A stretch of DNA of 64,000 nucleotides from Gaiellales bacterium (GTDB taxonomy: Bacteria > Actinomycetota > Thermoleophilia > Gaiellales > Gaiellaceae). Under the pieces are notes generated by a model. It was not told the origin of the DNA. It made no database searches and saw only the letters and a program-made list of their open reading frames with translations. Position 1 is the stretch's first letter, and the number at the start of each line of letters is the position of its first letter. The position numbers were made by a program, and so were the translations under genes. The stretch covers positions 9,568 to 73,567 of the forward strand of contig JBBSHO010000002.1 in the NCBI GenBank assembly GCA_038253005.1, given 5' to 3'. Below are positions 1 through 64,000 of the stretch, piece by piece.

Positions 1-1085
1 TCGCCTGGCGCGCGATCTCGCACCTCGTCGGCTCCGCCGGGACGGGCGTCCACGCCACCTGGTTCGCGCTCGTCGTGATCGTGGTCGTGATCGCGGTCGA
101 CGTCAGCCGCACGGTCGTCTCGTGGCGGGGCGGCCGCCGGTACCGGAGCGCGGCGCTGCAGGCGAACGCCCTGCACTTCGCGAGCGACCTCGCCGGCTCC
201 TTCGCCGTCCTCGTCGGCCTGCTGCTCGTGCGCGCCGGCTATGCGCGCGCCGACTCGGCCGCCGCGCTCTTCGTCGCCGCGCTCGTCCTCCTCGCGGCGG
301 CGCGGCTGATGAGGCGGAACGTCGACGTCCTGATGGACCAGTCGCCCGCCGAGGCCGAGTTGGCCGCTCGAGGGGCGATCGCGGACGTCGAGCCGGCCGT
401 CGAGCTGCGGCGGCTGCGGATGCGCCAGGCCGGCGGGCGGCAGTTCGCGGACGTCGTGATCACCGTCTCGCCCACCGCGGCGGTCGGCCAGGGCCATGCC
501 GCGGCCGACCGGGTCGAGGCCGCCGTGCACGAGGCCCTGCCGGGAAGCGACGTCGTCGTCCACGTCGAGCCGCACGCCGGCGACGCGGAGATCCGCGAGC
601 GGACGCACGCGGCCGCGCTCGAGGTCCCGCGGGTCCGCGAGGTGCACAACGTCAGCATCCTCGACGTCGGCGGCCGCACCGAGGTCTCGCTCCACCTGAA
701 GCTTCCCGGCGAGCTGAGCCTCGAGGATGCGCACGAGGTCGCCTCCGCGGTCGAGCGCGCGATCGCCGAGGCCGTGCCCGAGGTGGACGACGTCCAGACG
801 CACCTGGAGCCGCTCGCGGAGGTCGGTGAGGGCAGGGCGCCGAGCGCCCGCGACGTGCGCGCCGACGACGAGCTGGTGCGCCGCATCGTCCGCGAGGCGA
901 CCGGCGGCGAGGTGCGGTCTCTGCGCTTCCTGGATACCGAGGACGGGCTGCTCGCGTATCTCACCCTCCGGCTCGACCCGTCCACCGACCTGGCCGAGGC
1001 CCACGAGCGAGCGAGCGAGATCGAGGAGCGCATCCGGCGCGAGCGTCCGGAGATCGCCGACGTGATCGTCCACACCGAGCCGTGA
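1..1085 (+). CDS. cation diffusion facilitator (CDF) family metal efflux protein, 5' end outside window, with three tandem cytoplasmic C-terminal domains
   Basis: The frame of ORF 75..1085 stays open to the window edge. It has the TM5-type H-x3-D motif (ALHFASDLA). Three successive ~75-aa segments follow, each ending V(H/T)hEP. Confidence 0.8.
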   Translation, partial: AWRAISHLVGSAGTGVHATWFALVVIVVVIAVDVSRTVVSWRGGRRYRSAALQANALHFASDLAGSFAVLVGLLLVRAGYARADSAAALFVAALVLLAAARLMRRNVDVLMDQSPAEAELAARGAIADVEPAVELRRLRMRQAGGRQFADVVITVSPTAAVGQGHAAADRVEAAVHEALPGSDVVVHVEPHAGDAEIRERTHAAALEVPRVREVHNVSILDVGGRTEVSLHLKLPGELSLEDAHEVASAVERAIAEAVPEVDDVQTHLEPLAEVGEGRAPSARDVRADDELVRRIVREATGGEVRSLRFLDTEDGLLAYLTLRLDPSTDLAEAHERASEIEERIRRERPEIADVIVHTEP

Positions 1086-1894
1086 GACTGTGCACGTTCA
1101 CGCCGATCGAGCTGGAGCTCGAGCGCGGCTGGCCCGGGATCATCGAAGGCGACACCGTCCACCAGCTCGCCGCGCAGACGTTGCAGGCGTTCTTCACCGG
1201 CGGTGGGACGGCGCGACGTCACGCGGAGTACCCGCTCGCGGGCGTGAGGCTGCTCGCGCCGATCCAGTCGCCGCCCTCCGTCCGCGACTTCTACGCCTTC
1301 GAGGAGCACGTGAAGACCGCCCGAGCGCTGCGCGGCCAGGAGGCGCCGGCGGAGTGGTACGAGCTGCCGGTCTTCTATTTCTCCAACCCGGCGGCGATCT
1401 ACGGGCCCGACGCGGACGTGCCGTATCCGGACGGGTCGGAGGAGCTCGACTACGAGCTGGAGGTCGCCGCCGTGATCGGCGCCGACGGCGAGATCGCCGG
1501 CTTCACCGTGATGAACGACTGGTCGGCGCGCGACCTGCAGCGGGCGGAGATGTGCGTCGGACTCGGACCGGCGAAGGGCAAGGACTTCGCCACGAGTCTC
1601 GGGCCTGTCGTCGTCACGCGGGACCAGCTCGACGGCTCCTCGGCGACGATGGTCGCACGCGTGAACGGCGAGGAGCGCTCGCGCGGAAACCTCTCCGACC
1701 TGCACCACTCCTGGGAAGCGATCGTCGCCCACGCGGCGCGAAACACGCAGCTCCGTCCGGGAGACATCCTCGGCTCGGGGACGGTGGGGACGGGTTGCAT
1801 CCTCGAGCATGGTGACGGCCGCTGGCTGCAGCGCGGCGACGTCGTCGAGCTCGAGGTCGAGGGGATCGGCGTGCTGCGAAACCGCATCGTCTGA
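1082..1894 (+). CDS. fumarylacetoacetate hydrolase (FAH) family protein
   Basis: The 270-aa ORF has FAH-fold motifs (LDYELEVAAVIG, GDILGSGT). The GTG start overlaps the upstream stop as GTGA. Confidence 0.85.
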   Translation: MRLCTFTPIELELERGWPGIIEGDTVHQLAAQTLQAFFTGGGTARRHAEYPLAGVRLLAPIQSPPSVRDFYAFEEHVKTARALRGQEAPAEWYELPVFYFSNPAAIYGPDADVPYPDGSEELDYELEVAAVIGADGEIAGFTVMNDWSARDLQRAEMCVGLGPAKGKDFATSLGPVVVTRDQLDGSSATMVARVNGEERSRGNLSDLHHSWEAIVAHAARNTQLRPGDILGSGTVGTGCILEHGDGRWLQRGDVVELEVEGIGVLRNRIV

Positions 1895-2037
1895 TTGGAA
1901 CATGTTCGCCGGGCAGTTCGCGCTTGCCGAAGCGCCGAATCTTCCCTGATCACCACTGACGCTCGGATCGGCCGTGCGGGCGGTCGCCGCGCCGAGAACG
2001 TGGCCTACCCGGGCGCGTAGACCCGGCTGGCGACGGA

Positions 2038-2043
2038 TATCCT
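2038..2043 (+). promoter_or_regulatory. -10-like hexamer TATCCT, 6 nt upstream of hmgA ATG (leaderless-type promoter)
   Basis: TANNNT in a GC-rich context at a fixed distance from the start. It is one of about 20 such cases in the window. Confidence 0.5.
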
Positions 2044-2049
2044 CCGGCC

Positions 2050-3261
2050 ATGCCCTTCTACCAGCGACTCGGCGAGGTCCCCCGCAAGCGGCATACGCAA
2101 TTCCGCGAGAACGGCGCCCTCCTGACCGAGGAGGTGCTCGGGCTCGAAGGCTTCTCCGGCAACGAGTCGATCCTCTACCACCTCCAGTCGCCGTGCCGGA
2201 TCAAGGAGCTCGGCGACTTCGAGCCGATCGAGCGCGACGAGTGGGTGCCCGACGCGCACGCGCACCGGCACTTCAAGACGATGGGCATGGACGCCGGCGG
2301 AGACCCGATCACGGGCCGGCGCCTCCTGATGTGGAACAACGACGTCGAGATCTCGCTCTGCCGCCCCGACGAGGCGATGGAGTACTTCTTCCGGAACGGC
2401 GAGGGCGACGAGGTGATCTTCGTGCACGAGGGCTCGGGGACGCTGGAGACCACGTTCGGCGATCTCCACTACGACCAGGGCGACTACGTCGTCGTCCCGC
2501 GCGGGACGACCTACCGGTTCCGGCCGGAGGGCGAGCAGCGCCACCTCGTCTTCGAGACACCCGGGTTGATCACGATCCCGAAGCGCTACCGCAACGAGCA
2601 CGGCCAGCTGATGGAGCACGCGCCGTACTACCACCGGGACATCCATCCGCCGACCGAGCTGCACACACACCCCGATCGCGGCGAGCACGAGGTGAAGGTG
2701 CGCGTGCGCGACGGCTACCAGACCTACGTCCTCGACTATCACCCCTTCGATGTCGTCGGCTGGGACGGCTACGTCTACCCCTGGACGTTCTCGATCCACG
2801 ACTTCGAGCCGATCACCGGGCGCATCCACATGCCGCCGCCCTCGCACCAGACCTTCGCGGGGCCGAGCTTCGTGATCTGCTCGTTCTGCCCGCGCAAGCT
2901 CGACTTCGATCCCGAGGCGATCCCGATCCCGTACCACCACTCGAATCTCCAGTCGGAGGAGATGATCTATTACGTCTCGGGCAACTTCGGCTCGCGCAAG
3001 GGGATCGAGGTCGGCTCGGTGACGCTCCACCCCTCGGGTCTGCCGCACGGGCCGCACCCGGGCCTCGCGGAGAAGTCGATCGGGATGACGGAGACGCACG
3101 AGCTCGCGGTCATGTGCGACACGTTCAATCCGCTGAAGCTCTCGAGCTGGGCGAAGAGCCTCGACGACGGCAAGTACGCCTATTCCTGGTACGAGGAGCC
3201 GTCCGACAACGGCGCCCGCGACGCCGACCAGGATCCGGCCGGCGTCACCTCGCATTTCTAG
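2050..3261 (+). CDS. hmgA: homogentisate 1,2-dioxygenase
   Basis: The 403-aa ORF has a family-typical N-terminus (YQRLGEVPRKRHTQF) and cupin core. An FAH-family gene is adjacent. Confidence 0.85.
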   Translation: MPFYQRLGEVPRKRHTQFRENGALLTEEVLGLEGFSGNESILYHLQSPCRIKELGDFEPIERDEWVPDAHAHRHFKTMGMDAGGDPITGRRLLMWNNDVEISLCRPDEAMEYFFRNGEGDEVIFVHEGSGTLETTFGDLHYDQGDYVVVPRGTTYRFRPEGEQRHLVFETPGLITIPKRYRNEHGQLMEHAPYYHRDIHPPTELHTHPDRGEHEVKVRVRDGYQTYVLDYHPFDVVGWDGYVYPWTFSIHDFEPITGRIHMPPPSHQTFAGPSFVICSFCPRKLDFDPEAIPIPYHHSNLQSEEMIYYVSGNFGSRKGIEVGSVTLHPSGLPHGPHPGLAEKSIGMTETHELAVMCDTFNPLKLSSWAKSLDDGKYAYSWYEEPSDNGARDADQDPAGVTSHF

Positions 3262-3873
3262 GTGCGACTCGTTCTGGACTGGGACGGGACGGTCTCCGAG
3301 GAGGACACCGGCTGGATGGTGCTCGAGCGATTCGGCGACCGAGAGGTGTTCATGCAGGCCGAGGGCCAGCTCGGCCCCGGCAAGCTGACGCTCAAGCAGG
3401 TGATGGAGCTCGAGTTCTCGAGCGTCCGCGCGCCGCTCGAGGAGGTGCGCGACTGGCTCGTCGAGGAGGTGCGGATCCGACCGGGGTTCTGCGAGCTCGC
3501 CGAACGCCACCGGCCGGTGATCCTCTCCAGCGGCTTTACGGAGCTGATCGAGCCCGTGCTCGCCCGCGAGGGGCTCGAGCTCGAGGTGCGCGCGAACAGC
3601 GTCGAAGCGGCGCCCGACGGCTGGCAGGTGCGCTGGCGCGACGAGGCGCAATGCGTGGAGTGCGGCGAGGCGTGCAAGCGCGGCTCGCTGCCGGACGGCG
3701 AGGTCGTGTACGTCGGCGACGGCTACTCCGACCGGTGCGCGGCGCTCTCCGCGGGCCGGGTTTTCGCGCGCGACGGTTTGGCCGACTACCTGGAGGAACG
3801 GGGCCTGCCGTTCGAGCCGTTCGAGGACTTCGTCGAGCTGGCGGCCGCCGTCGAGCCGCCCAGCCGGAGCTGA
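3262..3873 (+). CDS. HAD superfamily subfamily IB phosphatase (MtnX/PSP-like)
   Basis: Motif I DWDGT lies at residues 6-10 and motif IV GDGYSD near the C-terminus. The GTG start follows directly after the hmgA TAG. Confidence 0.75.
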   Translation: MRLVLDWDGTVSEEDTGWMVLERFGDREVFMQAEGQLGPGKLTLKQVMELEFSSVRAPLEEVRDWLVEEVRIRPGFCELAERHRPVILSSGFTELIEPVLAREGLELEVRANSVEAAPDGWQVRWRDEAQCVECGEACKRGSLPDGEVVYVGDGYSDRCAALSAGRVFARDGLADYLEERGLPFEPFEDFVELAAAVEPPSRS

Positions 3874-3904
3874 GGCCGGAAAGAAGGAGCCCGGCGGCGG
3901 CTCG

Positions 3905-3937
3905 GGCCATGTCCGGGGTCAGACCCCGGACATGGCC
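3905..3937. repeat. 33-nt perfect palindrome GGCCATGTCCGGGGTC-A-GACCCCGGACATGGCC (REP/terminator-like element, copy A)
   Basis: It has 16-bp arms read directly from the sequence and lies 3' of the hmgA-HAD operon. Related copies are at 24599 and 36957. Confidence 0.8.
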
Positions 3938-3952
3938 TTTAGGGTCGCGGCT

Positions 3953-4762
3953 GTGCCGCTGCTCCCCCTGCCGCAGCCGTATGACTTCGAGCTCTCGACC
4001 GAGCGCTTCCGCCGGTTCGGCCCCGACCTCGCGAGCCTCTGGCGTGACGGCGGGCTCCATCGGGTGATCGAGGGTCGGGAGGTGCGGATCGAGCCGGCGG
4101 CCGGGGGCGTCGGCGTCGAGCCGCTCGACGCGGCGACCGAGCCGACCGTGCGGAAGCTGCTCGGGCTCGAGCTCGGGGTCGACGGCTTCGTGGAGTTCGC
4201 CGCGGGGGAGCCGGTGCTCGCGCGGATCGTGCAGCGCCTCGCCGGCTTCCGGCCGCCGCTCGCGCCGGATCCGTTCGAGGCGCTCGTCACCTCGATCACC
4301 GCGCAGCAGGTCTCGCTCCAGTCGGCGTTCGCCGTCCGCAGTCGGCTCATCCTCCGCTTCGGCGAGCCGGCCGAGCACGCGGTGGCTTTCCCCACCGAGG
4401 AGCGTCTCGCCGCGGCCAGCGAGGAGGAGCTCGTCGAGGTCGGCTTCTCGCGCCGCAAGGCGGAGTACGCCGTCGGCCTCGCCCGCGCAACCCTCGACTA
4501 CGGCGAGCTCGAACGGCTTCCCGACGAGGAGGTCAAGGCGCGCATCTCTGCCCTTCGCGGCCTCGGCGAATGGACGGCCGACTGGTTCCTCGCGCGCCAC
4601 CTCGCCCGCCCCGAGGCATGGCCTGCCGGCGACCTCGGGCTGCGCAAGGCAGTGCTCGCCTTCTACCCTGACGTGACCGACGTCCGCGCCGCGGGCGTCC
4701 GCTTTCGCCCCTTCCAGAACCTGACCGCCCAGTACCTGCTGCTCGCGCACCGACACCCATGA
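3953..4762 (+). CDS. DNA-3-methyladenine glycosylase II family (HhH-GPD, AlkA-like)
   Basis: An HhH-GPD region is present (ITAQQVSL ... LRGLGEWTADWFL). The ORF track starts at ATG 3932, inside the palindrome. I prefer GTG 3953 because TAGGGT lies 7 nt upstream. Confidence 0.75.
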   Translation: MPLLPLPQPYDFELSTERFRRFGPDLASLWRDGGLHRVIEGREVRIEPAAGGVGVEPLDAATEPTVRKLLGLELGVDGFVEFAAGEPVLARIVQRLAGFRPPLAPDPFEALVTSITAQQVSLQSAFAVRSRLILRFGEPAEHAVAFPTEERLAAASEEELVEVGFSRRKAEYAVGLARATLDYGELERLPDEEVKARISALRGLGEWTADWFLARHLARPEAWPAGDLGLRKAVLAFYPDVTDVRAAGVRFRPFQNLTAQYLLLAHRHP

Positions 4763-5733
4763 CGATCCGACCCGCCACGCGCGAGGATCTGCCGGCGCTC
4801 GCCGAGCTCTGGCGCGCGTTCGCGGCCGAGATACCGCCCCCCGACTACGCCGCGTTCGACCCCGAGCGGGAGCTCCGCGAGATCGAGGAGATCGTGCGCG
4901 GCGCGATCGCTCTCGTCGCCGAGGAGGCGGGCGATCCCGTCGGCTTTGCGCTCGCGCGGAAGAAGGGACCGCGCCTGGGCTTCCTGAGCGACCTCTACGT
5001 CCGCCCCGAGGCCCGGCGGCTCGGTGTCGCGCGCGCCCTCGTGCGCGAGGTCGTCGAGCGGCTCCAGGCCGACGGCGTGGAGATGCTGGAGCTCGAGGTG
5101 AAGGAGTCGAACCGCGGCGCGAGCGCCATTTATCAGCGTTGGGGCTTACGCGAGACGCTGCTCACGCTCGCTGCGCCCGTCGCGGAGCTCGCCGGCCGGC
5201 TCGCGGAGGAGCAGCGGCCCGCCTCCTTCGGCTCGATCCACGTCCAGACCGACGACGAGCTCTCCGTCGAGCGCGCCGTCCGCCAGTTCGTGCCGCGCCT
5301 CGGGCGGAGTGCGGGCACCGAGGTCACGCCGGCCCGGAACGGCTGGATCTCCGTCTACGACGATCTCTGCAACCGCGACCGTAGCGCGCAACGGCGGCTC
5401 GCCGGCGAGCTCTCCGACCGGCTCGGAGCGGTGACCGTGGCGCTCGCCCAGGAGGAGGGCGCCGTCGTCCGTTTCCTCCTTTTCGAGCGCGGCCGCATGG
5501 TCGACGAGTACCTCTCCGTCCCCACCTACTACGGCCCGCTGAGCACGGCGGACGAGCTCTCGCTCGCTGCGAACCCGACCCTCGTCGCCCGGCTTACCGG
5601 CGCCGATCCGGCCCGCGTCCGCACGGTGGCCCGGATCGCGTCCGCCCCGGCGGAGCTGCCGCCGGCGCCCGAGCTCCTCGTGCAGATCGCCGGCCTGATG
5701 GGCCTCGAGGGCGCGGAGCGCGGCTACCAATAA
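4759..5733 (+). CDS. GNAT family N-acetyltransferase with ~180-aa C-terminal domain of unknown function
   Basis: The N-terminal ~135 aa carry the GNAT motif A (YVRPEARRLGVARALV). The start forms an ATGA overlap with the upstream stop. Confidence 0.75.
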   Translation: MTIRPATREDLPALAELWRAFAAEIPPPDYAAFDPERELREIEEIVRGAIALVAEEAGDPVGFALARKKGPRLGFLSDLYVRPEARRLGVARALVREVVERLQADGVEMLELEVKESNRGASAIYQRWGLRETLLTLAAPVAELAGRLAEEQRPASFGSIHVQTDDELSVERAVRQFVPRLGRSAGTEVTPARNGWISVYDDLCNRDRSAQRRLAGELSDRLGAVTVALAQEEGAVVRFLLFERGRMVDEYLSVPTYYGPLSTADELSLAANPTLVARLTGADPARVRTVARIASAPAELPPAPELLVQIAGLMGLEGAERGYQ

Positions 5734-5742
5734 GATCGAAGC

Positions 5743-6318
5743 GTGCTGACGCTCTACGACGCCGACCGGTGCCCGTACTGCGCGCGCGTGCGGATCGTGC
5801 TCGCCGAGAAGGGCGTCGAGTACGAGGCCGTCCCCGTCGATCTCTCCGACCGACCGGCCTGGATCTACGAGAGGAACCCGCTCGGCAAGGTGCCGGTGCT
5901 CGAGGACGATGCGTTCGTCCTACCGGAATCGGCCGTGATCGACGAGTATCTGGAGGAGCGGTACCCCGAGCCTCCTCTACTGCCGGCCGATGCGGCCGAG
6001 CGCGCACAGGCGCGGCTGCTCGTCAATGACTTCGATCGGCTCGGGGACGAGTACTACGCGCTACGGCGCGGGCAGGAGGGAGCGCGGGTGGGCCTCGACC
6101 GCCAGCTCGCCGCCCTCGACGCGCGGCTCGACGCCCAGCCGTTCCTGACCGGCCGCGCGTACGGCCTCGCCGACATCGCGTACGTGCCGTGGATCCTGCG
6201 GGCGCGCGACCGGATGGACGTGGAGCTCGATCGGTTCCTTGCGCTCGCGGCCTGGGTCGAGCGGCTCTCGGCGCGGCCGGCGATCGCGGCCGAGCTGGGC
6301 GTCGTCGCCACCCTGTGA
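5743..6318 (+). CDS. glutathione S-transferase family protein (thioredoxin-like N-domain, CPYC)
   Basis: The 191-aa ORF has a CPYC motif, KVPVL and a GST C-terminal helical domain. TAAGAT lies 6 nt upstream of the GTG. Confidence 0.8.
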   Translation: MLTLYDADRCPYCARVRIVLAEKGVEYEAVPVDLSDRPAWIYERNPLGKVPVLEDDAFVLPESAVIDEYLEERYPEPPLLPADAAERAQARLLVNDFDRLGDEYYALRRGQEGARVGLDRQLAALDARLDAQPFLTGRAYGLADIAYVPWILRARDRMDVELDRFLALAAWVERLSARPAIAAELGVVATL

Positions 6319-6416
6319 CGGTCGTCCTGCCGCACGCGCCGCAGCTCGACGAACGGATGTGGGAGCCTCAGCGCGAGCTGCTCGCCGGTCGCGAAGGGTT
6401 CCTCGCGCGTGACTGA
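6315..6416 (+). pseudogene. 33-codon relic resembling the N-terminus of an alpha/beta hydrolase
   Basis: VTVVLPHAPQLDERMWEPQRELLAGREGFLARD* resembles the VVLLHG..D.RMW N-terminal pattern. The start forms a GTGA overlap with the GST stop, and the 3' end overlaps the rhodanese start. Confidence 0.3.
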
Positions 6417-7194
6417 GCTGCCCGCGGTGGTCGACGCGGCATGGCTCGCGGCGAGCCTCGGCGAGGCGGATCTCTACCTCGGCGACGTGCGCGGCCCGAA
6501 CGCCCACGCCCGCGGGCACATCCCGGGGTCGCGGCCGCTCGTGCTCGGCTCCCCGCCGCCGCTCGCGGATCGCACGACGCTCGAGGCGCTTGCGCCGGAG
6601 GTCGGTCTGCGCCTGCGCCGGCACGGCCTCACCGGCGAGGAGCGGCTCGTCCTCTACGACCGCGGCGACGGCGTCGGCGCGATGCCCTCGGCGCAGATGG
6701 CCGAGCTCGCGGGACATCCGCGCGTGGCCGTCCTCCTGGGCGGGATCGCCGCCTGGCCGGGCGAGCTCGAGGTCGGGCCCGTCGAGCTCGAGCCGGGGAA
6801 GGCGCGGTTCGAGCCGCGGCTGGAGGCCGTGCCGACGCGGGAGGAGCTGGCCGGTCGCCTCGACGACCCGGACCTGACGATCCTGGACGTGCGCACCGAG
6901 GACGAGTTCAGCGGTCGCCAGGGCTATCCATGCGATCCGCGCCAGGGCCGGATTCCCGGTGCGCGTCACGTCCACGTCGAGCGGCTCTTCGCAGGACCGG
7001 GACAGCCCCTCTCCGCGGATCAGCTGCGTGAGCTCGTCGGCGACGCCGGGGAGATCGTGGCCTACTGCCACTCCGGCTCGCGCTCGGCCCTCGCCACGCT
7101 CGCACTGCGCTCCGCGGGATACGACGCCCGGAACTATCCCGGATCGTGGCACGACTGGTCCCGCCACGAGGAACTGCCGCTGGATCAGGGTTGA
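6409..7194 (+). CDS. thiosulfate/3-mercaptopyruvate sulfurtransferase (tandem rhodanese domains)
   Basis: There are two rhodanese modules, and the second carries the active-site loop CHSGSRS. Confidence 0.8.
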   Translation: MTELPAVVDAAWLAASLGEADLYLGDVRGPNAHARGHIPGSRPLVLGSPPPLADRTTLEALAPEVGLRLRRHGLTGEERLVLYDRGDGVGAMPSAQMAELAGHPRVAVLLGGIAAWPGELEVGPVELEPGKARFEPRLEAVPTREELAGRLDDPDLTILDVRTEDEFSGRQGYPCDPRQGRIPGARHVHVERLFAGPGQPLSADQLRELVGDAGEIVAYCHSGSRSALATLALRSAGYDARNYPGSWHDWSRHEELPLDQG

Positions 7195-7892
7195 GCGGCC
7201 GCGCCAACCCGCTCGGCCACCTCGACGAACGCTCCGCAGAGCTCCCGGCCGAGCTCGTTCCAGCCTGCGATCCGCTCGCGGGTCTCCGCCAGCAAGGCCT
7301 CTGCGTCGACCGGAACCTCGTCCTTGTCGTCGACCCAGCCCTGCACCTGCTCGAGCGTCACCTCTGGATGGAACTGCACTCCCCAGGCGCTCGCACCGAG
7401 CCGGAAGGCCTGGGTGCAGGTCGCGCTGCGTGCGAGCTCGTCGGCGCCGGCCGGGAGGCCGTGGGTGTAGTAGTGCCACTGGAACGCGTCGAAGCGGCGC
7501 GGGAGCCGCGCGAAGAGCTCGTCGTCTCTCGCCGCGGCGGCCAGCTCGACCTCGTACCAGCCGATCTCGAACCGCGAGGCGGGATGAACCGAGGCGTGCG
7601 CTGCCTTGGCAAGGAGCTGCGCGCCGAGGCAGATCCCGAGCACCGGCGTCCCGAGGCCGAGCAGGCGCCGGAGAAAGAGGTTCTCCTCTCGCAGCCACGG
7701 ATGGTGAGCGTCCTGGTCGGCGTGCATCGCGCCGCCGAAGACGAGCACCGCGCCGTAGGCGTCGAGCGGCCGGGGCGGCGGCGTTCCCCAGGCCGGGCTC
7801 CACTCCTCGAGGCGATGTCCGCGCCCGGACACCACGTCGCCGAACACGCACGCTCGCACCTGCTCTCCGTGGATGACCGCGAGCACGTCCAT
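7185..7892 (-). CDS. class I glutamine amidotransferase (GMP-synthase-like GATase1 domain protein)
   Basis: It has the nucleophile elbow GICLGAQLL and VQFHPE. The internal ATG at 7892 (MDVLAVIHG) was chosen because the N-terminal 92 aa of ORF 7185..8168 look like junk, and TAGAGT lies 7 nt upstream. Confidence 0.75.
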   Translation of the reverse strand: MDVLAVIHGEQVRACVFGDVVSGRGHRLEEWSPAWGTPPPRPLDAYGAVLVFGGAMHADQDAHHPWLREENLFLRRLLGLGTPVLGICLGAQLLAKAAHASVHPASRFEIGWYEVELAAAARDDELFARLPRRFDAFQWHYYTHGLPAGADELARSATCTQAFRLGASAWGVQFHPEVTLEQVQGWVDDKDEVPVDAEALLAETRERIAGWNELGRELCGAFVEVAERVGAAAQP

Positions 7893-7932
7893 CGGGGTGA
7901 CTCTAGCGCCGGCGGATCCGGCCGGAGATGAG

Positions 7933-8868
7933 CTAGCTCGACCTCGCGACCGGGACAGCCGCCTCCTCGAGCAGGCCGCGCAGCATCTGGGCGTTCGTCG
8001 CCGCTTGCGAGACCCGCCCACCGCGGCCGTCGTCGCTCGTCGCGTTGTTGTTGAAGAACGCGAACGCCTGCTCGGCCCGGCCCGCCAGCTCCCGCAACTG
8101 CGGAACCCATTCGCGCAGCTCCTCGTCTGCGTACAGGTAGTCGAAGCGCTCGGCGGCGCTTCCGCCACGCTTGTTCCACGTCCCGGCGTTCCGGCCGTGG
8201 AAGCGGACGTAGAGCGTCGGACTCGTCAGAGCGAGGACCGTCGGCGCCACGTTCTCGGCGCCCTCGATGCGGGGCGAGTCGACGATCACGTGCGTGGCGC
8301 GCAGCTCTTCCAGGAGGCCGAGGGTCTCGGCCCGCCGCCCTTCCTCCAGCCAGCCGACGTGCCGGAACTCGAGCAGCAGCTCGTCGGCCCCGAGTTGCTC
8401 GCGCACCCAGCGGAGGTACTCGAAGGACGCGGGTTTCGGGACGACGTACGGCGGGAGCTGGAAGAGGATCCCGCCGAGCTTGCCGGCCGAGCGCAGCGGC
8501 TCGAGCGCTTCCAGGAAGCGCCGGAAGACCTCGGCTCGGAACTCGCGCGGCGGCCGGTCGACCCGGCCGCGCGCGTCGGTCGGCACGCCCTCGCGCAGGT
8601 CGGGCGGGAGCTGCTCGAGCTTGACCGGATGCCTCGTCATGAGCCCGAAGGCCTTCACGTGCATGACGAAGCCCGGCGGCGTCCGCTCGGCCCAGCGCGC
8701 CACCATCTCCTCGCCCGGGACGCGGTAGTAGGTGGAGTCGACCTCGACGGTGTCGAAATGACGCGCGTAGTAGGCGAGCCGCTCACCGGCCGGCGTGCCC
8801 GGCGGGTACCAGTGCTTCGAGAGCGCCTCGTCCGCCCAGCTGCACGTTCCCACGCGGACCGGCGCCAT
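7933..8868 (-). CDS. DUF72 family protein (YecE-like)
   Basis: It has the typical N-terminus GTCSWADE...WYP...LAYYARHFDTVEVDSTYY. TATCCT lies 6 nt upstream of the ATG. Confidence 0.8.
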   Translation of the reverse strand: MAPVRVGTCSWADEALSKHWYPPGTPAGERLAYYARHFDTVEVDSTYYRVPGEEMVARWAERTPPGFVMHVKAFGLMTRHPVKLEQLPPDLREGVPTDARGRVDRPPREFRAEVFRRFLEALEPLRSAGKLGGILFQLPPYVVPKPASFEYLRWVREQLGADELLLEFRHVGWLEEGRRAETLGLLEELRATHVIVDSPRIEGAENVAPTVLALTSPTLYVRFHGRNAGTWNKRGGSAAERFDYLYADEELREWVPQLRELAGRAEQAFAFFNNNATSDDGRGGRVSQAATNAQMLRGLLEEAAVPVARSS

Positions 8869-8881
8869 CCGTCCAGGATAC

Positions 8882-8909
8882 GAGACGAGGCCCCGAAGGG
8901 CCCCGTCTC
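8882..8909 (-). terminator. GC-rich hairpin (about 12 bp plus one mismatch, UUCG loop on the minus-strand RNA) after the secreted-protein gene
   Basis: GAGACGGGGCCC-UUCG-GGGCCUCGUCUC read on the minus strand. There is no U-tract. Confidence 0.55.
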
Positions 8910-8931
8910 GAACGGCCGATGCGCCGGGACG

Positions 8932-9951
8932 CTAGAGCCGGATCTTGATCTTCCTGCTGACCGCCGTGAAGCCGCCGGCGGTCGCGCTGACGCAGCGCAC
9001 GCTCGGGAAGGTCGGGCCCGTGCAGCCGGTGGCCGTGACGTCACGGTCGCCGACCGTCGTCCGCACCTGGAACGTGGTCGTCGTTCGCTTCCTGCTCGTG
9101 TTCTTAAGCAAGATGCTGTAGGCACCGCCGGCCTTCGTCCTGGCCGAGAAGCGCGGCCTGCCGTTCAGGAGTAAGCGCGCCGTCGCGGACGCGACGGCCT
9201 GGCCGGCCTGCGTGATCGTGCCGGAGACCGCGAGCAGCCGCTTCCCCCTGCTCAGGACGCGGGTCCTGATCGTGACCGCGCCGGAGCCGACGTAGGAGCG
9301 CGTCTCGACTGAGCCGGCCGCGTTCGGCATGCCGTTGCCGGAGGCGTACGGCGTCGTCAGCGCCTTCCAGACCGTCGCGCCGGTCGCCGGAACCTGGAAC
9401 ACGCCGCTCACCTGGAAGGTCGCGTCGAGGAGCTGCGCTCCGTTCGGCGAGCGACCGGGCGAGCCCGCCGGCGTGTCGGCGGGCCCGAGGCAGACCACGA
9501 GCTTGGCGCTGCCGAAGCCCTGCTCGGGACCCTGCGTGGCGTCGACGTAGACCGGGAGGTTGATGCTCTGCCCGGCGACAGAGAGCGCGAGGATCCACAC
9601 GGCCTGGTGCTTGCCGGGGGAGCACGGGTCCGCCAGGTGCTTGTTCGGATCGTCCACGACCACGTCCCCCTGCAGCGGGAGCGCGATGCCGAGATCGCGC
9701 GCGAAGACGTTGCCCGTGGTCGTCCCGATCTTCGTCCCGGGAGCCTGGGTCGCCGTGAGCGCGTACCCGGACGGGACGTAGATCGTGATCCTCGCCGGTT
9801 GCGAATCGGACTGATCCTGGGAGATCTTGATCTTGACGGAGCCGCCCGGCTGCGAGACGGCGAGGCGCTGCGTCGCGAGCGCGCTGCTCGCGAAGGCGAG
9901 CACCCCGACGGCCGCAAGCGCGAACACCGCCAGCCTGAAAAACGTCTTCAT
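8932..9951 (-). CDS. secreted protein of unknown function
   Basis: The signal peptide is MKTFFRLAVFALAAVGVLAFASSALA. SD GGAAGGGG lies 4 nt before ATG 9951, and the GTG at 9969 in the track overlaps that SD. Confidence 0.65.
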   Translation of the reverse strand: MKTFFRLAVFALAAVGVLAFASSALATQRLAVSQPGGSVKIKISQDQSDSQPARITIYVPSGYALTATQAPGTKIGTTTGNVFARDLGIALPLQGDVVVDDPNKHLADPCSPGKHQAVWILALSVAGQSINLPVYVDATQGPEQGFGSAKLVVCLGPADTPAGSPGRSPNGAQLLDATFQVSGVFQVPATGATVWKALTTPYASGNGMPNAAGSVETRSYVGSGAVTIRTRVLSRGKRLLAVSGTITQAGQAVASATARLLLNGRPRFSARTKAGGAYSILLKNTSRKRTTTTFQVRTTVGDRDVTATGCTGPTFPSVRCVSATAGGFTAVSRKIKIRL

Positions 9952-10030
9952 AACGCCCCTTCCTTTCACGCTCTGTCGGTCGTTTCAGGTTGCTTAGACG
10001 CGGATCGTCCCCAAGTGTTGAAGCGTAGAA

Positions 10031-11218
10031 CTATCCGCGGGCGTTTACGAGCTTCCCGAAGAAGCGCCATTCCCTGCCGCTATAGCGCGCGAGCTTGACC
10101 TTCCCGATCGGGAAGTAGTCGCCCGGAGAGGTCTTGATCTCGACCCCGGGGAGGAGGAACGGATTGACCTCGTCCAGGTGCGTGGCGGCCCGTAGCAGGC
10201 TGTCCCGCGTCGGGTTCCGACCGGCGTGCTTCAGGGCGTCGACCATCGTGTAGGCGACCGCCATCCCGTAGTAGTTGTAGACGTCGTAGAAGTGCGCGTC
10301 CGGCAGCTCCTGCTGGAGGATCCTCCGGTAGAGGACGACGGCAGGATCCTTGCGCCAGAGCGAGGACGTCGGATCCTTGACGAAGGCGATCGAGACCGAG
10401 CCGGCGACCTCGCCCTTGCTGGTCGCGCCGCGGGAGATCTTCATGATGTCCGGCGAGATCGAGACCGAGCTGACGTAGAACTGCGGCCGCCACCCCAGCC
10501 GGTAGGCCCCGACATAGCCGAAGATGACGAACTTCGGCGTCGCGAACAGCATCAGCGTGTCGGCGCCGGAGGCCTTCAACCGGGCGATCTGCGAGCCGAC
10601 ATCCGTGTCGGTGACGTCGTAGGACTGGGTCGCGACGATCTTCCCCTTCCCGCCGAGTCCGCGTCGAAGGCCGCTCGCCATCTCCTTGCCGAAGTCCGAG
10701 TTCTCGTAGAGGACGGCAATCCGCGCGTGCGGCCTGGTCGCCGCGATGCGCCGCCCGTAGATCGCGCCCTCCCCGACGAAGCTCGGGAGATACCCCATCG
10801 TCCACGGGTACTTCGCGCGGTCGGAGGCGATCTTGCTCACGCCGCTGCCGACGAAGAGCTCGGGCACCTTGCGGTCGTTGAGGTAGGAGCGGATCGCGAG
10901 TGCGTGCTCGGTGCCGACGGTGTTGAAGATCGCGAAGACCTTGTCCTCCTCGACCAGCTGCCGCGTGAGCTGGACCGTCTGCGCCGGGTCGTAGCCGTCG
11001 TCGAGGTACTTGTAGACGACCCTCCGCCCGTTCACGCCGCCGTGGGCGTCCACCCAGCGGAAATAGGCGTCCGCGCCGCGGCCGACGGATCCGAACGCGG
11101 CGGCCGGGCCGCTGAGCGGCGCCGTTCCGCCGATCGTGATCGTCGTCGGCGTGACCCCGGGCGTGGATGAGCCCGCGAGCGCGAGCGCGGAGACGACCGC
11201 TGCGAGCTGGCCGATCAC
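10031..11218 (-). CDS. ABC transporter substrate-binding protein, branched-chain amino acid (LivJ/K, PBP1) family
   Basis: The C-terminal 395 aa of ORF 10031..12205 are protein-like (YLDDGYDPAQT..., NTVGT). GTG 11218 forms a GTGA overlap with the upstream stop. Confidence 0.75.
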   Translation of the reverse strand: MIGQLAAVVSALALAGSSTPGVTPTTITIGGTAPLSGPAAAFGSVGRGADAYFRWVDAHGGVNGRRVVYKYLDDGYDPAQTVQLTRQLVEEDKVFAIFNTVGTEHALAIRSYLNDRKVPELFVGSGVSKIASDRAKYPWTMGYLPSFVGEGAIYGRRIAATRPHARIAVLYENSDFGKEMASGLRRGLGGKGKIVATQSYDVTDTDVGSQIARLKASGADTLMLFATPKFVIFGYVGAYRLGWRPQFYVSSVSISPDIMKISRGATSKGEVAGSVSIAFVKDPTSSLWRKDPAVVLYRRILQQELPDAHFYDVYNYYGMAVAYTMVDALKHAGRNPTRDSLLRAATHLDEVNPFLLPGVEIKTSPGDYFPIGKVKLARYSGREWRFFGKLVNARG

Positions 11219-12660
11219 GGCGAGACGGGATGGCGCAGCGCGCTGACGGAGAGCACGACGCGCCCGATCGTCGCACGTGAGGTGTCCGGAACGGTGTTGA
11301 GGTAGACCAGATTCGCCAGGTTCTGGACGGTCGAGCGCGCGCCGATCGTCAAGCGCAGGCGCGAGCCCGCGGGGATCGGCGTGAGCTCGTCGGCGAGCCT
11401 GATCGTGACCGTGCGGGGCTTCGGCCCGAGGTCCGCGGTCGCAGCGCCTCCGTCCGCGATCAGGAGCTCCGTGCCGTTCGGCCGGATGGCGCTCAGGACG
11501 ACGACGAGGTGTTGGTAGCCGGCTCGGGAGGAGAGGGTCACACGTGCCGTCGGGGAGCCGAACGTCTCGACGCGGCCGATCCGCCGCGTCGTCCGCACGA
11601 GCCTCCCGGGCCCGGTGAGAACGCCGTGCGCGGCGAAGTCGAAGCGCAGGCGGCGGGTGGGCGGGACCGTCCCGAAGCTGATCGTCCTCCCCGTCCACGG
11701 ATCGGCAGCGATCTCGATCGGCGGCCGCTTGTCGATCCCGTTCGGGACGCCCTTCAGGAAGCGGTCGAACCAGGCGCGCGCCTCGCCCTCGTAGTGTGGG
11801 AACTCGGCGAGCGGATTCGCCGCGGGGGTGTGGCCGAGATCGCCCAGGTAGAGGCGCTTCGGCCCGCGCAGCCGCCGGAACGCGACGAGCGCCTGATCGG
11901 CGTCGAAGGCGAAGTCCCGCCGTCCCTGGAGCATCAGGGTCGGGATGCGCAGCCGGCCGAGGCGCGGCGCCGCCGAGCGCACGGCGAGAAGGTCGCGAAG
12001 CGCCGGAACGTTCCGACCGGCGAACGCGTCGGAAAGGAGGGACCTGAGGCCGGGCGCGTATCGCTCTGCGGGGATGTCCTGGGCGAAGCCGAGGACGATC
12101 CCTGCTCGCACGAGGCCGTCGGGCGCAAGCGCCTGACGGAGGTCGGTCCAGGTCGCGGCCGGGACGATCGCGGCGAACGGCACCCCGGCCGCCGCGGCGA
12201 GCCACGTCATCCCGCCGCCGTAGGAGACGCCGAACGCGCCGACGTGCTTTCCGTCGATCTCGGGGTGGCTCGTCAGCCAGTCGAAGAGCTCACGTGTATC
12301 CGCCAGCTCACGCGGGCCGTCGAGGCTGAAGAGCCCCTCCGACTCACCGTGGGCCCGCGCGTCGAAGGTCAGGACGGCGTAGCCGTTCGGCGCGAGCGAC
12401 GTCGCGGCCTCCTGGTTCATCGTCGGCAGGTCGAAGTCGGCGTCGTTGCGCGTCTTGCCGAGGCCGTGGAAGAGCATCACCGCCGGCCAGCCCCCCGCCG
12501 GAGGCGTTCCCGTCGGCTCGAAGAACGAGACCGCGATCCGGGCGCCGTCGCTCATCGTCACCTTCGTCTCGGTCTGCGTAAAGCCGCCGGCCGCCGCGCT
12601 CCCCGTCCAGCCGAGGCTCGTGAGGAGCGCGGCGCACACGAGGAGAGGCCTTCGGACCAC
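11215..12660 (-). CDS. secreted alpha/beta hydrolase, CocE/NonD (peptidase S15) family
   Basis: It has the nucleophile elbow GVSYGG and a signal-like [24 protein letters not shown]. The start is uncertain: GTG 12660 is preferred, while the ORF track extends to 12771 and would overlap the murI promoter region. Confidence 0.7.
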
Positions 12661-12685
12661 GAGGCTGCACAGCGTAGCCCGGCGA

Positions 12686-12691
12686 TACGAT
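12686..12691 (+). promoter_or_regulatory. -10-like TACGAT, 6 nt upstream of murI GTG
   Basis: Fixed-distance TANNNT pattern. Confidence 0.5.
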
Positions 12692-12697
12692 CGCCGG

Positions 12698-13519
12698 GTG
12701 GATCCGCGTCCGGTAGGCGTCTTCGACTCGGGGATGGGCGGCCTGACCGTCCTCCACGAGTGTCTCGTCACCCTTCCGCACGAAGACTTCGTCTACCTCG
12801 GCGACGGCGCTCGGCTGCCGTACGGCCCGCGACCGCTGGAGGAGATCAGCCGGTTCGCGCACGAGATCGGGGCCTGGTTGGAAGGGCAGGGCGTGAAGCT
12901 GATCCTCGTCGCCTGCAACGCGGCCACGTCGGCGGCGCTGCCCGGGCTCCAGGAGGCCCTGTCCGTTCCGGTCGTCGGCGTGATCGCCCCCGAGGCGCAC
13001 GCCGCCGTGCAGGCGACGCGGAACCGGCGGATCGGGCTCCTGGCGACACAGGCGACGGTCGCGGCCGGCCGCTACGAGGAGCTCGTGCGGACGCTCGACG
13101 CGGGGGCGCGCCTGACCGCGGTCGCCTGCCCGCAGCTCGTGCCGCTGATCGAGAGCGGGCAGCCCTACGGCGCCGCCACGGTGGAGGCCGTCCGCGAGTA
13201 CGCCGCGCCGGTCGAGGACGCCGGCTGCGACACGGTCATCCTCGGCTGCACGCACTATCCCCTGATCCGGCCCATCCTCCAGCGCGAGTTCGGGCGCGGC
13301 GTGACGCTCGTCTTCTCGGCGGAGGAGACCGCGCGGGAGGTGGCGGAGACGCTCGGGCGGAAGGGGATCGAGAACGAGCCCGCGCGCGACGGCGCCTACC
13401 GCTTTCTCACGACCGGAGATCCGGCGCTCTTCGCCGCGCTCGGCGAGCGGTTCCTCCAGCTCCCGCTCGGCGAGGTGGAGCGCGTGACCGTGGCCGAGCT
13501 CGAGGCGGCCGCCGCGTGA
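12698..13519 (+). CDS. murI: glutamate racemase
   Basis: Motifs [18 protein letters not shown] and GCTHYP are present. The start was moved to the in-frame GTG 12698. Confidence 0.9.
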
Positions 13520-14229
13520 GCCGAAGCGACGGCCGCCGGCCGGACGACCTGCGCCCGCTCGAGCTCGAGGTGGACTACCTGGAGCAACCGCACGGCGCCG
13601 TCCTCCTCAGCCAGGGCAAGACGAAGGTGCTGTGTACGGCTTCGGTGCAGGACAGCGTCCCCCGCTGGCTCGCGCACAAGGGGCGCGGGTGGATGACCGC
13701 CGAGTACTCGCTGCTGCCGGCCTCGACCGGGGAGCGCACCGACCGGGAGGCGTCGCGCGGAAAGCAGGGCGGCCGGACGGTCGAGATCCAGCGCTTGATC
13801 GGCCGCTCGTTGCGCGCGGTGACCGACTTCGAGGCGCTCGGGGAACGCACGCTCTGGCTCGACTGCGACGTCCTCCAGGCGGACGGCGGCACGCGCTGCG
13901 CGGCGATCTCCGGCGCGTACGTCGCAGCCCGTCGCGCGCTCGACCGCTTCGGCCTGGGCCGGGCGCTGCCGGGGTCGGTCGCGGCCGTGTCGGTCGGGAT
14001 CGTAGACGGCGAGCCGTTGCTCGATCTGGACTATTCCGAGGACTCGCAGGCCGAGGTGGACATGAACGTCGTCATGACCGGCGACGGCGCCCTGATCGAG
14101 GTGCAGGCGACGGCCGAGCGGACGCCGTTCTCGCGCGCGCGGCTGGACGAGCTGCTCGAGCTCGCGGCAGGCGGGATCGAGGAGATCGCAGCGGCGCAGC
14201 TCGAGGCCGCGGAGACGGTGCGTGCATAG
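13516..14229 (+). CDS. rph: ribonuclease PH
   Basis: [20 protein letters not shown]...[10 protein letters not shown] is present. GTG 13516 forms a GTGA overlap with the murI stop. Confidence 0.9.
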
Positions 14230-14914
14230 CATCCCGTCCCTGAGCTGGGACGAGTCGCTCCTGCGGCTCGTGCTCGCGGCGGTGCTCGGCGGGGCGATCG
14301 GCGTCGAGCGGGAGCTGCGCGAGCGGGAGGCCGGCCTGCGGACGCACCTGCTCGTCTCGGTCGGCTCGGCGCTCTTCACGATCGTCTCCGCCTACGGGTT
14401 CCACTCGTTCCTGGCCTCGGGCGCGAGCGTCGTGCGTGCCGACCCGACACGGATCGCCGCGCAGATCGTGACCGGGATCGGCTTCCTCGGCGCGGGCGCG
14501 ATCATCCGCCAGGGCCTCTCCGTGCGCGGGCTCACGACCGCGGCGACGCTCTGGGTCGTCGCCGCGATCGGGCTGGCGTCGGGCGCCGGCTACTACAGCG
14601 CGGCCGCGATCACGACGGCGCTCGTGCTCGTATCGCTCTGGCCGCTTCGGGTCCTGGCCTTCCGGATCCTCCATCGCTTCCGGCCCGAGGACGGACGTCT
14701 GCTCGTCGAGCTGCCTGCGGGGGCGAGCCCCGGAGGTGTGGTCGACGAGGTCGAGCGGGCGGGCGCGCGAATGCGGTCGCTCGAGGTGAGCCAGGAGGGG
14801 GAGCGACGGCGGCTCGCGCTCGACGTCGAGCTGCCGCGGACGACCGGCGCGGCGCAGCTCGTCTCACGCATCGCCGAGGTGGACGACGTCGCGGAGGTGC
14901 GATGGGCGGAGTGA
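14222..14914 (+). CDS. MgtC/SapB family membrane protein with C-terminal soluble domain
   Basis: It has the MgtC signature (GAIGVERE...AGLRTH) and four or more hydrophobic helices. Confidence 0.8.
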
Positions 14915-15480
14915 TCGCGATCCTCGCGTCCAGGAACGAGCACAAGGCGCGCGAGCTCGAGCGGGTGCTTCCCGGCTGGACGATCGAGCTGCTGGAGGCG
15001 GACGAGACGCCGGCCGAGGACGGCGAGACGTACTACGACAACGCACGCGCGAAAGCGTGGTTCGGACGGAGTGTCGCCGGGCTCGACATGTGGATCCTCG
15101 GTGAGGACTCGGGCGTCGAGGTGGAGGGTCTCGGCGGGAAGCCCGGGATCCGCTCGGCGCGCTCGGCCGGGGACGATCCGGTCGGATGGCTCCTCGGCGA
15201 CCTCGCCGGAGTGGCGGACGAGGGGCGCCGGGCGCGCTACGTGTGCGAGCTGGTGTGCCTCTCGCCTGCGCGGGAGGAATCCCGCGGGAGCGGGGTGCTC
15301 ACCGGGAGGATCGCCGAGGCTGCGCGGGGCGGCGAGGGCTTCGGGTTCGATCCGATCTTCGTCCCGGACGGCGAGGAGCGAACGGTCGCCGAGCTCGGCG
15401 ACGCCTGGAAGTCCGGGCACTCCCATCGGGCCCGCGCGGCGCGCTCGCTGCTCGCCTCGCTCGCCCCGGCCAACCACTAG
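14902..15480 (+). CDS. rdgB: non-canonical purine NTP pyrophosphatase (RdgB/HAM1 family)
   Basis: Motifs ILASRNEHKARE, EDSGVEV and GFGFDPIF are present. SD GGAGG lies 4 nt before ATG 14902. An alternative GTG at 14911 forms a GTGA overlap. Confidence 0.85.
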   Translation: MGGVIAILASRNEHKARELERVLPGWTIELLEADETPAEDGETYYDNARAKAWFGRSVAGLDMWILGEDSGVEVEGLGGKPGIRSARSAGDDPVGWLLGDLAGVADEGRRARYVCELVCLSPAREESRGSGVLTGRIAEAARGGEGFGFDPIFVPDGEERTVAELGDAWKSGHSHRARAARSLLASLAPANH

Positions 15481-16304
15481 GCCAGGCCGGGCAGCTCTTC
15501 CACGAGCTGCTGCTCGGTGCGTCTGGCTCGCCAGAAGTTCAACTCGGCTCCGAAGACGATCACGTTCGCCATCACGTAGAGCCAGACGAGGAGCACAGCG
15601 GGCGCGCCGAAGGCGCGGAGGCCCGGGTTCAAGGCTGCGTAGCGCTGGTAGATCGGCACGACCTGGAACGTCGCCTCGAGCAGCACCGTCGCGAACACGG
15701 CGCCCGGCAGCACCTCCCGCACGGACACCTCCGCGTTTGTCAGCAGGTAGTAGACGGAGACGAGGAACACGAAGACCCCGACCAGGGAGATCGCGATCGA
15801 GAGCGCGTAGGCGGCGGGTCCGTTGCCGACGACGTGCGGCGCGTACTGCTTCAGGGCCGCAACTCCGAGCGAGCCCGCGAGCAGCGCCACGAAGAGCGTC
15901 ACGAGCGAGCCGACCATCAGCACCGAGGCGAGCCCCTTTCCGCGCAGGAACGACCGGTTCGGTCTCCCGTAGACGATGTTGAACGCCGACTCGAGCACGC
16001 TGAACAGCGAGAGCGACGTCCAAAGAAGCGCCGTCCCGCCGACGATCCCGAGCGCGGCCGCGTTGTCCTGCACCGTGTGAACGAGGCCGACGATCCGGTC
16101 GATCGGCGTCCCGGGCAGCGCGTGCTTGATCTCGCGCACGAGGAAGCTCGACTCGTCGGCCCGTCCGGTCAGCCCGAGCAGCGCGAGCGCCAGAAAGGTC
16201 AGCGGGACGAAGGAAAGGAGCGCGAAGTAGGCGATCATCGCGGCCAGGTGCGTCCCCCGGTCGGCGAAGAACTTCCGCAGGAGATCTCGCTTTCGCGTTC
16301 GCAT
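15477..16304 (-). CDS. YihY/BrkB family membrane protein
   Basis: The 275-aa polytopic ORF has the N-terminus ...LAAMIAYFALLSFVPL typical of the family. Confidence 0.8.
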   Translation of the reverse strand: MRTRKRDLLRKFFADRGTHLAAMIAYFALLSFVPLTFLALALLGLTGRADESSFLVREIKHALPGTPIDRIVGLVHTVQDNAAALGIVGGTALLWTSLSLFSVLESAFNIVYGRPNRSFLRGKGLASVLMVGSLVTLFVALLAGSLGVAALKQYAPHVVGNGPAAYALSIAISLVGVFVFLVSVYYLLTNAEVSVREVLPGAVFATVLLEATFQVVPIYQRYAALNPGLRAFGAPAVLLVWLYVMANVIVFGAELNFWRARRTEQQLVEELPGLA

Positions 16305-16332
16305 GTCGCGGGAGTATCCCTATGCTTCCGTC

Positions 16333-16782
16333 ATGGACGCCCAGCAGGCTCTCGCAGACCTGACGGAGATCTCCTCGCAGGTCGAGGCCGCGGTCATCTT
16401 CGACGAGCGAGGAAAGGTTGCGGGCTCGACGCTCGCCGACGGCCAGCGCGCCGCAGACCTCGCCGCGGCCGCCGCCGAGCTGCTCGCCGGCGCCGAGGCG
16501 GTGAAGAGCGGAAGCGACGGTCCTCTCAACCAGCTCGAGGCCGCGACGCCGGAGGGAAGCGTCTTCGTCGTGCGTGACGGGAAGACCCGCATCGCCGCCA
16601 CGACCGCAGCCGAGCCGACCGTCGGCCTCGTCTTCTACGACCTGAAGAGCGCCCTGCGCGCGGTCGTCTCGAAGCCCGCAGCGCGGGAAGAGCCGTCGCC
16701 CGCGACGAAGAAGCCCGCGCCGAAGAAGAAGCCCGCCGCCGCGAAGAAACCCGCTCCGAGGAAGAAGAAGGATGCGTCGTAG
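16333..16782 (+). CDS. Roadblock/LC7 (MglB-like) domain protein with Lys/Pro/Ala-rich basic tail
   Basis: The Roadblock-like pattern is ALADLTEISSQVEAAVIFDERGKV ... GSVFVVRDG ... VGLVFYDL, and the tail is KKPAPKKKPAAAKKPAPRKKK. ATG 16333 was chosen because TATGCT lies 6 nt upstream; the track start is 16303. Confidence 0.55.
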   Translation: MDAQQALADLTEISSQVEAAVIFDERGKVAGSTLADGQRAADLAAAAAELLAGAEAVKSGSDGPLNQLEAATPEGSVFVVRDGKTRIAATTAAEPTVGLVFYDLKSALRAVVSKPAAREEPSPATKKPAPKKKPAAAKKPAPRKKKDAS

Positions 16783-16972
16783 CTCGGCCACGCTGATCGG
16801 TGTCGCCGCCGGGATGCTCGCCGGGGGCGCCTTCATCCGGCGTCGCACGACGGCACGCGAGCGCGTCGACCTCTACTACGAGGACGGCTCGATGGTCTCG
16901 CTCACCGACGGAGCCGCCGACGCCGGTCGGCTGCTGTCGCTCGCGCGCGACGTGCTCCGCGCGGCCCGGTGA
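16772..16972 (+). CDS. small membrane-anchored protein, unknown function
   Basis: The 66-aa ORF has one hydrophobic helix (LIGVAAGMLAGGAF) and high third-position GC. It overlaps both neighbours, including a GTGA overlap with pyrE. Confidence 0.5.
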   Translation: MRRSSATLIGVAAGMLAGGAFIRRRTTARERVDLYYEDGSMVSLTDGAADAGRLLSLARDVLRAAR

Positions 16973-17526
16973 CCGACGAGGAGCTGCGCCTCGCCCTACG
17001 GGAGCACGCCTACCTCGAGGGAGACTTCCTCCTCCGCTCAGGCAAGCGCTCGCGCTACTACCTGGACAAGTACCGCTTCGAGACGCGCCCCGACGTCCTC
17101 GCCGAGCTCGGCGAGCGGATCGCCGCCGCCGCTGGCGAGTACGAGCCCGACGCGAAGCTGCTCGCCGGTCCGGAGCTCGGCGCCGTCGCGCTCGCCGCAG
17201 CCGGGTCGCTCGCCTCGGGGATCCCGTTCCTGATCGTCCGCAAGGCGGCCAAGGACTACGGCACCTCGAAGCGCGTCGAGGGCGTCTACGAGGAGGGCGA
17301 TCAGGTGTGTCTCGTCGAGGACGTCGTCACCTCCGGCGGCGCGTTGCTCGAGTCCGTCGATGCGCTCCGCGACGCCGGTCTCGTCGTGCGCACGGCCGTC
17401 TGCGTCGTCGATCGGGAGGAGGGTGGAGCCGACGCGCTCGCGCGTGCAGCGGTGCGCCTGCGCCCCCTTTTCCGGGCGAGCGAAGTGCTGGATGCTGCAA
17501 AAAGCGCAGCAAACCCGCATGGTTGA
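16969..17526 (+). CDS. pyrE: orotate phosphoribosyltransferase
   Basis: It has the PRPP-binding loop VCLVEDVVTSGGA and the family N-terminus FLLRSGKRSRYYLD. Confidence 0.9.
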   Translation: MTDEELRLALREHAYLEGDFLLRSGKRSRYYLDKYRFETRPDVLAELGERIAAAAGEYEPDAKLLAGPELGAVALAAAGSLASGIPFLIVRKAAKDYGTSKRVEGVYEEGDQVCLVEDVVTSGGALLESVDALRDAGLVVRTAVCVVDREEGGADALARAAVRLRPLFRASEVLDAAKSAANPHG

Positions 17527-17593
17527 GCGGGTCCGACGCGCCTGTTAGGGTCTTTTTCCGGTTGTTGAAACCGTCGACCAGGAGGAGAGAGAC

Positions 17594-17878
17594 TTGACGA
17601 AGCAGGAATTCGTATCGGAGGTCGCGTCGAAGGCCGGGCTCTCGACTCGCGATGCGGCGAAGGCGGTCGACGCCTTCCTCGACGCGATCACGGACTCGCT
17701 CAAGCGGCGCGAGGCCGTCGCGTTCACAGGCTTCGGGAAGTTCACCACCCAGGACCGGGCCGAGCGCCAGGGCGTGAACCCCCGCAACCCGTCCCAGAAA
17801 GTGACGATCCCGGCGGCGACCGTGCCGAAGTTCTCGGCCGGAAGTCAGTTGAAGCAGGCGGTCAAGGGCGGCAGCTAG
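17594..17878 (+). CDS. hup: HU family DNA-binding protein
   Basis: The 94-aa ORF contains GFGKF...R.GVNPRNP. The TTG start is preceded by AGGAGGAGAG. It has no basic C-terminal tail. Confidence 0.9.
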   Translation: MTKQEFVSEVASKAGLSTRDAAKAVDAFLDAITDSLKRREAVAFTGFGKFTTQDRAERQGVNPRNPSQKVTIPAATVPKFSAGSQLKQAVKGGS

Positions 17879-17945
17879 CCCCGAGCACCTCCTCCACGTG
17901 TGCGAGGGCCGCGCCAGCGGCCCTCGCCATATCCGGGGACGGCAG

Positions 17946-17951
17946 TAGCCT
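17946..17951 (+). promoter_or_regulatory. -10-like TAGCCT, 6 nt upstream of pyrF ATG
   Basis: Fixed-distance TANNNT pattern. Confidence 0.5.
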
Positions 17952-17957
17952 TACCCC

Positions 17958-18866
17958 ATGGTGACAGTGGCGACGACGCACTTCGCCGACCGGCTCGCAG
18001 AGGCGGTCGAGCGGAAGCGCTCCCAGCTCGTCGTCGGCCTCGACCCGCGGCCCGACCTGCTGCCCGTCGAGCTGCGCGGCGACGTCCACCTCGGTCGCCA
18101 GGCCGCCGCCGCCGCGTGCGCACGCTTCTGCTGCGGGCTCGTCGACGCGGTTGCGCCGTACGTCGTCGGCGTCAAGCCGCAGGTCGCGTTCTTCGAGGCG
18201 CTCGGCGCCGACGGCCTGCGAGCTCTGGAGGAGGTGTGCGCGTACTCACGCTCCGCGGGGCTGCAGGTGCTGGCCGACGCGAAGCGCGGCGACATCGGCT
18301 CGACGGCGCGCGCCTATGCGACGGCTTTCCTCGAGTCCAGAGAGGAGGCCCCGGCTCTGGCGGATGCACTGACCGTCAACCCCTACCTCGGCGGGGATTC
18401 CCTCGAGCCCTATCTCGCGGCCTGCCGCCGGCACGGCGCCGGGATCTTCTGCGTCGTCAAGACGTCGAACCCGGGCGGTGCGGAGATCCAGGATCTCGTC
18501 CTCTCCGACGGTCGCCCGCTCTGGCAGCAGGTGGCGGAGCTCGTGCAGGAATGGGGCGCCGACCTGCTCGGCGACCGGGGCCTCTCCTCGGTCGGCGCCG
18601 TGATCGGGGCGACGCATCCGCGCGCGGTCGGGGAGGCGCGGCGAATCCTGCCTCGGTCGGTGCTGCTGCTGCCGGGCGTCGGCGCGCAGGGCGCGACTCC
18701 CGCCGATGTCGCGCGCGCCTTCACGAGCGGTCCGGCGAGCGCGCTCGTGAACGTCTCGCGTGACGTGATCTACGCGTTCCGCGTCTCGGGGATGGACTGG
18801 CGGAGCGCTGCGGCGGCCGAGGCGTCCCGGTACGCTCGGGAAGTCTGGGCCGTCTCGGGCTGGTAG
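17958..18866 (+). CDS. pyrF: orotidine 5'-phosphate decarboxylase (type 2)
   Basis: The 302-aa ORF contains LVVGLDP, the DAKRGDIGST motif and LLLPGVGAQG. Confidence 0.9.
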   Translation: MVTVATTHFADRLAEAVERKRSQLVVGLDPRPDLLPVELRGDVHLGRQAAAAACARFCCGLVDAVAPYVVGVKPQVAFFEALGADGLRALEEVCAYSRSAGLQVLADAKRGDIGSTARAYATAFLESREEAPALADALTVNPYLGGDSLEPYLAACRRHGAGIFCVVKTSNPGGAEIQDLVLSDGRPLWQQVAELVQEWGADLLGDRGLSSVGAVIGATHPRAVGEARRILPRSVLLLPGVGAQGATPADVARAFTSGPASALVNVSRDVIYAFRVSGMDWRSAAAAEASRYAREVWAVSGW

Positions 18867-18870
18867 CCGG

Positions 18871-19272
18871 ATGGACCCGGCCCGCCGCGAGCTGAAGCGT
18901 TACGGCGCGCCCGCGGCGTTCCTGCTCGCGGTGACGATCGCCGTGCTGCTGATCAAGGCCGGGCTCGGCGGCTCGACGTCAGCGACGACGACGGCGGGAG
19001 CGCTGCCGACGGCGGCCGCGACGACGACGACGCGCGCGACCACGAGCGCGAAGCTCACGCTGACGACGCCGCCCGTGGTGACCTCCAGTACGACGTCCAC
19101 CGATACGACGGCGACCTCGACGACGGCCGGTCGGACGTACACGATCCAGAGCGGCGACACCCTCGGCGGCGTCGCGGCGAAGGAGAACACCACCGTCGAC
19201 GAGCTCCTCCGGCTCAATCCGGGTATCGACCCGAAGACCCTGCACGTCGGCCAGCAGATCCGCGTCGGCTAG
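18871..19272 (+). CDS. membrane-anchored LysM domain protein with Thr-rich linker
   Basis: It has an N-terminal TM helix, a T/A-rich linker and a C-terminal LysM domain (YTIQSGDTLGGVA...LNPGIDP..LHVGQQIRV). Confidence 0.8.
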   Translation: MDPARRELKRYGAPAAFLLAVTIAVLLIKAGLGGSTSATTTAGALPTAAATTTTRATTSAKLTLTTPPVVTSSTTSTDTTATSTTAGRTYTIQSGDTLGGVAAKENTTVDELLRLNPGIDPKTLHVGQQIRVG

Positions 19273-19281
19273 CCTGACGCC

Positions 19282-20403
19282 GTGAAGCTTCGGCTTTTCG
19301 CCGTGGCGGCCGCGGCGCTCGCCTTCGCCGCGCCGGCGCACGCAGGGGCGCCTCCCGTCTCGGCTCGGGCCTACCTCGTGGAGAACCCTGCGACCGGCGA
19401 AACGCTCGCCCAGCACGCCGCCTACGCGCGCGTCCCGATCGCGAGCATCACGAAGCTGATGACCGTGCTCGTCACGCTGGAGCACGCCAGGCTGGACGAC
19501 GTCGTCACCGTCCGCTCCGACGCGGCTGCGGTCGGCGAGTCCACGATCAATCTGCGCGCGGGCGAGCGGATCTCGGTGCGCGATCTGCTCAAGGGCGCGC
19601 TGATCCAGAGCGCGAACGACGCCGCCGACGCGCTCGCGGACGATGTCTCGCACGGCGACGAGCGCGCGTTCGTCGCGCTGATGAACGCGAAGGCGCGGGA
19701 GCTCGGGCTCGACCACACCCACTTCGCCCGGCCGGACGGTCTCGACGCGCCGGGTCACTTCTCGAGCGCTCGCGACGTGACGTCCCTGGCCGAGATTCTG
19801 ATGCGCGATCCGGTCGTCCGCTCGATCGTCCGGGAGCGGACGGACTCGATCGCCGGCGGCCGGCGGTTGCACACCTGGAACGACCTGCTCGGCGTCTTCC
19901 CCGGCCTCTACGGCGTCAAGACCGGCCACACGGGCGCCGCCGGCTGGTGCGAGGTCGCCGCCGTCCGCCGGAACGGGACGACGATCTTCGCGACAGTGCT
20001 CGGCAGCCCGGACCGGAGCCGGCGAAACGCCGATCTCGCCTCGCTGCTGCGCTGGAGCCTGCAGCTCTATCGCCCCGTCTGGATCGTCCAGCCGAGCCAC
20101 GTCTATCTGCGGCTCGCCGCCGGCTACGGCCGCTCGCCGCTCGCGCTCGTCGCCGCGCGGCCGCTCGCCCGCTTCGTGCGCATGGACAGGCCGCTGGTCG
20201 AGCGCGTCGTCGCCCCCGCAGCGGTCTCCCTTCCCGTCCGACGGGGACAGCGGCTCGGCACGATCGAGGTCTTCTCCGGTCGGACGCTCGTCGGTGCACG
20301 GCCGCTCGTCGCCGCGCGGTCGATCTCGCGTCCCGGCCTCGGCGGCCGGGTCGGCTTCTACGCCGGCCGCACGCTTGCACACCTAGGAAGCTGGTTCTCG
20401 TGA
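19282..20403 (+). CDS. D-alanyl-D-alanine carboxypeptidase (peptidase S11, PBP5 family)
   Basis: It has a signal peptide plus SxxK (SITK), SxN (SAN) and KTG (KTGHT). Confidence 0.85.
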   Translation: MKLRLFAVAAAALAFAAPAHAGAPPVSARAYLVENPATGETLAQHAAYARVPIASITKLMTVLVTLEHARLDDVVTVRSDAAAVGESTINLRAGERISVRDLLKGALIQSANDAADALADDVSHGDERAFVALMNAKARELGLDHTHFARPDGLDAPGHFSSARDVTSLAEILMRDPVVRSIVRERTDSIAGGRRLHTWNDLLGVFPGLYGVKTGHTGAAGWCEVAAVRRNGTTIFATVLGSPDRSRRNADLASLLRWSLQLYRPVWIVQPSHVYLRLAAGYGRSPLALVAARPLARFVRMDRPLVERVVAPAAVSLPVRRGQRLGTIEVFSGRTLVGARPLVAARSISRPGLGGRVGFYAGRTLAHLGSWFS

Positions 20404-21353
20404 TCATCACGGTGACGCTCAACGCGGCGCTCGACCGGACGCTGACCGTTCCGAACTTTCAGCGCGGCCAGCGACACCGCGCGAGCCAGGGTTTGACGCT
20501 CGCGGGGGGGAAGGGGATCAACGTCGCCCGCGCGCTCAAGCGACTCGGCGTCCCCGTCGTCGCCACGGGTCTCGCAGGCGGGCGCACGGGCACGCGGATC
20601 GTCGAGGAGCTGACCTCCGAGGCGATCCTCAACGACTTCGTCCGGATCGGCGACGAGTCCCGCACCTCCACGGCCGTCGTCGACCCGACCGGCGGCTCCT
20701 ACACCGACATCAACGAGTGGGGCCCCGCCGTCACGCCGGACGAGCTCGCGATGCTGCTGGACAAGATCAGCTACCTCTCGCGCGGCGCGGACATGGTCGT
20801 CTTTGCCGGTTCCCTCCCGCGTGCTGTCGAAGACGCCTTCTACGCCGAGGCGATCCGCGACCTGAACCGGCGCCACGTCCCGACTGTGCTCGACTCCGAA
20901 GGCCAGCCTCTGCGCCTGGGCGTGGAAGCCGAGCCGTTCCTCGTCTCGCCGAACCAGCGGGAGGCCGAGGGGCTCGTCGGCCAGGAGTTTCGCGACGACG
21001 AGGACTGCATGGTCGCCCTGGATCAGATCGCCGAGATCGGCGCGCGAAACGTCCTCATCACCTCGGAGTCGGCGTGCTTCGGTCTCTTCCGCGAGGAGCG
21101 CCGCAAGCTCCGCTTCCGCGCCGAGGCGCCGAGGGTGGAGCCGGTCTCGGCGGTCGGCTCGGGCGATGTCCTCCTGGCTGGCTTCCTCGCGGCGCGGCTC
21201 GCCGAGCGCCCACTCGACGAGGCGCTCCGGAGCGCGGTCGCCGCGGGCGCAGCCTCGACGCTCGAGCTCGGCGCCGGCCGCTTCGACCCGCGAGAGGCCG
21301 GACGACTCCAGGGGGGCGTGCAGGTCCAGGAGCTCGAGGCCGTCGCGAGCTAA
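20400..21353 (+). CDS. pfkB: PfkB family sugar kinase (1-phosphofructokinase / 6-phosphofructokinase B type)
   Basis: VIITVTLNAALDRT..., AGGKGINVA and the GSGD motif are present. GTG 20400 forms a GTGA overlap with the upstream stop. The N-terminal 151 aa of the track ORF look like junk. Confidence 0.8.
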   Translation: MIITVTLNAALDRTLTVPNFQRGQRHRASQGLTLAGGKGINVARALKRLGVPVVATGLAGGRTGTRIVEELTSEAILNDFVRIGDESRTSTAVVDPTGGSYTDINEWGPAVTPDELAMLLDKISYLSRGADMVVFAGSLPRAVEDAFYAEAIRDLNRRHVPTVLDSEGQPLRLGVEAEPFLVSPNQREAEGLVGQEFRDDEDCMVALDQIAEIGARNVLITSESACFGLFREERRKLRFRAEAPRVEPVSAVGSGDVLLAGFLAARLAERPLDEALRSAVAAGAASTLELGAGRFDPREAGRLQGGVQVQELEAVAS

Positions 21354-21374
21354 CGCGTCGTCGGGCCCCGGTGA

Positions 21375-22940
<1,566 letters not shown>

Positions 22941-22980
22941 GATCCTGCCACTGCCCGATCGCGCTCCCGAAGAGCGGCCG

Positions 22981-24504
22981 GTGCTCGTGCTCGACCTCGG
23001 CGGCCAGTACTCGCAGCTGATCGCGCGGCGGGTGCGCGAGTGCCGTGTCTACTCCGAGCTCGTCGGCCACGGCATCACCCCGGAGGCGATCCGCGCGCGC
23101 AACCCGCACGCGATCGTGCTCTCCGGCGGGCCCGCGTCGGTCTACGCCGAGGACGCGCCGCGGATCGATCCGCGTATCTTCGAGCTCGGCATCCCGACGC
23201 TCGGCATCTGCTACGGAATGCAGCTGATGGCGCAAGAGCTCGGCGGCCGCGTCGACCGGACCGGCGTCTCCGAGTTCGGGAAGACCGAGCTGCACGCGGA
23301 CGACTCGGAGCTCTTCGCCGGCCTTCCCGACGACCAGACGGTCTGGATGAGCCACCGCGACTCGGTCGTAGCGCCTCCTGAGGGGGCGCGGATCGTGGCA
23401 GGGTCGCCGTCGACGCCGATCGCCGCGTTCGAGGAGCCGGGGCGGCGGCTCTACGGTGTCCAGTTCCATCCCGAGGTCGCGCACACGCCGCACGGCACCG
23501 ACCTGCTGAAGAACTTCCTCTACTCCGTCGCAGACGCGCCGCCGGCCTGGACGCCTGCCGCCGTGATCGAAGAGCAGGTCGATCGGATCCGTGCCCAGGT
23601 CGGGTCCGAGCGGGTGCTGTGCGCGCTCTCGGGCGGCGTCGACTCGGCGGTCGCGGCGCTGCTCGTGCACAAGGCCGTCGGCGACCAGCTGACCTGCGTC
23701 TTCGTCGACCACGGGATGCTGCGCGAGAACGAGGCCGAGCAAGTCGTCGAGACGTTCGGAGGCCACTTCAAGGTGCCGCTCGTCCACGTCCAGGCGCAGG
23801 AGCGGTTCCTCATCCGCCTCGCCGCCGTCGACGATCCGGAGGAGAAGCGGAAGATCGTCGGCGAGGAGTTCATCCGCGTCTTCGAGGAGGAGGCGGGGAA
23901 GCTCGGGAACATCCGTTTCCTCGTCCAGGGGACGCTCTATTCCGACGTGATCGAGTCCGGCGGGGGCGAGGACGGCGTGGCGGCGAAGATCAAGTCGCAC
24001 CACAACGTCGGCGGCCTCCCGGCCGACATGCGGATGCAGCTCGTGGAGCCGCTGCGGCTGCTCTTCAAGGACGAGGTACGCCGTGTCGGCGAGGAGCTCG
24101 GGATGCCGGAGCGGATGGTCTGGCGTCAGCCGTTCCCGGGCCCGGGGCTCGCGATCCGGATCATCGGCGACGTCACGGCCGAGCGGCTCGAGATCCTGCG
24201 GTCGGCGGACTCGATCCTGCAGGAGGAGATCCGGCGCGCCGGCCTGTACCGCGAGCTGTGGCAGTCGTTCGCCGTTCTCCCGGCGATCCGATCGGTCGGC
24301 GTGCAGGGCGACGAGCGGACGTATGCGTACCCGATCGTGATCCGCGCGGTCACGTCCGAGGACGCGATGACGGCCGACTGGGCCCGTCTCCCGTACGACC
24401 TGCTGGAGACGATCTCGAGCCGGATCATCAACGAGATCCCCGGCGTGAACCGCGTGGCCCTCGACCTGAGCTCGAAGCCGCCGGCCACGATCGAGTGGGA
24501 GTAG
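22981..24504 (+). CDS. guaA: glutamine-hydrolysing GMP synthase
   Basis: It has a GATase domain (GICYGMQL), the ATP-PPase loop SGGVDS and a C-terminal dimerisation domain ending IEWE. Confidence 0.92.
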
Positions 24505-24528
24505 CTCCTCCACAACCCCGCCCCGCGC

Positions 24529-24551
24529 GGACGTGTCCGTGGGACATGTCC
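24529..24551. repeat. two tandem 10-mers GGACGTGTCC / GGACATGTCC separated by 3 nt (the second is a perfect palindrome)
   Basis: Read directly from the sequence. They share GGACATG with the arms of the 33-nt palindromes. Confidence 0.7.
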
Positions 24552-24598
24552 GCCCCTTGGCCAGAATCGCCCGTTTTGCAGGTCATTCCGTCGGCCGG

Positions 24599-24631
24599 GG
24601 ACATGGCCGGGGTCTGACCCCGGCCATGTCC
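24599..24631. repeat. 33-nt perfect palindrome GGACATGGCCGGGGTC-T-GACCCCGGCCATGTCC (copy B), between convergent guaA and the BNR gene
   Basis: It has 16-bp arms and the same GGGGTC-W-GACCCC core as copy A. It is a likely bidirectional terminator. Confidence 0.8.
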
Positions 24632-24658
24632 GGAAGAGACAGGGCCGCGTAGCTCGCG

Positions 24659-26398
24659 CTAGGGCGTCCGGATCTTCGACACCAGCTGCTGCTGGTTGAA
24701 CCCGATGTTCTCCCCGGCCGCGTTGAACGTCGTCACCGACGCCGCGTAGGTGAAGCTGCCGCCCGAATCGACGCCGAAGTAGTCTCCGATGAAGCTCTGC
24801 GGCGCGCAGATGCAGTCGAAGCGCGGCGACGAGAGCTGCGGATCCCAGGTATGCGCCGAGAGCCTCACGTTGTGGCCGATCGGCCGCAGACCGGGGCGAT
24901 AGAACTGGATCGCCGTGTTGACGCAGTAGTTGCGGCGCCCGTACGGCGCGTTCGCGTCGAAGAGCAGTCCGGCGCCCGTCGCCTCGGCGCCGCCCTGGAC
25001 GGGGCACGGGAGGCGCCGGTCGTAGAACGCGATCGAGACCGTCCCGCTCCGCGCGACGGCGAGGTTGGGCTGAAGCGCTTCCCCCGGGCCGCGATTGTCG
25101 TTGACCTGCACCGGTCGTCGCCAACGCCGTCCACCGTCGAGCGACGCCGTCAGGTAGATGATCGAAGGACCGTTCCGCGCCTGCTCGTAGGCGAGGTAGA
25201 GCGGATAGAAGCGACCGACTTTGCGCGGTCCGACGAAGAACGCCTCCCCGAAAGCCGACCGGAAGGTCGTGTTCTGGTAGCGCGGGACGAACTGGGAGCG
25301 GAGAGCGGCCCGGCGCGGAGCCCAGGTGACGCCGCCGTTCCGGGAGGACGTGACCGTGACGGTGAACGGCGAGCTGTCGCCGTGGAACGTGGCCGCGGCC
25401 ACCCAGACCGTCCCGTCCGGCGCGATGCGCGGCAGCGAGCCGTTGTCCCCGAACCCGCGCGCCTGCGGGAGGATCAGCTTCGGCGTCGACCAGTCGCCGT
25501 GTGTCCCGTCCGGACGCGCGTCCGCGTGTGAGGAGTAGACCCGCAAGTCGGCGTCGTCCCCGCCGATCGCCCAGGTGACGTAGATGCGGCCGAAGTGCCG
25601 GCTGCGGCGGTTCGTGTCGATCGCGATCCACTGCTTGTCGAAGACGTTCTGGCCCGCGAAGGGCGTCGTGGCGATGAAGTCCGGTCTCGTACCGCGCGTG
25701 GTCAGCCAGGCCGTCGCGGCGGCGGACGCGCGCGGGTGGACGGCGATCGCGATCCCGGAGCGCGGCAGCGACGGGTTCACGCGCGGCGAGAGGAACCGAT
25801 GCGTCCCGTTCGCCGCATAGTCGAACTGATACGGCAGCACGACGGCGTAGAAGTTCCCCCACGGATCGAAGGCGCCGACCGGGTCGGAGTTGTCCGTCCA
25901 GCCCTCGTAGCCGGGGATGTGCCCTTGCACCGGCCACGTCAGGCCGCCGTCGAAGGACTCGAAGAAGCCGGTCAGATGGTTGTAGCCCTCCGCGTTCACG
26001 ACCCACTTGCTGACGCCGATCAGATGGCGCGGGCTCGTCGGATCGACGTGAAGGTCCGATTCGGAGTGGTCCTTGACGCGGAAGGGCGCGTTCGCGACGT
26101 CCTGAGTCGGATAAGGGCCGAGGCTCTCGCCGGTCGTCACGGCGCCCCCGCACGTCGTCCCGCCGCCGTCGGGATAGCCCTGCGAGCCGTCCAGGCCGAG
26201 CGTGTAGGCGACCTCGGGCGCGTAACAGCTGACCCGCTGCGTCGTCGCCGGAACGCTCGAGACCCCGCGCGCCGCGTAGCTCGCCGCGAACCTGCCGTCC
26301 GACTGGAAGCCCTGCGGCGGGCTCGCGGCCTGCGCCGCCGTCGCGACGACACCGGCGCAGAGCGCGGCGAGCATCCCCATGCGTCCTCTCGCGCGCAC
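24659..26398 (-). CDS. secreted BNR/Asp-box repeat (sialidase-like beta-propeller) protein
   Basis: Asp-boxes [16 protein letters not shown] and SLDGGRRW are present. The signal-like N-terminus is [25 protein letters not shown]. The start is uncertain (GTG 26398 preferred; ATG 26380, 26374 and 26473 are possible). Confidence 0.7.
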
Positions 26399-26414
26399 CG
26401 AGCATAGTGACGAC

Positions 26415-26927
26415 GTGCGCGCGAAAAGGTTCGTCGACGATCTCGCCCGCACGGAGATCGGCGCGACCTTCAACTTCTACCGGGAAGGGAAGGGAGCCGA
26501 CCGCCGGCGACGACGGCTCGTCACGTACCTGGAGCGCCAGGCCGCGGCGACGCTGCTGCTCGTGGGTGAGGCCGCCGGGTACCGGGGCGCCCGCGTCTCC
26601 GGGCTCCCGTTCACGTCCGAGCGCCAGCTCACGGGGCACGGCCCCGCCGAGGCGAGCGCGACGATCGTCCGCCGGACGCTCGAGGAGCTCGGGATCGAGG
26701 CTTTGTGCTGGAACGTCGTCCCGACCCATCCGCACCGACCGGGCGAGCCGGACACGAACCGCGCACCGATCCGCGCCGAGGTCGAGTCCGCCGCGCCGTT
26801 CCTCGCCGAGCTCGCGCGGGGGCGGCGCGCTACGTCCGTCATCCGTCCCCATGGCGGGGCGGCGGGATTCCGCACCGGGCTGCTACATTTCGGGCCGGCG
26901 GACGCCTCTGGTCCGCCCTTTCTGTGA
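26415..26927 (+). CDS. uracil-DNA glycosylase superfamily protein
   Basis: It has a UDG motif-A-like [23 protein letters not shown]. The start is either GTG 26415 (CATAGT 6 nt upstream) or ATG 26379. The last ~15 codons overlap the rplM leader. Confidence 0.6.
26884..26926 (+). promoter_or_regulatory. candidate rplM promoter (-10 TACATT) and 37-nt leader with 7-bp hairpin GGCGGAC/GUCCGCC
   Basis: TACATT is at 26884..26889 and the hairpin at 26897..26917, just upstream of ATG 26927. Confidence 0.3.
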
Positions 26928-27361
26928 TGAAGACCTACAACGCGAAACCGGGCGAGATCCCCCGCGACTGGTACCTCGTCGACGCCGAGGGCGTGACCCT
27001 CGGCCGGCTCGCGACGCGCATCGCCGACATGCTGCGCGGCAAGGGGAAGCCCCAGTACACGCCCCACGTCGACACGGGCGACTTCGTCGTCGTGGTCAAC
27101 GCCGAGAAAGTGCTCGTCACGGGCAACAAGCTCGACCAGAAGCGCTACTACCGCCACTCAGGCTACCCGGGCGGCCTCCGCAGCCGCACGCTCCGGGAGC
27201 AGCTCGACCGCCGCCCGGAGGAGGTGCTCCGCAAGGCCGTGAAGGGGATGCTCCCGCGGAACCGGCTCGCGCGGCAGCAGATCACCAAGCTCAAGATCTA
27301 CGCCGGCCCGGAGCACCCGCACGAGGCGCAGGCGCCGAAGCCTTGGAAGGTGGCCGTCTGA
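26927..27361 (+). CDS. rplM: 50S ribosomal protein L13
   Basis: [20 protein letters not shown]... is present. The internal ATG of track ORF 26705..27361 was used. Confidence 0.93.
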
Positions 27362-27756
27362 TGGCGACCGTCGCCCAGTACCTCGGCACGGGCAAGCGAA
27401 AGACCTCCGTCGCCCGCGTGATCCTCCGCCCGGGCGACGGCGCGACCTGGTTCAACGGCCGGACGATCGAGGAGTACTTCCCGCGCGCGACGCACCGCAC
27501 GCTAGCGCTCGCGCCGCTCGAGACCGCCGGCGCCGCCGGCACGTTCGACATCCGCGTCCGCGTCCACGGCGGCGGTCCGAGCGGCCAGGCCGGAGCGGTA
27601 CGGCACGGCATCGCTCGAGCACTCGTCGAGGCCGATCCGGAGCTGCGCTTGCCGCTGAAGCGAGCCGGGTTCCTCACGCGCGACGCCCGCATCGTGGAGC
27701 GCAAGAAGGCCGGCCTGCACAAGGCGCGCAAGGCGCCCCAGTTTTCTAAGCGCTAA
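27361..27756 (+). CDS. rpsI: 30S ribosomal protein S9
   Basis: The sequence runs from ...[14 protein letters not shown] to ...[17 protein letters not shown]. The start overlaps the rplM stop by 1 nt (TGATG). Confidence 0.93.
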
Positions 27757-27809
27757 AAAGCTGCGCTGCCTGGCCTTTGTCCGCGCCGCGCCGCGTATGC
27801 TGCGCCGCC

Positions 27810-29072
27810 GTGCCGCGACGTTATTTCGGAACCGACGGCGTCCGGGGCGTCGTCGGTCGAGACCTGACCGCGGAGCTCGTCGAGCGGCTCGGTCGCGCGG
27901 CCGCGCTCTGGTCGGGCGGCGGCCGCGTCTTCGTCGGCCGCGACACGCGCGCCTCCGGCCCGGAGCTCGAGCGGGCGTTTGCCGAAGGGGTGGCCTCCGC
28001 CGGCGGGTCCGCGGTGCGCGGCGGGGGGCGGCCGCCCCCCGCGGGCGCCCTGCTCGCGCTCGACCTCGGCGCGGTCGTCTCCGCCTCGCACAATCCGCCC
28101 GAGTACAACGGCGTCAAGCTCTTCGACAGAGAGGGACGCAAGCTCACCGACGCGCAGGAGGAGGAGATCGAGGCGCTCCTCGATGCGCCCGCCACCGGCG
28201 GCGGTGAGATCGACGAGGTCGGCGTCGCGACCGACAGCTACCTCGAGCACGTGCTGGAGCGCTTCGGCGCCGACCTCTCCGGGCTGCGGATCGCGGTCGA
28301 CTGCGCGAACGGCGCCTACTCCGGGATCGCGCCCCAGGCCTTCGAGCAGCTCGGCGCGGAGGTGACCACGATCGGCGACGAGCCGGACGGGACCAACATC
28401 AACGTCGGCTGCGGCGCCACGGCGCTCACCTCCTTGCAGCGGACCGTTACAAGGGTTCGGGCGGATCTGGGGATCGCTTTCGACGGGGACGGGGACCGGA
28501 TGCTCGCGGTCGACGCGGCCGGAGAGGTCGTGGACGGCGACCAGATCGTCGCGATCCTCGCGCTCGACCGCGGCGTCGACCTCGTCGCCGTCACCTCGAT
28601 GGCGAACCTGGGCTTCCACCGGCTGATGGCTGAGCGCGGGATTCGCGTCGTCACGACCGATGTCGGCGACCGCTACGTGGCCGAGGCGCTCCGGCGCGAA
28701 GGCGGGATCCTCGGCGGCGAGCAGTCCGGCCACGTGATCTGGCTCGAGGGCCACGTGACCGGTGACGGCCTCGCCGCCGCGCTGCTCCTCTGCGCGGCGC
28801 TGAAGGGTCGGACGCTTGCCGCGGCCGCGGCCGCGATGCCTCGCTACCCCCAGACGACGGAGAACGTCGCGGTCGGGCGTCGGGAGCTTCCGCAGGCCGT
28901 CCACGACGAGGTCGCGCGGCTGAACGCAGAGCTCGGGGAGAGCGGTCGGATCCTCGTCCGACCCTCCGGCACCGAACCGGTCGTTCGCGTACTCGCGGAG
29001 GCGGAAACGGTCGCGGAAGCCCAGCGTCTCTGTGCTACCATCGCGGCTCTCGTTCGACGAGAGCTCGGCTGA
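27810..29072 (+). CDS. glmM: phosphoglucosamine mutase
   Basis: YFGTDGVRG and the phosphoserine loop SASHNP are present. GTG 27810 was chosen because TATGCT lies 8 nt upstream; the track start is 27777. Confidence 0.88.
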   Translation: MPRRYFGTDGVRGVVGRDLTAELVERLGRAAALWSGGGRVFVGRDTRASGPELERAFAEGVASAGGSAVRGGGRPPPAGALLALDLGAVVSASHNPPEYNGVKLFDREGRKLTDAQEEEIEALLDAPATGGGEIDEVGVATDSYLEHVLERFGADLSGLRIAVDCANGAYSGIAPQAFEQLGAEVTTIGDEPDGTNINVGCGATALTSLQRTVTRVRADLGIAFDGDGDRMLAVDAAGEVVDGDQIVAILALDRGVDLVAVTSMANLGFHRLMAERGIRVVTTDVGDRYVAEALRREGGILGGEQSGHVIWLEGHVTGDGLAAALLLCAALKGRTLAAAAAAMPRYPQTTENVAVGRRELPQAVHDEVARLNAELGESGRILVRPSGTEPVVRVLAEAETVAEAQRLCATIAALVRRELG

Positions 29073-29178
29073 CCGCTTTCAACGCAGGAAGCGGGGATGA
29101 GGCCGGGCTTTTGCCGTTTTGCGGGAGGGTTTCGATTCACCCGGAAGTCAACTGGGCGGAAACGAGAGGAGCTTCAGG

Positions 29179-31008
29179 GTGTGCGGGATCATCGGATACG
29201 TCGGGAGTCGCCCGGCCAAGGATCTGCTCCTCCGGGGCCTCGAGCGCCTCGAGTACCGCGGCTACGACTCCGCGGGGATCGCGCTGCGTGAGCACGGCGG
29301 CCTCGACTACGTCCGTGCGGTCGGCAACCTCCAGTTCCTGAAGGACGCCGCCGGCTCGAACGGGTCGCAGTCGAGCCACGGGCTCGGCCACACGCGCTGG
29401 GCGACGCACGGCTCGGTCTCGTACGAGAACGCGCACCCGCTCACCGGCTGCGAGGACGGCAAGGTCGCGATCGTGCTGAACGGCATCGTCGAGAACTACC
29501 GCGAGCTCAAGGAGTCGCTGCTCGCCGAGGGGCACACGTTCGGTTCGGAGACCGACGCCGAGGTCGTGGTGCACCTCGTCGAGCGCTACTACACGGGCGA
29601 CCTGATCGAGGCCGTACGCGAGGCCTACCGGCAGCTCGAGGGGCATTTCGCGTTCGTCGTCATCCACGACGGCCATCCCGACCTGCTCGTCGGCGCGCGC
29701 CTGCAATGCCCGCTCGTCGTCGGCGTCGGCGAGGGGGAGATGTTCCTTGCCTCCTCGATCGCCGCCTTCCTGCGCGAGACGCGCCGCATCCAGCTGATCG
29801 AGGACAACGAGATCGTCGCGATCACGCCGGAGGGCGCACGCTTCTTCGGCCAGGACGGCGAGATCGAGCACAAGGAGATCGAGCCGGTCGATTGGGACGA
29901 CGAGAGCGCCGAGAAGGGCGGCTACGAGACGTTCATGCTGAAGGAGATCTACGAGCAGCCCGACGCGGTGCGCGAGACGATCGGCGACCGCGCACGGCAC
30001 GGCAAGCTCGTGCTCGACGGTCTCGGGCTGACGGAGCTCGAGCTGAGGAACCTCCGCCGCATCGTCATCCTCGCGTGCGGCACCGCCTACCACGCCGGCG
30101 TCGTCGGCAAGTACGTGATCGAGGAGTGGGCGCGAGTGCCGGTCGAGCCGGACATCGCGAGCGAGTGGCGCTACCGCAACCCCGTCCTCTCGAGGGACAC
30201 GCTCGTGATCGGCATCTCCCAGTCCGGCGAGACGGCCGACACGATCGCCGCGATGCGTCTGGCCCGGAAGTCGGGCGCGCGCACGCTCGCGATCACGAAC
30301 ATGATGGGCACGCAGATCACTCGCGAGGTCGACTCCGTCCTCTACACGCGCGCCGGGCTCGAGATGGGCGTCGCCGCGTCGAAGACGTTCACGGCCCAGG
30401 TGTCGCTGCTCTACCTGATCGCGCTCAAGCTGGCGCAGGTGCGAAAGACACTGCCCGAGGAGGAGATCTCGTACATCCTCGACGAGGTCTACCGGCTGCC
30501 GGAGCGAATGGCGACCTTCCTCGACGCGAGCCACCCGATCGAGGAGATCGCGCAACGCCACTACGAGAAGCCGTTCTTCCTCTACCTCGGCCGCCACATC
30601 GGGCTGCCGGTCGCGCTCGAGGGCGCCCTGAAGCTGAAGGAGATCTCCTACATCCCCACCGAGGCGTACTCGGCCGGGGAGATGAAGCACGGCCCGATCG
30701 CGCTGCTCGACTCCGAGACGCCGGTCGTCTGCGTCGCGACCGACCAGAAGGTGATCTACGACAAGGTCGTCTCGAACATCCAGGAGGTACGGGCGCGTGG
30801 CGCGCAGGTGATCGCGATCGCCACCGACGGAAACGAGGGGATCCAGCACCACGCCGACGACGTGATCTACGTGCCGCGTACGCCCGCCTTTCTCCAGGCC
30901 GTGATGGCCGTGCTGCCGCTCCAGTTGCTCGCCTACCGGATCGCGCGCCTGCGCGGCCTGAACGTCGATCAGCCGCGCAACCTGGCCAAGACGGTCACCG
31001 TCGAGTAG
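29179..31008 (+). CDS. glmS: glutamine--fructose-6-phosphate aminotransferase
   Basis: GTG 29179 gives the (M)CGIIGY N-terminal nucleophile. SD GAGAGGAG lies 7 nt upstream. Two SIS domains are present, and the protein ends TVE. Confidence 0.92.
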   Translation: MCGIIGYVGSRPAKDLLLRGLERLEYRGYDSAGIALREHGGLDYVRAVGNLQFLKDAAGSNGSQSSHGLGHTRWATHGSVSYENAHPLTGCEDGKVAIVLNGIVENYRELKESLLAEGHTFGSETDAEVVVHLVERYYTGDLIEAVREAYRQLEGHFAFVVIHDGHPDLLVGARLQCPLVVGVGEGEMFLASSIAAFLRETRRIQLIEDNEIVAITPEGARFFGQDGEIEHKEIEPVDWDDESAEKGGYETFMLKEIYEQPDAVRETIGDRARHGKLVLDGLGLTELELRNLRRIVILACGTAYHAGVVGKYVIEEWARVPVEPDIASEWRYRNPVLSRDTLVIGISQSGETADTIAAMRLARKSGARTLAITNMMGTQITREVDSVLYTRAGLEMGVAASKTFTAQVSLLYLIALKLAQVRKTLPEEEISYILDEVYRLPERMATFLDASHPIEEIAQRHYEKPFFLYLGRHIGLPVALEGALKLKEISYIPTEAYSAGEMKHGPIALLDSETPVVCVATDQKVIYDKVVSNIQEVRARGAQVIAIATDGNEGIQHHADDVIYVPRTPAFLQAVMAVLPLQLLAYRIARLRGLNVDQPRNLAKTVTVE

Positions 31009-31552
31009 CGAGCTCGGCGGCCTCGGGGAGTGTCGAGGCTCGACGCTCCGGCTCCGGGACGGGAAGAGGCCAGCTCCGCTCGTCGCGGTCGACCCAGACG
31101 GCGTCCAGTCCGGCCGCGAGGGCGCCGGCGATGTCCCAGCCGTGCGCCGCGACGAGCGTTGAGCCCGCCGGCACGAGGGCGTACGTTCTCGGATCGGGCT
31201 TGTAGGCCTCCACCTCCTCGACGCTCCGCACCTCGGCGACGAGCTCGCGAAGGCCGCCTCGCTCGAGCAGCTTCTCGGTGCTCTTCCTCCCGCCGTTCGT
31301 CAGCACCCACGCTTCCGAGCCGGCGCCGCGGACGAGCTCGAGCGCTTCCCGTGCGTCGGGGTAGGGCTCCACCGCCTCGAGGCGGTCAGGGATGCCCGGG
31401 TCGACCGCGGCGGCGATCCGCTCGAACGGCTCGTAGGCTCCGGCGAGGGTGAGGGCAGTGGCGTGGTGGAGCGCCCGCGCGAACGTCGCGCTCTCGGCAA
31501 GGTCGCCCAAGTCGAAGAGCGTGCCCAGCGCGTCGAAGACGATCGCGCTCAG
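30995..31552 (-). CDS. haloacid dehalogenase type II-like HAD hydrolase (start codon non-canonical or unresolved)
   Basis: Motif I is FDALGTLFD, followed by TNG and a C-terminal Asp-rich motif. No ATG/GTG/TTG lies upstream of motif I in frame. A CTG at 31550..31552 overlaps the upstream TGA as CTGA. Confidence 0.6.
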   Translation of the reverse strand: MSAIVFDALGTLFDLGDLAESATFARALHHATALTLAGAYEPFERIAAAVDPGIPDRLEAVEPYPDAREALELVRGAGSEAWVLTNGGRKSTEKLLERGGLRELVAEVRSVEEVEAYKPDPRTYALVPAGSTLVAAHGWDIAGALAAGLDAVWVDRDERSWPLPVPEPERRASTLPEAAELATRR

Positions 31553-33600
31553 CCTTTCGACCTCTGACTGCTCTCGGGCGCGCGGAGACGCAGCTTCTTC
31601 AGCGACGGCGGGAGGTGCGGCCGCGAGCGTGCCCGCCCGCCCTTTGCGTCGAGCCCGAGGAGCGTCCGCAGCGCGAGCAGCGGGGCCCCGGCCGCCCAGG
31701 CCTGGGGCTTGAGAGCGTCCGGATATTCGATCGGCACGTTGCCGTCGTCCCGCTCGAAGCCGGCGAAGAGCTCGGGAAGCTGATGCCCGAACGCCGCGGC
31801 CGCTTCGAGCAGCGCTTCGCAGAGGCGCGCGGCTTCGTCGCGAAAGCCGTACCGGCGCATACCGGCCGCGGCGATCGCGGTGTCGTGGGGCCATACGGTG
31901 CCGTTGTGGTACTCGAGCGGGTTGTAACCACCGTCCTCCGACGACATCGTCCGGAGTCCCCACCCGTTGAACAGGTCCGGCTCGAGCAGGCGCCGCACGG
32001 TCGCGCGGGCCCGTCGATCCTCGACGATGCCGCTCCACAGGAGGTGGCCGATGTTGGAGGTCATCGCATCGACCTGCTGCTTCTCACCGTCGAGCGCGAG
32101 GACGAAGTGGCGCCGCTCCTTGCTCCAGAAGTCGCGGTTGAAGCGGCGCTTCAGCTCCGCTGCCTCCTGCTCCAGCCGTGACGCCAGCTCCGGATCGCCC
32201 CAGAGCTCGCGCGCCATCCGCGCCGTCCGCAGCCGTGCGTCGTAGGCGTATCCCTGCAGCTCGCACGTTGCGATCGGCGGCTCGGCCTGGCGGCCGTCGG
32301 CGAAGCGCATCGAGTTGCTCGAGTCCTTCCAGCACTGGTTGTCGAGCGCCCATTCCGAGCTGGAGCGCTTGCGGTACTCGACGTAGCCGTCGCCGTCGAG
32401 GTCGGCGGGCCCCTCGATCCACCCGAGCGCGGCCCGGGCGTTCGGCTCGAGCCGGCGCACGAGCTCGGCGTCGCCCGTCCAGCGCTCGTACTCGTCGAGC
32501 AGGATGAGGAACAGGGAGGTCGTGTCGTGCGCCCCGTAGTACGGCGTGTGCGGGATCTCCTTCAACGCCGCGAGCGTCCCGCGCCGGAGCTCGTGCAGGA
32601 TCTTGCCGGGCTCGGCGTCGCGGAAGTTGTCCCATTCCGTCGCCTGGAGCTCTGCGAGCGTCCTGAGCGTCGCCTCGGCCAGCTCGGCCTGGAACGGCAG
32701 CGTCTCGTAGGCCGCGATCATGCTGTCGCGACCGAACACCGTCATGTACCAGGGGAGACCGCCGCCCGGCATCGCGAAGCGCAGTCGATTTTCCTCGGGC
32801 CTGATCCGCAAGGCGGCCAGGTCGAGCAGGCTCTGACGGTAGGTGCGCTGGATCGCGGCGTCGGTCGTCTCGAGCCTCGGAGATGTCTCGATCCAGTCGT
32901 CGAGGCTCATCGCCATCTTCGGTGCATGGGCGCCGAAGGAGCCGCAGCCGAGCATGGGCGCGCGGCGGCGCCCGTCGACGACCGGGGACACGTCGATGCA
33001 GGTCTCCCAGCGCTCGTGCGGGCCGAGCCGGAGCTCGAACTTCGCCGTGTTCGCGGACATCGTGCAGTGGCGCTTGAACGTGATCGCGGTGCCTCGCCGG
33101 TACCCCTCCCGCTCGTGCCAGAGCGTCGCCGAGCGGGAGCCGACCTCGACCCACCGGCGACCCTCGCTGTTCCCGGGGCCGCCGGCCTGAGCGTCCATCA
33201 CGTCGGCGAAGTCGGAGCCGAACCGAATCTCGATCCTGACCCGCAGCTTGTCGTCGGTCAAGTTCTCGACGGCGACGTCCTCGTGCATCCCCTCGGTGAC
33301 GAAGCGGTCGCGCCGGATCGAGAGCGGGGGGCCGTCTGTCTTTCCCGGAGGGATCCCGACGATCCGGGCGGAGAAGTAGTCGACGCGCCTGCTCGTGAGC
33401 GGCTCGATCGGCTTCCCGTCGACACGGAGCCACCAGCGGGACAGGTGCCGGACGTCGCGGTAGAAGAAGCCCTCCGCCGCTTCGGCCTCCACGTCGCCGC
33501 AGTGGTCGGAGAAGAAGAACGTGGTTCCGTCGAGGATGATCAGATCGTCGGTCATCCGCTCGGTCTTGCCCGTGTCGGCGCGCTTTAGTCCGGTGGCCAC
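31549..33600 (-). CDS. amylo-alpha-1,6-glucosidase / glycogen debranching enzyme family protein
   Basis: It has the GDE N-terminal pattern (ILDGTTFFFSD) and a six-hairpin glycosidase C-terminal domain (GLPWYMTVFGRDS, NGTVWPHD). An alternative start is ATG 33555. Confidence 0.8.
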   Translation of the reverse strand: MATGLKRADTGKTERMTDDLIILDGTTFFFSDHCGDVEAEAAEGFFYRDVRHLSRWWLRVDGKPIEPLTSRRVDYFSARIVGIPPGKTDGPPLSIRRDRFVTEGMHEDVAVENLTDDKLRVRIEIRFGSDFADVMDAQAGGPGNSEGRRWVEVGSRSATLWHEREGYRRGTAITFKRHCTMSANTAKFELRLGPHERWETCIDVSPVVDGRRRAPMLGCGSFGAHAPKMAMSLDDWIETSPRLETTDAAIQRTYRQSLLDLAALRIRPEENRLRFAMPGGGLPWYMTVFGRDSMIAAYETLPFQAELAEATLRTLAELQATEWDNFRDAEPGKILHELRRGTLAALKEIPHTPYYGAHDTTSLFLILLDEYERWTGDAELVRRLEPNARAALGWIEGPADLDGDGYVEYRKRSSSEWALDNQCWKDSSNSMRFADGRQAEPPIATCELQGYAYDARLRTARMARELWGDPELASRLEQEAAELKRRFNRDFWSKERRHFVLALDGEKQQVDAMTSNIGHLLWSGIVEDRRARATVRRLLEPDLFNGWGLRTMSSEDGGYNPLEYHNGTVWPHDTAIAAAGMRRYGFRDEAARLCEALLEAAAAFGHQLPELFAGFERDDGNVPIEYPDALKPQAWAAGAPLLALRTLLGLDAKGGRARSRPHLPPSLKKLRLRAPESSQRSKG

Positions 33601-33648
33601 GGAGCGGGCCTGACCGAGCGCAAGGAGCTGCGCCCGGGATCGGATCGA

Positions 33649-34047
33649 CTAGGGGATCTTGAGCGTGTGGTCGGCGGTCCGTCCCGCGCGCGCCGCGGCG
33701 GTCGCCAGGCCGGTCGTCCGGTAGACGGCGAACGTCGAGTCGAGCCCGGTGATCGAGAGGATCCGGTTCACCTGCGTGTGTTCTTCGCTGTCGAGCACGA
33801 GCGTGAATCCCAGCTCCGCCTGCTCCGCGTCGTGCCGAGACCCGAGGAGGGCGCTGATCGTCGCCGAGTCGATGAACGAGGCTTCGCGGAGATCGACGAC
33901 GACCCGCAGTCCGCTATCGATCAGGTGGGCGAGCTCGCTCTCCAGGCGGCGCGCGGAGAACGCGTCGTGCTCGCCGATCAGCGCGACGACGGCGACCGCG
34001 GGATCCTGCTCTTCGAGTGTGATCGAGATCGGGGCCATGACTTCCAA
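33649..34047 (-). CDS. STAS domain protein (anti-sigma factor antagonist, SpoIIAA-like)
   Basis: The 132-aa ORF contains VVDLREASFIDSATISAL with the conserved Ser. The start is TTG 34047 or ATG 34038. Confidence 0.75.
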   Translation of the reverse strand: MEVMAPISITLEEQDPAVAVVALIGEHDAFSARRLESELAHLIDSGLRVVVDLREASFIDSATISALLGSRHDAEQAELGFTLVLDSEEHTQVNRILSITGLDSTFAVYRTTGLATAAARAGRTADHTLKIP

Positions 34048-34081
34048 GCCATAAACGCCAGCCCGCCCTTTTCGGTTGCGC

Positions 34082-34486
34082 TCAGATGGGGCGACGGAGC
34101 CGTTTTGTCTCCGAGCGTCGCCGCTTCTGCTCGAGTCGACGCTCCCGCGCGGCCTTCGTCGGCTTCGTCGGCTTCCGCCTCCGCGGCACGCGCAGCGCCT
34201 CGCGCAACTGCTCCACCAGCCTGCCGACCGCGAGCTCGCGGTTGCGCAGCTGGCTTCGCTCGTCCTGTGCGATCGCCCGGAGGACGGGGCCGGCCTTCGT
34301 CGTGACGCGCCTCTTCTGCGCCGCGCTCAGGGCCATGGTCGCGTTCACGTCCAGGACCGCCTCGACCCGCGTCTCCGAGGTCTGCGCGTGCTGCCCGCCG
34401 GGACCGCTCGAGCGAGAGAACCGCAGCTGGATCTCCGCGAGCGGCAGCACGACCGAGCGAGTGACGCGAATAGAATCGCCGTCCAT
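34082..34486 (-). CDS. arfB: alternative ribosome-rescue factor ArfB (GGQ peptidyl-tRNA hydrolase)
   Basis: The GGQ motif is SSGPGGQHAQ and the tail is basic. The N-terminus aligns in length with E. coli ArfB when started at ATG 34486. Confidence 0.85.
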   Translation of the reverse strand: MDGDSIRVTRSVVLPLAEIQLRFSRSSGPGGQHAQTSETRVEAVLDVNATMALSAAQKRRVTTKAGPVLRAIAQDERSQLRNRELAVGRLVEQLREALRVPRRRKPTKPTKAARERRLEQKRRRSETKRLRRPI

Positions 34487-34498
34487 GGCGGCGATTCT
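34472..34498. promoter_or_regulatory. 10-bp inverted repeat AGAATCGCCG / CGGCGATTCT flanking the overlapping start codons of arfB and the HAD-IIA gene
   Basis: Read directly from the sequence. The arms contain the -10-like TAGAAT (plus strand) and GAGAAT (minus strand). Confidence 0.6.
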
Positions 34499-35261
34499 CC
34501 TCGATGTCGACGGCGTCTTCCAGGTGTCCGGCGAGCCGATCGCCGGCGGCGCGGAGGCGGTGCGGCGGTTACGGCAGAACGGGCACCGGCTCCGATTCGT
34601 GACGAACAACACGACCCGTTCCCGGGCGACGCTGGCTGCGGAGCTACGCGGGATCGGGATCGAGCTCGACGACGAGGAGCTTCAGACGACGCCGCGGGCG
34701 GCGGCGCGCGCGCTCGCCGGCAAGCGGGTGCTCGCGCTCACGATGCACGCGATCGTGGCCGACCTCGAGGGGATCGAGCTCGTCGGCGAGGACGCGGAGG
34801 CCGTTCTCCTCGGCGGCGCCGACGAGACGCCCGAGTCGAACCTCGTCTTCAGCTATATGAACCTCGCGCGCGCCTTCTCGGAGCTCGAGACCGGCGCCGA
34901 CCTCTACTGCCTGCACAAGAATCGCTGGTGGCAGACGAAGCGGGGGCCGATGCTCGACGCGGGCGCGTTCGTCGCGGGCCTCGAGTACTCGGCGGGCGCA
35001 GACGCGACCATTCTCGGCAAGCCCAGCGCGGCGTACTACGAGGCGGCGCTCGAGGCCGTCGACGGGGACGCGGAGCTGACCTGGATGGTCGGGGACGACA
35101 TCGAGGCGGACATCGCCGGCGCGCAGGGTTTCGGGATGAAGACGGTGCTCGTTCGCACGGGCAAGTTCCGGCCCGACGCGGTCGACCGGACGAACGTCCG
35201 CCCGGACGGGATCGTCTCCTCGATCGCTCAACTCCCGGACTGGCTCGAAGAGCGCCTCTAG
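34485..35261 (+). CDS. HAD-IIA family hydrolase (NagD-like)
   Basis: MAAILLDVDGVF (motif I), TNNTT, and GKP with GDD motifs are present. The internal ATG of track ORF 34086..35261 was used. Confidence 0.8.
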   Translation: MAAILLDVDGVFQVSGEPIAGGAEAVRRLRQNGHRLRFVTNNTTRSRATLAAELRGIGIELDDEELQTTPRAAARALAGKRVLALTMHAIVADLEGIELVGEDAEAVLLGGADETPESNLVFSYMNLARAFSELETGADLYCLHKNRWWQTKRGPMLDAGAFVAGLEYSAGADATILGKPSAAYYEAALEAVDGDAELTWMVGDDIEADIAGAQGFGMKTVLVRTGKFRPDAVDRTNVRPDGIVSSIAQLPDWLEERL

Positions 35262-35265
35262 CGTC

Positions 35266-35625
35266 GTGCGCGTCGGCCTGGATCTGATCGAGATCGAGCG
35301 GATCCGGCGCGCACTGGAGCGATATCCCGCGTTTCGCGAACGCTGCTTCACCGAGGCCGAGCGCGCCTACTGCGACTCTCGCAAGAATCCGGCGCAGAGC
35401 TACGCGGGCCGCTTCGCCGGCAAGGAAGCGGTCGGAAAGGCGCTCGGGATCGGTGTTCGGTTCACGTGGCGGGAGATCGAGATCGCAGGGCGGCTGAAGC
35501 CGCGGGTGCGGCTGTCCGGACGCACGGGAGCGTGGGCGGCGAAGGCCGGGGCGGGGCGGATCGATCTGTCGATGACGCACTCTCGAGAGCTCGCCGCCGC
35601 GATCTGCGTCGTCGAAGAGGGGTGA
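35266..35625 (+). CDS. acpS: holo-[acyl-carrier-protein] synthase
   Basis: The 119-aa ORF contains GLDLIEIERI...FAGKEAVGKAL. Confidence 0.88.
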   Translation: MRVGLDLIEIERIRRALERYPAFRERCFTEAERAYCDSRKNPAQSYAGRFAGKEAVGKALGIGVRFTWREIEIAGRLKPRVRLSGRTGAWAAKAGAGRIDLSMTHSRELAAAICVVEEG

Positions 35626-36944
35626 TGCTCGAGCCGCTCTACACCGCGGCCGAGCTGCGCACCGCCGAGGCGGGGCACGACGTGGACGCGATGATGGAAC
35701 GGGCGGGTCGGGCGGTCGCAGAGACGGTGCTGGCACGGTTCCCCGGCGCGCGGAAGGTCGCTGCCGTGTGCGGGAAGGGCGCGAACGGCGGGGATGGACG
35801 GATCGCGCTGCGAATCCTCGGCGCCCAGGGCCTCGGGACGACGGACGAGCTGGACGCGGACGCCGACGTCGTCGTGGACGCGCTCCTAGGGACTGGCTTC
35901 CGCGGCGAGCCGCGCCCCGACGCGGCCGCGCTGATCGGGCGGATGAACGAGCATCGTGCGCCGGTCCTGGCGGTCGACCTTCCCTCGGGCGTGGACGCGT
36001 CCACGGGCGAGGTGGCCGGGGAGGCCGTGGACGCTGCGGTCACGGTGACGATGCACGGGCCGAAGGTGGGGCTCGCCGTCGCTCCGGGCCGATTCCACGC
36101 CGGCGAGGTGGTCGTCGCCGACATCGGCCTCGAGGCGATCGAGACGCGGAACCGCGCCGTCGGCGCCGGGATCCTCGCGCTCGTTCCACGGCGCGGGCCC
36201 GGAGACACGAAGTACAGCGCGGGCTCCGTCCTCGTCGTCGGCGGCTCGCCCGGGATGGTCGGCGCGGTCTGTCTCGCGGCCGAGGCTGCGTTCCGGGCCG
36301 ACGCGGGCTACGTCGCGGTCGCCGTGCCCGGAGAGTCGCTGCCGGTTGTCGAGGCGCGGCTGCTCGAGGCCGTGAAGCGGCCGCTCGAGGATGTCGACGA
36401 GGCGGCGGAGCGCGCGGGCGCGCTCGCGATCGGTCCCGGGCTCGGCCGCGGGGGCGACCGGAAGGAGCTCGTCCGCCGGCTGCTCGGGCGGCTCGAGATT
36501 CCGGCCGTCGTCGACGCGGACGCGCTCTTCGACCTCGAGCCGATCGCCTGGCCGGGGCCGCGCGTGCTGACGCCGCATGCGGGCGAGCTCGGCCGGCTGA
36601 TCGGTGAGGACTCGGACTGGGTTTCCGCGCACCGCCTCGAGGCCGCGCAGCGCGCAGTCGAGCGGTTCGGCTGCGTCGTGCTGCTCAAGGGCACCGACAC
36701 GCTCGTCGCCGCACCGGGCGAGGGCGTGCTCGTCTGCGCGGAAGGTCTGCCGTCGCTCGCGACAGCGGGTTCCGGCGACGTGCTGACCGGCGTCGTCGGA
36801 GCGTTTCTGGCCAAGGGCGTGGAGCCGCGCCTCGCCGCCGCCGCCGCCGCCTTCGCGCACGGGCGGGCGTCGATCGAGGCGTCACAGCGCGCCGGCCTCG
36901 TCGCGAGCGACCTGATCGCCGCGCTCCCCGCCGTCCTCGCCTGA
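35625..36944 (+). CDS. nnr: bifunctional NAD(P)H-hydrate repair enzyme (epimerase/dehydratase, YjeF)
   Basis: It has a YjeF_N domain (CGKGANGGDG) and a carbohydrate-kinase-like C-terminal domain (GSGDVLTG). The start overlaps the acpS stop by 1 nt. Confidence 0.85.
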   Translation: MLEPLYTAAELRTAEAGHDVDAMMERAGRAVAETVLARFPGARKVAAVCGKGANGGDGRIALRILGAQGLGTTDELDADADVVVDALLGTGFRGEPRPDAAALIGRMNEHRAPVLAVDLPSGVDASTGEVAGEAVDAAVTVTMHGPKVGLAVAPGRFHAGEVVVADIGLEAIETRNRAVGAGILALVPRRGPGDTKYSAGSVLVVGGSPGMVGAVCLAAEAAFRADAGYVAVAVPGESLPVVEARLLEAVKRPLEDVDEAAERAGALAIGPGLGRGGDRKELVRRLLGRLEIPAVVDADALFDLEPIAWPGPRVLTPHAGELGRLIGEDSDWVSAHRLEAAQRAVERFGCVVLLKGTDTLVAAPGEGVLVCAEGLPSLATAGSGDVLTGVVGAFLAKGVEPRLAAAAAAFAHGRASIEASQRAGLVASDLIAALPAVLA

Positions 36945-36956
36945 CACCGCCAGACC

Positions 36957-36992
36957 GGACACGCCCCGGGGTCAGACCCCCGGCCGTGGCTC
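36957..36992. repeat. degenerate copy C of the GGGGTC-W-GACCCC palindrome (GGACACGCCCCGGGGTC-A-GACCCCCGGCCGTGGCTC)
   Basis: It has the same core and similar flanks to copy B and lies 3' of nnr and upstream of alr. Confidence 0.6.
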
Positions 36993-37018
36993 GGGGGGAC
37001 GCGTCGGTTTACGGGCTC

Positions 37019-37024
37019 TAAGCT
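37019..37024 (+). promoter_or_regulatory. -10-like TAAGCT, 6 nt upstream of alr ATG
   Basis: Fixed-distance TANNNT pattern. Confidence 0.5.
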
Positions 37025-37030
37025 CCGACC

Positions 37031-38053
37031 ATGCACCGCTCGGAGATCACGATCGACCTCGGGGCCCTTCGGCGGAACGTCCGCACAGTGCTCCGGGGGC
37101 TCGAAGGCGCCGAGCTCTGGGCGGTGGTCAAGGCGAACGCCTACGGGCACGGAGCGGCCGACGCCGGCGGGGCCGCGCTCGGGGCCGGAGCCGCCGGGCT
37201 CTGCGTCGCCACCGTCCCGGAGGGGCTCGCGCTGCGCCCCGAGTTTTCGGGTGTTCGGATCCTCGTTATGGGCCCCCCCGGATCGAGCCGCGAGATCGCC
37301 CAGGCGCGGGAGGCCGGGCTCGAGCTGGCGATCGCGGACGGCGAGGCGCCGGAGGGCCTCCGTGTCCATCTCAAGCTCGATACCGGGATGGGCCGCTTCG
37401 GGCTCTCCGAGCTACCGCAGCCGCCGGCGGAGGTCGTCGGCCTGATGTCTCACCTGGCCACGGCCGACACGGATCCTGCGTTCGCGCACGAGCAGATCGA
37501 GCGCTTCCGGGAGGCGACCGACGAGTACGCCCACCTGACGCGCCACGTCGCGAACAGCGCAGCCGCGCTCAGGATCCCGGAAGCTCGCTTCGACGCCGTC
37601 CGTTGCGGCGTCGCGCTCTACGGCCTCTCTCCCTTCGGCACGAATCCCACGGACGACGGCCTCGAGCCGGTTCTCGCGTGGCAGAGCGGCCTGGCGCAGG
37701 TGAAGCGGCTCCAGCCGGGGGAAAGCGCCGGCTACGGGCGCCGGTTCGTCGCCGAGCGAGCGACCTGGATCGGACTCGTGCCGGTGGGCTACGGCGACGG
37801 CTTCCGCCGCGACCTCACGGGAACCGAGGTGCGGGTGGCGGGCGAGCCGCGCCGGGTCGTCGGCACGGTCTCGATGGACTCCTTCGCCGTCGAGCTCGAC
37901 CGCGAGCTGCCGGTCGGGACGCCGGTCGTCCTGCTCGGGCACGGCGTTCTCGCCGAGGCGCACGCGGGCGTCGCGGGGACGATCAACTACGAGCTCCTGT
38001 GCGGGATCGAGTCGGGGCCGCTGCGGGCGCGGAGGACGGTCGTGGATGGCTGA
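37031..38053 (+). CDS. alr: alanine racemase
   Basis: The PLP-Lys motif VVKANAYGHG is present in the 340-aa ORF. Confidence 0.88.
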   Translation: MHRSEITIDLGALRRNVRTVLRGLEGAELWAVVKANAYGHGAADAGGAALGAGAAGLCVATVPEGLALRPEFSGVRILVMGPPGSSREIAQAREAGLELAIADGEAPEGLRVHLKLDTGMGRFGLSELPQPPAEVVGLMSHLATADTDPAFAHEQIERFREATDEYAHLTRHVANSAAALRIPEARFDAVRCGVALYGLSPFGTNPTDDGLEPVLAWQSGLAQVKRLQPGESAGYGRRFVAERATWIGLVPVGYGDGFRRDLTGTEVRVAGEPRRVVGTVSMDSFAVELDRELPVGTPVVLLGHGVLAEAHAGVAGTINYELLCGIESGPLRARRTVVDG

Positions 38054-38777
38054 GCCCGGCCGGACGAACGCCGAGGAGGTGCGCGCGCGCTTCGGCGCGA
38101 CCGCCGCCAGGGTCGCGGAGCACGCGGGACGGCAGATCGAGGATGTGCGCAGGCGGCTCGGCCCCTTCCTGGAGCTCGAGGGGAGCGAGCGGGTCCTCGA
38201 CGCCGGCGCCGGAGCCGGCGTCCTCGCCCTCGCGCTCGCGCCGCTCGTCCGCGAGGTCGTCGGGATCGATCTCGTCCCGGAGCTGCTCGAATCCGCCCGC
38301 ACGAATGCGCCACCGAACGCGACGTTCGTCGAGGGCGACGCGACCGACCTTCCGTTTGCGGACGCCTCGTTCGACCTCGCCGGGACGCGCCGCACGCTGC
38401 ACCACGTCGCGCGGCCCGAGCTGGTCGTAGCCGAGCTCGTCCGGGTGACGAGACCCGGCGGCCGCGTCTTCGTCGACGATCAGATCGGGCCGGTCGACCC
38501 CCTCGCCGCGCTTGCCCTCGACCGCTTCGAGCGGGCACGCGACCCGTCGCACGCGCGCACCCTCCCGGACATCGATCTCCGGCACCTGTTCGAGTCGAAC
38601 GGCCTCGTCCTCCGCCGGGCGGAGCTCCACCGGCACGAACGGAAGCTCGACTCCTACCTCGACCTCGCCGGCTGCGAGGGTGCGGCGCGCGAGACGACCA
38701 CCGCACTCTCACCCGGAGGCGCGGAGAGCTACACGGCCGAGAGCGCCTGGTATTTGCTCGTCAAGCCTTCTCTCTGA
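38046..38777 (+). CDS. class I SAM-dependent methyltransferase
   Basis: It has SAM motif I VLDAGAGAGVL and a Methyltransf_11-like layout. Confidence 0.75.
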   Translation: MAEPGRTNAEEVRARFGATAARVAEHAGRQIEDVRRRLGPFLELEGSERVLDAGAGAGVLALALAPLVREVVGIDLVPELLESARTNAPPNATFVEGDATDLPFADASFDLAGTRRTLHHVARPELVVAELVRVTRPGGRVFVDDQIGPVDPLAALALDRFERARDPSHARTLPDIDLRHLFESNGLVLRRAELHRHERKLDSYLDLAGCEGAARETTTALSPGGAESYTAESAWYLLVKPSL

Positions 38778-38795
38778 GCGAACAGCCCGGCACGC

Positions 38796-38918
38796 TCAGG
38801 TCACCTCGCGCAGCTCGACCGGCGCGGCGATCCCCGCCGCGCGGAGTACGGACTCGAGCAGCTCCTGAGCCTCCGGGTAGGACGGACAGCCCTTCCAGTA
38901 GAACAGCTCGACCTGCAT
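38796..38918 (-). pseudogene. 40-codon thioredoxin-fold mini-ORF, probably a truncated relic (CxxC degraded to CPSY)
   Basis: MQVELFYWKGCPSYPEAQELLESVLRAAGIAAPVELREVT* is not in the ORF track. It lies 11 nt downstream of the marR stop and ends where the convergent methyltransferase gene begins to occupy the DNA. Confidence 0.35.
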
Positions 38919-38929
38919 CTCCCCGTCTC

Positions 38930-39340
38930 TCAGGAGCTGCGGTCCAGGTGGGAAAATGCGTCGCGCAGCTCGGCTCGCTCGGTCTCGTGCGTCGTGAAGG
39001 AGCGCGCGAGTCGCCGCTCTCCCTCCCGCGTCAGACGGAGATGGGCGACGCGACCGTCCGCCGTGGACCGCTCCCGCCGTACGAGCCCCGCCTCCTCCGC
39101 CCGGCGTACGAGCTCGGTGACCGTGCTCTGGGCGAGCTGGAGGCGCTCCGCCAGCTCGGTCACGGTCGACTGGCCGCTCCGGTCGGGGGCCCCCTTGATC
39201 ATCAGCAGCAGCAGATGGCGCTGCGGCGTCAAGCCCGAGGATCGGGCGATGCGCTCGCTGCGGCGGAGGAAGCGACGGAGCGCGGAGCGAAACTCGGCGA
39301 CGTCCACCACCTCCGCCACGGAAGGGCGATCGGCGGCCAC
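38930..39340 (-). CDS. MarR family transcriptional regulator
   Basis: The 136-aa ORF has a winged-helix core (LTPQRHLLLLMI...TVTELAERLQLAQSTVTELVRRAEEAGLV). Confidence 0.85.
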   Translation of the reverse strand: MAADRPSVAEVVDVAEFRSALRRFLRRSERIARSSGLTPQRHLLLLMIKGAPDRSGQSTVTELAERLQLAQSTVTELVRRAEEAGLVRRERSTADGRVAHLRLTREGERRLARSFTTHETERAELRDAFSHLDRSS

Positions 39341-39346
39341 GCGGCG

Positions 39347-39352
39347 ATTCTA
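39347..39352 (-). promoter_or_regulatory. -10-like TAGAAT, 6 nt upstream of marR GTG; its TAG is the SDR stop codon
   Basis: Read directly from the minus strand. Confidence 0.5.
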
Positions 39353-40114
39353 GTCCGGGCGCGCGCGATATCCAGACCTGCCGAGCACGCGGCTCAGGAG
39401 GCCGGGGGCGATCGCCTGCGCAATCGCCGCGGCCCGGTACCAGCCCGGCACGAAGGTCTCACGGCGGTCGTGGTCGAGAACGGAGAGGACGTGGCGCGCG
39501 ATGTCGTCCGGGCGGACGACGAGCCGCCGCAGCAGGGGGCTGCGAAGCGTTTCCGACTGCGGGAAGCCCTCCGTCTCGACGAAGCCGGGGTTGACCGTGT
39601 GCACGCGGATGCCCCGCGGCCCGAGCTCGGCCGCCGCCGCGCGCGAGAACGCGAGCTGAGCGTGCTTCGACGCGGAGTACGGACCTGCGGGAGGGAAGGC
39701 GACCGTGCCGGCGACCGAGACGATGTTGACGACGTCCGCCCGGCCGGCGGCCTCCAGGGCGGGCAGGAACGCGCGCAGGCACCAGACCCCGCCGAGATAG
39801 TTGACGCGCAGCGTCTCCTCGAGCTGCTCCGGCTCGATCGCCGCGAACCCGGCTCGTCCGGCGATGCCCGCGTTGTTGACGAGCAGCCGGATCTGCGGGT
39901 GCCGATCCCGCACCGCGACGGCGGCCCGGTCGACGGCGGCCCGGTCGCCGACGTCGCAGAGCTCGTACTCGCCCTCGATCTCCTCGGCGAGCGGCCGGAG
40001 CCGCTCCTCCCGCCGCGCCAGGAGGACGCAGCGCCACCCCCGGGCTGCGAGCGCCCGTGCGATCGCCTCACCGATCCCGCTCGACGCGCCGGTGACGACC
40101 GCTACGCGGTTCAG
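39350..40114 (-). CDS. SDR family oxidoreductase (start codon non-canonical or unresolved)
   Basis: The track ORF (39350..39913) lacks the Rossmann motif. The same frame stays open upstream and encodes LNRVAVVTGASSGIGEAIARAL... It also has NNAG and YSASK. The only start-like codon is CTG 40112..40114, inside a CTGA overlap. Confidence 0.65.
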   Translation of the reverse strand: MNRVAVVTGASSGIGEAIARALAARGWRCVLLARREERLRPLAEEIEGEYELCDVGDRAAVDRAAVAVRDRHPQIRLLVNNAGIAGRAGFAAIEPEQLEETLRVNYLGGVWCLRAFLPALEAAGRADVVNIVSVAGTVAFPPAGPYSASKHAQLAFSRAAAAELGPRGIRVHTVNPGFVETEGFPQSETLRSPLLRRLVVRPDDIARHVLSVLDHDRRETFVPGWYRAAAIAQAIAPGLLSRVLGRSGYRARPD

Positions 40115-43100
40115 CGGCAGACGCGGACGTTGCGGTTCGCGGTGAGCGTGTGCCCGCCCTGGTCGCGCGCGACCGCGCTGAGGAGGTGCGGGCCGATCTT
40201 CGCCGCGGACGCGTGCCAGCTACCGACGAAGAGATCGGCCGTCCCGTGCTTGTCGAGATCGACCTGCCGGCCGTCGACGAGGAACCGGACCGCGAGCACC
40301 TTCTTCGTCGAGCTTGCCGCGACGATCAGCCGTGCGTTGCCAGGGACGCAGGCGCCCGCGCCGGGCACGATCCAGCTCAGCGCCGGGCCTCCGACGCCCC
40401 GGATTCGCACCGACTTGAAGGCGGTGTTCGGGAGGATGTCCGGGCCGATCGTCTCGATGTTCTTCGCCTCCTGGAAGTCGGACGCCACGAGGGTCGCCCT
40501 CGTCAGACCGCGCGGGATCGTGCGCGCCTGGGTCGGCAGCGGGAAGGCGGCGATCCCCGAGAATGGGTCGTACAGCGCCGCGCCGACGAGCACCTTCCGG
40601 TAGCCGATCGCGAGCGAGAGCGGATCGACGCCCGCGCCCTTGTCCGTGATGCGGGCGAAGATCGTCGGTCGGCCGGCGGCGACGCGCGTCGTCAGCAGGC
40701 GAATCGTCGGCGGCCGCACGTCGTTCTGCCACGAGCGGAGGATGTAGCGGCCGGGCGCCGAGCGGCCCGTGAAGTTGTCGCTTCCCGAGTCGACCGAGAC
40801 GTAGAACTGCTGCTCCCGCGGGAAGACCGCTCCGGCCGCGCCGATGTCGGCCTTGTAGTCGAACATCAGGTCGTTCTGGTTCACGGGCGTGCCTGCGTAG
40901 CCCTGGACGTCGTTCTCGTCCGGTGAGCCGAGGAACCACGGATCGATGATCGCACCGGGCGACGAGCCGATCACCGCGACGCCCAGATTCGCGACTGGCC
41001 GGTTGACGCTCGTCTTGTAGAGCTTCTCCGCGCCGTCCTCCTTCATCGGCGCGCCGAAGTAGTCGCGCGGCGGGCCGAACGGCTCGCTCGGGCAGCAGTA
41101 GACCTGCGCGCGGTTCGGTCCGTTGAGCGTGTCGCCGGCCTGGAACTTCCTCAGCTTCCTCGCGTCGTTCAGCTGCAGCTCAACGCCCGGACGACGGACC
41201 TGGAAGTCGTACGGGATCCTCCGCGTGACCGCGCCCCGGCGCAGGAGGATGAAGCCGTAGTCGTCGCCCTGCTGTGCGGCCGCGCCAGCGCGCGCGATCG
41301 CCACGAGCTCGCCCTCTCCTCCGGGCGGAACGGTGACCGCCGGCGGGAGGTCGATCGTGGCGCCCGTGCTGGCGCTCTGCGGCGCGAGCTCCACCTGCCA
41401 GACGCCCGCGCCGTCGCCCGCGTCGCTGACGCGGACGAGCAGCGCGCGATCCCGCGCACCGGTGTCGACGTCCAGCTCGCGGTAGGAGAGGGAGGCCGGG
41501 TCGGTGAAGATCTGCGGGTCGTTCGCCGCCGGGAGGCTTGCGAGACCCGCGCCCTCGAGCACGACCGGCGCCTCCTGCGTCCTCGCCGTGTTCCCCCAGG
41601 CCGGGCCTGCCGTCGACATCAGCGCGGACTTGATCTCCTGCGGGGTCCAGCTGCGGTGGAGCTGGACGAGGAGGGCCGCGGAGCCCGCGATGTGTGGTGT
41701 CGCCATGCTCGTGCCGTCGAAGACCGCGAACGGCGAGCCGCGCGTGAACTCCGGCAGCGTCGAGGACAGGACCTGACCGCCGGGCGCCGAGATATCGGGT
41801 TTCAGCGCATGGCCGAAGTCCGTCGGGCCCGCGGAGGAGAAGCTCGTCACGATCCCGCTGCGACCGGTCTCGATCCGCTCGGGCGTGTGGCCGATCAGGA
41901 CGCTTGCGGCGCCGCCGTGGGCCGCCATGTACGCGCGCAGCCGCTGCCCGTCGAGGTCGGAGATCATCCCGGCGGGAATCGGCAGCTGGAGCGGGATCGG
42001 GTTCGCCTCGCCCGGCCGGTTGTCGACAAGGATGATCCCGACCGCCCCGGCGCGAAAGGCGCGGAACGCCTTCGAGATGAAGGTGCAGTGGCCGCGCGAG
42101 ACGAGGGCGATCGCACCGCGCAGCGACCCGGCGGCGAGCGGCGTGAGCTGCTCGTTGTTCGGATCCTCCTCGGGCCCGCAAAGCCGCCGGTCGACGGCCG
42201 TGCCCCCGGACGCCGTGAGCGTGCTGACGTCGGCGACCGTGTGCGGCACGATGGCCGCGTTGTCCGGGAAGTTCGCCCCGCCGTTGGAGGCGATCGGGAC
42301 CTGGCGCAGGTCATCCGGCGCGTCCGCCGCCTGGACGGACAGGGCCGGGGAGAAGACGTGCGTGTTCGAGACCGCGGCGACGGTGATCGCCTGCGGGACC
42401 GTGCCGGGCGAGCCGACCGTGCCGAGGCCGAAGTCGTCCCGGTCGTTGCCGGCGGCGATCACCGGCACGACGCCCGCGTTGACGACGTTGCGGATCGTCT
42501 CGTACATCGGGTCGTTGGCCGGATCCGCGTCCGGCCCTCCGCCGGAGAAGTTGATCACGTCCATCCCGTCGCGGACGGCCGACTCGAAGGCCGCGACGAT
42601 CTCCGGGGTGTCGGCGACGTGGCCGACCGGCGTCGGAATGTTGAAGACGCGGTAGTTGCCGATATAGGCGCGTGGAGCGACGCCGGAGAGCCCGCAGGTC
42701 GGCGGGTGGTCATTGCCCCCGGGGGAGCACGTGCCTGCGTCGCCGGCCGCGATTCCCGACACGTGCGTTCCGTGGAAGGAGGCGTGGCGGTCGAGCGCGA
42801 GCCGGCCGGGGCGGCCGGAGTTCGGGCCCGGGAAGGCGCGCGCGACGATCACCTTCGGAGTCGTCCACTTGCGCCCGCCCTTCGGGAAGCCCGCGGGGTA
42901 GGAGAATCCGTCCGGGCGCAGGAACGGGTTCGTCTCGTCCACGCCGTCGTCGACGACGCCGATCTTGACGCCCTCGCCCCGTGCGCCGGTCAGCGCGTGC
43001 AGCTCGTCCGCGCCGATCACCGACGGGCTGCGATCGGTTCGCATCCGGTAGCGGACGCTCGGGTAGACCTTCGAGACGAAGCCGAGGCGCACGAGCTGCG

Positions 43101-43521
43101 GGAGCCTCGTCGCAGGCAGCGTCACGGTCAGGCCGTCGAGCACCACCTGGAAGCGGCGGTCGATGCGGGCCTGCGGGATCGCGTGGCGCAGCTTCGTCGC
43201 GGCGACGCGCTGGGCGGCGACGACGCGCCGGAGGTAGGCCCGCGAGGCGGCGGTCGCTACGTTCAGCTTCCTCGTCGTCCCCGTCGCGGCGAACGAGCGC
43301 CCGTACGCGGCGGCGAGGGGCGGCTTCGGCAGGCCGACGATCACGCGTACGCGCCCGCTGCGATGCGCGGCCGGGATGCGCACGGATCCGGCGCGGACGC
43401 GCGGGATGGTCAGATCGCCGAACGTGCGCCGGACGGGCATGAAGGACGCGGCCGCGGGTAGCGCCGACGCGAGCGCCGCGACCACCACCAAGAGACCCAC
43501 AGCGCGGCGCAAGGATCGCAA
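40111..43521 (-). CDS. secreted S8 family serine peptidase (subtilase) with PA-domain insert and large C-terminal extension
   Basis: It has a signal peptide. The triad motifs are VVDDGVD, HGTHVSGIAAG and GTSMATPHIAGSAALL. The ORF is 1136 aa. Confidence 0.85.
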   Translation of the reverse strand: MRSLRRAVGLLVVVAALASALPAAASFMPVRRTFGDLTIPRVRAGSVRIPAAHRSGRVRVIVGLPKPPLAAAYGRSFAATGTTRKLNVATAASRAYLRRVVAAQRVAATKLRHAIPQARIDRRFQVVLDGLTVTLPATRLPQLVRLGFVSKVYPSVRYRMRTDRSPSVIGADELHALTGARGEGVKIGVVDDGVDETNPFLRPDGFSYPAGFPKGGRKWTTPKVIVARAFPGPNSGRPGRLALDRHASFHGTHVSGIAAGDAGTCSPGGNDHPPTCGLSGVAPRAYIGNYRVFNIPTPVGHVADTPEIVAAFESAVRDGMDVINFSGGGPDADPANDPMYETIRNVVNAGVVPVIAAGNDRDDFGLGTVGSPGTVPQAITVAAVSNTHVFSPALSVQAADAPDDLRQVPIASNGGANFPDNAAIVPHTVADVSTLTASGGTAVDRRLCGPEEDPNNEQLTPLAAGSLRGAIALVSRGHCTFISKAFRAFRAGAVGIILVDNRPGEANPIPLQLPIPAGMISDLDGQRLRAYMAAHGGAASVLIGHTPERIETGRSGIVTSFSSAGPTDFGHALKPDISAPGGQVLSSTLPEFTRGSPFAVFDGTSMATPHIAGSAALLVQLHRSWTPQEIKSALMSTAGPAWGNTARTQEAPVVLEGAGLASLPAANDPQIFTDPASLSYRELDVDTGARDRALLVRVSDAGDGAGVWQVELAPQSASTGATIDLPPAVTVPPGGEGELVAIARAGAAAQQGDDYGFILLRRGAVTRRIPYDFQVRRPGVELQLNDARKLRKFQAGDTLNGPNRAQVYCCPSEPFGPPRDYFGAPMKEDGAEKLYKTSVNRPVANLGVAVIGSSPGAIIDPWFLGSPDENDVQGYAGTPVNQNDLMFDYKADIGAAGAVFPREQQFYVSVDSGSDNFTGRSAPGRYILRSWQNDVRPPTIRLLTTRVAAGRPTIFARITDKGAGVDPLSLAIGYRKVLVGAALYDPFSGIAAFPLPTQARTIPRGLTRATLVASDFQEAKNIETIGPDILPNTAFKSVRIRGVGGPALSWIVPGAGACVPGNARLIVAASSTKKVLAVRFLVDGRQVDLDKHGTADLFVGSWHASAAKIGPHLLSAVARDQGGHTLTANRNVRVCR

Positions 43522-43537
43522 TGTAGCGGAAGCGATT

Positions 43538-43543
43538 TAGACT
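43538..43543 (+). promoter_or_regulatory. -10-like TAGACT, 6 nt upstream of fabI GTG
   Basis: Fixed-distance TANNNT pattern. Only 28 nt separate the fabI and subtilase starts. Confidence 0.5.
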
Positions 43544-43549
43544 CGCCTG

Positions 43550-44329
43550 GTGCCTCGGCGATTCGAAGGAAAGCGTGGCCTCGTGCTCGGCGTCGCGAAC
43601 AAGCGCTCGATCGCCTGGGCGATCGCCAAGCGCCTGGCCGACGGGGGCGCCGAGCTCGCGTTCACATACCAGGGCGACCGCATCGAGCCGAGCGTGCGCG
43701 CTCTCGCCGAGTCGGTGTCGAGCCCGCTCGTGACCGAGTGCGACGTGCGCTCCGACGCCGACGTCGAGCGCGTCTTCCGGGAGACGCGAGAGACCTTCGA
43801 GGGCGGGATCGACCTGCTCGTCCACTCGGTCGCCTACGCCGCCGCCGAGGATCTGGAGGGCCGCTTCACCGACACGCCGCGCGACCGCTTCTGGCTGGCG
43901 CTCGACGTCAGCGCCTACTCGCTCGTCGCCTGCGCTCGGGCCGCCGAGCCGCTGATGGAGGCCCGCGGCGGCGGCTCGATCGTGACGATGACCTACCTCG
44001 GCGGCGAGCGGGCGGTCCCGCACTACAACGTGATGGGAGTGGCCAAGGCGACCCTCGACGCCTCCGTCCGCTACCTCGCGTGGGACCTGGGGCGGAAGTC
44101 GATCCGGGTGAACGCGATCTCCGCCGGACCGGTACGCACGCTCGCGGCCCGTTCGATCGCCGGCTTTCCGACCATGGAGGCGATCGTCGAGGAGCGCTCT
44201 CCACTCCACCGCCACATCGAGGCCGACGACGTCGGCGGCGCCGCGTCCTACCTCCTGTCCGACGACGCTCGGAACGTCACGGGGACGGTCCTGTACGTCG
44301 ACTCCGGCTACCACGCGATGGGGATGTAG
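43550..44329 (+). CDS. fabI: enoyl-[acyl-carrier-protein] reductase (NADH)
   Basis: LVLGVANKRSIAWAIA and the FabI-type Y...K are present in the 259-aa ORF. Confidence 0.9.
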   Translation: MPRRFEGKRGLVLGVANKRSIAWAIAKRLADGGAELAFTYQGDRIEPSVRALAESVSSPLVTECDVRSDADVERVFRETRETFEGGIDLLVHSVAYAAAEDLEGRFTDTPRDRFWLALDVSAYSLVACARAAEPLMEARGGGSIVTMTYLGGERAVPHYNVMGVAKATLDASVRYLAWDLGRKSIRVNAISAGPVRTLAARSIAGFPTMEAIVEERSPLHRHIEADDVGGAASYLLSDDARNVTGTVLYVDSGYHAMGM

Positions 44330-46259
44330 AGATCGAGAGCAGGCGCAGGCCGACCTTCCTCTCCCCGTCCTGCACGAGCCGCGGGAGATCGACGGTGACG
44401 ACGTGCCAGCCTCGGCGGCCGAGATGGAGGCCCGGCCGCTCGTCGACCGTGAACCTCGCGCCCCGGAGCGGCGAGGGCTCGAAGCGCAGGCGGAGCGCGC
44501 CTGCCCCGTAGATCCAGAAGGGCGCGTGCTCCTCGCTCATGAAGCGTCCCGAGGTCGGCGAGACCTGGCCGTACCAGCCCTGGCAGAAGACGGGCTCGCC
44601 GTGCGGCGGCTCCGGCAGGGCAGGCGGGCGTCCCCCCTGCGAACGCCCGAAGAGCCAAACCGGCGCAGCGGTCGCCGTGACCGACCAGCCGTGGGCGGCG
44701 AGGCCGCGCCGGGCGAAATAGGAGCGGTCGGGGACGGCGGAGTTCCGGTCGAAGAGGCCGAGGTGGAGCGCGATCGAGCCGACGCCCATGCGCTCGAGCA
44801 GGCCGGCCGTGCCGCCACTCCAGTCCCCGCAGTTCAACCGCTCGAGCCGCCGCGCGGTCGCCTTCGCGGCGAGCGGCGCGGTGGTCGAGTAGCCGCCGGG
44901 CCGCTGCCGCTGCGCGGCTGTGTCGTACCAGAGGTAGACGCTGCCGTAATGGACGTCGGGATCGAACACGGGCAGCTCGAGGAGCCGGCCGCGCGTCGCG
45001 GCGGCGAGCGCGGCGGGATCGCCCGTCGCCGATCTCCCGTAGATCCGCACGTGCAGGTCGAGCAAGAGCAGGAGCAGCACGAGCGCGACGACGACGTTTC
45101 GCCGGCTGCGCGCGACGGCCACCGCGACGAGGCCCGCGAGCGACAGGCAGGCGATCGGGAGCAGGCGCTCGGGCACGCGCGGGAACCGGAACGGCGGCAG
45201 CGCGTGGAAGAGCGGTGAGTACGTGGGGAGGGTCGTCCCGAGCGCGAGCAGGACGGGAACGAGAGCGCCGACCCCGAGGGCGACCGCGAGGCCGATCCGG
45301 CGCGAGCGCACGAGCACGACGAGGCCGGCGAGCGCCAGCAACGGCGTCGCCCAGCCCAGGTAGACGAACTGCTCGCTGCGCGCGTGGTCGACGTGCCGCC
45401 CGAGGAAGTCGCTCCAGTGGGCCGAGTACAGCCTGACCTCGGCGAGCGTGCGCCCGCCGGCCTGGGTCGAGCCCTTGATCACCGCCTCGCGGACGAGGAT
45501 CCCGGCCCCGACCGCGGCGAGGACGCCGCCGCCGACTCCCGCCAGGAGCCTCGGAGCGCGTGTCCGGCAGGCAGCGTAGAGGACGAAGAACGGAATCGCG
45601 CCGAGCGCGAGGTGCACCTGACCCGAGAGCGGGATCGACGCCAGCGCCCCTGCGGCGAGGACGAGCCAGAACGTGCGCCCGCGCCGCGCCCGCTCGAACG
45701 CCCACAGCGCGAGCGGAAGCAGCACCGAGACCGGCCCGAGCAGGTGCCCGACGCTCTGCTCCACGCGATAGGGGGCCAGCGCGAAGGCGAGGCCGCCGGC
45801 GAGCGCAGGACCGCGGGGGAGGTCGAGCTCTCGCAGCCACGCGCATGCGAGCACGCCGGCCAGGACGTAGAGGACGAGCTGGAGCACGTTCCAGCCGACG
45901 ACGAGGCCGAAGGCCGCCGAGAGCGGCCAGTAGAGGAAGCCGAACGGCCAACCGGGGAAGTTGGGCTGCGGCGCGGACTCGGGGCGGAAGCTGTACGGAT
46001 CCCGCCAGGGCGCCCGCCCGTGGTCGAGCTGGTGGCCGACGAGCCAGAGGTGGTACAGGGTCTGGAGGTGGTCGCCCGGCGAGGCTTCGCCGTGGGCCGG
46101 CGCGCCGCCCGAGAGGAAGTGCGAGCGCGCCTGCGAGATCGCCGGCCAGGTCGCGGTGACGCCGGCCGCGAGGTAGAGCGCGAGTGCGAGAGCTAGAAAG
46201 CCTGCGCGGCCGCGAGCAGCTCGTCGAAGTCCGGCAGCTCGGCGGTGTCGTAGCGCCAT
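44277..46259 (-). CDS. polytopic membrane protein of unknown function with C-terminal extracytoplasmic domain
   Basis: The 660-aa ORF has about 12 hydrophobic segments. Its 5' end overlaps the peroxiredoxin 3' end by 67 nt, and its 3' end overlaps fabI convergently by 53 nt. Confidence 0.6.
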   Translation of the reverse strand: MALRHRRAAGLRRAARGRAGFLALALALYLAAGVTATWPAISQARSHFLSGGAPAHGEASPGDHLQTLYHLWLVGHQLDHGRAPWRDPYSFRPESAPQPNFPGWPFGFLYWPLSAAFGLVVGWNVLQLVLYVLAGVLACAWLRELDLPRGPALAGGLAFALAPYRVEQSVGHLLGPVSVLLPLALWAFERARRGRTFWLVLAAGALASIPLSGQVHLALGAIPFFVLYAACRTRAPRLLAGVGGGVLAAVGAGILVREAVIKGSTQAGGRTLAEVRLYSAHWSDFLGRHVDHARSEQFVYLGWATPLLALAGLVVLVRSRRIGLAVALGVGALVPVLLALGTTLPTYSPLFHALPPFRFPRVPERLLPIACLSLAGLVAVAVARSRRNVVVALVLLLLLLDLHVRIYGRSATGDPAALAAATRGRLLELPVFDPDVHYGSVYLWYDTAAQRQRPGGYSTTAPLAAKATARRLERLNCGDWSGGTAGLLERMGVGSIALHLGLFDRNSAVPDRSYFARRGLAAHGWSVTATAAPVWLFGRSQGGRPPALPEPPHGEPVFCQGWYGQVSPTSGRFMSEEHAPFWIYGAGALRLRFEPSPLRGARFTVDERPGLHLGRRGWHVVTVDLPRLVQDGERKVGLRLLSISTSPSRGSRSRRTGPSP

Positions 46260-46651
46260 GCGCGGAGCACCGTACCGTCCTCGCCGACGAGGAACGCGCT
46301 GCGCTCGGCGACGCCCGTGAGGCCGCGGAAGTCCTGCTCGACGCCGAAGGCACGGATCGCCTCGCCGTTCCAGTCGGAGAGCAGGGGGAAGTTCAGATCG
46401 AGGATCTGGGCCCAGGCGACGTGCGTCCAGGGTGAGTCGCGCGAGATCCCGAAGGGGTGGACGCGGGCCTGCTCGAACTCGAGGCTCCTGTCACGCAGGA
46501 GCTCCATCTCGTTCGTTCAGGTGGCGGACCAGTCGAAGAGGTAGAAGAGGAAGAGCACGCGGCCGCCGGCGACGAGCTCTGCGATCGTCCGCCGCTCGCT
46601 CGGGGCCGTCCAGACGGACGCCTCCGGAACCCGATCGCCCGCCTGGAGCAC
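46193..46651 (-). CDS. AhpE/Bcp-like 1-Cys-type peroxiredoxin with in-frame TGA (46517..46519) at the peroxidatic position: candidate selenoprotein
   Basis: Translation from GTG 46651 gives ...GRVLFLFYLFDWSAT-[TGA]-TNEMELLRD..., 152 aa in total. An in-frame TAG lies directly upstream of the GTG, and TAGGGT lies 6 nt upstream. A SECIS-like hairpin is downstream. Confidence 0.65.
46481..46504 (-). promoter_or_regulatory. SECIS-like stem-loop GAGCUCCUG-CGUGA-CAGGAGCCUC, starting 12 nt after the UGA
   Basis: It has 9 bp with one bulged C and a 5-nt loop with G at position 2. The UGA-to-loop distance is 21 nt. Confidence 0.5.
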
Positions 46652-46775
46652 CGCGCCACCCTATCGGGTCACCGTGGCCCCGTCCCTAGCCCCCACCCGC
46701 CCACGGGGTCACCTGAGGGTACGGCGTTCGGGCGTACGCGTCTGTGCCGATTCCGCGCCGAGAGTGTGACTCGCC

Positions 46776-47411
46776 TCACCGGCGGCGGATCCGGACGTGG
46801 ACGTGATTGTCGTGGCCTGCGAGGACCTGGACGATGCGGCGTGGGCCGGTCCGGGCGGTGTTCGGGCCGACGAAGACGAGCTGCGCGCCGGCGCGGACGA
46901 AGCGGTCGACGAGGTCCTGCGCGAGCCGGTGGTCGATCTGCGAGGCGCGGTCGGGCGGCCGCTCTCGACGGTCGCGCCGCGGGTAGTAGACGTCCACGTC
47001 GAGGCCGTTCTGGTGCGAGACGTGGCTCGGCCGGCCGAAGCGGATCCCGAAGTCGCCTCCGTGCGGACGGCTGAGGTCTCCGATCCCGACCCGCGGCGCG
47101 CCCGGGTGAGCCCTGGCGAATCCGTTCACGACACGCAGCACGATCCGCACGAGGCGGTCGCTGCCGAAGCGCCGCCAGGCGCGATCCGGCCGGCGCCGGA
47201 GGATCGGATCCCAGGTGAAGTAGCGGCGCCCCGCCGGCGCGAGCTGGACGCCCGCGACGAGCCTCCCGTTCCACGGTCGGCCGAGCGAGGTCGAATGCCG
47301 CCAGTGGATCTGCGGCTGGGCCGGCGCCGTCGCGAGCGCCGCGGCGGAGACCAGGACAGCTACCGTGGGAAACAGCATCGGTCGCGGTTTACGTGCGGGA
47401 CCGATCCGCAA
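46776..47411 (-). CDS. MepA-like penicillin-insensitive murein endopeptidase (LAS metallopeptidase)
   Basis: Motifs SHQNGLDVDV and HDNHVHVR are present with a signal-like N-terminus. The start is TTG 47411 or ATG 47378. Confidence 0.7.
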   Translation of the reverse strand: MRIGPARKPRPMLFPTVAVLVSAAALATAPAQPQIHWRHSTSLGRPWNGRLVAGVQLAPAGRRYFTWDPILRRRPDRAWRRFGSDRLVRIVLRVVNGFARAHPGAPRVGIGDLSRPHGGDFGIRFGRPSHVSHQNGLDVDVYYPRRDRRERPPDRASQIDHRLAQDLVDRFVRAGAQLVFVGPNTARTGPRRIVQVLAGHDNHVHVRIRRR

Positions 47412-47689
47412 GTCCCGGACGTAGACAACGTTCTCTGGGGCGCCGGCTGCATCTTCTACGGCTCAGCGCAGGATCAGATCCGGGCGTTCCGCGCCTTTCA
47501 CATCACCCGCGAGCTCCAGGGGCGTTACGGCTATCCAGCCCTGACCCCGTGCCGCTTCACGCGCAGGCAGCTCGAGGAGATTCGCGCGTCGCTGCCGTTC
47601 CGCCATCAGACGTACGGGCCGCGCAACGAGCATGAGGTGAAGCTCCTGCACGCGCACCACCGCGGCCGGCCGGGCTGAGAGCTGCGCCG

Positions 47690-48895
47690 TTAGGCGAGGA
47701 CGGAGGCGGGCGCCTCGGTCGCGTCCGCGATCTCGCGCACGACCTCCACGATGTCGCGGTTGGCGTTGAAGATCCGCAGCTGGCGGTCCGAGCCGTTCCC
47801 GCGCCGCAGGATCTCCATGATCCCCTCGAGCTCCCGCTCGGACCCGAGCTCACGCGCGTGGGGCCCGATCTCCTTCAGCGTCCGGCGGATGAGCTGCGCC
47901 ACGGGCACGCGGTTCCGCCGACCGGTGGCGAGGTCCATCGCCGGCGCCTCGAGCCCGTAGCGCGCGGCGAGCCACTTGTTCTCGGTGGTGAGGATCCGGT
48001 GGTACGACGGGATCTGCTCGCCCCGCTCGAAGCGCTCGCAGTAGTGCTTGACGAGCGCCTGGCAGTAAGCGGTCAGCGCGACCACGTCCTCGAGCCGCGT
48101 CGTCGCGTCGCAGATCCGGATCTCGATCGTCCCGAGCCGCGGATGCAGGCGGATGTCCCACCAGATGTGCGTGTAGTCCGCGATGCAGCCCGTCTTCTCG
48201 AGCTGGCCGACGACCTCCGCGTAGTCGCCGTAGTTCTCGAATCGCGGCGGGGGGCCGGAGCGGGGGAAGGCCGCGAAGATCATTTGCCGCGAGGACGAGA
48301 GCCCCGTCGGCTCGCCGCGCCAGAACGGGGAGCTGGCCGAGAGGGCGAGCAGCTGGCCGAGGTGCAGGAGCAGCCCGTTCACGACCTGGATCGCCTTCTC
48401 CGCGTCGTCGACCGCGACGTGGATGTGCATCCCGAAGATCAGCTCCCGCCGGGCGACGTACTGGAGCTGGTCGACGAGGTTCCGGTAGCGGTCGCGGGCC
48501 GTGATCCGCTGGCGCTCGAACAGGCTGAACGGATGGGTGCCGGACGAGCCGACGCGCAGGCTCTGGCCGCGCGCGACCTCGCAGACGTACGCGCGGATCT
48601 TCCGCAGCTGCTCCTCGATGTCGGACGCCGTATGGCAGACGGGCGTCGCGATCTCCAGCACCGACTGCATCAGCTCGGCGTTGATCCGCGGCTCGAGCTC
48701 GTGCCCCGCGACCGCCTCGAGCACCGTGTCGATGTGCTGAACGAGGTCGAAGGTCTCGCCGTCGAGCAGCATGTACTCCTCCTCGACCCCGAGCGTGTAC
48801 GGGTCGCTCTGGCCGAAGCGGTGGTCGAGCACGCTGCCGCCTGTCGCGAAGCCTGCGGCCTTGCCCGTGATCGAGGCCGGATAGATCTGTTTCAT
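47690..48895 (-). CDS. carboxylate-amine ligase, glutamate--cysteine ligase family 2 (YbdK-like)
   Basis: TLGVEEEYMLLD, GTHPF, IFGMHIHV and WWDIRLHP are present. The internal ATG 48895 of track ORF 47690..49327 was used. Confidence 0.8.
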   Translation of the reverse strand: MKQIYPASITGKAAGFATGGSVLDHRFGQSDPYTLGVEEEYMLLDGETFDLVQHIDTVLEAVAGHELEPRINAELMQSVLEIATPVCHTASDIEEQLRKIRAYVCEVARGQSLRVGSSGTHPFSLFERQRITARDRYRNLVDQLQYVARRELIFGMHIHVAVDDAEKAIQVVNGLLLHLGQLLALSASSPFWRGEPTGLSSSRQMIFAAFPRSGPPPRFENYGDYAEVVGQLEKTGCIADYTHIWWDIRLHPRLGTIEIRICDATTRLEDVVALTAYCQALVKHYCERFERGEQIPSYHRILTTENKWLAARYGLEAPAMDLATGRRNRVPVAQLIRRTLKEIGPHARELGSERELEGIMEILRRGNGSDRQLRIFNANRDIVEVVREIADATEAPASVLA

Positions 48896-49034
48896 CGCGG
48901 CGTGTCCGGGAGTATCGCGTCCGCCTCGATCTCCACGAGCCAGCGCGGGAACCGCGCGGCAGTAGCCGACCTGGAGCTCCAGCGGGTGGCCGGAACCGAT
49001 TCGGCGCGGCGCCACGCCTCTAGTATCGCGCCGC

Positions 49035-49853
49035 GTGGACGCGCTGACGCAGATCGACGGCTGGCCCGCGCCCCATGCCGCCGCCGCGGTCGTCGCCGCG
49101 GGCACGATCGTGGCGGTGCGAGGTCCGCGCGACCGGGTGTTCCGCTGGGCATCGGTGACGAAGCTCGTCACGGCGCTCGCGGCGCTCGTCGCGGCGGAGG
49201 AGGGGATCGTCGGCCTCGACGAGCCGGCGGGACCGGAGGGCTCGACCGTCCGCCACCTCCTGGCCCACGCGTCCGGGCTCCCGTTCGACCGCGGCGGTCC
49301 GATCTCGCGGCCGGGGCGGCGCCGCATCTACTCGAACGTCGGCTTCGAGACCCTCGCAGAGCACGTCGGCCGCGCGGCCGAGATGCCGTTTGCCGAGTAC
49401 CTGCAGGCCGGCGTGCTGCGGCCGCTGGCGATCGCCGCCGAGCTGCGCGGGTCTCCGGCGTCCGAGCTGCACGGCACGCTCGACGATCTGGCCGGGCTGG
49501 CGCGGGAGCTCCAGCGGCCGACGCTCGTCGCCCCCGAGACGCTCGCGGAGGCGACGAGCGTGCAGTTCCCCGGCCTCGACGGCGTCCTGCCCGACCTCGG
49601 CCGGTTCACGCCGAACGACTGGGGCCTCGGCTTCGAGCTCCGCGACGCTAAGACGCCTCACTGGACCGGCTTGCGCAACTCCGCGCGGACGTTCGGCCAC
49701 TTCGGCGGCAGTGGCGCGTTTCTCTGGGTCGACCCGGACGCGGGCCTCGCGCTCGCGTGCCTGACCGACCTCGACTTCGGCGACTGGGCCAAGCAGGCGT
49801 GGCCGCGACTATCCGACACGGTTCTAGCGGAGGATGCCGGTGTGACCGAGTGA
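49035..49853 (+). CDS. serine hydrolase (beta-lactamase class C-like family)
   Basis: It has SxxK (SVTK). TAGTAT lies 8 nt upstream of GTG 49035. Confidence 0.7.
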   Translation: MDALTQIDGWPAPHAAAAVVAAGTIVAVRGPRDRVFRWASVTKLVTALAALVAAEEGIVGLDEPAGPEGSTVRHLLAHASGLPFDRGGPISRPGRRRIYSNVGFETLAEHVGRAAEMPFAEYLQAGVLRPLAIAAELRGSPASELHGTLDDLAGLARELQRPTLVAPETLAEATSVQFPGLDGVLPDLGRFTPNDWGLGFELRDAKTPHWTGLRNSARTFGHFGGSGAFLWVDPDAGLALACLTDLDFGDWAKQAWPRLSDTVLAEDAGVTE

Positions 49854-51887
49854 GTAGCGGCCCGGCTGTGGCCACACCGAGAGCCCGTGCGGTCCCGATC
49901 CGACCGGGATGCGGGCGAGCAATCGGCCGTTGATGGTGCTGATCGCGTAGACGACGCCGTTGTACCGGCCCGAGAGCCAGAGCACCTTGCCGTCGGCCGA
50001 CACTCCACCCATGTCGGGGCTCCCGCCGCCCGGGATCCGCCACGTCTTGACGATCTTCCTCGTCGCGAAGCTGATCACCGAGATGCTCCCGTCGCCACGA
50101 TTCGTGGCGTACAGGAAGCGTCCGTCGCGGCTCGGGTAGAGCCCGTGCGTACCCGCTCCGGTGGGGAGGAAGCCGATCGGCCGGAATCGGTCGCCCGCTA
50201 CCATCCACAGGCCGTTCGCCGCCTTGTCCGCGATGTAGAACACGGATCCGTCCGGCGAGAGCTTCACGTCTTGCGGCGACGCGCCTCCCGACCCGAGCGT
50301 CAGCGTTCCGACGACGCGTTGCTGCGCGATGTCGACCTTCACGATCTGTCCGGAGAACTCGCAGCTCGCGATCGCGTAGCTCCCGTCGGCCGAGAAGTCC
50401 ATGTGATCGACGCCCCGGCACGGAACGGGCAGGGAGTGATAGAGCCGAAGGGTGTGCGCGTCGCGAAAGTCGAGCCGGGCGTTGCGCTCGGCCACGACGA
50501 TCGCGTAGCGGCCGTCGATCGTGAAGTACATGTTGTACGGATCGGTGACGGGGATCGATCGGCCCGGCGTGCCCGTGCGCGGGTTGAGCGGCGTGACGCT
50601 GTTGCCCTCGTCGTTGAGGACGTACAGCGTTTTCAGGTCGTAGGAGGGCGTGACGTGCTGAGGCAGGGCGCCGACGGCGAAGTGGCGGACGATCCGAAAT
50701 GTGCGGGGATCGATCTCGTCGACTGTGTTGCTGTCGCTGTTGGGGACATAGATGCGGGCGGGAACGCCCTTGACCGCCGGGCTCATCATTCCCGCGCCGT
50801 CATGGGCGTAGACGTTGGCGACGCTGGACCGGGTCGTCGCGGCGAGCAGGCGGCCGGTCGCCGGTGAGAGCGCGCCGATCGACGCCTCCGTTCCGCCCGG
50901 GCCGCGCCCGCCGGCTAGCAGGATCTGGCCGCCGAGCGCCACCGCCGCCAAGTCGGAGCGGGGCGAGGCCAGCTTCCCGCCTAGCCTGACACGGCCCGCT
51001 ACCGGGTCGATCGCGACGACGCGCCCCGTGGGCGTGCCGGAGACGGGACCCCGGCCGCCGATCACGTAAGCCGTCGATCCGAGCGTCGCCGCGGCGGCGT
51101 GCGTCGTCGGAGCGGGGAGGCGGCCGACCCGCCGGATCCGGCCTGTGCGGGGGTCGAAAGCGAGCACCGTGGAGCTCGCGCTGCCGGAAGGAGTCGAGCC
51201 GCCCGCGATCACGACCTTGCCGTCCGCGGCGGTGACCGCGGCGTAGCGAAGCGCGGTCGGCAGGCGTCCTGCGACGCGGGGCGCCGACCCCGGGCGCCAA
51301 GCCAGGATCGTGTCGAGCCAGTGCACGCCGGTGTAGCCGCCCACGACGTAAGCGGTCCCGTCCACGACCGCCGCCGACAGGTCCGAGCTGGGAGCGGGAA
51401 GCCGTCCTACGACCGCAGCCCGGCCGGTACGGGGATCGACGCGCACGATGTCGGCGAGCTGGCGGACTCCGTCCCCGCCGCCGAAGAGATAGACCGAGTC
51501 CCCGAGTCGCACGGCCGCCGCGTCGTGCAAAGCCCCTGGCAGGCGCCCTCGGTCGAGCTCACGCCCCCGGCTGACGAGGCGGATCGTGTCGGTCGAGGCG
51601 TCCGCGGCGCTCAGCCCCCCGAGGAGGATGGCGCTACCCGGCGTCGTGCCGGGAGCTGCCGCCGAGTCCTGGAGCGGCTGCGCCAACGAGCCGCGCGAAG
51701 CCTCGACGAGGCGGACTGCCGTGGCCTTCCGATGCTGCGCGGCCACGACCGCGTGCCGCTGCGCAGCGGCCGGGCGAGTCGCCCCGGCACGGTCGGTGTC
51801 GGTGTCGATCGACGTCCAGGCGATTCCGAGGCCGAGGGTGCCCGCGACGATCGGGGCGGCGAGGAGGAGGAGCCGGCGGCGGCGCAC
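49824..51887 (-). CDS. exported Kelch-repeat / YVTN-type beta-propeller fusion protein
   Basis: The N-terminus MRRRRLLLLAAP is followed by a hydrophobic stretch. Five Kelch-like units follow (VYLFGGG, AYVVGGY, VVIAGGS, AYVIGGR, ILLAGGR), then a second propeller with YVTN-like repeats. Confidence 0.65.
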   Translation of the reverse strand: MRRRRLLLLAAPIVAGTLGLGIAWTSIDTDTDRAGATRPAAAQRHAVVAAQHRKATAVRLVEASRGSLAQPLQDSAAAPGTTPGSAILLGGLSAADASTDTIRLVSRGRELDRGRLPGALHDAAAVRLGDSVYLFGGGDGVRQLADIVRVDPRTGRAAVVGRLPAPSSDLSAAVVDGTAYVVGGYTGVHWLDTILAWRPGSAPRVAGRLPTALRYAAVTAADGKVVIAGGSTPSGSASSTVLAFDPRTGRIRRVGRLPAPTTHAAAATLGSTAYVIGGRGPVSGTPTGRVVAIDPVAGRVRLGGKLASPRSDLAAVALGGQILLAGGRGPGGTEASIGALSPATGRLLAATTRSSVANVYAHDGAGMMSPAVKGVPARIYVPNSDSNTVDEIDPRTFRIVRHFAVGALPQHVTPSYDLKTLYVLNDEGNSVTPLNPRTGTPGRSIPVTDPYNMYFTIDGRYAIVVAERNARLDFRDAHTLRLYHSLPVPCRGVDHMDFSADGSYAIASCEFSGQIVKVDIAQQRVVGTLTLGSGGASPQDVKLSPDGSVFYIADKAANGLWMVAGDRFRPIGFLPTGAGTHGLYPSRDGRFLYATNRGDGSISVISFATRKIVKTWRIPGGGSPDMGGVSADGKVLWLSGRYNGVVYAISTINGRLLARIPVGSGPHGLSVWPQPGRYSLGHTGILR

Positions 51888-51926
51888 GATCCCCCAGGAT
51901 GCCGGAGTCCGGCGGACGGCGCGTCG

Positions 51927-52304
51927 TTAGCCGTCGTCGGCGAAGAGCGGGCGCACGAGCTCGTCGAAGGTCTCGCGGTCGCAGCTCGCGACCGTCGCCG
52001 GGGTGAGTGCGCGCACCGAAGCCGTCCGCTGGACTCCCATCGCGAGCGCCACCTCACCGAAGTACTCGCCCGGGCGCAGGACGCTCTGTGCGCCGCGACT
52101 CACCTGACTGACGGTGAGCAGCCCGGAGAGGAGGACGTAGAACCGCTCGCCGGCGTCGCCCTCGGTCACGATTCCTGCGCCGGCCGGAATCTCTTCCCGC
52201 TCCATGCGCGCGGCCAGCCGATTCAGCGTCTCTCCCGGCAGGGTTGCGAGGAGGCCGACGCGCGAGAGCTCGTGCGCCGTGGCGCCCGCCGCGCGCGGGC
52301 TCAC
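51927..52304 (-). CDS. stand-alone cyclic nucleotide-binding domain protein
   Basis: The 125-aa ORF has a cNMP-binding phosphate-binding cassette (GEYFGEVALAMGVQRTASV). No DNA-binding domain is present. Confidence 0.75.
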   Translation of the reverse strand: MSPRAAGATAHELSRVGLLATLPGETLNRLAARMEREEIPAGAGIVTEGDAGERFYVLLSGLLTVSQVSRGAQSVLRPGEYFGEVALAMGVQRTASVRALTPATVASCDRETFDELVRPLFADDG

Positions 52305-52432
52305 TCGGGGTCTTCCTCCGGCTCGTCCTGCTTCCGATCCTCGTGTCCGGCTCCGCGCATGGCCTCCTCGTCGTTGCGGCGGTCCGGCCCCTGCTCGTGC
52401 TCTTCCTCGGTCGGCTCTGGATGGTCGTGCAC
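52301..52432 (-). CDS. 43-aa highly acidic His-containing mini-protein, translationally coupled to the cNMP-binding gene
   Basis: VHDHPEPTEEEHEQGPDRRNDEEAMRGAGHEDRKQDEPEEDPE* is not in the ORF track. SD AAGGAG lies 5 nt upstream of GTG 52432. The stop overlaps the downstream GTG as GTGA. Confidence 0.55.
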   Translation of the reverse strand: MHDHPEPTEEEHEQGPDRRNDEEAMRGAGHEDRKQDEPEEDPE

Positions 52433-52463
52433 GGTCGCTCCTTCGCGGTAGGGTCGGCCCATT

Positions 52464-52969
52464 GTGTCCGTTCTGGACGAGTGGAGGTTCTGTCCCCGCT
52501 GTGCGGTCGAGCTGCAGCGGGAGCCCGGGCGAGTCGAGTGTCCGGTGTGCGGCTACGTCGGGTACGCGAACGCGGCGCCCGCGGCGGAAGCGATCTGCTT
52601 CGACGAGCAGGCTCGCGTGCTGCTCGGGTGTCGCGCCTTCGATCCGGGCAAGGGGCTCTGGGATCTCCCCGGCGGTTTCCTGCAGGAGCGCGAAGCTCCC
52701 GTCGACGGGCTGCGGCGCGAGCTGAGGGAAGAAACGGCTCTCGAGGCCGACGAGCTCGATTCCTCGGCTTCTGGCTCGAGCCGTACGACGGTCGGACCGT
52801 TCTGTGCTTGACGTGGACCGCGTGGGTGAGCGGCGAGCCGTGCGCCGGCGACGACCTCGTCGAGCTGGCCTGGTTCGAGCCCGACGACCTTCCTTCGGCC
52901 CGGGAGCTGGCCTTCTCGCACTATCCCGATGCGCTCTCAGCGGCGCTCAGGCGGCACGAGCACGCGTAG
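52464..52969 (+). pseudogene. Nudix hydrolase with N-terminal zinc ribbon (NudC-like), interrupted by a frameshift near 52758..52762
   Basis: Frame A (52464..52811) has CPRC...CPVCG and the Nudix box GGFLQEREAPVDGLRRELREET. The rest of the fold (FLGFWLEPYDGRTVLCLTWTAW...WFEPDDLP) continues in the -1 frame to 52969. Confidence 0.65.
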
Positions 52970-53737
52970 CGCCGCCGGCTCGACCCGGAACTCGATCGGC
53001 GTCTCCAGCTCGTCCGGCTCGCCGTCGATCACGGCCTCGAGGCGGCCTGCTGCGGCGTCGAGGCGAAAGGCGACTCCCCGACGCTCGGCCCACTCGCTCC
53101 GTACGAGGCTCACCGGCGCGTAGAGGTGGAGAAGCCCCTCGTCGAGCCGGTCGCGCTCGCCGACCGAGAGCAGCTCGAGCGAGTACGAATTGTTCGCGAG
53201 GAGGACGACCCGCGCCTCGAGCGGCTCGCCGTCGACGGTGATCCCGAGCGGGTCGCGGTGGACCGCGAGGATCGCGAGCGCCCGCAGCCGTGCGAGCGCC
53301 TGCCGCCGACGCCGGTGTCCCTCGCGCCGGTGCACGAGCTGCGCGTAGAGCCCGAGGGAGACGTTGTTGACGAAGAGCCGCTCGCCCGCGCGGCCCACGT
53401 CGATCCGTCGCTCCGTCCCGGCGAAGGCGTCCAGCGCCCCGATCGGGTCGTCGCGGTCGAGCCCGATGTCGCGAGCGAAATGATTTCGCGTCCCGAACGG
53501 GATGCAGACGAAGGGCAGCCCTCGAGCGAGCGCCGCCTCGGCCACCGAGGCGAGCGAGCCGTCGCCGCCGGCGATCCCGAGGGCGTCGGCGTCGGATGAG
53601 CGAGCGAGCTCGGCCGGATCGTCGTCCTGGTCGAGTACATGCGTGTCGATCCCGCGCTCGCGCGCCGCCGCGACGAGCTCCTCGGCGTTCGGCTTGTCGC
53701 CTCCCGACCGGGGATTGACGAGGAGATACCCGCCCAT
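52937..53737 (-). CDS. diacylglycerol/lipid kinase family protein (DAGK catalytic domain, YegS-like)
   Basis: GGDGS and the PFGTRNHFARD motif are present. TAGTCT lies 5 nt upstream of the ATG. Confidence 0.8.
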   Translation of the reverse strand: MGGYLLVNPRSGGDKPNAEELVAAARERGIDTHVLDQDDDPAELARSSDADALGIAGGDGSLASVAEAALARGLPFVCIPFGTRNHFARDIGLDRDDPIGALDAFAGTERRIDVGRAGERLFVNNVSLGLYAQLVHRREGHRRRRQALARLRALAILAVHRDPLGITVDGEPLEARVVLLANNSYSLELLSVGERDRLDEGLLHLYAPVSLVRSEWAERRGVAFRLDAAAGRLEAVIDGEPDELETPIEFRVEPAALRVLVPPERR

Positions 53738-53821
53738 GATTCAGACTATGGGTCCAGCAGGCCCGCACGATGAGCCGTTCGGCCCATGATGCCGTCCGCA
53801 GCGCGTGTCGATCATTCACGC

Positions 53822-53968
53822 ATGAGCGAACGCGGCCTGCACCAGATCGAGGACGACCTCAGCGACACCTGGCTCGAGGACTGGGCCGGGGCGGGCGTCG
53901 CGGAGATCGAGGCGTACCTCGCCAAGCACGCGGCTTTCCTGCGCTTCATCGAGTCGCAGGAAGCCTAG
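53822..53968 (+). CDS. 48-aa hypothetical protein
   Basis: MSERGLHQIEDDLSDTWLEDWAGAGVAEIEAYLAKHAAFLRFIESQEA. GATCAT lies 6 nt upstream of ATG 53822; the track start is 53786. Confidence 0.4.
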   Translation: MSERGLHQIEDDLSDTWLEDWAGAGVAEIEAYLAKHAAFLRFIESQEA

Positions 53969-54032
53969 TAGTCAGCACGGCGGCGAGGATGATTTCCTCG
54001 CCCGGGCGAGGAAATCGTTTAGATTCTCCGCC

Positions 54033-54560
54033 GTGATGAAGCTCAGCTACCTGTGGCGTGGCCTACCCGGCCATCCGATCCATCCGCCGTTGACGGACGC
54101 GACGATCGGGATCTACACGTTCGCGACGATCGCGGCCTTCATCGACGTCGTCGGCATCACCGACAAGACCGGCGCGTACGGCTGGTGGATTGCGCTGATC
54201 ATCGGCCTGATCACGACCGTCGCCACCGCGCTGACCGGCTTCCTCGACTGGCTGACGATCGAGTGGGGCAGCGAGCTCTGGAAGACCGCGACGACGCACA
54301 TGATCGCGATGCTCACGGCGACCGTGTTCTTCGGCCTCGCTGCGATCTTCGGGCACGCGAGCTACACGCACGGAGACGTCAGCTCCGGCGCGTTCATTCT
54401 CACGCTGATCGGCTTCGGGTTCCTGACCGTTGGCGGCTGGCTCGGCGGCGCGATCACCTACGTGCACGGGATGCGCGTGCTGAAGCTGGTCGACGAGCCG
54501 GTGGAGCGCGCCGCGGCGCCTCTGCCGCACCCGGAGAAGGAAGCGGCCGAGGGAGCCTAG
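54033..54560 (+). CDS. DUF2231 domain membrane protein
   Basis: The HPIHPPLTD N-terminal signature is followed by four TM helices. TAGATT lies 7 nt upstream of the GTG. Confidence 0.75.
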   Translation: MMKLSYLWRGLPGHPIHPPLTDATIGIYTFATIAAFIDVVGITDKTGAYGWWIALIIGLITTVATALTGFLDWLTIEWGSELWKTATTHMIAMLTATVFFGLAAIFGHASYTHGDVSSGAFILTLIGFGFLTVGGWLGGAITYVHGMRVLKLVDEPVERAAAPLPHPEKEAAEGA

Positions 54561-54571
54561 GCTCCCTCGGC
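54546..54571. terminator. 26-nt perfect palindrome GCCGAGGGAGCCTAGGCTCCCTCGGC centred on the overlapping stop codons of the DUF2231 gene and trxA
   Basis: Read directly from the sequence. CTAG at 54557..54560 contains both TAG stops. Both proteins end ...AEGA. Confidence 0.7.
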
Positions 54572-54880
54572 AAGTCCCAACGCGCGCTCGATCGCGCCTT
54601 TTGGCTGCGCCCCGACCGCGGCTGCGGCGGGCTCGCCGCCCTTGAAGAGGATCATCATCGGGATCGACTGCACGCCGTAGCGCTGGGCCAGCCCCTGCTC
54701 CTCGTCGATGTTCACCTTGACGAGCTTGAGCTCGTCCTTGCGCTCCTCGGCGATCTTGTCGAGCACCGGTGAGACCGCGTGACACGGGCCGCACCACTCG
54801 GCCCAGAAGTCGACGAGCACGGGCTTGTCGCTCTGGAGCACTTCCTGCTCGAAGCTTGCTTCCTTGATGTCGGTGGCCAT
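54557..54880 (-). CDS. trxA: thioredoxin
   Basis: The WCGPC active site is present in a 107-aa protein. The internal ATG of track ORF 54557..56116 was used, with SD AAAGGA. Confidence 0.92.
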   Translation of the reverse strand: MATDIKEASFEQEVLQSDKPVLVDFWAEWCGPCHAVSPVLDKIAEERKDELKLVKVNIDEEQGLAQRYGVQSIPMMILFKGGEPAAAAVGAQPKGAIERALGLAEGA

Positions 54881-54972
54881 CGAGTCCTTTCGCTTTGCTG
54901 GGCGATTCGTCCTACCCAGGAAAGAACGCGACGAACCGTCGCGATGTTCCCGGCCGGTCGCAGCGTGGCTTC

Positions 54973-54978
54973 TAGAAT
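54973..54978 (+). promoter_or_regulatory. -10-like TAGAAT, 7 nt upstream of ileS GTG 54986
   Basis: Fixed-distance TANNNT pattern. Confidence 0.5.
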
Positions 54979-54985
54979 CGACGGC

Positions 54986-57900
54986 GTGTTCGCTTCGCTC
55001 CCGGCCGTCCCGGACCACACCGCGCTCGAGGAGGAGATCCTCGCCTGGTGGGAGTCCGAGCGGACCTTCGAGCAGCTCCGCGAGCGGAATCGCGGCGGGC
55101 CGAAGTGGAGCTTCATCGACGGCCCGATCACTGCGAGCAACCCGATGGCCGCCCACCACTGCTGGGGACGGACGCTCAAGGACGTCTTCCAGCGCTACAA
55201 GGCGATGCGCGGCCACGAGCTGCGCTACCAGAACGGCTTCGACTGTCAGGGGCTCTGGATCGAGGTCGGAGTCGAGCGCTCGCTCGGCCTGAACTCGAAG
55301 CGCGAGATCGAGGAGTACGGCCTGGCGGAGTTCGCCGAGCGCTGCAAGGAGCGGGTGGCCGAGTTCGGCGAGGTGATCACCGAGCAGTGCAAGCGGCTCG
55401 GAATGTGGATGGACTGGGACAACGACTACTACACGTTCTCGGACGCGAACATCGAGTACATCTGGCGCTTCCTCGAGGTCTGTCAGGAGCGCGGCTGGCT
55501 CTACAAGGGGCACCGCTCGGTGGAATGGTGCCCGCGCTGCGGGACGTCTCTCTCCCAGCACGAGCTGATCAACTCCTACGAGGAGCTGACGCATCCCTCG
55601 CTCTTCGTTCGCTTCCCTTTGCACGACCGCGAGGGCGAGTCGCTCGTCGTCTGGACGACCACGCCGTGGACGCTGCCGGCGAATGTCGCGGCGGCGGTCA
55701 AGCCCGACGCCGAGTACGGGCTGCGCGAGAACGGCGAATGGGTCGCGGTCGCTCGCTATCCGGAGGAGTCGTTCGGACGGCGCGTCCGCGGCGAGGAGCT
55801 GGTCGGGCTCGAGTACGACGGCCCGTTCGACGAGCTGCCGTCCCAGCAGGGCGTCGTCCATCGCGTGATCCCGTGGGACGACGTCACGCTCGAGGAGGGC
55901 GCCGGCATCGTCCACATCGCGCCCGGGTGCGGGTCGGAGGACTTCGAGCTCTCGAAGGTGCACGACCTGCCGGTGCTGACCCCGATCGACGAGGCCGGCC
56001 TCTTCTACGGCGACTACGGAGAGTTCGAAGGCCGCTCGACGGAGGACGTGGAGAAGCCGATCGTGCTCGAGCTCGAGCGGCGTAACCGGCTGGTCGAGGC
56101 AGGCTCGATCGTCCATCGCTATCCGGTGTGCTGGCGCTGCGCGACGCCGCTCGTCTTCAGGATCGCCGACGATTGGCTGATCCGCGCCGACGAGATCCGC
56201 GGGCAGATGCTGGCCGCGAACGCCGAGGTCGAGTGGACGCCGGACTTCTACGGCAAGCGGATGGACGACTGGCTGCGCAACATGGACGACTGGAACATCT
56301 CGCGGCGCCGCTACTTCGGGCTGCCGCTGCCGTTCTATCCCTGTGAAGCGTGCGGGAAGCTGACGGTGATCGGCTCGCTGGCGGAGCTCCGCGAGCGAGC
56401 GACACGCGGCCTGGATCAGCTTCAGGAGCTACACCGTCCCTGGATCGACGCGGTGCCGATCTCCTGCGAGTGCGGGGCCGAGGTGCGGCGCATTCCGGAG
56501 GTCGGCGACGCCTGGCTCGACGCGGGCATCGTCCCGTTCTCGACGCTCGGCTGGGAGAGCCCGGAGTGGGTCGAGGGCGGCTACGCGACGGGGGCCTCGA
56601 AGGGGCTCTCCGGGGCGGACCTACCCGATCACGCGTACTGGGAGGAGTGGTTCCCGGCCGACTGGATCTCCGAGATGCGCGAGCAGATCCGGCTCTGGTT
56701 CTACTCCCAGAGCTTCATGTCGGTCACCCTCACCGGCCGCTCGCCGTACCGCCGCGTCCTCACCTACGAGAAGCTGCGCGACGAGACGGGCCGCGAGATG
56801 CACCGGTCGTGGGGGAACTCGATCGACGCGGCGGAGGCGCTCGAGAACATCGGCGCGGACGTGATCCGCTGGATGTTCTGCGAGCAGGCGCCGAGCCAGA
56901 ACCTGAAGTTCGGCTACGGCCCGGCTGCGGAGATCAGGAGGCGTCTGCTGACGCTCTGGAACTCGGTCAAGTTCCTCGTCGACTACGCGAACGTGCAGGG
57001 CTTCCGGGCGGGCGTGGAACCAGACCGGGGCGAGCTGCAGCCGCTCGACCGCTGGCTCGTCGAGCGAACCGGGCAGCTCGTCGCGGAGATGACCGGCGCG
57101 TACGAGCGCTTCTGGACTCCCGACCTGATCCGAGCGTTCGAGAGCTTCGTCGACGACCTGTCGAACTGGTACATCCGCCGGTCGCGGCGGCGCTTCTGGA
57201 GTGGAGACGAAGCGGCGCTGTGGACGCTCTGGCATGCGCTCGTGGTCGCGGCGCAGACGGTCGCTCCGGTGATGCCGTTCCTCGCGGAGCACCTGTGGCG
57301 GACTCTGCGCGCGGGCGACGCGCCCGAATCGGTCTTCCTCGCTTCCTGGCCCGAGACGCGGGCGCTGGACGAGGAGCTCCTGGCCGAGGTCGCCGAGGTG
57401 CGCCGGGTCGTCGAGCTCGGCCGGCAGGCGCGCGCGCAGGCGAACCGGAAGCTGCGGCAGCCGCTGCGGCGACTCGTCGTCCAGGGCGCCGGCCCGGCGG
57501 CGCGGCATGCCGAGGAGATCGCCGAGGAGCTGCGCGTAAAGGAGGTGCAGTTCGGCCCGGTCGAGGCGATCGAGATCCGGGTGAAGCCGAACCTGCCCGT
57601 GCTCGGCCCGAAGCTCGGCAAGGAGCTCGGCCCCGTACGGGCCGCGCTCGCGGCGGGCGAGTTCGACCAGCTCGAGGACGGCGGCGTTCGCGTGCACGGC
57701 CATGAGCTTCGCGCGGACGACGTGCTGATCGAGCGAGCGCCCCGGGAGGGCTGGGCGCTCGCCGAGGACGGCAGGCTCACGGTCGCGATCGCGACCGACC
57801 TCGACGACGAGCTTCGCCTCGAGGGACGTGCGCTCGACCTGATCCATCTGTTGAACACGAAGCGCAAGGAAGCGGGGCTCGAGCTGACCGATCGAATCCG

Positions 57901-58021
57901 GGTCACCCTCCCCGAGTCCGACCGCGCTCTCCTCGGTCACGAGCAATGGATCAAGGACGAGGTCCTCGCCGTCGAGATCCGCACAGCCCGCGTCGACGAG
58001 CCCGAGCTCGAGCAGGCCTAG
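54986..58021 (+). CDS. ileS: isoleucine--tRNA ligase
   Basis: The class Ia layout includes a WCPRCGTSLSQHE editing-domain junction and a C-terminal anticodon-binding domain. The start was set at GVFASLPAVPDHTALEEEIL (GVF = GTG 54986); the track ORF starts at 54779 and crosses the trxA promoter region. Confidence 0.85.
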   Translation: MFASLPAVPDHTALEEEILAWWESERTFEQLRERNRGGPKWSFIDGPITASNPMAAHHCWGRTLKDVFQRYKAMRGHELRYQNGFDCQGLWIEVGVERSLGLNSKREIEEYGLAEFAERCKERVAEFGEVITEQCKRLGMWMDWDNDYYTFSDANIEYIWRFLEVCQERGWLYKGHRSVEWCPRCGTSLSQHELINSYEELTHPSLFVRFPLHDREGESLVVWTTTPWTLPANVAAAVKPDAEYGLRENGEWVAVARYPEESFGRRVRGEELVGLEYDGPFDELPSQQGVVHRVIPWDDVTLEEGAGIVHIAPGCGSEDFELSKVHDLPVLTPIDEAGLFYGDYGEFEGRSTEDVEKPIVLELERRNRLVEAGSIVHRYPVCWRCATPLVFRIADDWLIRADEIRGQMLAANAEVEWTPDFYGKRMDDWLRNMDDWNISRRRYFGLPLPFYPCEACGKLTVIGSLAELRERATRGLDQLQELHRPWIDAVPISCECGAEVRRIPEVGDAWLDAGIVPFSTLGWESPEWVEGGYATGASKGLSGADLPDHAYWEEWFPADWISEMREQIRLWFYSQSFMSVTLTGRSPYRRVLTYEKLRDETGREMHRSWGNSIDAAEALENIGADVIRWMFCEQAPSQNLKFGYGPAAEIRRRLLTLWNSVKFLVDYANVQGFRAGVEPDRGELQPLDRWLVERTGQLVAEMTGAYERFWTPDLIRAFESFVDDLSNWYIRRSRRRFWSGDEAALWTLWHALVVAAQTVAPVMPFLAEHLWRTLRAGDAPESVFLASWPETRALDEELLAEVAEVRRVVELGRQARAQANRKLRQPLRRLVVQGAGPAARHAEEIAEELRVKEVQFGPVEAIEIRVKPNLPVLGPKLGKELGPVRAALAAGEFDQLEDGGVRVHGHELRADDVLIERAPREGWALAEDGRLTVAIATDLDDELRLEGRALDLIHLLNTKRKEAGLELTDRIRVTLPESDRALLGHEQWIKDEVLAVEIRTARVDEPELEQA

Positions 58022-59124
58022 CCGAGAGCCGCGCGCAGGCGGTCGAGCCCGAGGTCGAGCGTCTCGTCGGCGACCGCGAGCGAGAGACGCGCCCAACCCG
58101 CGCCGCGCTCGCCGAAGCCCTCCCCGGGAGCGACGGCGACCCGACGCTCCGTCAGCAGTCGCTCGGCGGTCATTCCTGCCGGTAGCCGGAACCAGACGAA
58201 GAAGGCGCCCTCGGAGCGCGCTTCCACGCCGTGGAGGGCGGCATGGGCGCGGTCGCGGCGCGCCTCGTAGGCGGCCCGGCGCACCTCGACGGAGTCCTGT
58301 GGGCCGGTCAGCGCGGCGATCCCGGCTTCCTGCACCGGCCGGAAGACACCGGCGAACAGGTGCTCCTGCAGCAGCTCGAGCCGGCCGACGAGCTCCGCGT
58401 TCCCGAGCGCGAAGCCGAGCCGCCAGCCGGCCATCCCGTAGGTCTTCGACATGCTGAAGAGCTCGATTCCGGCCTCGCGCGCGCCATCGGCGGCGAGGAA
58501 GCTTACGGGCCGCCGTCCGTCGAAGACGAGGTCGCCGTACGCGAAGTCGTGCAGGAGCCAGGCGCCGGACCTCCCGGCCCACGCGACCGCCTCGTCGAAC
58601 ACTCCGTCGGGCGCAGCCTCGGCGGTCGGGTTCGTCGGATAGTTCAGGTACGCGGCGGCCGCATCCGTCGGCGCCTCCGCCAGGCGGGAGTACGAGACCC
58701 GCCGCGCTCCCGCCAGGGCGACGGCCGAGTTGTAGTCCGGGTACCCGGGATCGGGAAGCAGGATCGTCTCGCCGCGCTCGACCGCGCAGAGCGCGAACTC
58801 GATCAGCGCCGTCTTCGTCCCGGGCACGACCGCGACCTCGCGCTCCGGATCGAGCTCGACGCCGTACACCGACGCGTACCGGATCGCGATCGCCTCCTTC
58901 AGCTCCGGCAGCCCGCCGAACCGCGCGTAGCCGTGCGCGTCCGGGCGGCCCGCCGCAGCCGCGAGCGCCTCGACGACGTGCGGCGGCGGTCCGACCTCCG
59001 GGTTCCCGCGGCCGAGGTCGACGAGGCGCTCCCCGCGGGCCGCTGCCGCGGCGGACACGCGCGCGAGGAGCGATGTGAAGTACTGCTCGGGCAGGCGCTT
59101 GATCCGGGCCGGGGGCGGACGCAC
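58018..59124 (-). CDS. pyridoxal phosphate-dependent aminotransferase (class I/II)
   Basis: The PLP-Lys motif is SMSKTYGMAGWRLG. TAGCAT lies 6 nt upstream of GTG 59124. Confidence 0.8.
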   Translation of the reverse strand: MRPPPARIKRLPEQYFTSLLARVSAAAAARGERLVDLGRGNPEVGPPPHVVEALAAAAGRPDAHGYARFGGLPELKEAIAIRYASVYGVELDPEREVAVVPGTKTALIEFALCAVERGETILLPDPGYPDYNSAVALAGARRVSYSRLAEAPTDAAAAYLNYPTNPTAEAAPDGVFDEAVAWAGRSGAWLLHDFAYGDLVFDGRRPVSFLAADGAREAGIELFSMSKTYGMAGWRLGFALGNAELVGRLELLQEHLFAGVFRPVQEAGIAALTGPQDSVEVRRAAYEARRDRAHAALHGVEARSEGAFFVWFRLPAGMTAERLLTERRVAVAPGEGFGERGAGWARLSLAVADETLDLGLDRLRAALG

Positions 59125-59180
59125 CCGCCGATGCTACGGCGCACGGGATTGCCAAGTACGCGGCTGGAGTCGCTGCGGGT

Positions 59181-60149
59181 CTACGCGGCCGAGCTTGCAG
59201 CCCGCCGGAGCTCGACCGGGAGCCGGAAGACGACGTCCTCATAGACCGAGGCGAACGGCTCGATCTCCTCGACGCCGCGCGCCCGGAACCAGGCGCAGAC
59301 TCGTTCGACGAGCCGCTCCGGCGCGGAGGCGCCCGAGGTCAGGCCGACCGTTTCCGCGCTGTCGAGCCAGCGCTCGTCGATCTCCGACTCGTCGTCGATC
59401 AGGTGCGCCCGGACTCCGGCGGCACGTGCCACCTCGACCAGCCGGTTCGAGTTCGACGAGTTGCGCGAGCCGATCACGAGCAGCAGGTCGACCTCCCCGA
59501 GCAGCTCCTTCACCGCCCACTGGCGGTTGGAGGTCGCGTAGCAGATGTCCTCGCGCTGCGGAGCCCGGATGCCCGGGAAGCGGCGGCGCAGGACGTCCAG
59601 GATCTCGCCGGTCTCGTCCACGGACAGCGTCGTCTGCGTGACGTAGGCGAGGGGAAGGCCGTCGGAAAGCTCCAGCGCCTCGGCCTCGGCGACCGACTGG
59701 ACGAGCGTGATCGCTCCGGGCGCCTCGCCCATCGTCCCCACGACCTCTTCGTGACCGGCGTGCCCGATCAGGAGGATCCGATAGCCCTCGGCCGCGTACC
59801 GCTTCGCCTGGACGTGCACCTTCGTGACGAGCGGGCAGGTCGCGTCGATCGTGTTCAGCCCGCGCGCGGTCGCGTTCACGTGCACGGTCGGCGCGACGCC
59901 GTGCGCCGAGAGTACGAGCGTCGCTCCCTCGGGCGCCTCCGTCTCCTCCTCGACGAAGATCACGCCCCGTTCCTCGAGCTCGCGCACGACGTGGGCGTTG
60001 TGGACGATCTGCCGGCGGACGTAGACCGGTGCGCCGTAGAGATCGAGCGCGCGCTCGACGGTCTCGACGGCGCGTTCCACTCCGGCGCAGTACCCCCGGG
60101 GCGACGCGAGGAGGACTCGCTTCACCAAGTTGCAACCCATGGTAGCCAT
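59181..60149 (-). CDS. ispH: 4-hydroxy-3-methylbut-2-enyl diphosphate reductase
   Basis: KRVLLASPRGYCAGVERAV is present with three conserved Cys regions and SSNSNRL. The start is uncertain (ATG 60149 or 60140, TTG 60128, GTG 60125). Confidence 0.88.
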   Translation of the reverse strand: MATMGCNLVKRVLLASPRGYCAGVERAVETVERALDLYGAPVYVRRQIVHNAHVVRELEERGVIFVEEETEAPEGATLVLSAHGVAPTVHVNATARGLNTIDATCPLVTKVHVQAKRYAAEGYRILLIGHAGHEEVVGTMGEAPGAITLVQSVAEAEALELSDGLPLAYVTQTTLSVDETGEILDVLRRRFPGIRAPQREDICYATSNRQWAVKELLGEVDLLLVIGSRNSSNSNRLVEVARAAGVRAHLIDDESEIDERWLDSAETVGLTSGASAPERLVERVCAWFRARGVEEIEPFASVYEDVVFRLPVELRRAASSAA

Positions 60150-60206
60150 CGAGGGCTCGACCTCAGAGGGACAGTCGAAAAAGATGGAAGAAGGCCCGCC
60201 GCACGG

Positions 60207-60341
60207 GGGGTCGGTGGCGACGGGCCCTCTCCAGGTGCTCACCGCGGACAGCAAGGCCAGGAACGCGCCGCGGTTCGCATCGCCCAGTGCCGTTGACCCT
60301 AGCGAGTCCGACTCGCGGTTCCAATAGGCCGAACGGCCTAT
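60207..60341 (+). ncRNA. candidate structured RNA (long wobble-containing hairpin plus two short perfect hairpins); function unknown
   Basis: 60208..60224 pairs with 60283..60299 at 15 of 17 positions, including 4 G-U pairs valid only on the plus strand. The inner helix is 60241..60247 / 60268..60274. The short hairpins are at 60302..60316 and 60324..60341. Confidence 0.3.
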
Positions 60342-60460
60342 CTTCGCAAAGGCTCCAGGACCGCAGGAAAGCAACTCGGGCGCGGGAAAACCCTGCTCAA
60401 CCGGTGGTTCCGCCGCGTCTCGACGGGCCCGACCCCCCTCCGTAGAATCCAGAGCGCCGA

Positions 60461-63400
60461 GTGAGTCAAACGAGCCAAGCCCCGTGGTTCAACGCGATGC
60501 CGCTTCTGCTCGCGGCCGCCGCATACCTCGGGACGATCGCGGTCGCCCTGGCGGTCGCGCTCGTCGCCTCCCTGACGGCGGTCTGGGTCCTTGTGCGCGC
60601 GCGTACTCGCGCGGCGCGGCCTGAGGCCGGGACATCTCAGGGCGAGCTCGAGGCGGTAGCGGCGATCTCGAACGCGCTCGCTCAGACCCACGACGACCGG
60701 GCTGTCGCCCGCCTCCTGCTCCGGGAGGCCGGATCGATGGCCGGCGTCGAGGTCGCATGCCTCGCCGTCCTCGACGCGGACGGGAAGACGGCTCGCGGAT
60801 TGCTCGGGCGCGCGGAGGGAGCGGACCTGGACTGGTTCACGGAGACGGTCTTCGACCTGGAGCGCGAGCCTTCCGGCGTCGCGACCGCGGCCTTCGAGGC
60901 CGAGCCCTTCACCGTCGAGGACGCCGCCGGCTCGCCGCGGCTCAGCCGGCCTCTGGTCGAGGCGGTCGGCGCCAGGAGCGCGGCGTTCGTTCCCCTGATT
61001 GCGGAGGGGCGGGTGATCGCCGTGCTCGTCCTCTGCTCGACGTCCGAGCCGAAGACGTTCTCCGACCAGGAGCTCACGCTCCTGCAGACGCTCGCCGCCG
61101 AGGCCGCGCTCGCCCTCGACCGCGCCCGCTCGACCTCCGCTCTCGCCCAGGCGCTCGCCGACAACGAGCGCCGGATGGCCGAGCAGAGCGCGCTGCTGCG
61201 CGCGGCGAAGTCTCTGACGAGCGACCTGCAGCTCGACGCCGTGCTCCATCGACTCGTCGAGCAAGTGGCGGAGCTGCTCGGGGCCGACGCGGCGGATTGC
61301 TACCTCTACGATCGCGACCGCCATGTTCTGCGCTGCGAGGCCGTGCAGGGGCTCTCGCCCGAGCTGATCGGCTTCGAGTTCGCGGCCGACCGCGGGGCGG
61401 CCGGCGAGGCGCTGCGGCAGGGCAAGCCGGTGATCGCGGCCGCCTACTCCGGGCTGGACAAGCCCGTACCGAACGAGGCGTACGCGGACTTCGCCGATGC
61501 GATCGTGGCGCCGATGCGCTGGTCGGAGTCGCTGCAGGGCGTGCTCGGCGTGGGCACGCGCGGCGGTCGGCGCTTCACCGTCGAGGACGCGAATCTGCTC
61601 GAGGCTTATGCGGGACTCGCCTCGCTCGCTCTCGCGAACGCACAAGCGTTCGACGCGCGCACCCGGCAGGCACGCGTGCAGCGCGGCTTCTTCCGGATTG
61701 CGTCCGCCCTCGGACAGTCGCTCTCGCTGGCGGCTACCCTCGACGCGGTCGCCCATGCCGCGAACGAGGCGTTCGCGGGCGCCTTTGCCGCCGTCCTGAT
61801 GCCTCGCGGCTCGACGCTCGGGCTCGCCGGGTCGACGGAGCTTCCGGCCGCACTCGCGGATGCGCTCGACTCCGGCCTGCCCGAGTCGGCGGGGTGCCTG
61901 CGCACAGCCGCCGCGGACAACCGGGTGCTCGCCTCGCCGGAGATCTCCGAGGACGATCGTTTCGAGCTGGCCTGGGTCGAGCTGGCCGGGCGCGCCGGCT
62001 GCCGCTCGCTGCTCGCCGTCCCGGTCGCGAGCCCGCGCGAGGAGACGAGCGGCCTCGTGATCGTCTTCTTCGCCGAGCCGCGGTCGCTCGCGGACGAGGA
62101 CCTCGAGCTCGCCCGGCACCTCGCGGATGCGGCGCGCGGCGCGCTTCAGCGCAGCGAGCTCTACGAGGCCGAGCGCACGGCGCGAGCGCTCTCGCAGCAG
62201 CTCGCCCGCACCGGCGGCGTCCTCGCGACCGAGCTCGAGCCGACCGCCGTGCTCGACGAGGTCGTGCAACAGGCGCCCGCGCTGCTCGGCGCCGAAGCCT
62301 GCGCGATCCGCATCCTCGAGGAGGACCAGCTCGTCGTCAGCGCGGCGAGCGGGGAGGGGACGCAAGATGCAGTCGGCACGCGGGCGCCGTCCACCGCGTG
62401 GCTGTCCGGGGACGTCTTCCAGTCCCGGGCGCCGCTCGCGATCGACGATGTCTCGGGCGATTGGCGCCTGATCGAGGTCGACCCGATCCTCCAGACGGGC
62501 TATGCGGGATTCCTGGGCGTCCCGCTCTCGGGGCTGGAAGGCGCGCTCCACGGAGTCCTAGCCGTCTACGCGCTCCGCCCGCGCACCTGGCGCCCGGAAG
62601 AGGTCGAGGCGCTCCAGGCGCTCGCCGCGAACACGTCAGCCGCGTTGTCGAACGCCGAGCTCTACTCCCGCGTCTCTTTGGAGAAGGAACGGAGCGTTGC
62701 GATCCTTGCGAACATCGCCGACGGGATCGTCGCCGTCGATCGCGACGGGAAGGTCGTCCTCTGGAACGCCGCGGCCGAGGAGATCACCGGTATCCCCGAG
62801 GACGAGGCGCTCGGGCGGACGCCGGTGCAGGTGCTCCAGCGCACGCTCGAGTCCGGGGAGGAGGACGCCCCCGGCGGGCAGCGGCTCGTCTCGATCGTGA
62901 AGGGCGGCGAGGAGGTCTGGCTTTCGCTCAGCGAGGCGGCGATGCGCGACCCTCTGGGGGCGATCGCCGGCCGGATCTTCGCTTTTCGGGACATCTCCGC
63001 AGACCGCCTGGTGGAAGAAATCAAGTCCGACTTCGTCGCGGCCGTCTCGCACGGGCTCCGCACGCCGCTGACCTCGATCTACGGGTTCGCCGAGACCCTG
63101 CTCCGCCAGGACGTGCTCTTCGGGGAAGAGGAGCGCCGCACGTTCCTCGGCTACATCGCGTCGGAGTCCGAGCGCCTGACCGAGATCGTCGACCAGCTCC
63201 TGAACGTCGCGCGACTGGATGCCGGTGACCTCCAGGTCGACCTCGGCCGGATCGACGTCGGCTCGGTCGTATCGGAGGTGGTCGAGACGGTCGAGGAGTC
63301 GGGAACGACGAACGGCCATCGCTTCGAGCTCGACCTGCCGTCCGAGCCCCTCGCCGCAGAGGCGGACAGGGACAAGCTCCGCCAGGTCTTCAACATCCTC

Positions 63401-63709
63401 GTCGACAACGCGCTCAAGTACTCGCCACGGGGAGGCACCGTCACCGTCGGCGCGCGACTGCGCGAGGGCACCGTCGAAGTGCGTGTCGGGGACGAGGGCA
63501 TCGGTATCCCACAGGGCGAGCACGATCGGATCTTCCGGAAGTTCTATCGCGCCGAGTCGGTAGGCCGGGACGGAGGCGGCGGGGGCACCGGCCTCGGTCT
63601 CTTCATCGCGAAGGAGCTCGTCAACGCGATGGGCGGGCGCATCTGGGTCGATTCCACCGAGGGCGCGGGTGCGAGCTTCGCGTTTGAGTTACCCGCGTCG
63701 CGGGAGTAG
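60461..63709 (+). CDS. membrane-anchored sensor histidine kinase with four GAF domains, a PAS domain, HisKA and HATPase_c
   Basis: It has an N-terminal TM helix and four GAF-like ~150-aa modules. The H-box is AAVSHGLRTPLTSI, with an N-box and G-boxes (GDEGIGIP, GTGLGL). Confidence 0.85.
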   Translation: MSQTSQAPWFNAMPLLLAAAAYLGTIAVALAVALVASLTAVWVLVRARTRAARPEAGTSQGELEAVAAISNALAQTHDDRAVARLLLREAGSMAGVEVACLAVLDADGKTARGLLGRAEGADLDWFTETVFDLEREPSGVATAAFEAEPFTVEDAAGSPRLSRPLVEAVGARSAAFVPLIAEGRVIAVLVLCSTSEPKTFSDQELTLLQTLAAEAALALDRARSTSALAQALADNERRMAEQSALLRAAKSLTSDLQLDAVLHRLVEQVAELLGADAADCYLYDRDRHVLRCEAVQGLSPELIGFEFAADRGAAGEALRQGKPVIAAAYSGLDKPVPNEAYADFADAIVAPMRWSESLQGVLGVGTRGGRRFTVEDANLLEAYAGLASLALANAQAFDARTRQARVQRGFFRIASALGQSLSLAATLDAVAHAANEAFAGAFAAVLMPRGSTLGLAGSTELPAALADALDSGLPESAGCLRTAAADNRVLASPEISEDDRFELAWVELAGRAGCRSLLAVPVASPREETSGLVIVFFAEPRSLADEDLELARHLADAARGALQRSELYEAERTARALSQQLARTGGVLATELEPTAVLDEVVQQAPALLGAEACAIRILEEDQLVVSAASGEGTQDAVGTRAPSTAWLSGDVFQSRAPLAIDDVSGDWRLIEVDPILQTGYAGFLGVPLSGLEGALHGVLAVYALRPRTWRPEEVEALQALAANTSAALSNAELYSRVSLEKERSVAILANIADGIVAVDRDGKVVLWNAAAEEITGIPEDEALGRTPVQVLQRTLESGEEDAPGGQRLVSIVKGGEEVWLSLSEAAMRDPLGAIAGRIFAFRDISADRLVEEIKSDFVAAVSHGLRTPLTSIYGFAETLLRQDVLFGEEERRTFLGYIASESERLTEIVDQLLNVARLDAGDLQVDLGRIDVGSVVSEVVETVEESGTTNGHRFELDLPSEPLAAEADRDKLRQVFNILVDNALKYSPRGGTVTVGARLREGTVEVRVGDEGIGIPQGEHDRIFRKFYRAESVGRDGGGGGTGLGLFIAKELVNAMGGRIWVDSTEGAGASFAFELPASRE

Positions 63710-63759
63710 AGCGGCGGGGCCGCGGGTAGAGCGGTCCCAGCGTCGAAGAGCATCGCCCA

Positions 63760-64000
63760 ATGACCAAGGTTCTCGTAATCGACGACGAGGCTCCGATTCG
63801 CCTGCTGTGCAAGGTGAACCTGGAGGCCGAAGGGATGGAAGTGATCGAGGCGGCCGATGGGCCTTCCGGCCTCGACGCGGCCCGGGAGACCACGCCCGAC
63901 GTCATCCTCCTCGACGTGATGATGCCGGGGCTCGACGGGTGGCGGGTCGCCGAGCAGCTGCTCGAGGACGGCCGGACGAACGAGATCCCGATCATCTTCC
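63760..64000 (+). CDS. response regulator receiver domain protein, 3' end outside window
   Basis: MTKVLVIDDEAPIRLL...DVILLDVMMPGLDG contains the phospho-acceptor Asp context. It is not in the ORF track because it runs off the window. Confidence 0.8.
   Translation, partial: MTKVLVIDDEAPIRLLCKVNLEAEGMEVIEAADGPSGLDAARETTPDVILLDVMMPGLDGWRVAEQLLEDGRTNEIPIIF

Follow-up and report, generated by a model that had tools for sequence, protein, structure and literature searches.

An in-frame UGA codon at the peroxidatic position of a Gaiellaceae peroxiredoxin gene: a probable selenoprotein divided by ORF calling

A reading frame related to the peroxiredoxins (Prx) is found on the reverse strand of the 64,000-nucleotide stretch of Gaiellaceae DNA analysed here (hereafter the window), and it is interrupted by one TGA codon at the very place where the catalytic Cys is expected. 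The question raised by this locus is whether the codon ends translation, so that only fragments are made, or whether it is read as an amino acid, and if so, as which one. Selenocysteine (Sec) peroxiredoxins with a T/SxxU active site are an established family of bacterial selenoproteins (PMC1794560, PMC5029168, PMC13188914); that is to say, such enzymes are known and the mechanism would not be new. The region is considered, with a probability of about 0.9, to be one intact gene for a 152-residue peroxiredoxin of the 1-Cys type, in which the peroxidatic residue at codon 45 is a UGA-encoded Sec. The selenoprotein reading is preferred because the comparative data on relatives decide the case.

Reading frame and active site

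First of all, the internal TGA is the only in-frame stop between the GTG start and the TAG stop (as shown in Table 1), and the translation of the frame, VLQAGDRV...FDWSAT-(TGA)-TNEMELLRDR...AAAQAF, contains no Cys residue. The initial annotation had proposed this frame, with the GTG, the closing TAG upstream, the internal TGA and a product of 152 aa free of Cys, and each of these elements is present where it had been placed. The ORF listing cuts the gene into pieces of 44 aa and 104 aa. The frame, its length and its N-terminus (M/V-L-x-x-G-D) are common to more than 130 relatives, whose start codon, either ATG or GTG, is aligned with GTG 46651. A scan for promoters and terminators returned no sites. 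Among the neighbouring genes, that of the GCS2-family glutamate-cysteine ligase is conserved beside the Prx gene in both Sec-type and Cys-type loci.

Table 1. Coordinates of the Prx locus and its neighbours in the window.
Feature	Position	Strand	Description
Proposed complete selenoprotein CDS	46193..46651	-	152 codons; GTG start, UGA as Sec at codon 45, TAG stop; would encode a 1-Sec peroxiredoxin of the AhpC/TSA superfamily
Start codon GTG	46651..46649	-	Weak SD-like GGGTGG 6 nt upstream; in-frame TAG at 46663..46661 closes the frame upstream
In-frame UGA, proposed Sec codon	46519..46517	-	Motif D-W-S-A-T-U-T (S-x-x-U); context ACC-UGA-ACG almost invariant
True stop codon TAG	46195..46193	-	Closes the 152-codon frame
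Conserved core of the candidate SECIS	46502..46484	-	7-bp stem GCUCCUG/CAGGAGC; 5-nt loop CGUGA (46491-46495); begins 14 nt past the UGA
Window-specific hairpin extension	46504..46481	-	9 bp with one bulged C; outer pairs not kept in relatives
M74-like murein endopeptidase ORF	46779..47411	-	PF03411, E=9.1e-14; inserted here between the GCS2 and Prx genes
GCS2-family glutamate-cysteine ligase gene	47693..49327	-	Upstream of Prx; PF04107, E=8.6e-57; ORF boundaries, true start probably further in

When the TGA is read as C, residues 5-128 of the product match the Pfam family AhpC-TSA (PF00578) with E=2.5e-22 and 79.6 bits (cutoff 26), and the match spans profile positions 2-121 of 124. The UGA had been assigned to the position of the peroxidatic Cys, and alignment with solved peroxiredoxins bears this out: ...FDWSAT[U]TNE... 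is aligned to ...AAFSPVCTKE... of Aeropyrum pernix Bcp (2cx3), with the T/S-x-x-C(U) motif present in both. The catalytic Arg is also kept, AERSAFLV being aligned to AKRAVFIV of the same structure. The longer Prx motif P-x-x-x-T-x-x-C is incomplete at its Pro (position -7), which is replaced by Leu in this gene, by Leu again in 51 of the 58 Sec-type genes and by Val or Ile in a divergent Sec clade; Pro is found only in some Cys-type relatives (P0022, P0063). Leu in place of this universal Pro is a point counted against the selenoprotein reading.

In the proposed mechanism, the UGA would not be taken as a stop during translation, and the hairpin GCUCCUG-CGUGA-CAGGAGC, 14 nt past it, would serve as the bacterial SECIS. 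The selenol would then be placed in the S-x-x-U active site together with the conserved Arg (…AERSAFLV…) and would reduce peroxides, and since the protein contains no Cys, the selenenic acid would need an external reductant for its regeneration. Candidates for this reductant are thioredoxin, mycoredoxin/mycothiol and, in view of the conserved GCS2 neighbour, gamma-glutamylcysteine or ergothioneine. Sec insertion, binding by SelB, the peroxidase activity and the identity of the reductant all belong to this predicted part of the scheme.

Conservation of the UGA codon and of the hairpin

The TGA-form relatives were sampled from Gaiellaceae/Thermoleophilia MAGs and from soil metagenomes, at about 50-85% protein identity; besides the source assembly of the window, OY970333.1, CAVRIT01, CAWJFT01, CAWJBN01, GCA_038237865.1 and GCA_046729555.1 have this form. 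TGA occupies the Sec codon in all 58 genome-derived instances and, after the metagenomes were added, in 136 of 136 instances of the type (133 distinct sequences); the codon is never TAA or TAG, and no frameshifts or further stops occur. Upstream of the UGA (36 codons) the dN/dS ratio is about 0.48, and downstream of it (85 codons) about 0.44, which indicates similar purifying selection on the two sides. A lone in-frame stop in an otherwise intact gene usually points to a base-call error or to a nonsense mutation that arose recently, and the locus could on this ground be taken for a pseudogene or for a fault of sequencing or assembly. However, the same TGA recurs in independent assemblies from several sequencing projects, the gene is otherwise unbroken in all of them, and both halves remain under selection, so that this explanation is refuted by the comparative data and its probability is practically negligible. 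A shared stop with decayed flanks in relatives, named in advance as the result that would speak against a selenoprotein, was not observed.

The same alignment bears on the possibility that two separate polypeptides are produced, namely a 44-aa N-terminal and a 104-aa C-terminal one, or that the 104-aa piece is produced alone. Dozens of database clusters are exactly 104 aa long, GenBank and JGI annotations list a 104-aa 'redoxin domain-containing protein' (the misannotation as a fragment that had been foreseen) and sometimes the 44-aa ORF as well, and codon +4, where the 104-aa ORF starts, is ATG in 79 of 132 sequences. Against this, about 35% of the members have no start codon at +4 (CTG, CTC or another codon), the products would be entirely without the catalytic residue, and the invariant hairpin is not explained by any RBS requirement. 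Moreover, the two pieces always lie in the same frame with exactly one TGA between them and are collinear with single-chain Cys orthologues. An independent 104-aa protein was rejected for want of a conserved restart and of the catalytic residue, and separate polypeptides are regarded as extremely unlikely.

As for the hairpin, the complete form in the window, GAGCUCCUG-CGUGA-CAGGAGCCUC (46504..46481), is a stem of 9 bp with a single bulge, capped by a loop of 5 nt whose second base is G, and the spacing from the UGA to the loop is 21 nt. The fold, the loop and the spacing agree with the 9-bp hairpin first described, but relatives keep only its inner 6-7 bp (46502..46484). Neither the two or three pairs outside this core nor the long lower stem in the MFE fold of the window is conserved among them; the extended MFE structure was dropped, since its lower stems are not conserved and shuffles score as well in covariation tests. 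The hairpin lies inside the coding sequence for E-L-L-R-D-R-S, its fold z-score is -2.45, and the MFE of the core is -10.8 kcal/mol.

It has been reported that a bacterial SECIS has a loop of 3-9 nt with G as its first or second base and G or U directly after it, a stem of 4-16 bp, a spacing of 16-37 nt and an MFE <= -7.5 (PMC13188914). The present element, with its 5-nt loop CG[U/G]GA, its stem of 6-7 bp, its spacing of 21 nt and its MFE of -10.8, falls within all of these published limits, in agreement with the bacterial SECIS geometry claimed for it by the initial annotation. The hairpin alone is nevertheless weak evidence, because about 5.7% of the 944 TGA triplets in the window (71% GC) precede a hairpin compatible with the bSECIS model, and 1.5% precede one as stable.

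Among the relatives, all 57 sequences compared can pair the inner 6 bp, 130 of 133 have the loop CG[U/G]GA, and the 19-nt hairpin GCUCCUG-CG[U/G]GA-CAGGAGC is nearly invariant, synonymous sites included. The codon directly upstream of the UGA is ACC in all 56 sequences. Codons +6 to +8 are CTC (58/58), CTG (58/58) and CGT (50) or CGG (8), and codons +9 to +11 are GAC (58/58), AGG (57/57) and AGC (45/46); that is to say, synonymous variation is essentially missing from +6 to +11, whereas other invariant Leu/Arg/Ser sites use four to six codons. The substitutions AGG to GGG and AGC to AGA, which change the amino acid, leave the stem intact. Covariation consists of one compensatory change, U-A to C-G, in one sequence; such support is minimal because the stem is nearly invariant, and the formal base-pair statistics are uninformative.

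Six distinct syntenic orthologues carry TGC in the motif DWSxTCTNE, so that the in-frame UGA is aligned with Cys; GCA_964468985.1 and the 3.8-Mb JGI contig Ga0494333_288 are examples of sequences with the TGC form. The six orthologues keep the LLRDR residues, with free variation in the codons used for them, and the canonical hairpin is gone in five of them: four fold at -1.6 to -3.9 kcal/mol, and the fifth (L158) folds only as a shifted hairpin (-8.7). In the sixth the stem is kept, but its loop CGCGA breaks the G[G/U] rule. The comparison at the UGA codon that had been suggested at the outset thus gives TGA in 133 distinct forms and TGC in 6, the hairpin being kept with the former and decayed or changed in the loop in the latter. 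Judged from these alignments, SECIS conservation is coupled to the UGA and relaxed in the Cys homologues. The original proposal of a selenoprotein gene split by ORF calling is accordingly supported on five sides: the conserved UGA, the UGA-coupled hairpin, the bSECIS criteria, the selection on the gene and the selA, selB and tRNA-Sec genes of the lineage.

Sec is presumed to be the ancestral state, from which the Cys forms would have arisen by later replacement; in a survey of 2006, no Sec-to-Cys replacement was recorded for Prx (PMC1794560, Table 1). The paired Sec and Cys orthologues, including the Cys form with an intact stem and a 'wrong' loop base, provide a clean test, set up by nature, of SECIS constraint as well as of Sec-to-Cys replacement.

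Use of TGA and the genes for Sec decoding

TGA terminates 18 of the 41 candidate ORFs in the window and is an ordinary stop elsewhere in it; a genome-wide reassignment of TGA was rejected. No further in-frame TGA flanked by coding signal on each side was found in the 64-kb window, in 429 kb of Prx loci or in the sel loci. Scans of the window for tRNAs and Rfam families and of 58 Prx loci for tRNAs found nothing, and tblastn with SelA, SelB and SelD of E. coli gave no matches in the window or in any of the Prx loci. selA, selB and selC are present in the family Gaiellaceae: SelA proteins are assigned to it by name, a selA-selB operon with SelB-specific domains occurs in Gaiellaceae MAGs and related contigs, and tRNA-Sec lies just downstream of selA-selB in 8 loci (Rfam RF01852 at 67.4 bits). 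The sel-bearing NCBI assemblies are DATBEQ, JBDTRS, CAYJLE and DASXRO; these four differ from the Prx-bearing MAGs compared, so that a single genome with both the Sec machinery and the Prx gene is presumed. None of the loci examined showed selD. Like the empty searches of the window and the Prx loci, these points weigh against the selenoprotein reading. The SelA pick (P0263) was based on joint similarity to the SelA of Rubrobacter and Streptomyces and on amino-acid composition, and the SelA tree is poorly resolved.

These results also have to be weighed for a read-through of the UGA without Sec, in which Trp, Cys, Gly or Arg would be delivered by a suppressor tRNA or a near-cognate one and the hairpin would act as a generic stimulator instead of a SelB-binding SECIS. 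Hairpins in general can stimulate read-through, the TGA is already translated as W by some gene callers (P0001, P0003), and the window and the Prx loci yielded no Sec machinery. However, the codon stands in place of the catalytic Cys, where an active peroxidase would require either Sec or Cys, and the loop follows the SelB-specific G[G/U] rule, which is lost precisely in one Cys orthologue. In addition, selA, selB and tRNA-Sec are encoded in the family, and TGA serves as a normal stop in the window, as described above. Read-through of this kind is therefore judged quite unlikely, and insertion of Sec remains the preferred reading of the codon.

Distribution and relationship to known systems

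The Sec form is dominant (133 distinct sequences vs 6) across Gaiellaceae/Thermoleophilia, which are among the commonest soil actinobacteria, and a selenium requirement for peroxide defence in this lineage is thereby implied. In public annotations the gene appears as a 104-aa fragment, as a pair of 44 aa and 104 aa, or as a Trp-containing protein, so that it would be missed systematically by pipelines in hundreds of MAGs and metagenomes. A search of the literature on Gaiellales or Thermoleophilia together with selenocysteine returned nothing relevant. It may be speculated, though as an idea with more against it than for it, that in the abundant and presumably aerobic Gaiellaceae of soil this Prx, not FdhA or SelD, is the main selenoprotein sustaining Sec decoding, and that the scattered TGC alleles, one of them with a 'fossil' SECIS stem, are recent Sec-to-Cys reversions tracking selenium-poor habitats or loss of sel genes. 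If that were true, the Sec/Cys state of the Prx gene would mark, at the level of the genome, how much selenium is available in soils, and the nearly invariant, lineage-specific SECIS could be used for mining the selenoproteome of Thermoleophilia.

The candidate SECIS resembles the bacterial consensus (the bSECISearch model; fdhF and fdnG of E. coli) in being an intra-ORF hairpin just past the UGA, with a small loop in which G is followed by U or G. Its sequence is unrelated to that of the E. coli elements and has no bulged U, and it differs from the consensus in being unusually invariant, with 19 nt almost identical across proteins of about 50% identity.

With the Sec-Prx family, whose prototype is PrxU of Eubacterium/Peptoclostridium acidaminophilum, the gene shares the AhpC/TSA fold and a T/S-x-x-U motif in which Sec would stand for the peroxidatic Cys, as well as the arrangement of an in-frame UGA with a SECIS hairpin behind it in the coding region (PMC1794560, PMC5029168, PMC13188914). 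PrxU itself, however, is a longer Prx1/AhpC-type enzyme from an anaerobic Firmicute, whereas the Gaiellaceae gene encodes a BCP/PrxQ-like protein of 152 aa in a high-GC soil Thermoleophilia, which has Ser at -3 and, at -7, Leu instead of Pro. Membership of PrxU was rejected, as the equivalog NCBIfam NF040737 scores 32.1 bits against a cutoff of 270.

The best matches among solved structures are the BCP/PrxQ enzymes (A. pernix Bcp 2cx3/2cx4; Sulfolobus Bcp 2ywn and 3hjp), with E values from 6.6e-20 to 2e-16. Their collinearity with the Gaiellaceae protein extends over about 150 residues, and the active site S/T-x-x-C, the catalytic Arg and the LLSD motif are shared, but they are Cys enzymes, and A. 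pernix Bcp has a resolving Cys five residues on that the Gaiellaceae protein does not possess. The BCP/PrxQ equivalogs also stay below their cutoffs (NF006960, 55.4 vs 140 bits; NF053650, 50.9 vs 260 bits).

AhpE of Mycobacterium tuberculosis (Rv2238c; 1xxu, 1xvw) is similar in size, 1-Cys mechanism and actinobacterial origin, and is collinear with the product (query 3-138 vs chain 3-137). Its match (1xxu, E=2.6e-11) is weaker than those of the archaeal Bcp enzymes, the best at 6.6e-20, and it has Cys and the canonical P-x-x-x-T-x-x-C. AhpE was therefore rejected both as the family of this gene and as its nearest characterised relative; by these alignment scores the gene is nearer to archaeal BCP/PrxQ. 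The initial annotation was thus right in calling the product a peroxiredoxin, while its term 'AhpE-like' is loose, given that enzymes of the BCP/PrxQ type are the closest relatives with a solved structure. Some JGI annotations name relatives 'mycoredoxin-dependent peroxiredoxin'.

Reading frame and conservation of the UGA codon

The frame, boundaries, TGA position and 44-codon upstream extension first proposed for the candidate selenocysteine (Sec) peroxiredoxin, here Prx, were reproduced exactly by reading and translating the minus strand, and the translation confirmed that the 152-aa product is without any Cys. In the ORF list this frame is cut into ORFs of 44 aa and 104 aa. Decoding the stop as Cys gives a 152-aa protein with a match to Pfam AhpC/TSA over the whole domain (E=2.5e-22).

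Features of the Prx locus and its upstream neighbours (positions in the window)
Feature	Position	Strand	Remarks
In-frame TAG closing the frame upstream	46663..46661	-	strand reading 46100..46760, translation 46663..46190
GTG start	46651..46649	-	translation; then 44 sense codons, last residues ...FYLFDWSAT
In-frame TGA	46519..46517	-	translation
Putative SECIS core	46484..46502	-	
TAG stop	46195..46193	-	translation; preceded by 107 sense codons after TGA (TNEMELLRDR...AAAQAF)
M74-like endopeptidase ORF	46779-47411		inserted between GCS2 and Prx in the window
GCS2-family glutamate-cysteine ligase	47693-49327	-	also in L001, L003, L060-L073, L156-L160 (compared loci)

Homologues found at the protein level included both full-length proteins (about 152-160 aa) and dozens of clusters, at 76-85% identity, that are exactly 104 aa long. 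The latter represent one truncation shared by many independent assemblies, and the initial annotation was right to expect that the gene would be recorded as a fragment. In two JGI proteins labelled "full-length" (P0001, P0003), W stands at the UGA site (...DWSATWTHE...), because the gene caller read TGA as Trp; that is to say, the selenoprotein is hidden there otherwise than by truncation.

The DNA set consisted of 2 NCBI MAG contigs, 56 species-representative genomes (all Gaiellaceae, Gaiellales, Thermoleophilia or unclassified actinobacterial MAGs) and 80 metagenome contigs. At each Sec-type locus this codon is TGA, and neither TAA nor TAG occurs there (136 instances, 133 distinct sequences); six further distinct orthologues carry TGC, so that the alignment proposed earlier as a check finds both states. 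The Sec-type relatives range from ~85% to ~50% protein identity to the window, with the N-terminal 44 codons conserved and in frame. By the Nei-Gojobori method over 1,500 random pairs, dN/dS is ~0.48 in the 36 codons before the UGA vs 0.44 in the 85 codons after it; therefore, the part discarded by annotation is as constrained as the part retained. A pseudogene, of which decayed flanks around a shared TGA would be the sign, or a sequencing error is effectively excluded by this constraint on both halves and by the number of distinct TGA sequences. The split-gene reading (44 aa + 104 aa) is likewise effectively excluded, since the upstream part is equally constrained and, in ~35% of members, codon +4 from the UGA, at which the "104-aa ORF" would begin, is CTG, CTC or another codon that is not a start. 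Genome-wide reassignment of TGA is excluded, because TGA ends 18 of the 41 candidate ORFs in the window and TGA 46519 is the sole one in the 64 kb flanked on either side by strong coding signal.

TGA is normally the main stop codon in high-GC genomes; among the 41 GC3-selected ORFs the stops are TAG 20, TGA 18 and TAA 3, an unusually high TAG share for a genome of 71% GC. At two other loci, L058 ~3040-3105 (OY970333.1, a complete 2.7-Mb chromosome) and L042 ~3350-3450, TGA and hairpin are kept and an apparent 1-nt indel lies further downstream: the tblastn match of L058 spans residues 32-146 only, and the L042 translation goes out of frame. This could be a true pseudogene or a long-read indel error.

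The proposed SECIS hairpin and its fate in Cys orthologues

The window hairpin folds as first described. However, 5.7% of the 944 TGA triplets in this 71% GC window are followed by a hairpin fitting bacterial SECIS rules and 1.5% by one equally stable, so a hairpin in a single sequence proves little. As the initial annotation held, its geometry is that of a bacterial SECIS, agreeing with the published model (PMC13188914) on every point: apical loop 5 nt (required 3-9 nt), upper stem 6-7 bp (4-16 bp), G at loop position 2 with U or G after it (G at position 1-2, then G or U), UGA-to-loop spacing 21 nt (16-37 nt) and MFE -10.8 kcal/mol (<= -7.5 kcal/mol). In the 57 aligned sequences, the six inner stem pairs (CUCCUG/CAGGAG) are always paired, the sole changes being U-A to U-G, and the seventh (G-C) is present in 49; the outer pairs of the 9-bp stem originally drawn, and the extended lower helix in the MFE fold of the window sequence, show no conservation. 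Thus the inner 6-7 bp of that stem stand and the outer pairs do not. Covariation is nearly absent because the stem barely varies, with one compensatory change (U-A to C-G) in 133 sequences.

The codons for L-L-R-D-R-S are nearly fixed: CTC (58/58), CTG (58/58), CGT/CGG (50/8), GAC (58/58), AGG (57/57) and AGC (45/46). Two of the Arg codons here, CGT and AGG, are seldom used in a genome whose GC3 is 93%. Elsewhere in the gene, each invariant Leu, Arg or Ser site uses four to six codons. The Thr codon preceding the UGA is ACC in 56/56, and several replacements keep the pairing, such as Arg to Gly (AGG to GGG) and Ser to Arg (AGC to AGA). This suppression of synonymous change points to selection on the hairpin at the RNA level.

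The six TGC orthologues (L060, L068, L089, L156, L158, L159) lie in the same neighbourhood, directly downstream of or near the GCS2 ligase gene. Their E-L-L-R-D-R residues are unchanged and their codon choice is free: Leu-Leu is CTT CTC, CTG CTG, CTC CTC or CTG TTG, CGC encodes the first Arg in 5/6, and the second is AGG, CGG or AGA. In four of them the same 19 nt give a fold of just -1.6 to -3.9 kcal/mol, a fifth has a shifted, different hairpin, and L068 retains the stem with a loop (CGCGA) that breaks the G[G/U] rule. Since the hairpin is lost or altered in all six despite the same residues, its conservation goes with the UGA and not with the protein sequence, which answers the earlier proposal to compare it between the two states.

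The full 7-bp stem with loop CGCGA rather than CG[U/G]GA recurs in the Cys-type loci L068-L073 and L076 (protein P0013), whose nearest tree neighbour is the TGA form L079; this allele has the look of a Sec-to-Cys replacement that happened very recently and left a "fossil" SECIS behind. Fitch parsimony on an NJ tree rooted on two archaeal Bcp sequences places Sec at the clade ancestor, with Cys forms derived in at least two places, a polarity that is tentative because the tree is without support values.

Sec-insertion machinery and proposed decoding

No tRNA of any kind and no selA, selB or selD was found within the 64-kb window or any Prx locus analysed. The search was taken from E. coli SelB to the actinobacterial sel locus of an Embleya record, and from its SelA to Streptomyces SelA, which was searched against 50%-identity representatives; these were compared with Rubrobacter xylanophilus SelA (PMC1794560 supplement), and a profile built from the most promising clade retrieved SelA proteins whose only organism names are "Gaiellaceae bacterium" (P0466, P0488, P0508, P0509). 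The four contigs measured have 69-73% GC. On the sel contigs selA overlaps selB, SelB has GTP_EFTU, Beta-barrel_SelB and WHD_3rd_SelB domains, and in eight loci a UCA-anticodon tRNA lies just downstream, which Rfam identifies as tRNA-Sec (67.4 bits vs gathering score 47); selD was absent from the sel loci examined. These genes indicate that the family Gaiellaceae has a Sec-insertion system, the sel assemblies (DATBEQ, JBDTRS, CAYJLE, DASXRO) being distinct from the analysed Prx-bearing genomes.

The sel locus of Gaiellaceae type keeps a conserved order, BioY-(VanW)-selA-selB-one ORF-tRNA(Sec), in L162, L164, L166-L171, L175 and L176, with selD not nearby. In L166-L171 an HTH regulator and Proton_antipo_M/NADHdh genes (complex-I-, Mrp- or group-4-hydrogenase-like) come after the tRNA. 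The Embleya locus L161 (NZ_CP108785.1, Embleya sp. NBC_00888) has a complete selD-selA-selB cluster on a 5.7-Mb linear record, a PLSDB "plasmid" with 8 annotated features only.

The initial interpretation, a UGA-encoded Sec peroxiredoxin split by ORF calling, is supported by TGA conservation, two-sided constraint, the SECIS and the TGC control, and we put the probability that Prx is a 1-Sec peroxiredoxin at about 0.9. That the UGA is read through without Sec is very improbable. In Sec decoding, SelB bound to the coding-region hairpin would bring Sec-tRNA(Sec) to the UGA, the selenolate in an S-x-x-U pocket would reduce peroxide with the conserved Arg, and an external reductant, needed as there is no resolving Cys, would regenerate it.

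Relation to known peroxiredoxins and genomic neighbourhood

Among the established families of bacterial selenoproteins are the peroxiredoxins, with a T/SxxU motif (12 members in the 2006 survey, PMC1794560; 91 members in 78 organisms in the 2016 survey); PrxU is the experimentally studied prototype of this family. Prx would work in the same way as these enzymes, yet it is no PrxU (32 bits vs cutoff 270). Among solved structures, archaeal BCP/PrxQ peroxiredoxins match best (2cx3, E=6.6e-20), and on their peroxidatic Cys and catalytic Arg segment the UGA and AERSAFLV align, respectively. Hence the earlier assignment holds as to peroxiredoxin and the place of the UGA; the AhpE-like label is loose and membership of AhpE is rejected, M. 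tuberculosis AhpE being a weaker match (E=2.6e-11). Although BCP-type enzymes are the nearest solved relatives, Prx does not reach the BCP/PrxQ equivalog cutoffs. It represents a clade of Sec-peroxiredoxins that is specific to the Gaiellaceae/Thermoleophilia lineage and overlooked by current annotation. Sec peroxiredoxins being already known, it holds no new mechanism; its value lies in ecological breadth, systematic mis-annotation and a clean Sec/Cys contrast.

P-x-x-x-T/S-x-x-C is a near-universal peroxiredoxin motif. Unlike canonical peroxiredoxins, the window Prx has no Pro at -7 (46538-46540): Leu stands there, as in most Sec-type members, with Val/Ile in a divergent Sec clade, and Pro is retained by no more than some of the Cys-type relatives (P0022, P0063).

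The GCS2 ligase gene is a conserved upstream neighbour of Sec- and Cys-type Prx alike, often 9-14 nt away, which may point to a thiol derived from gamma-glutamylcysteine as a possible reductant.
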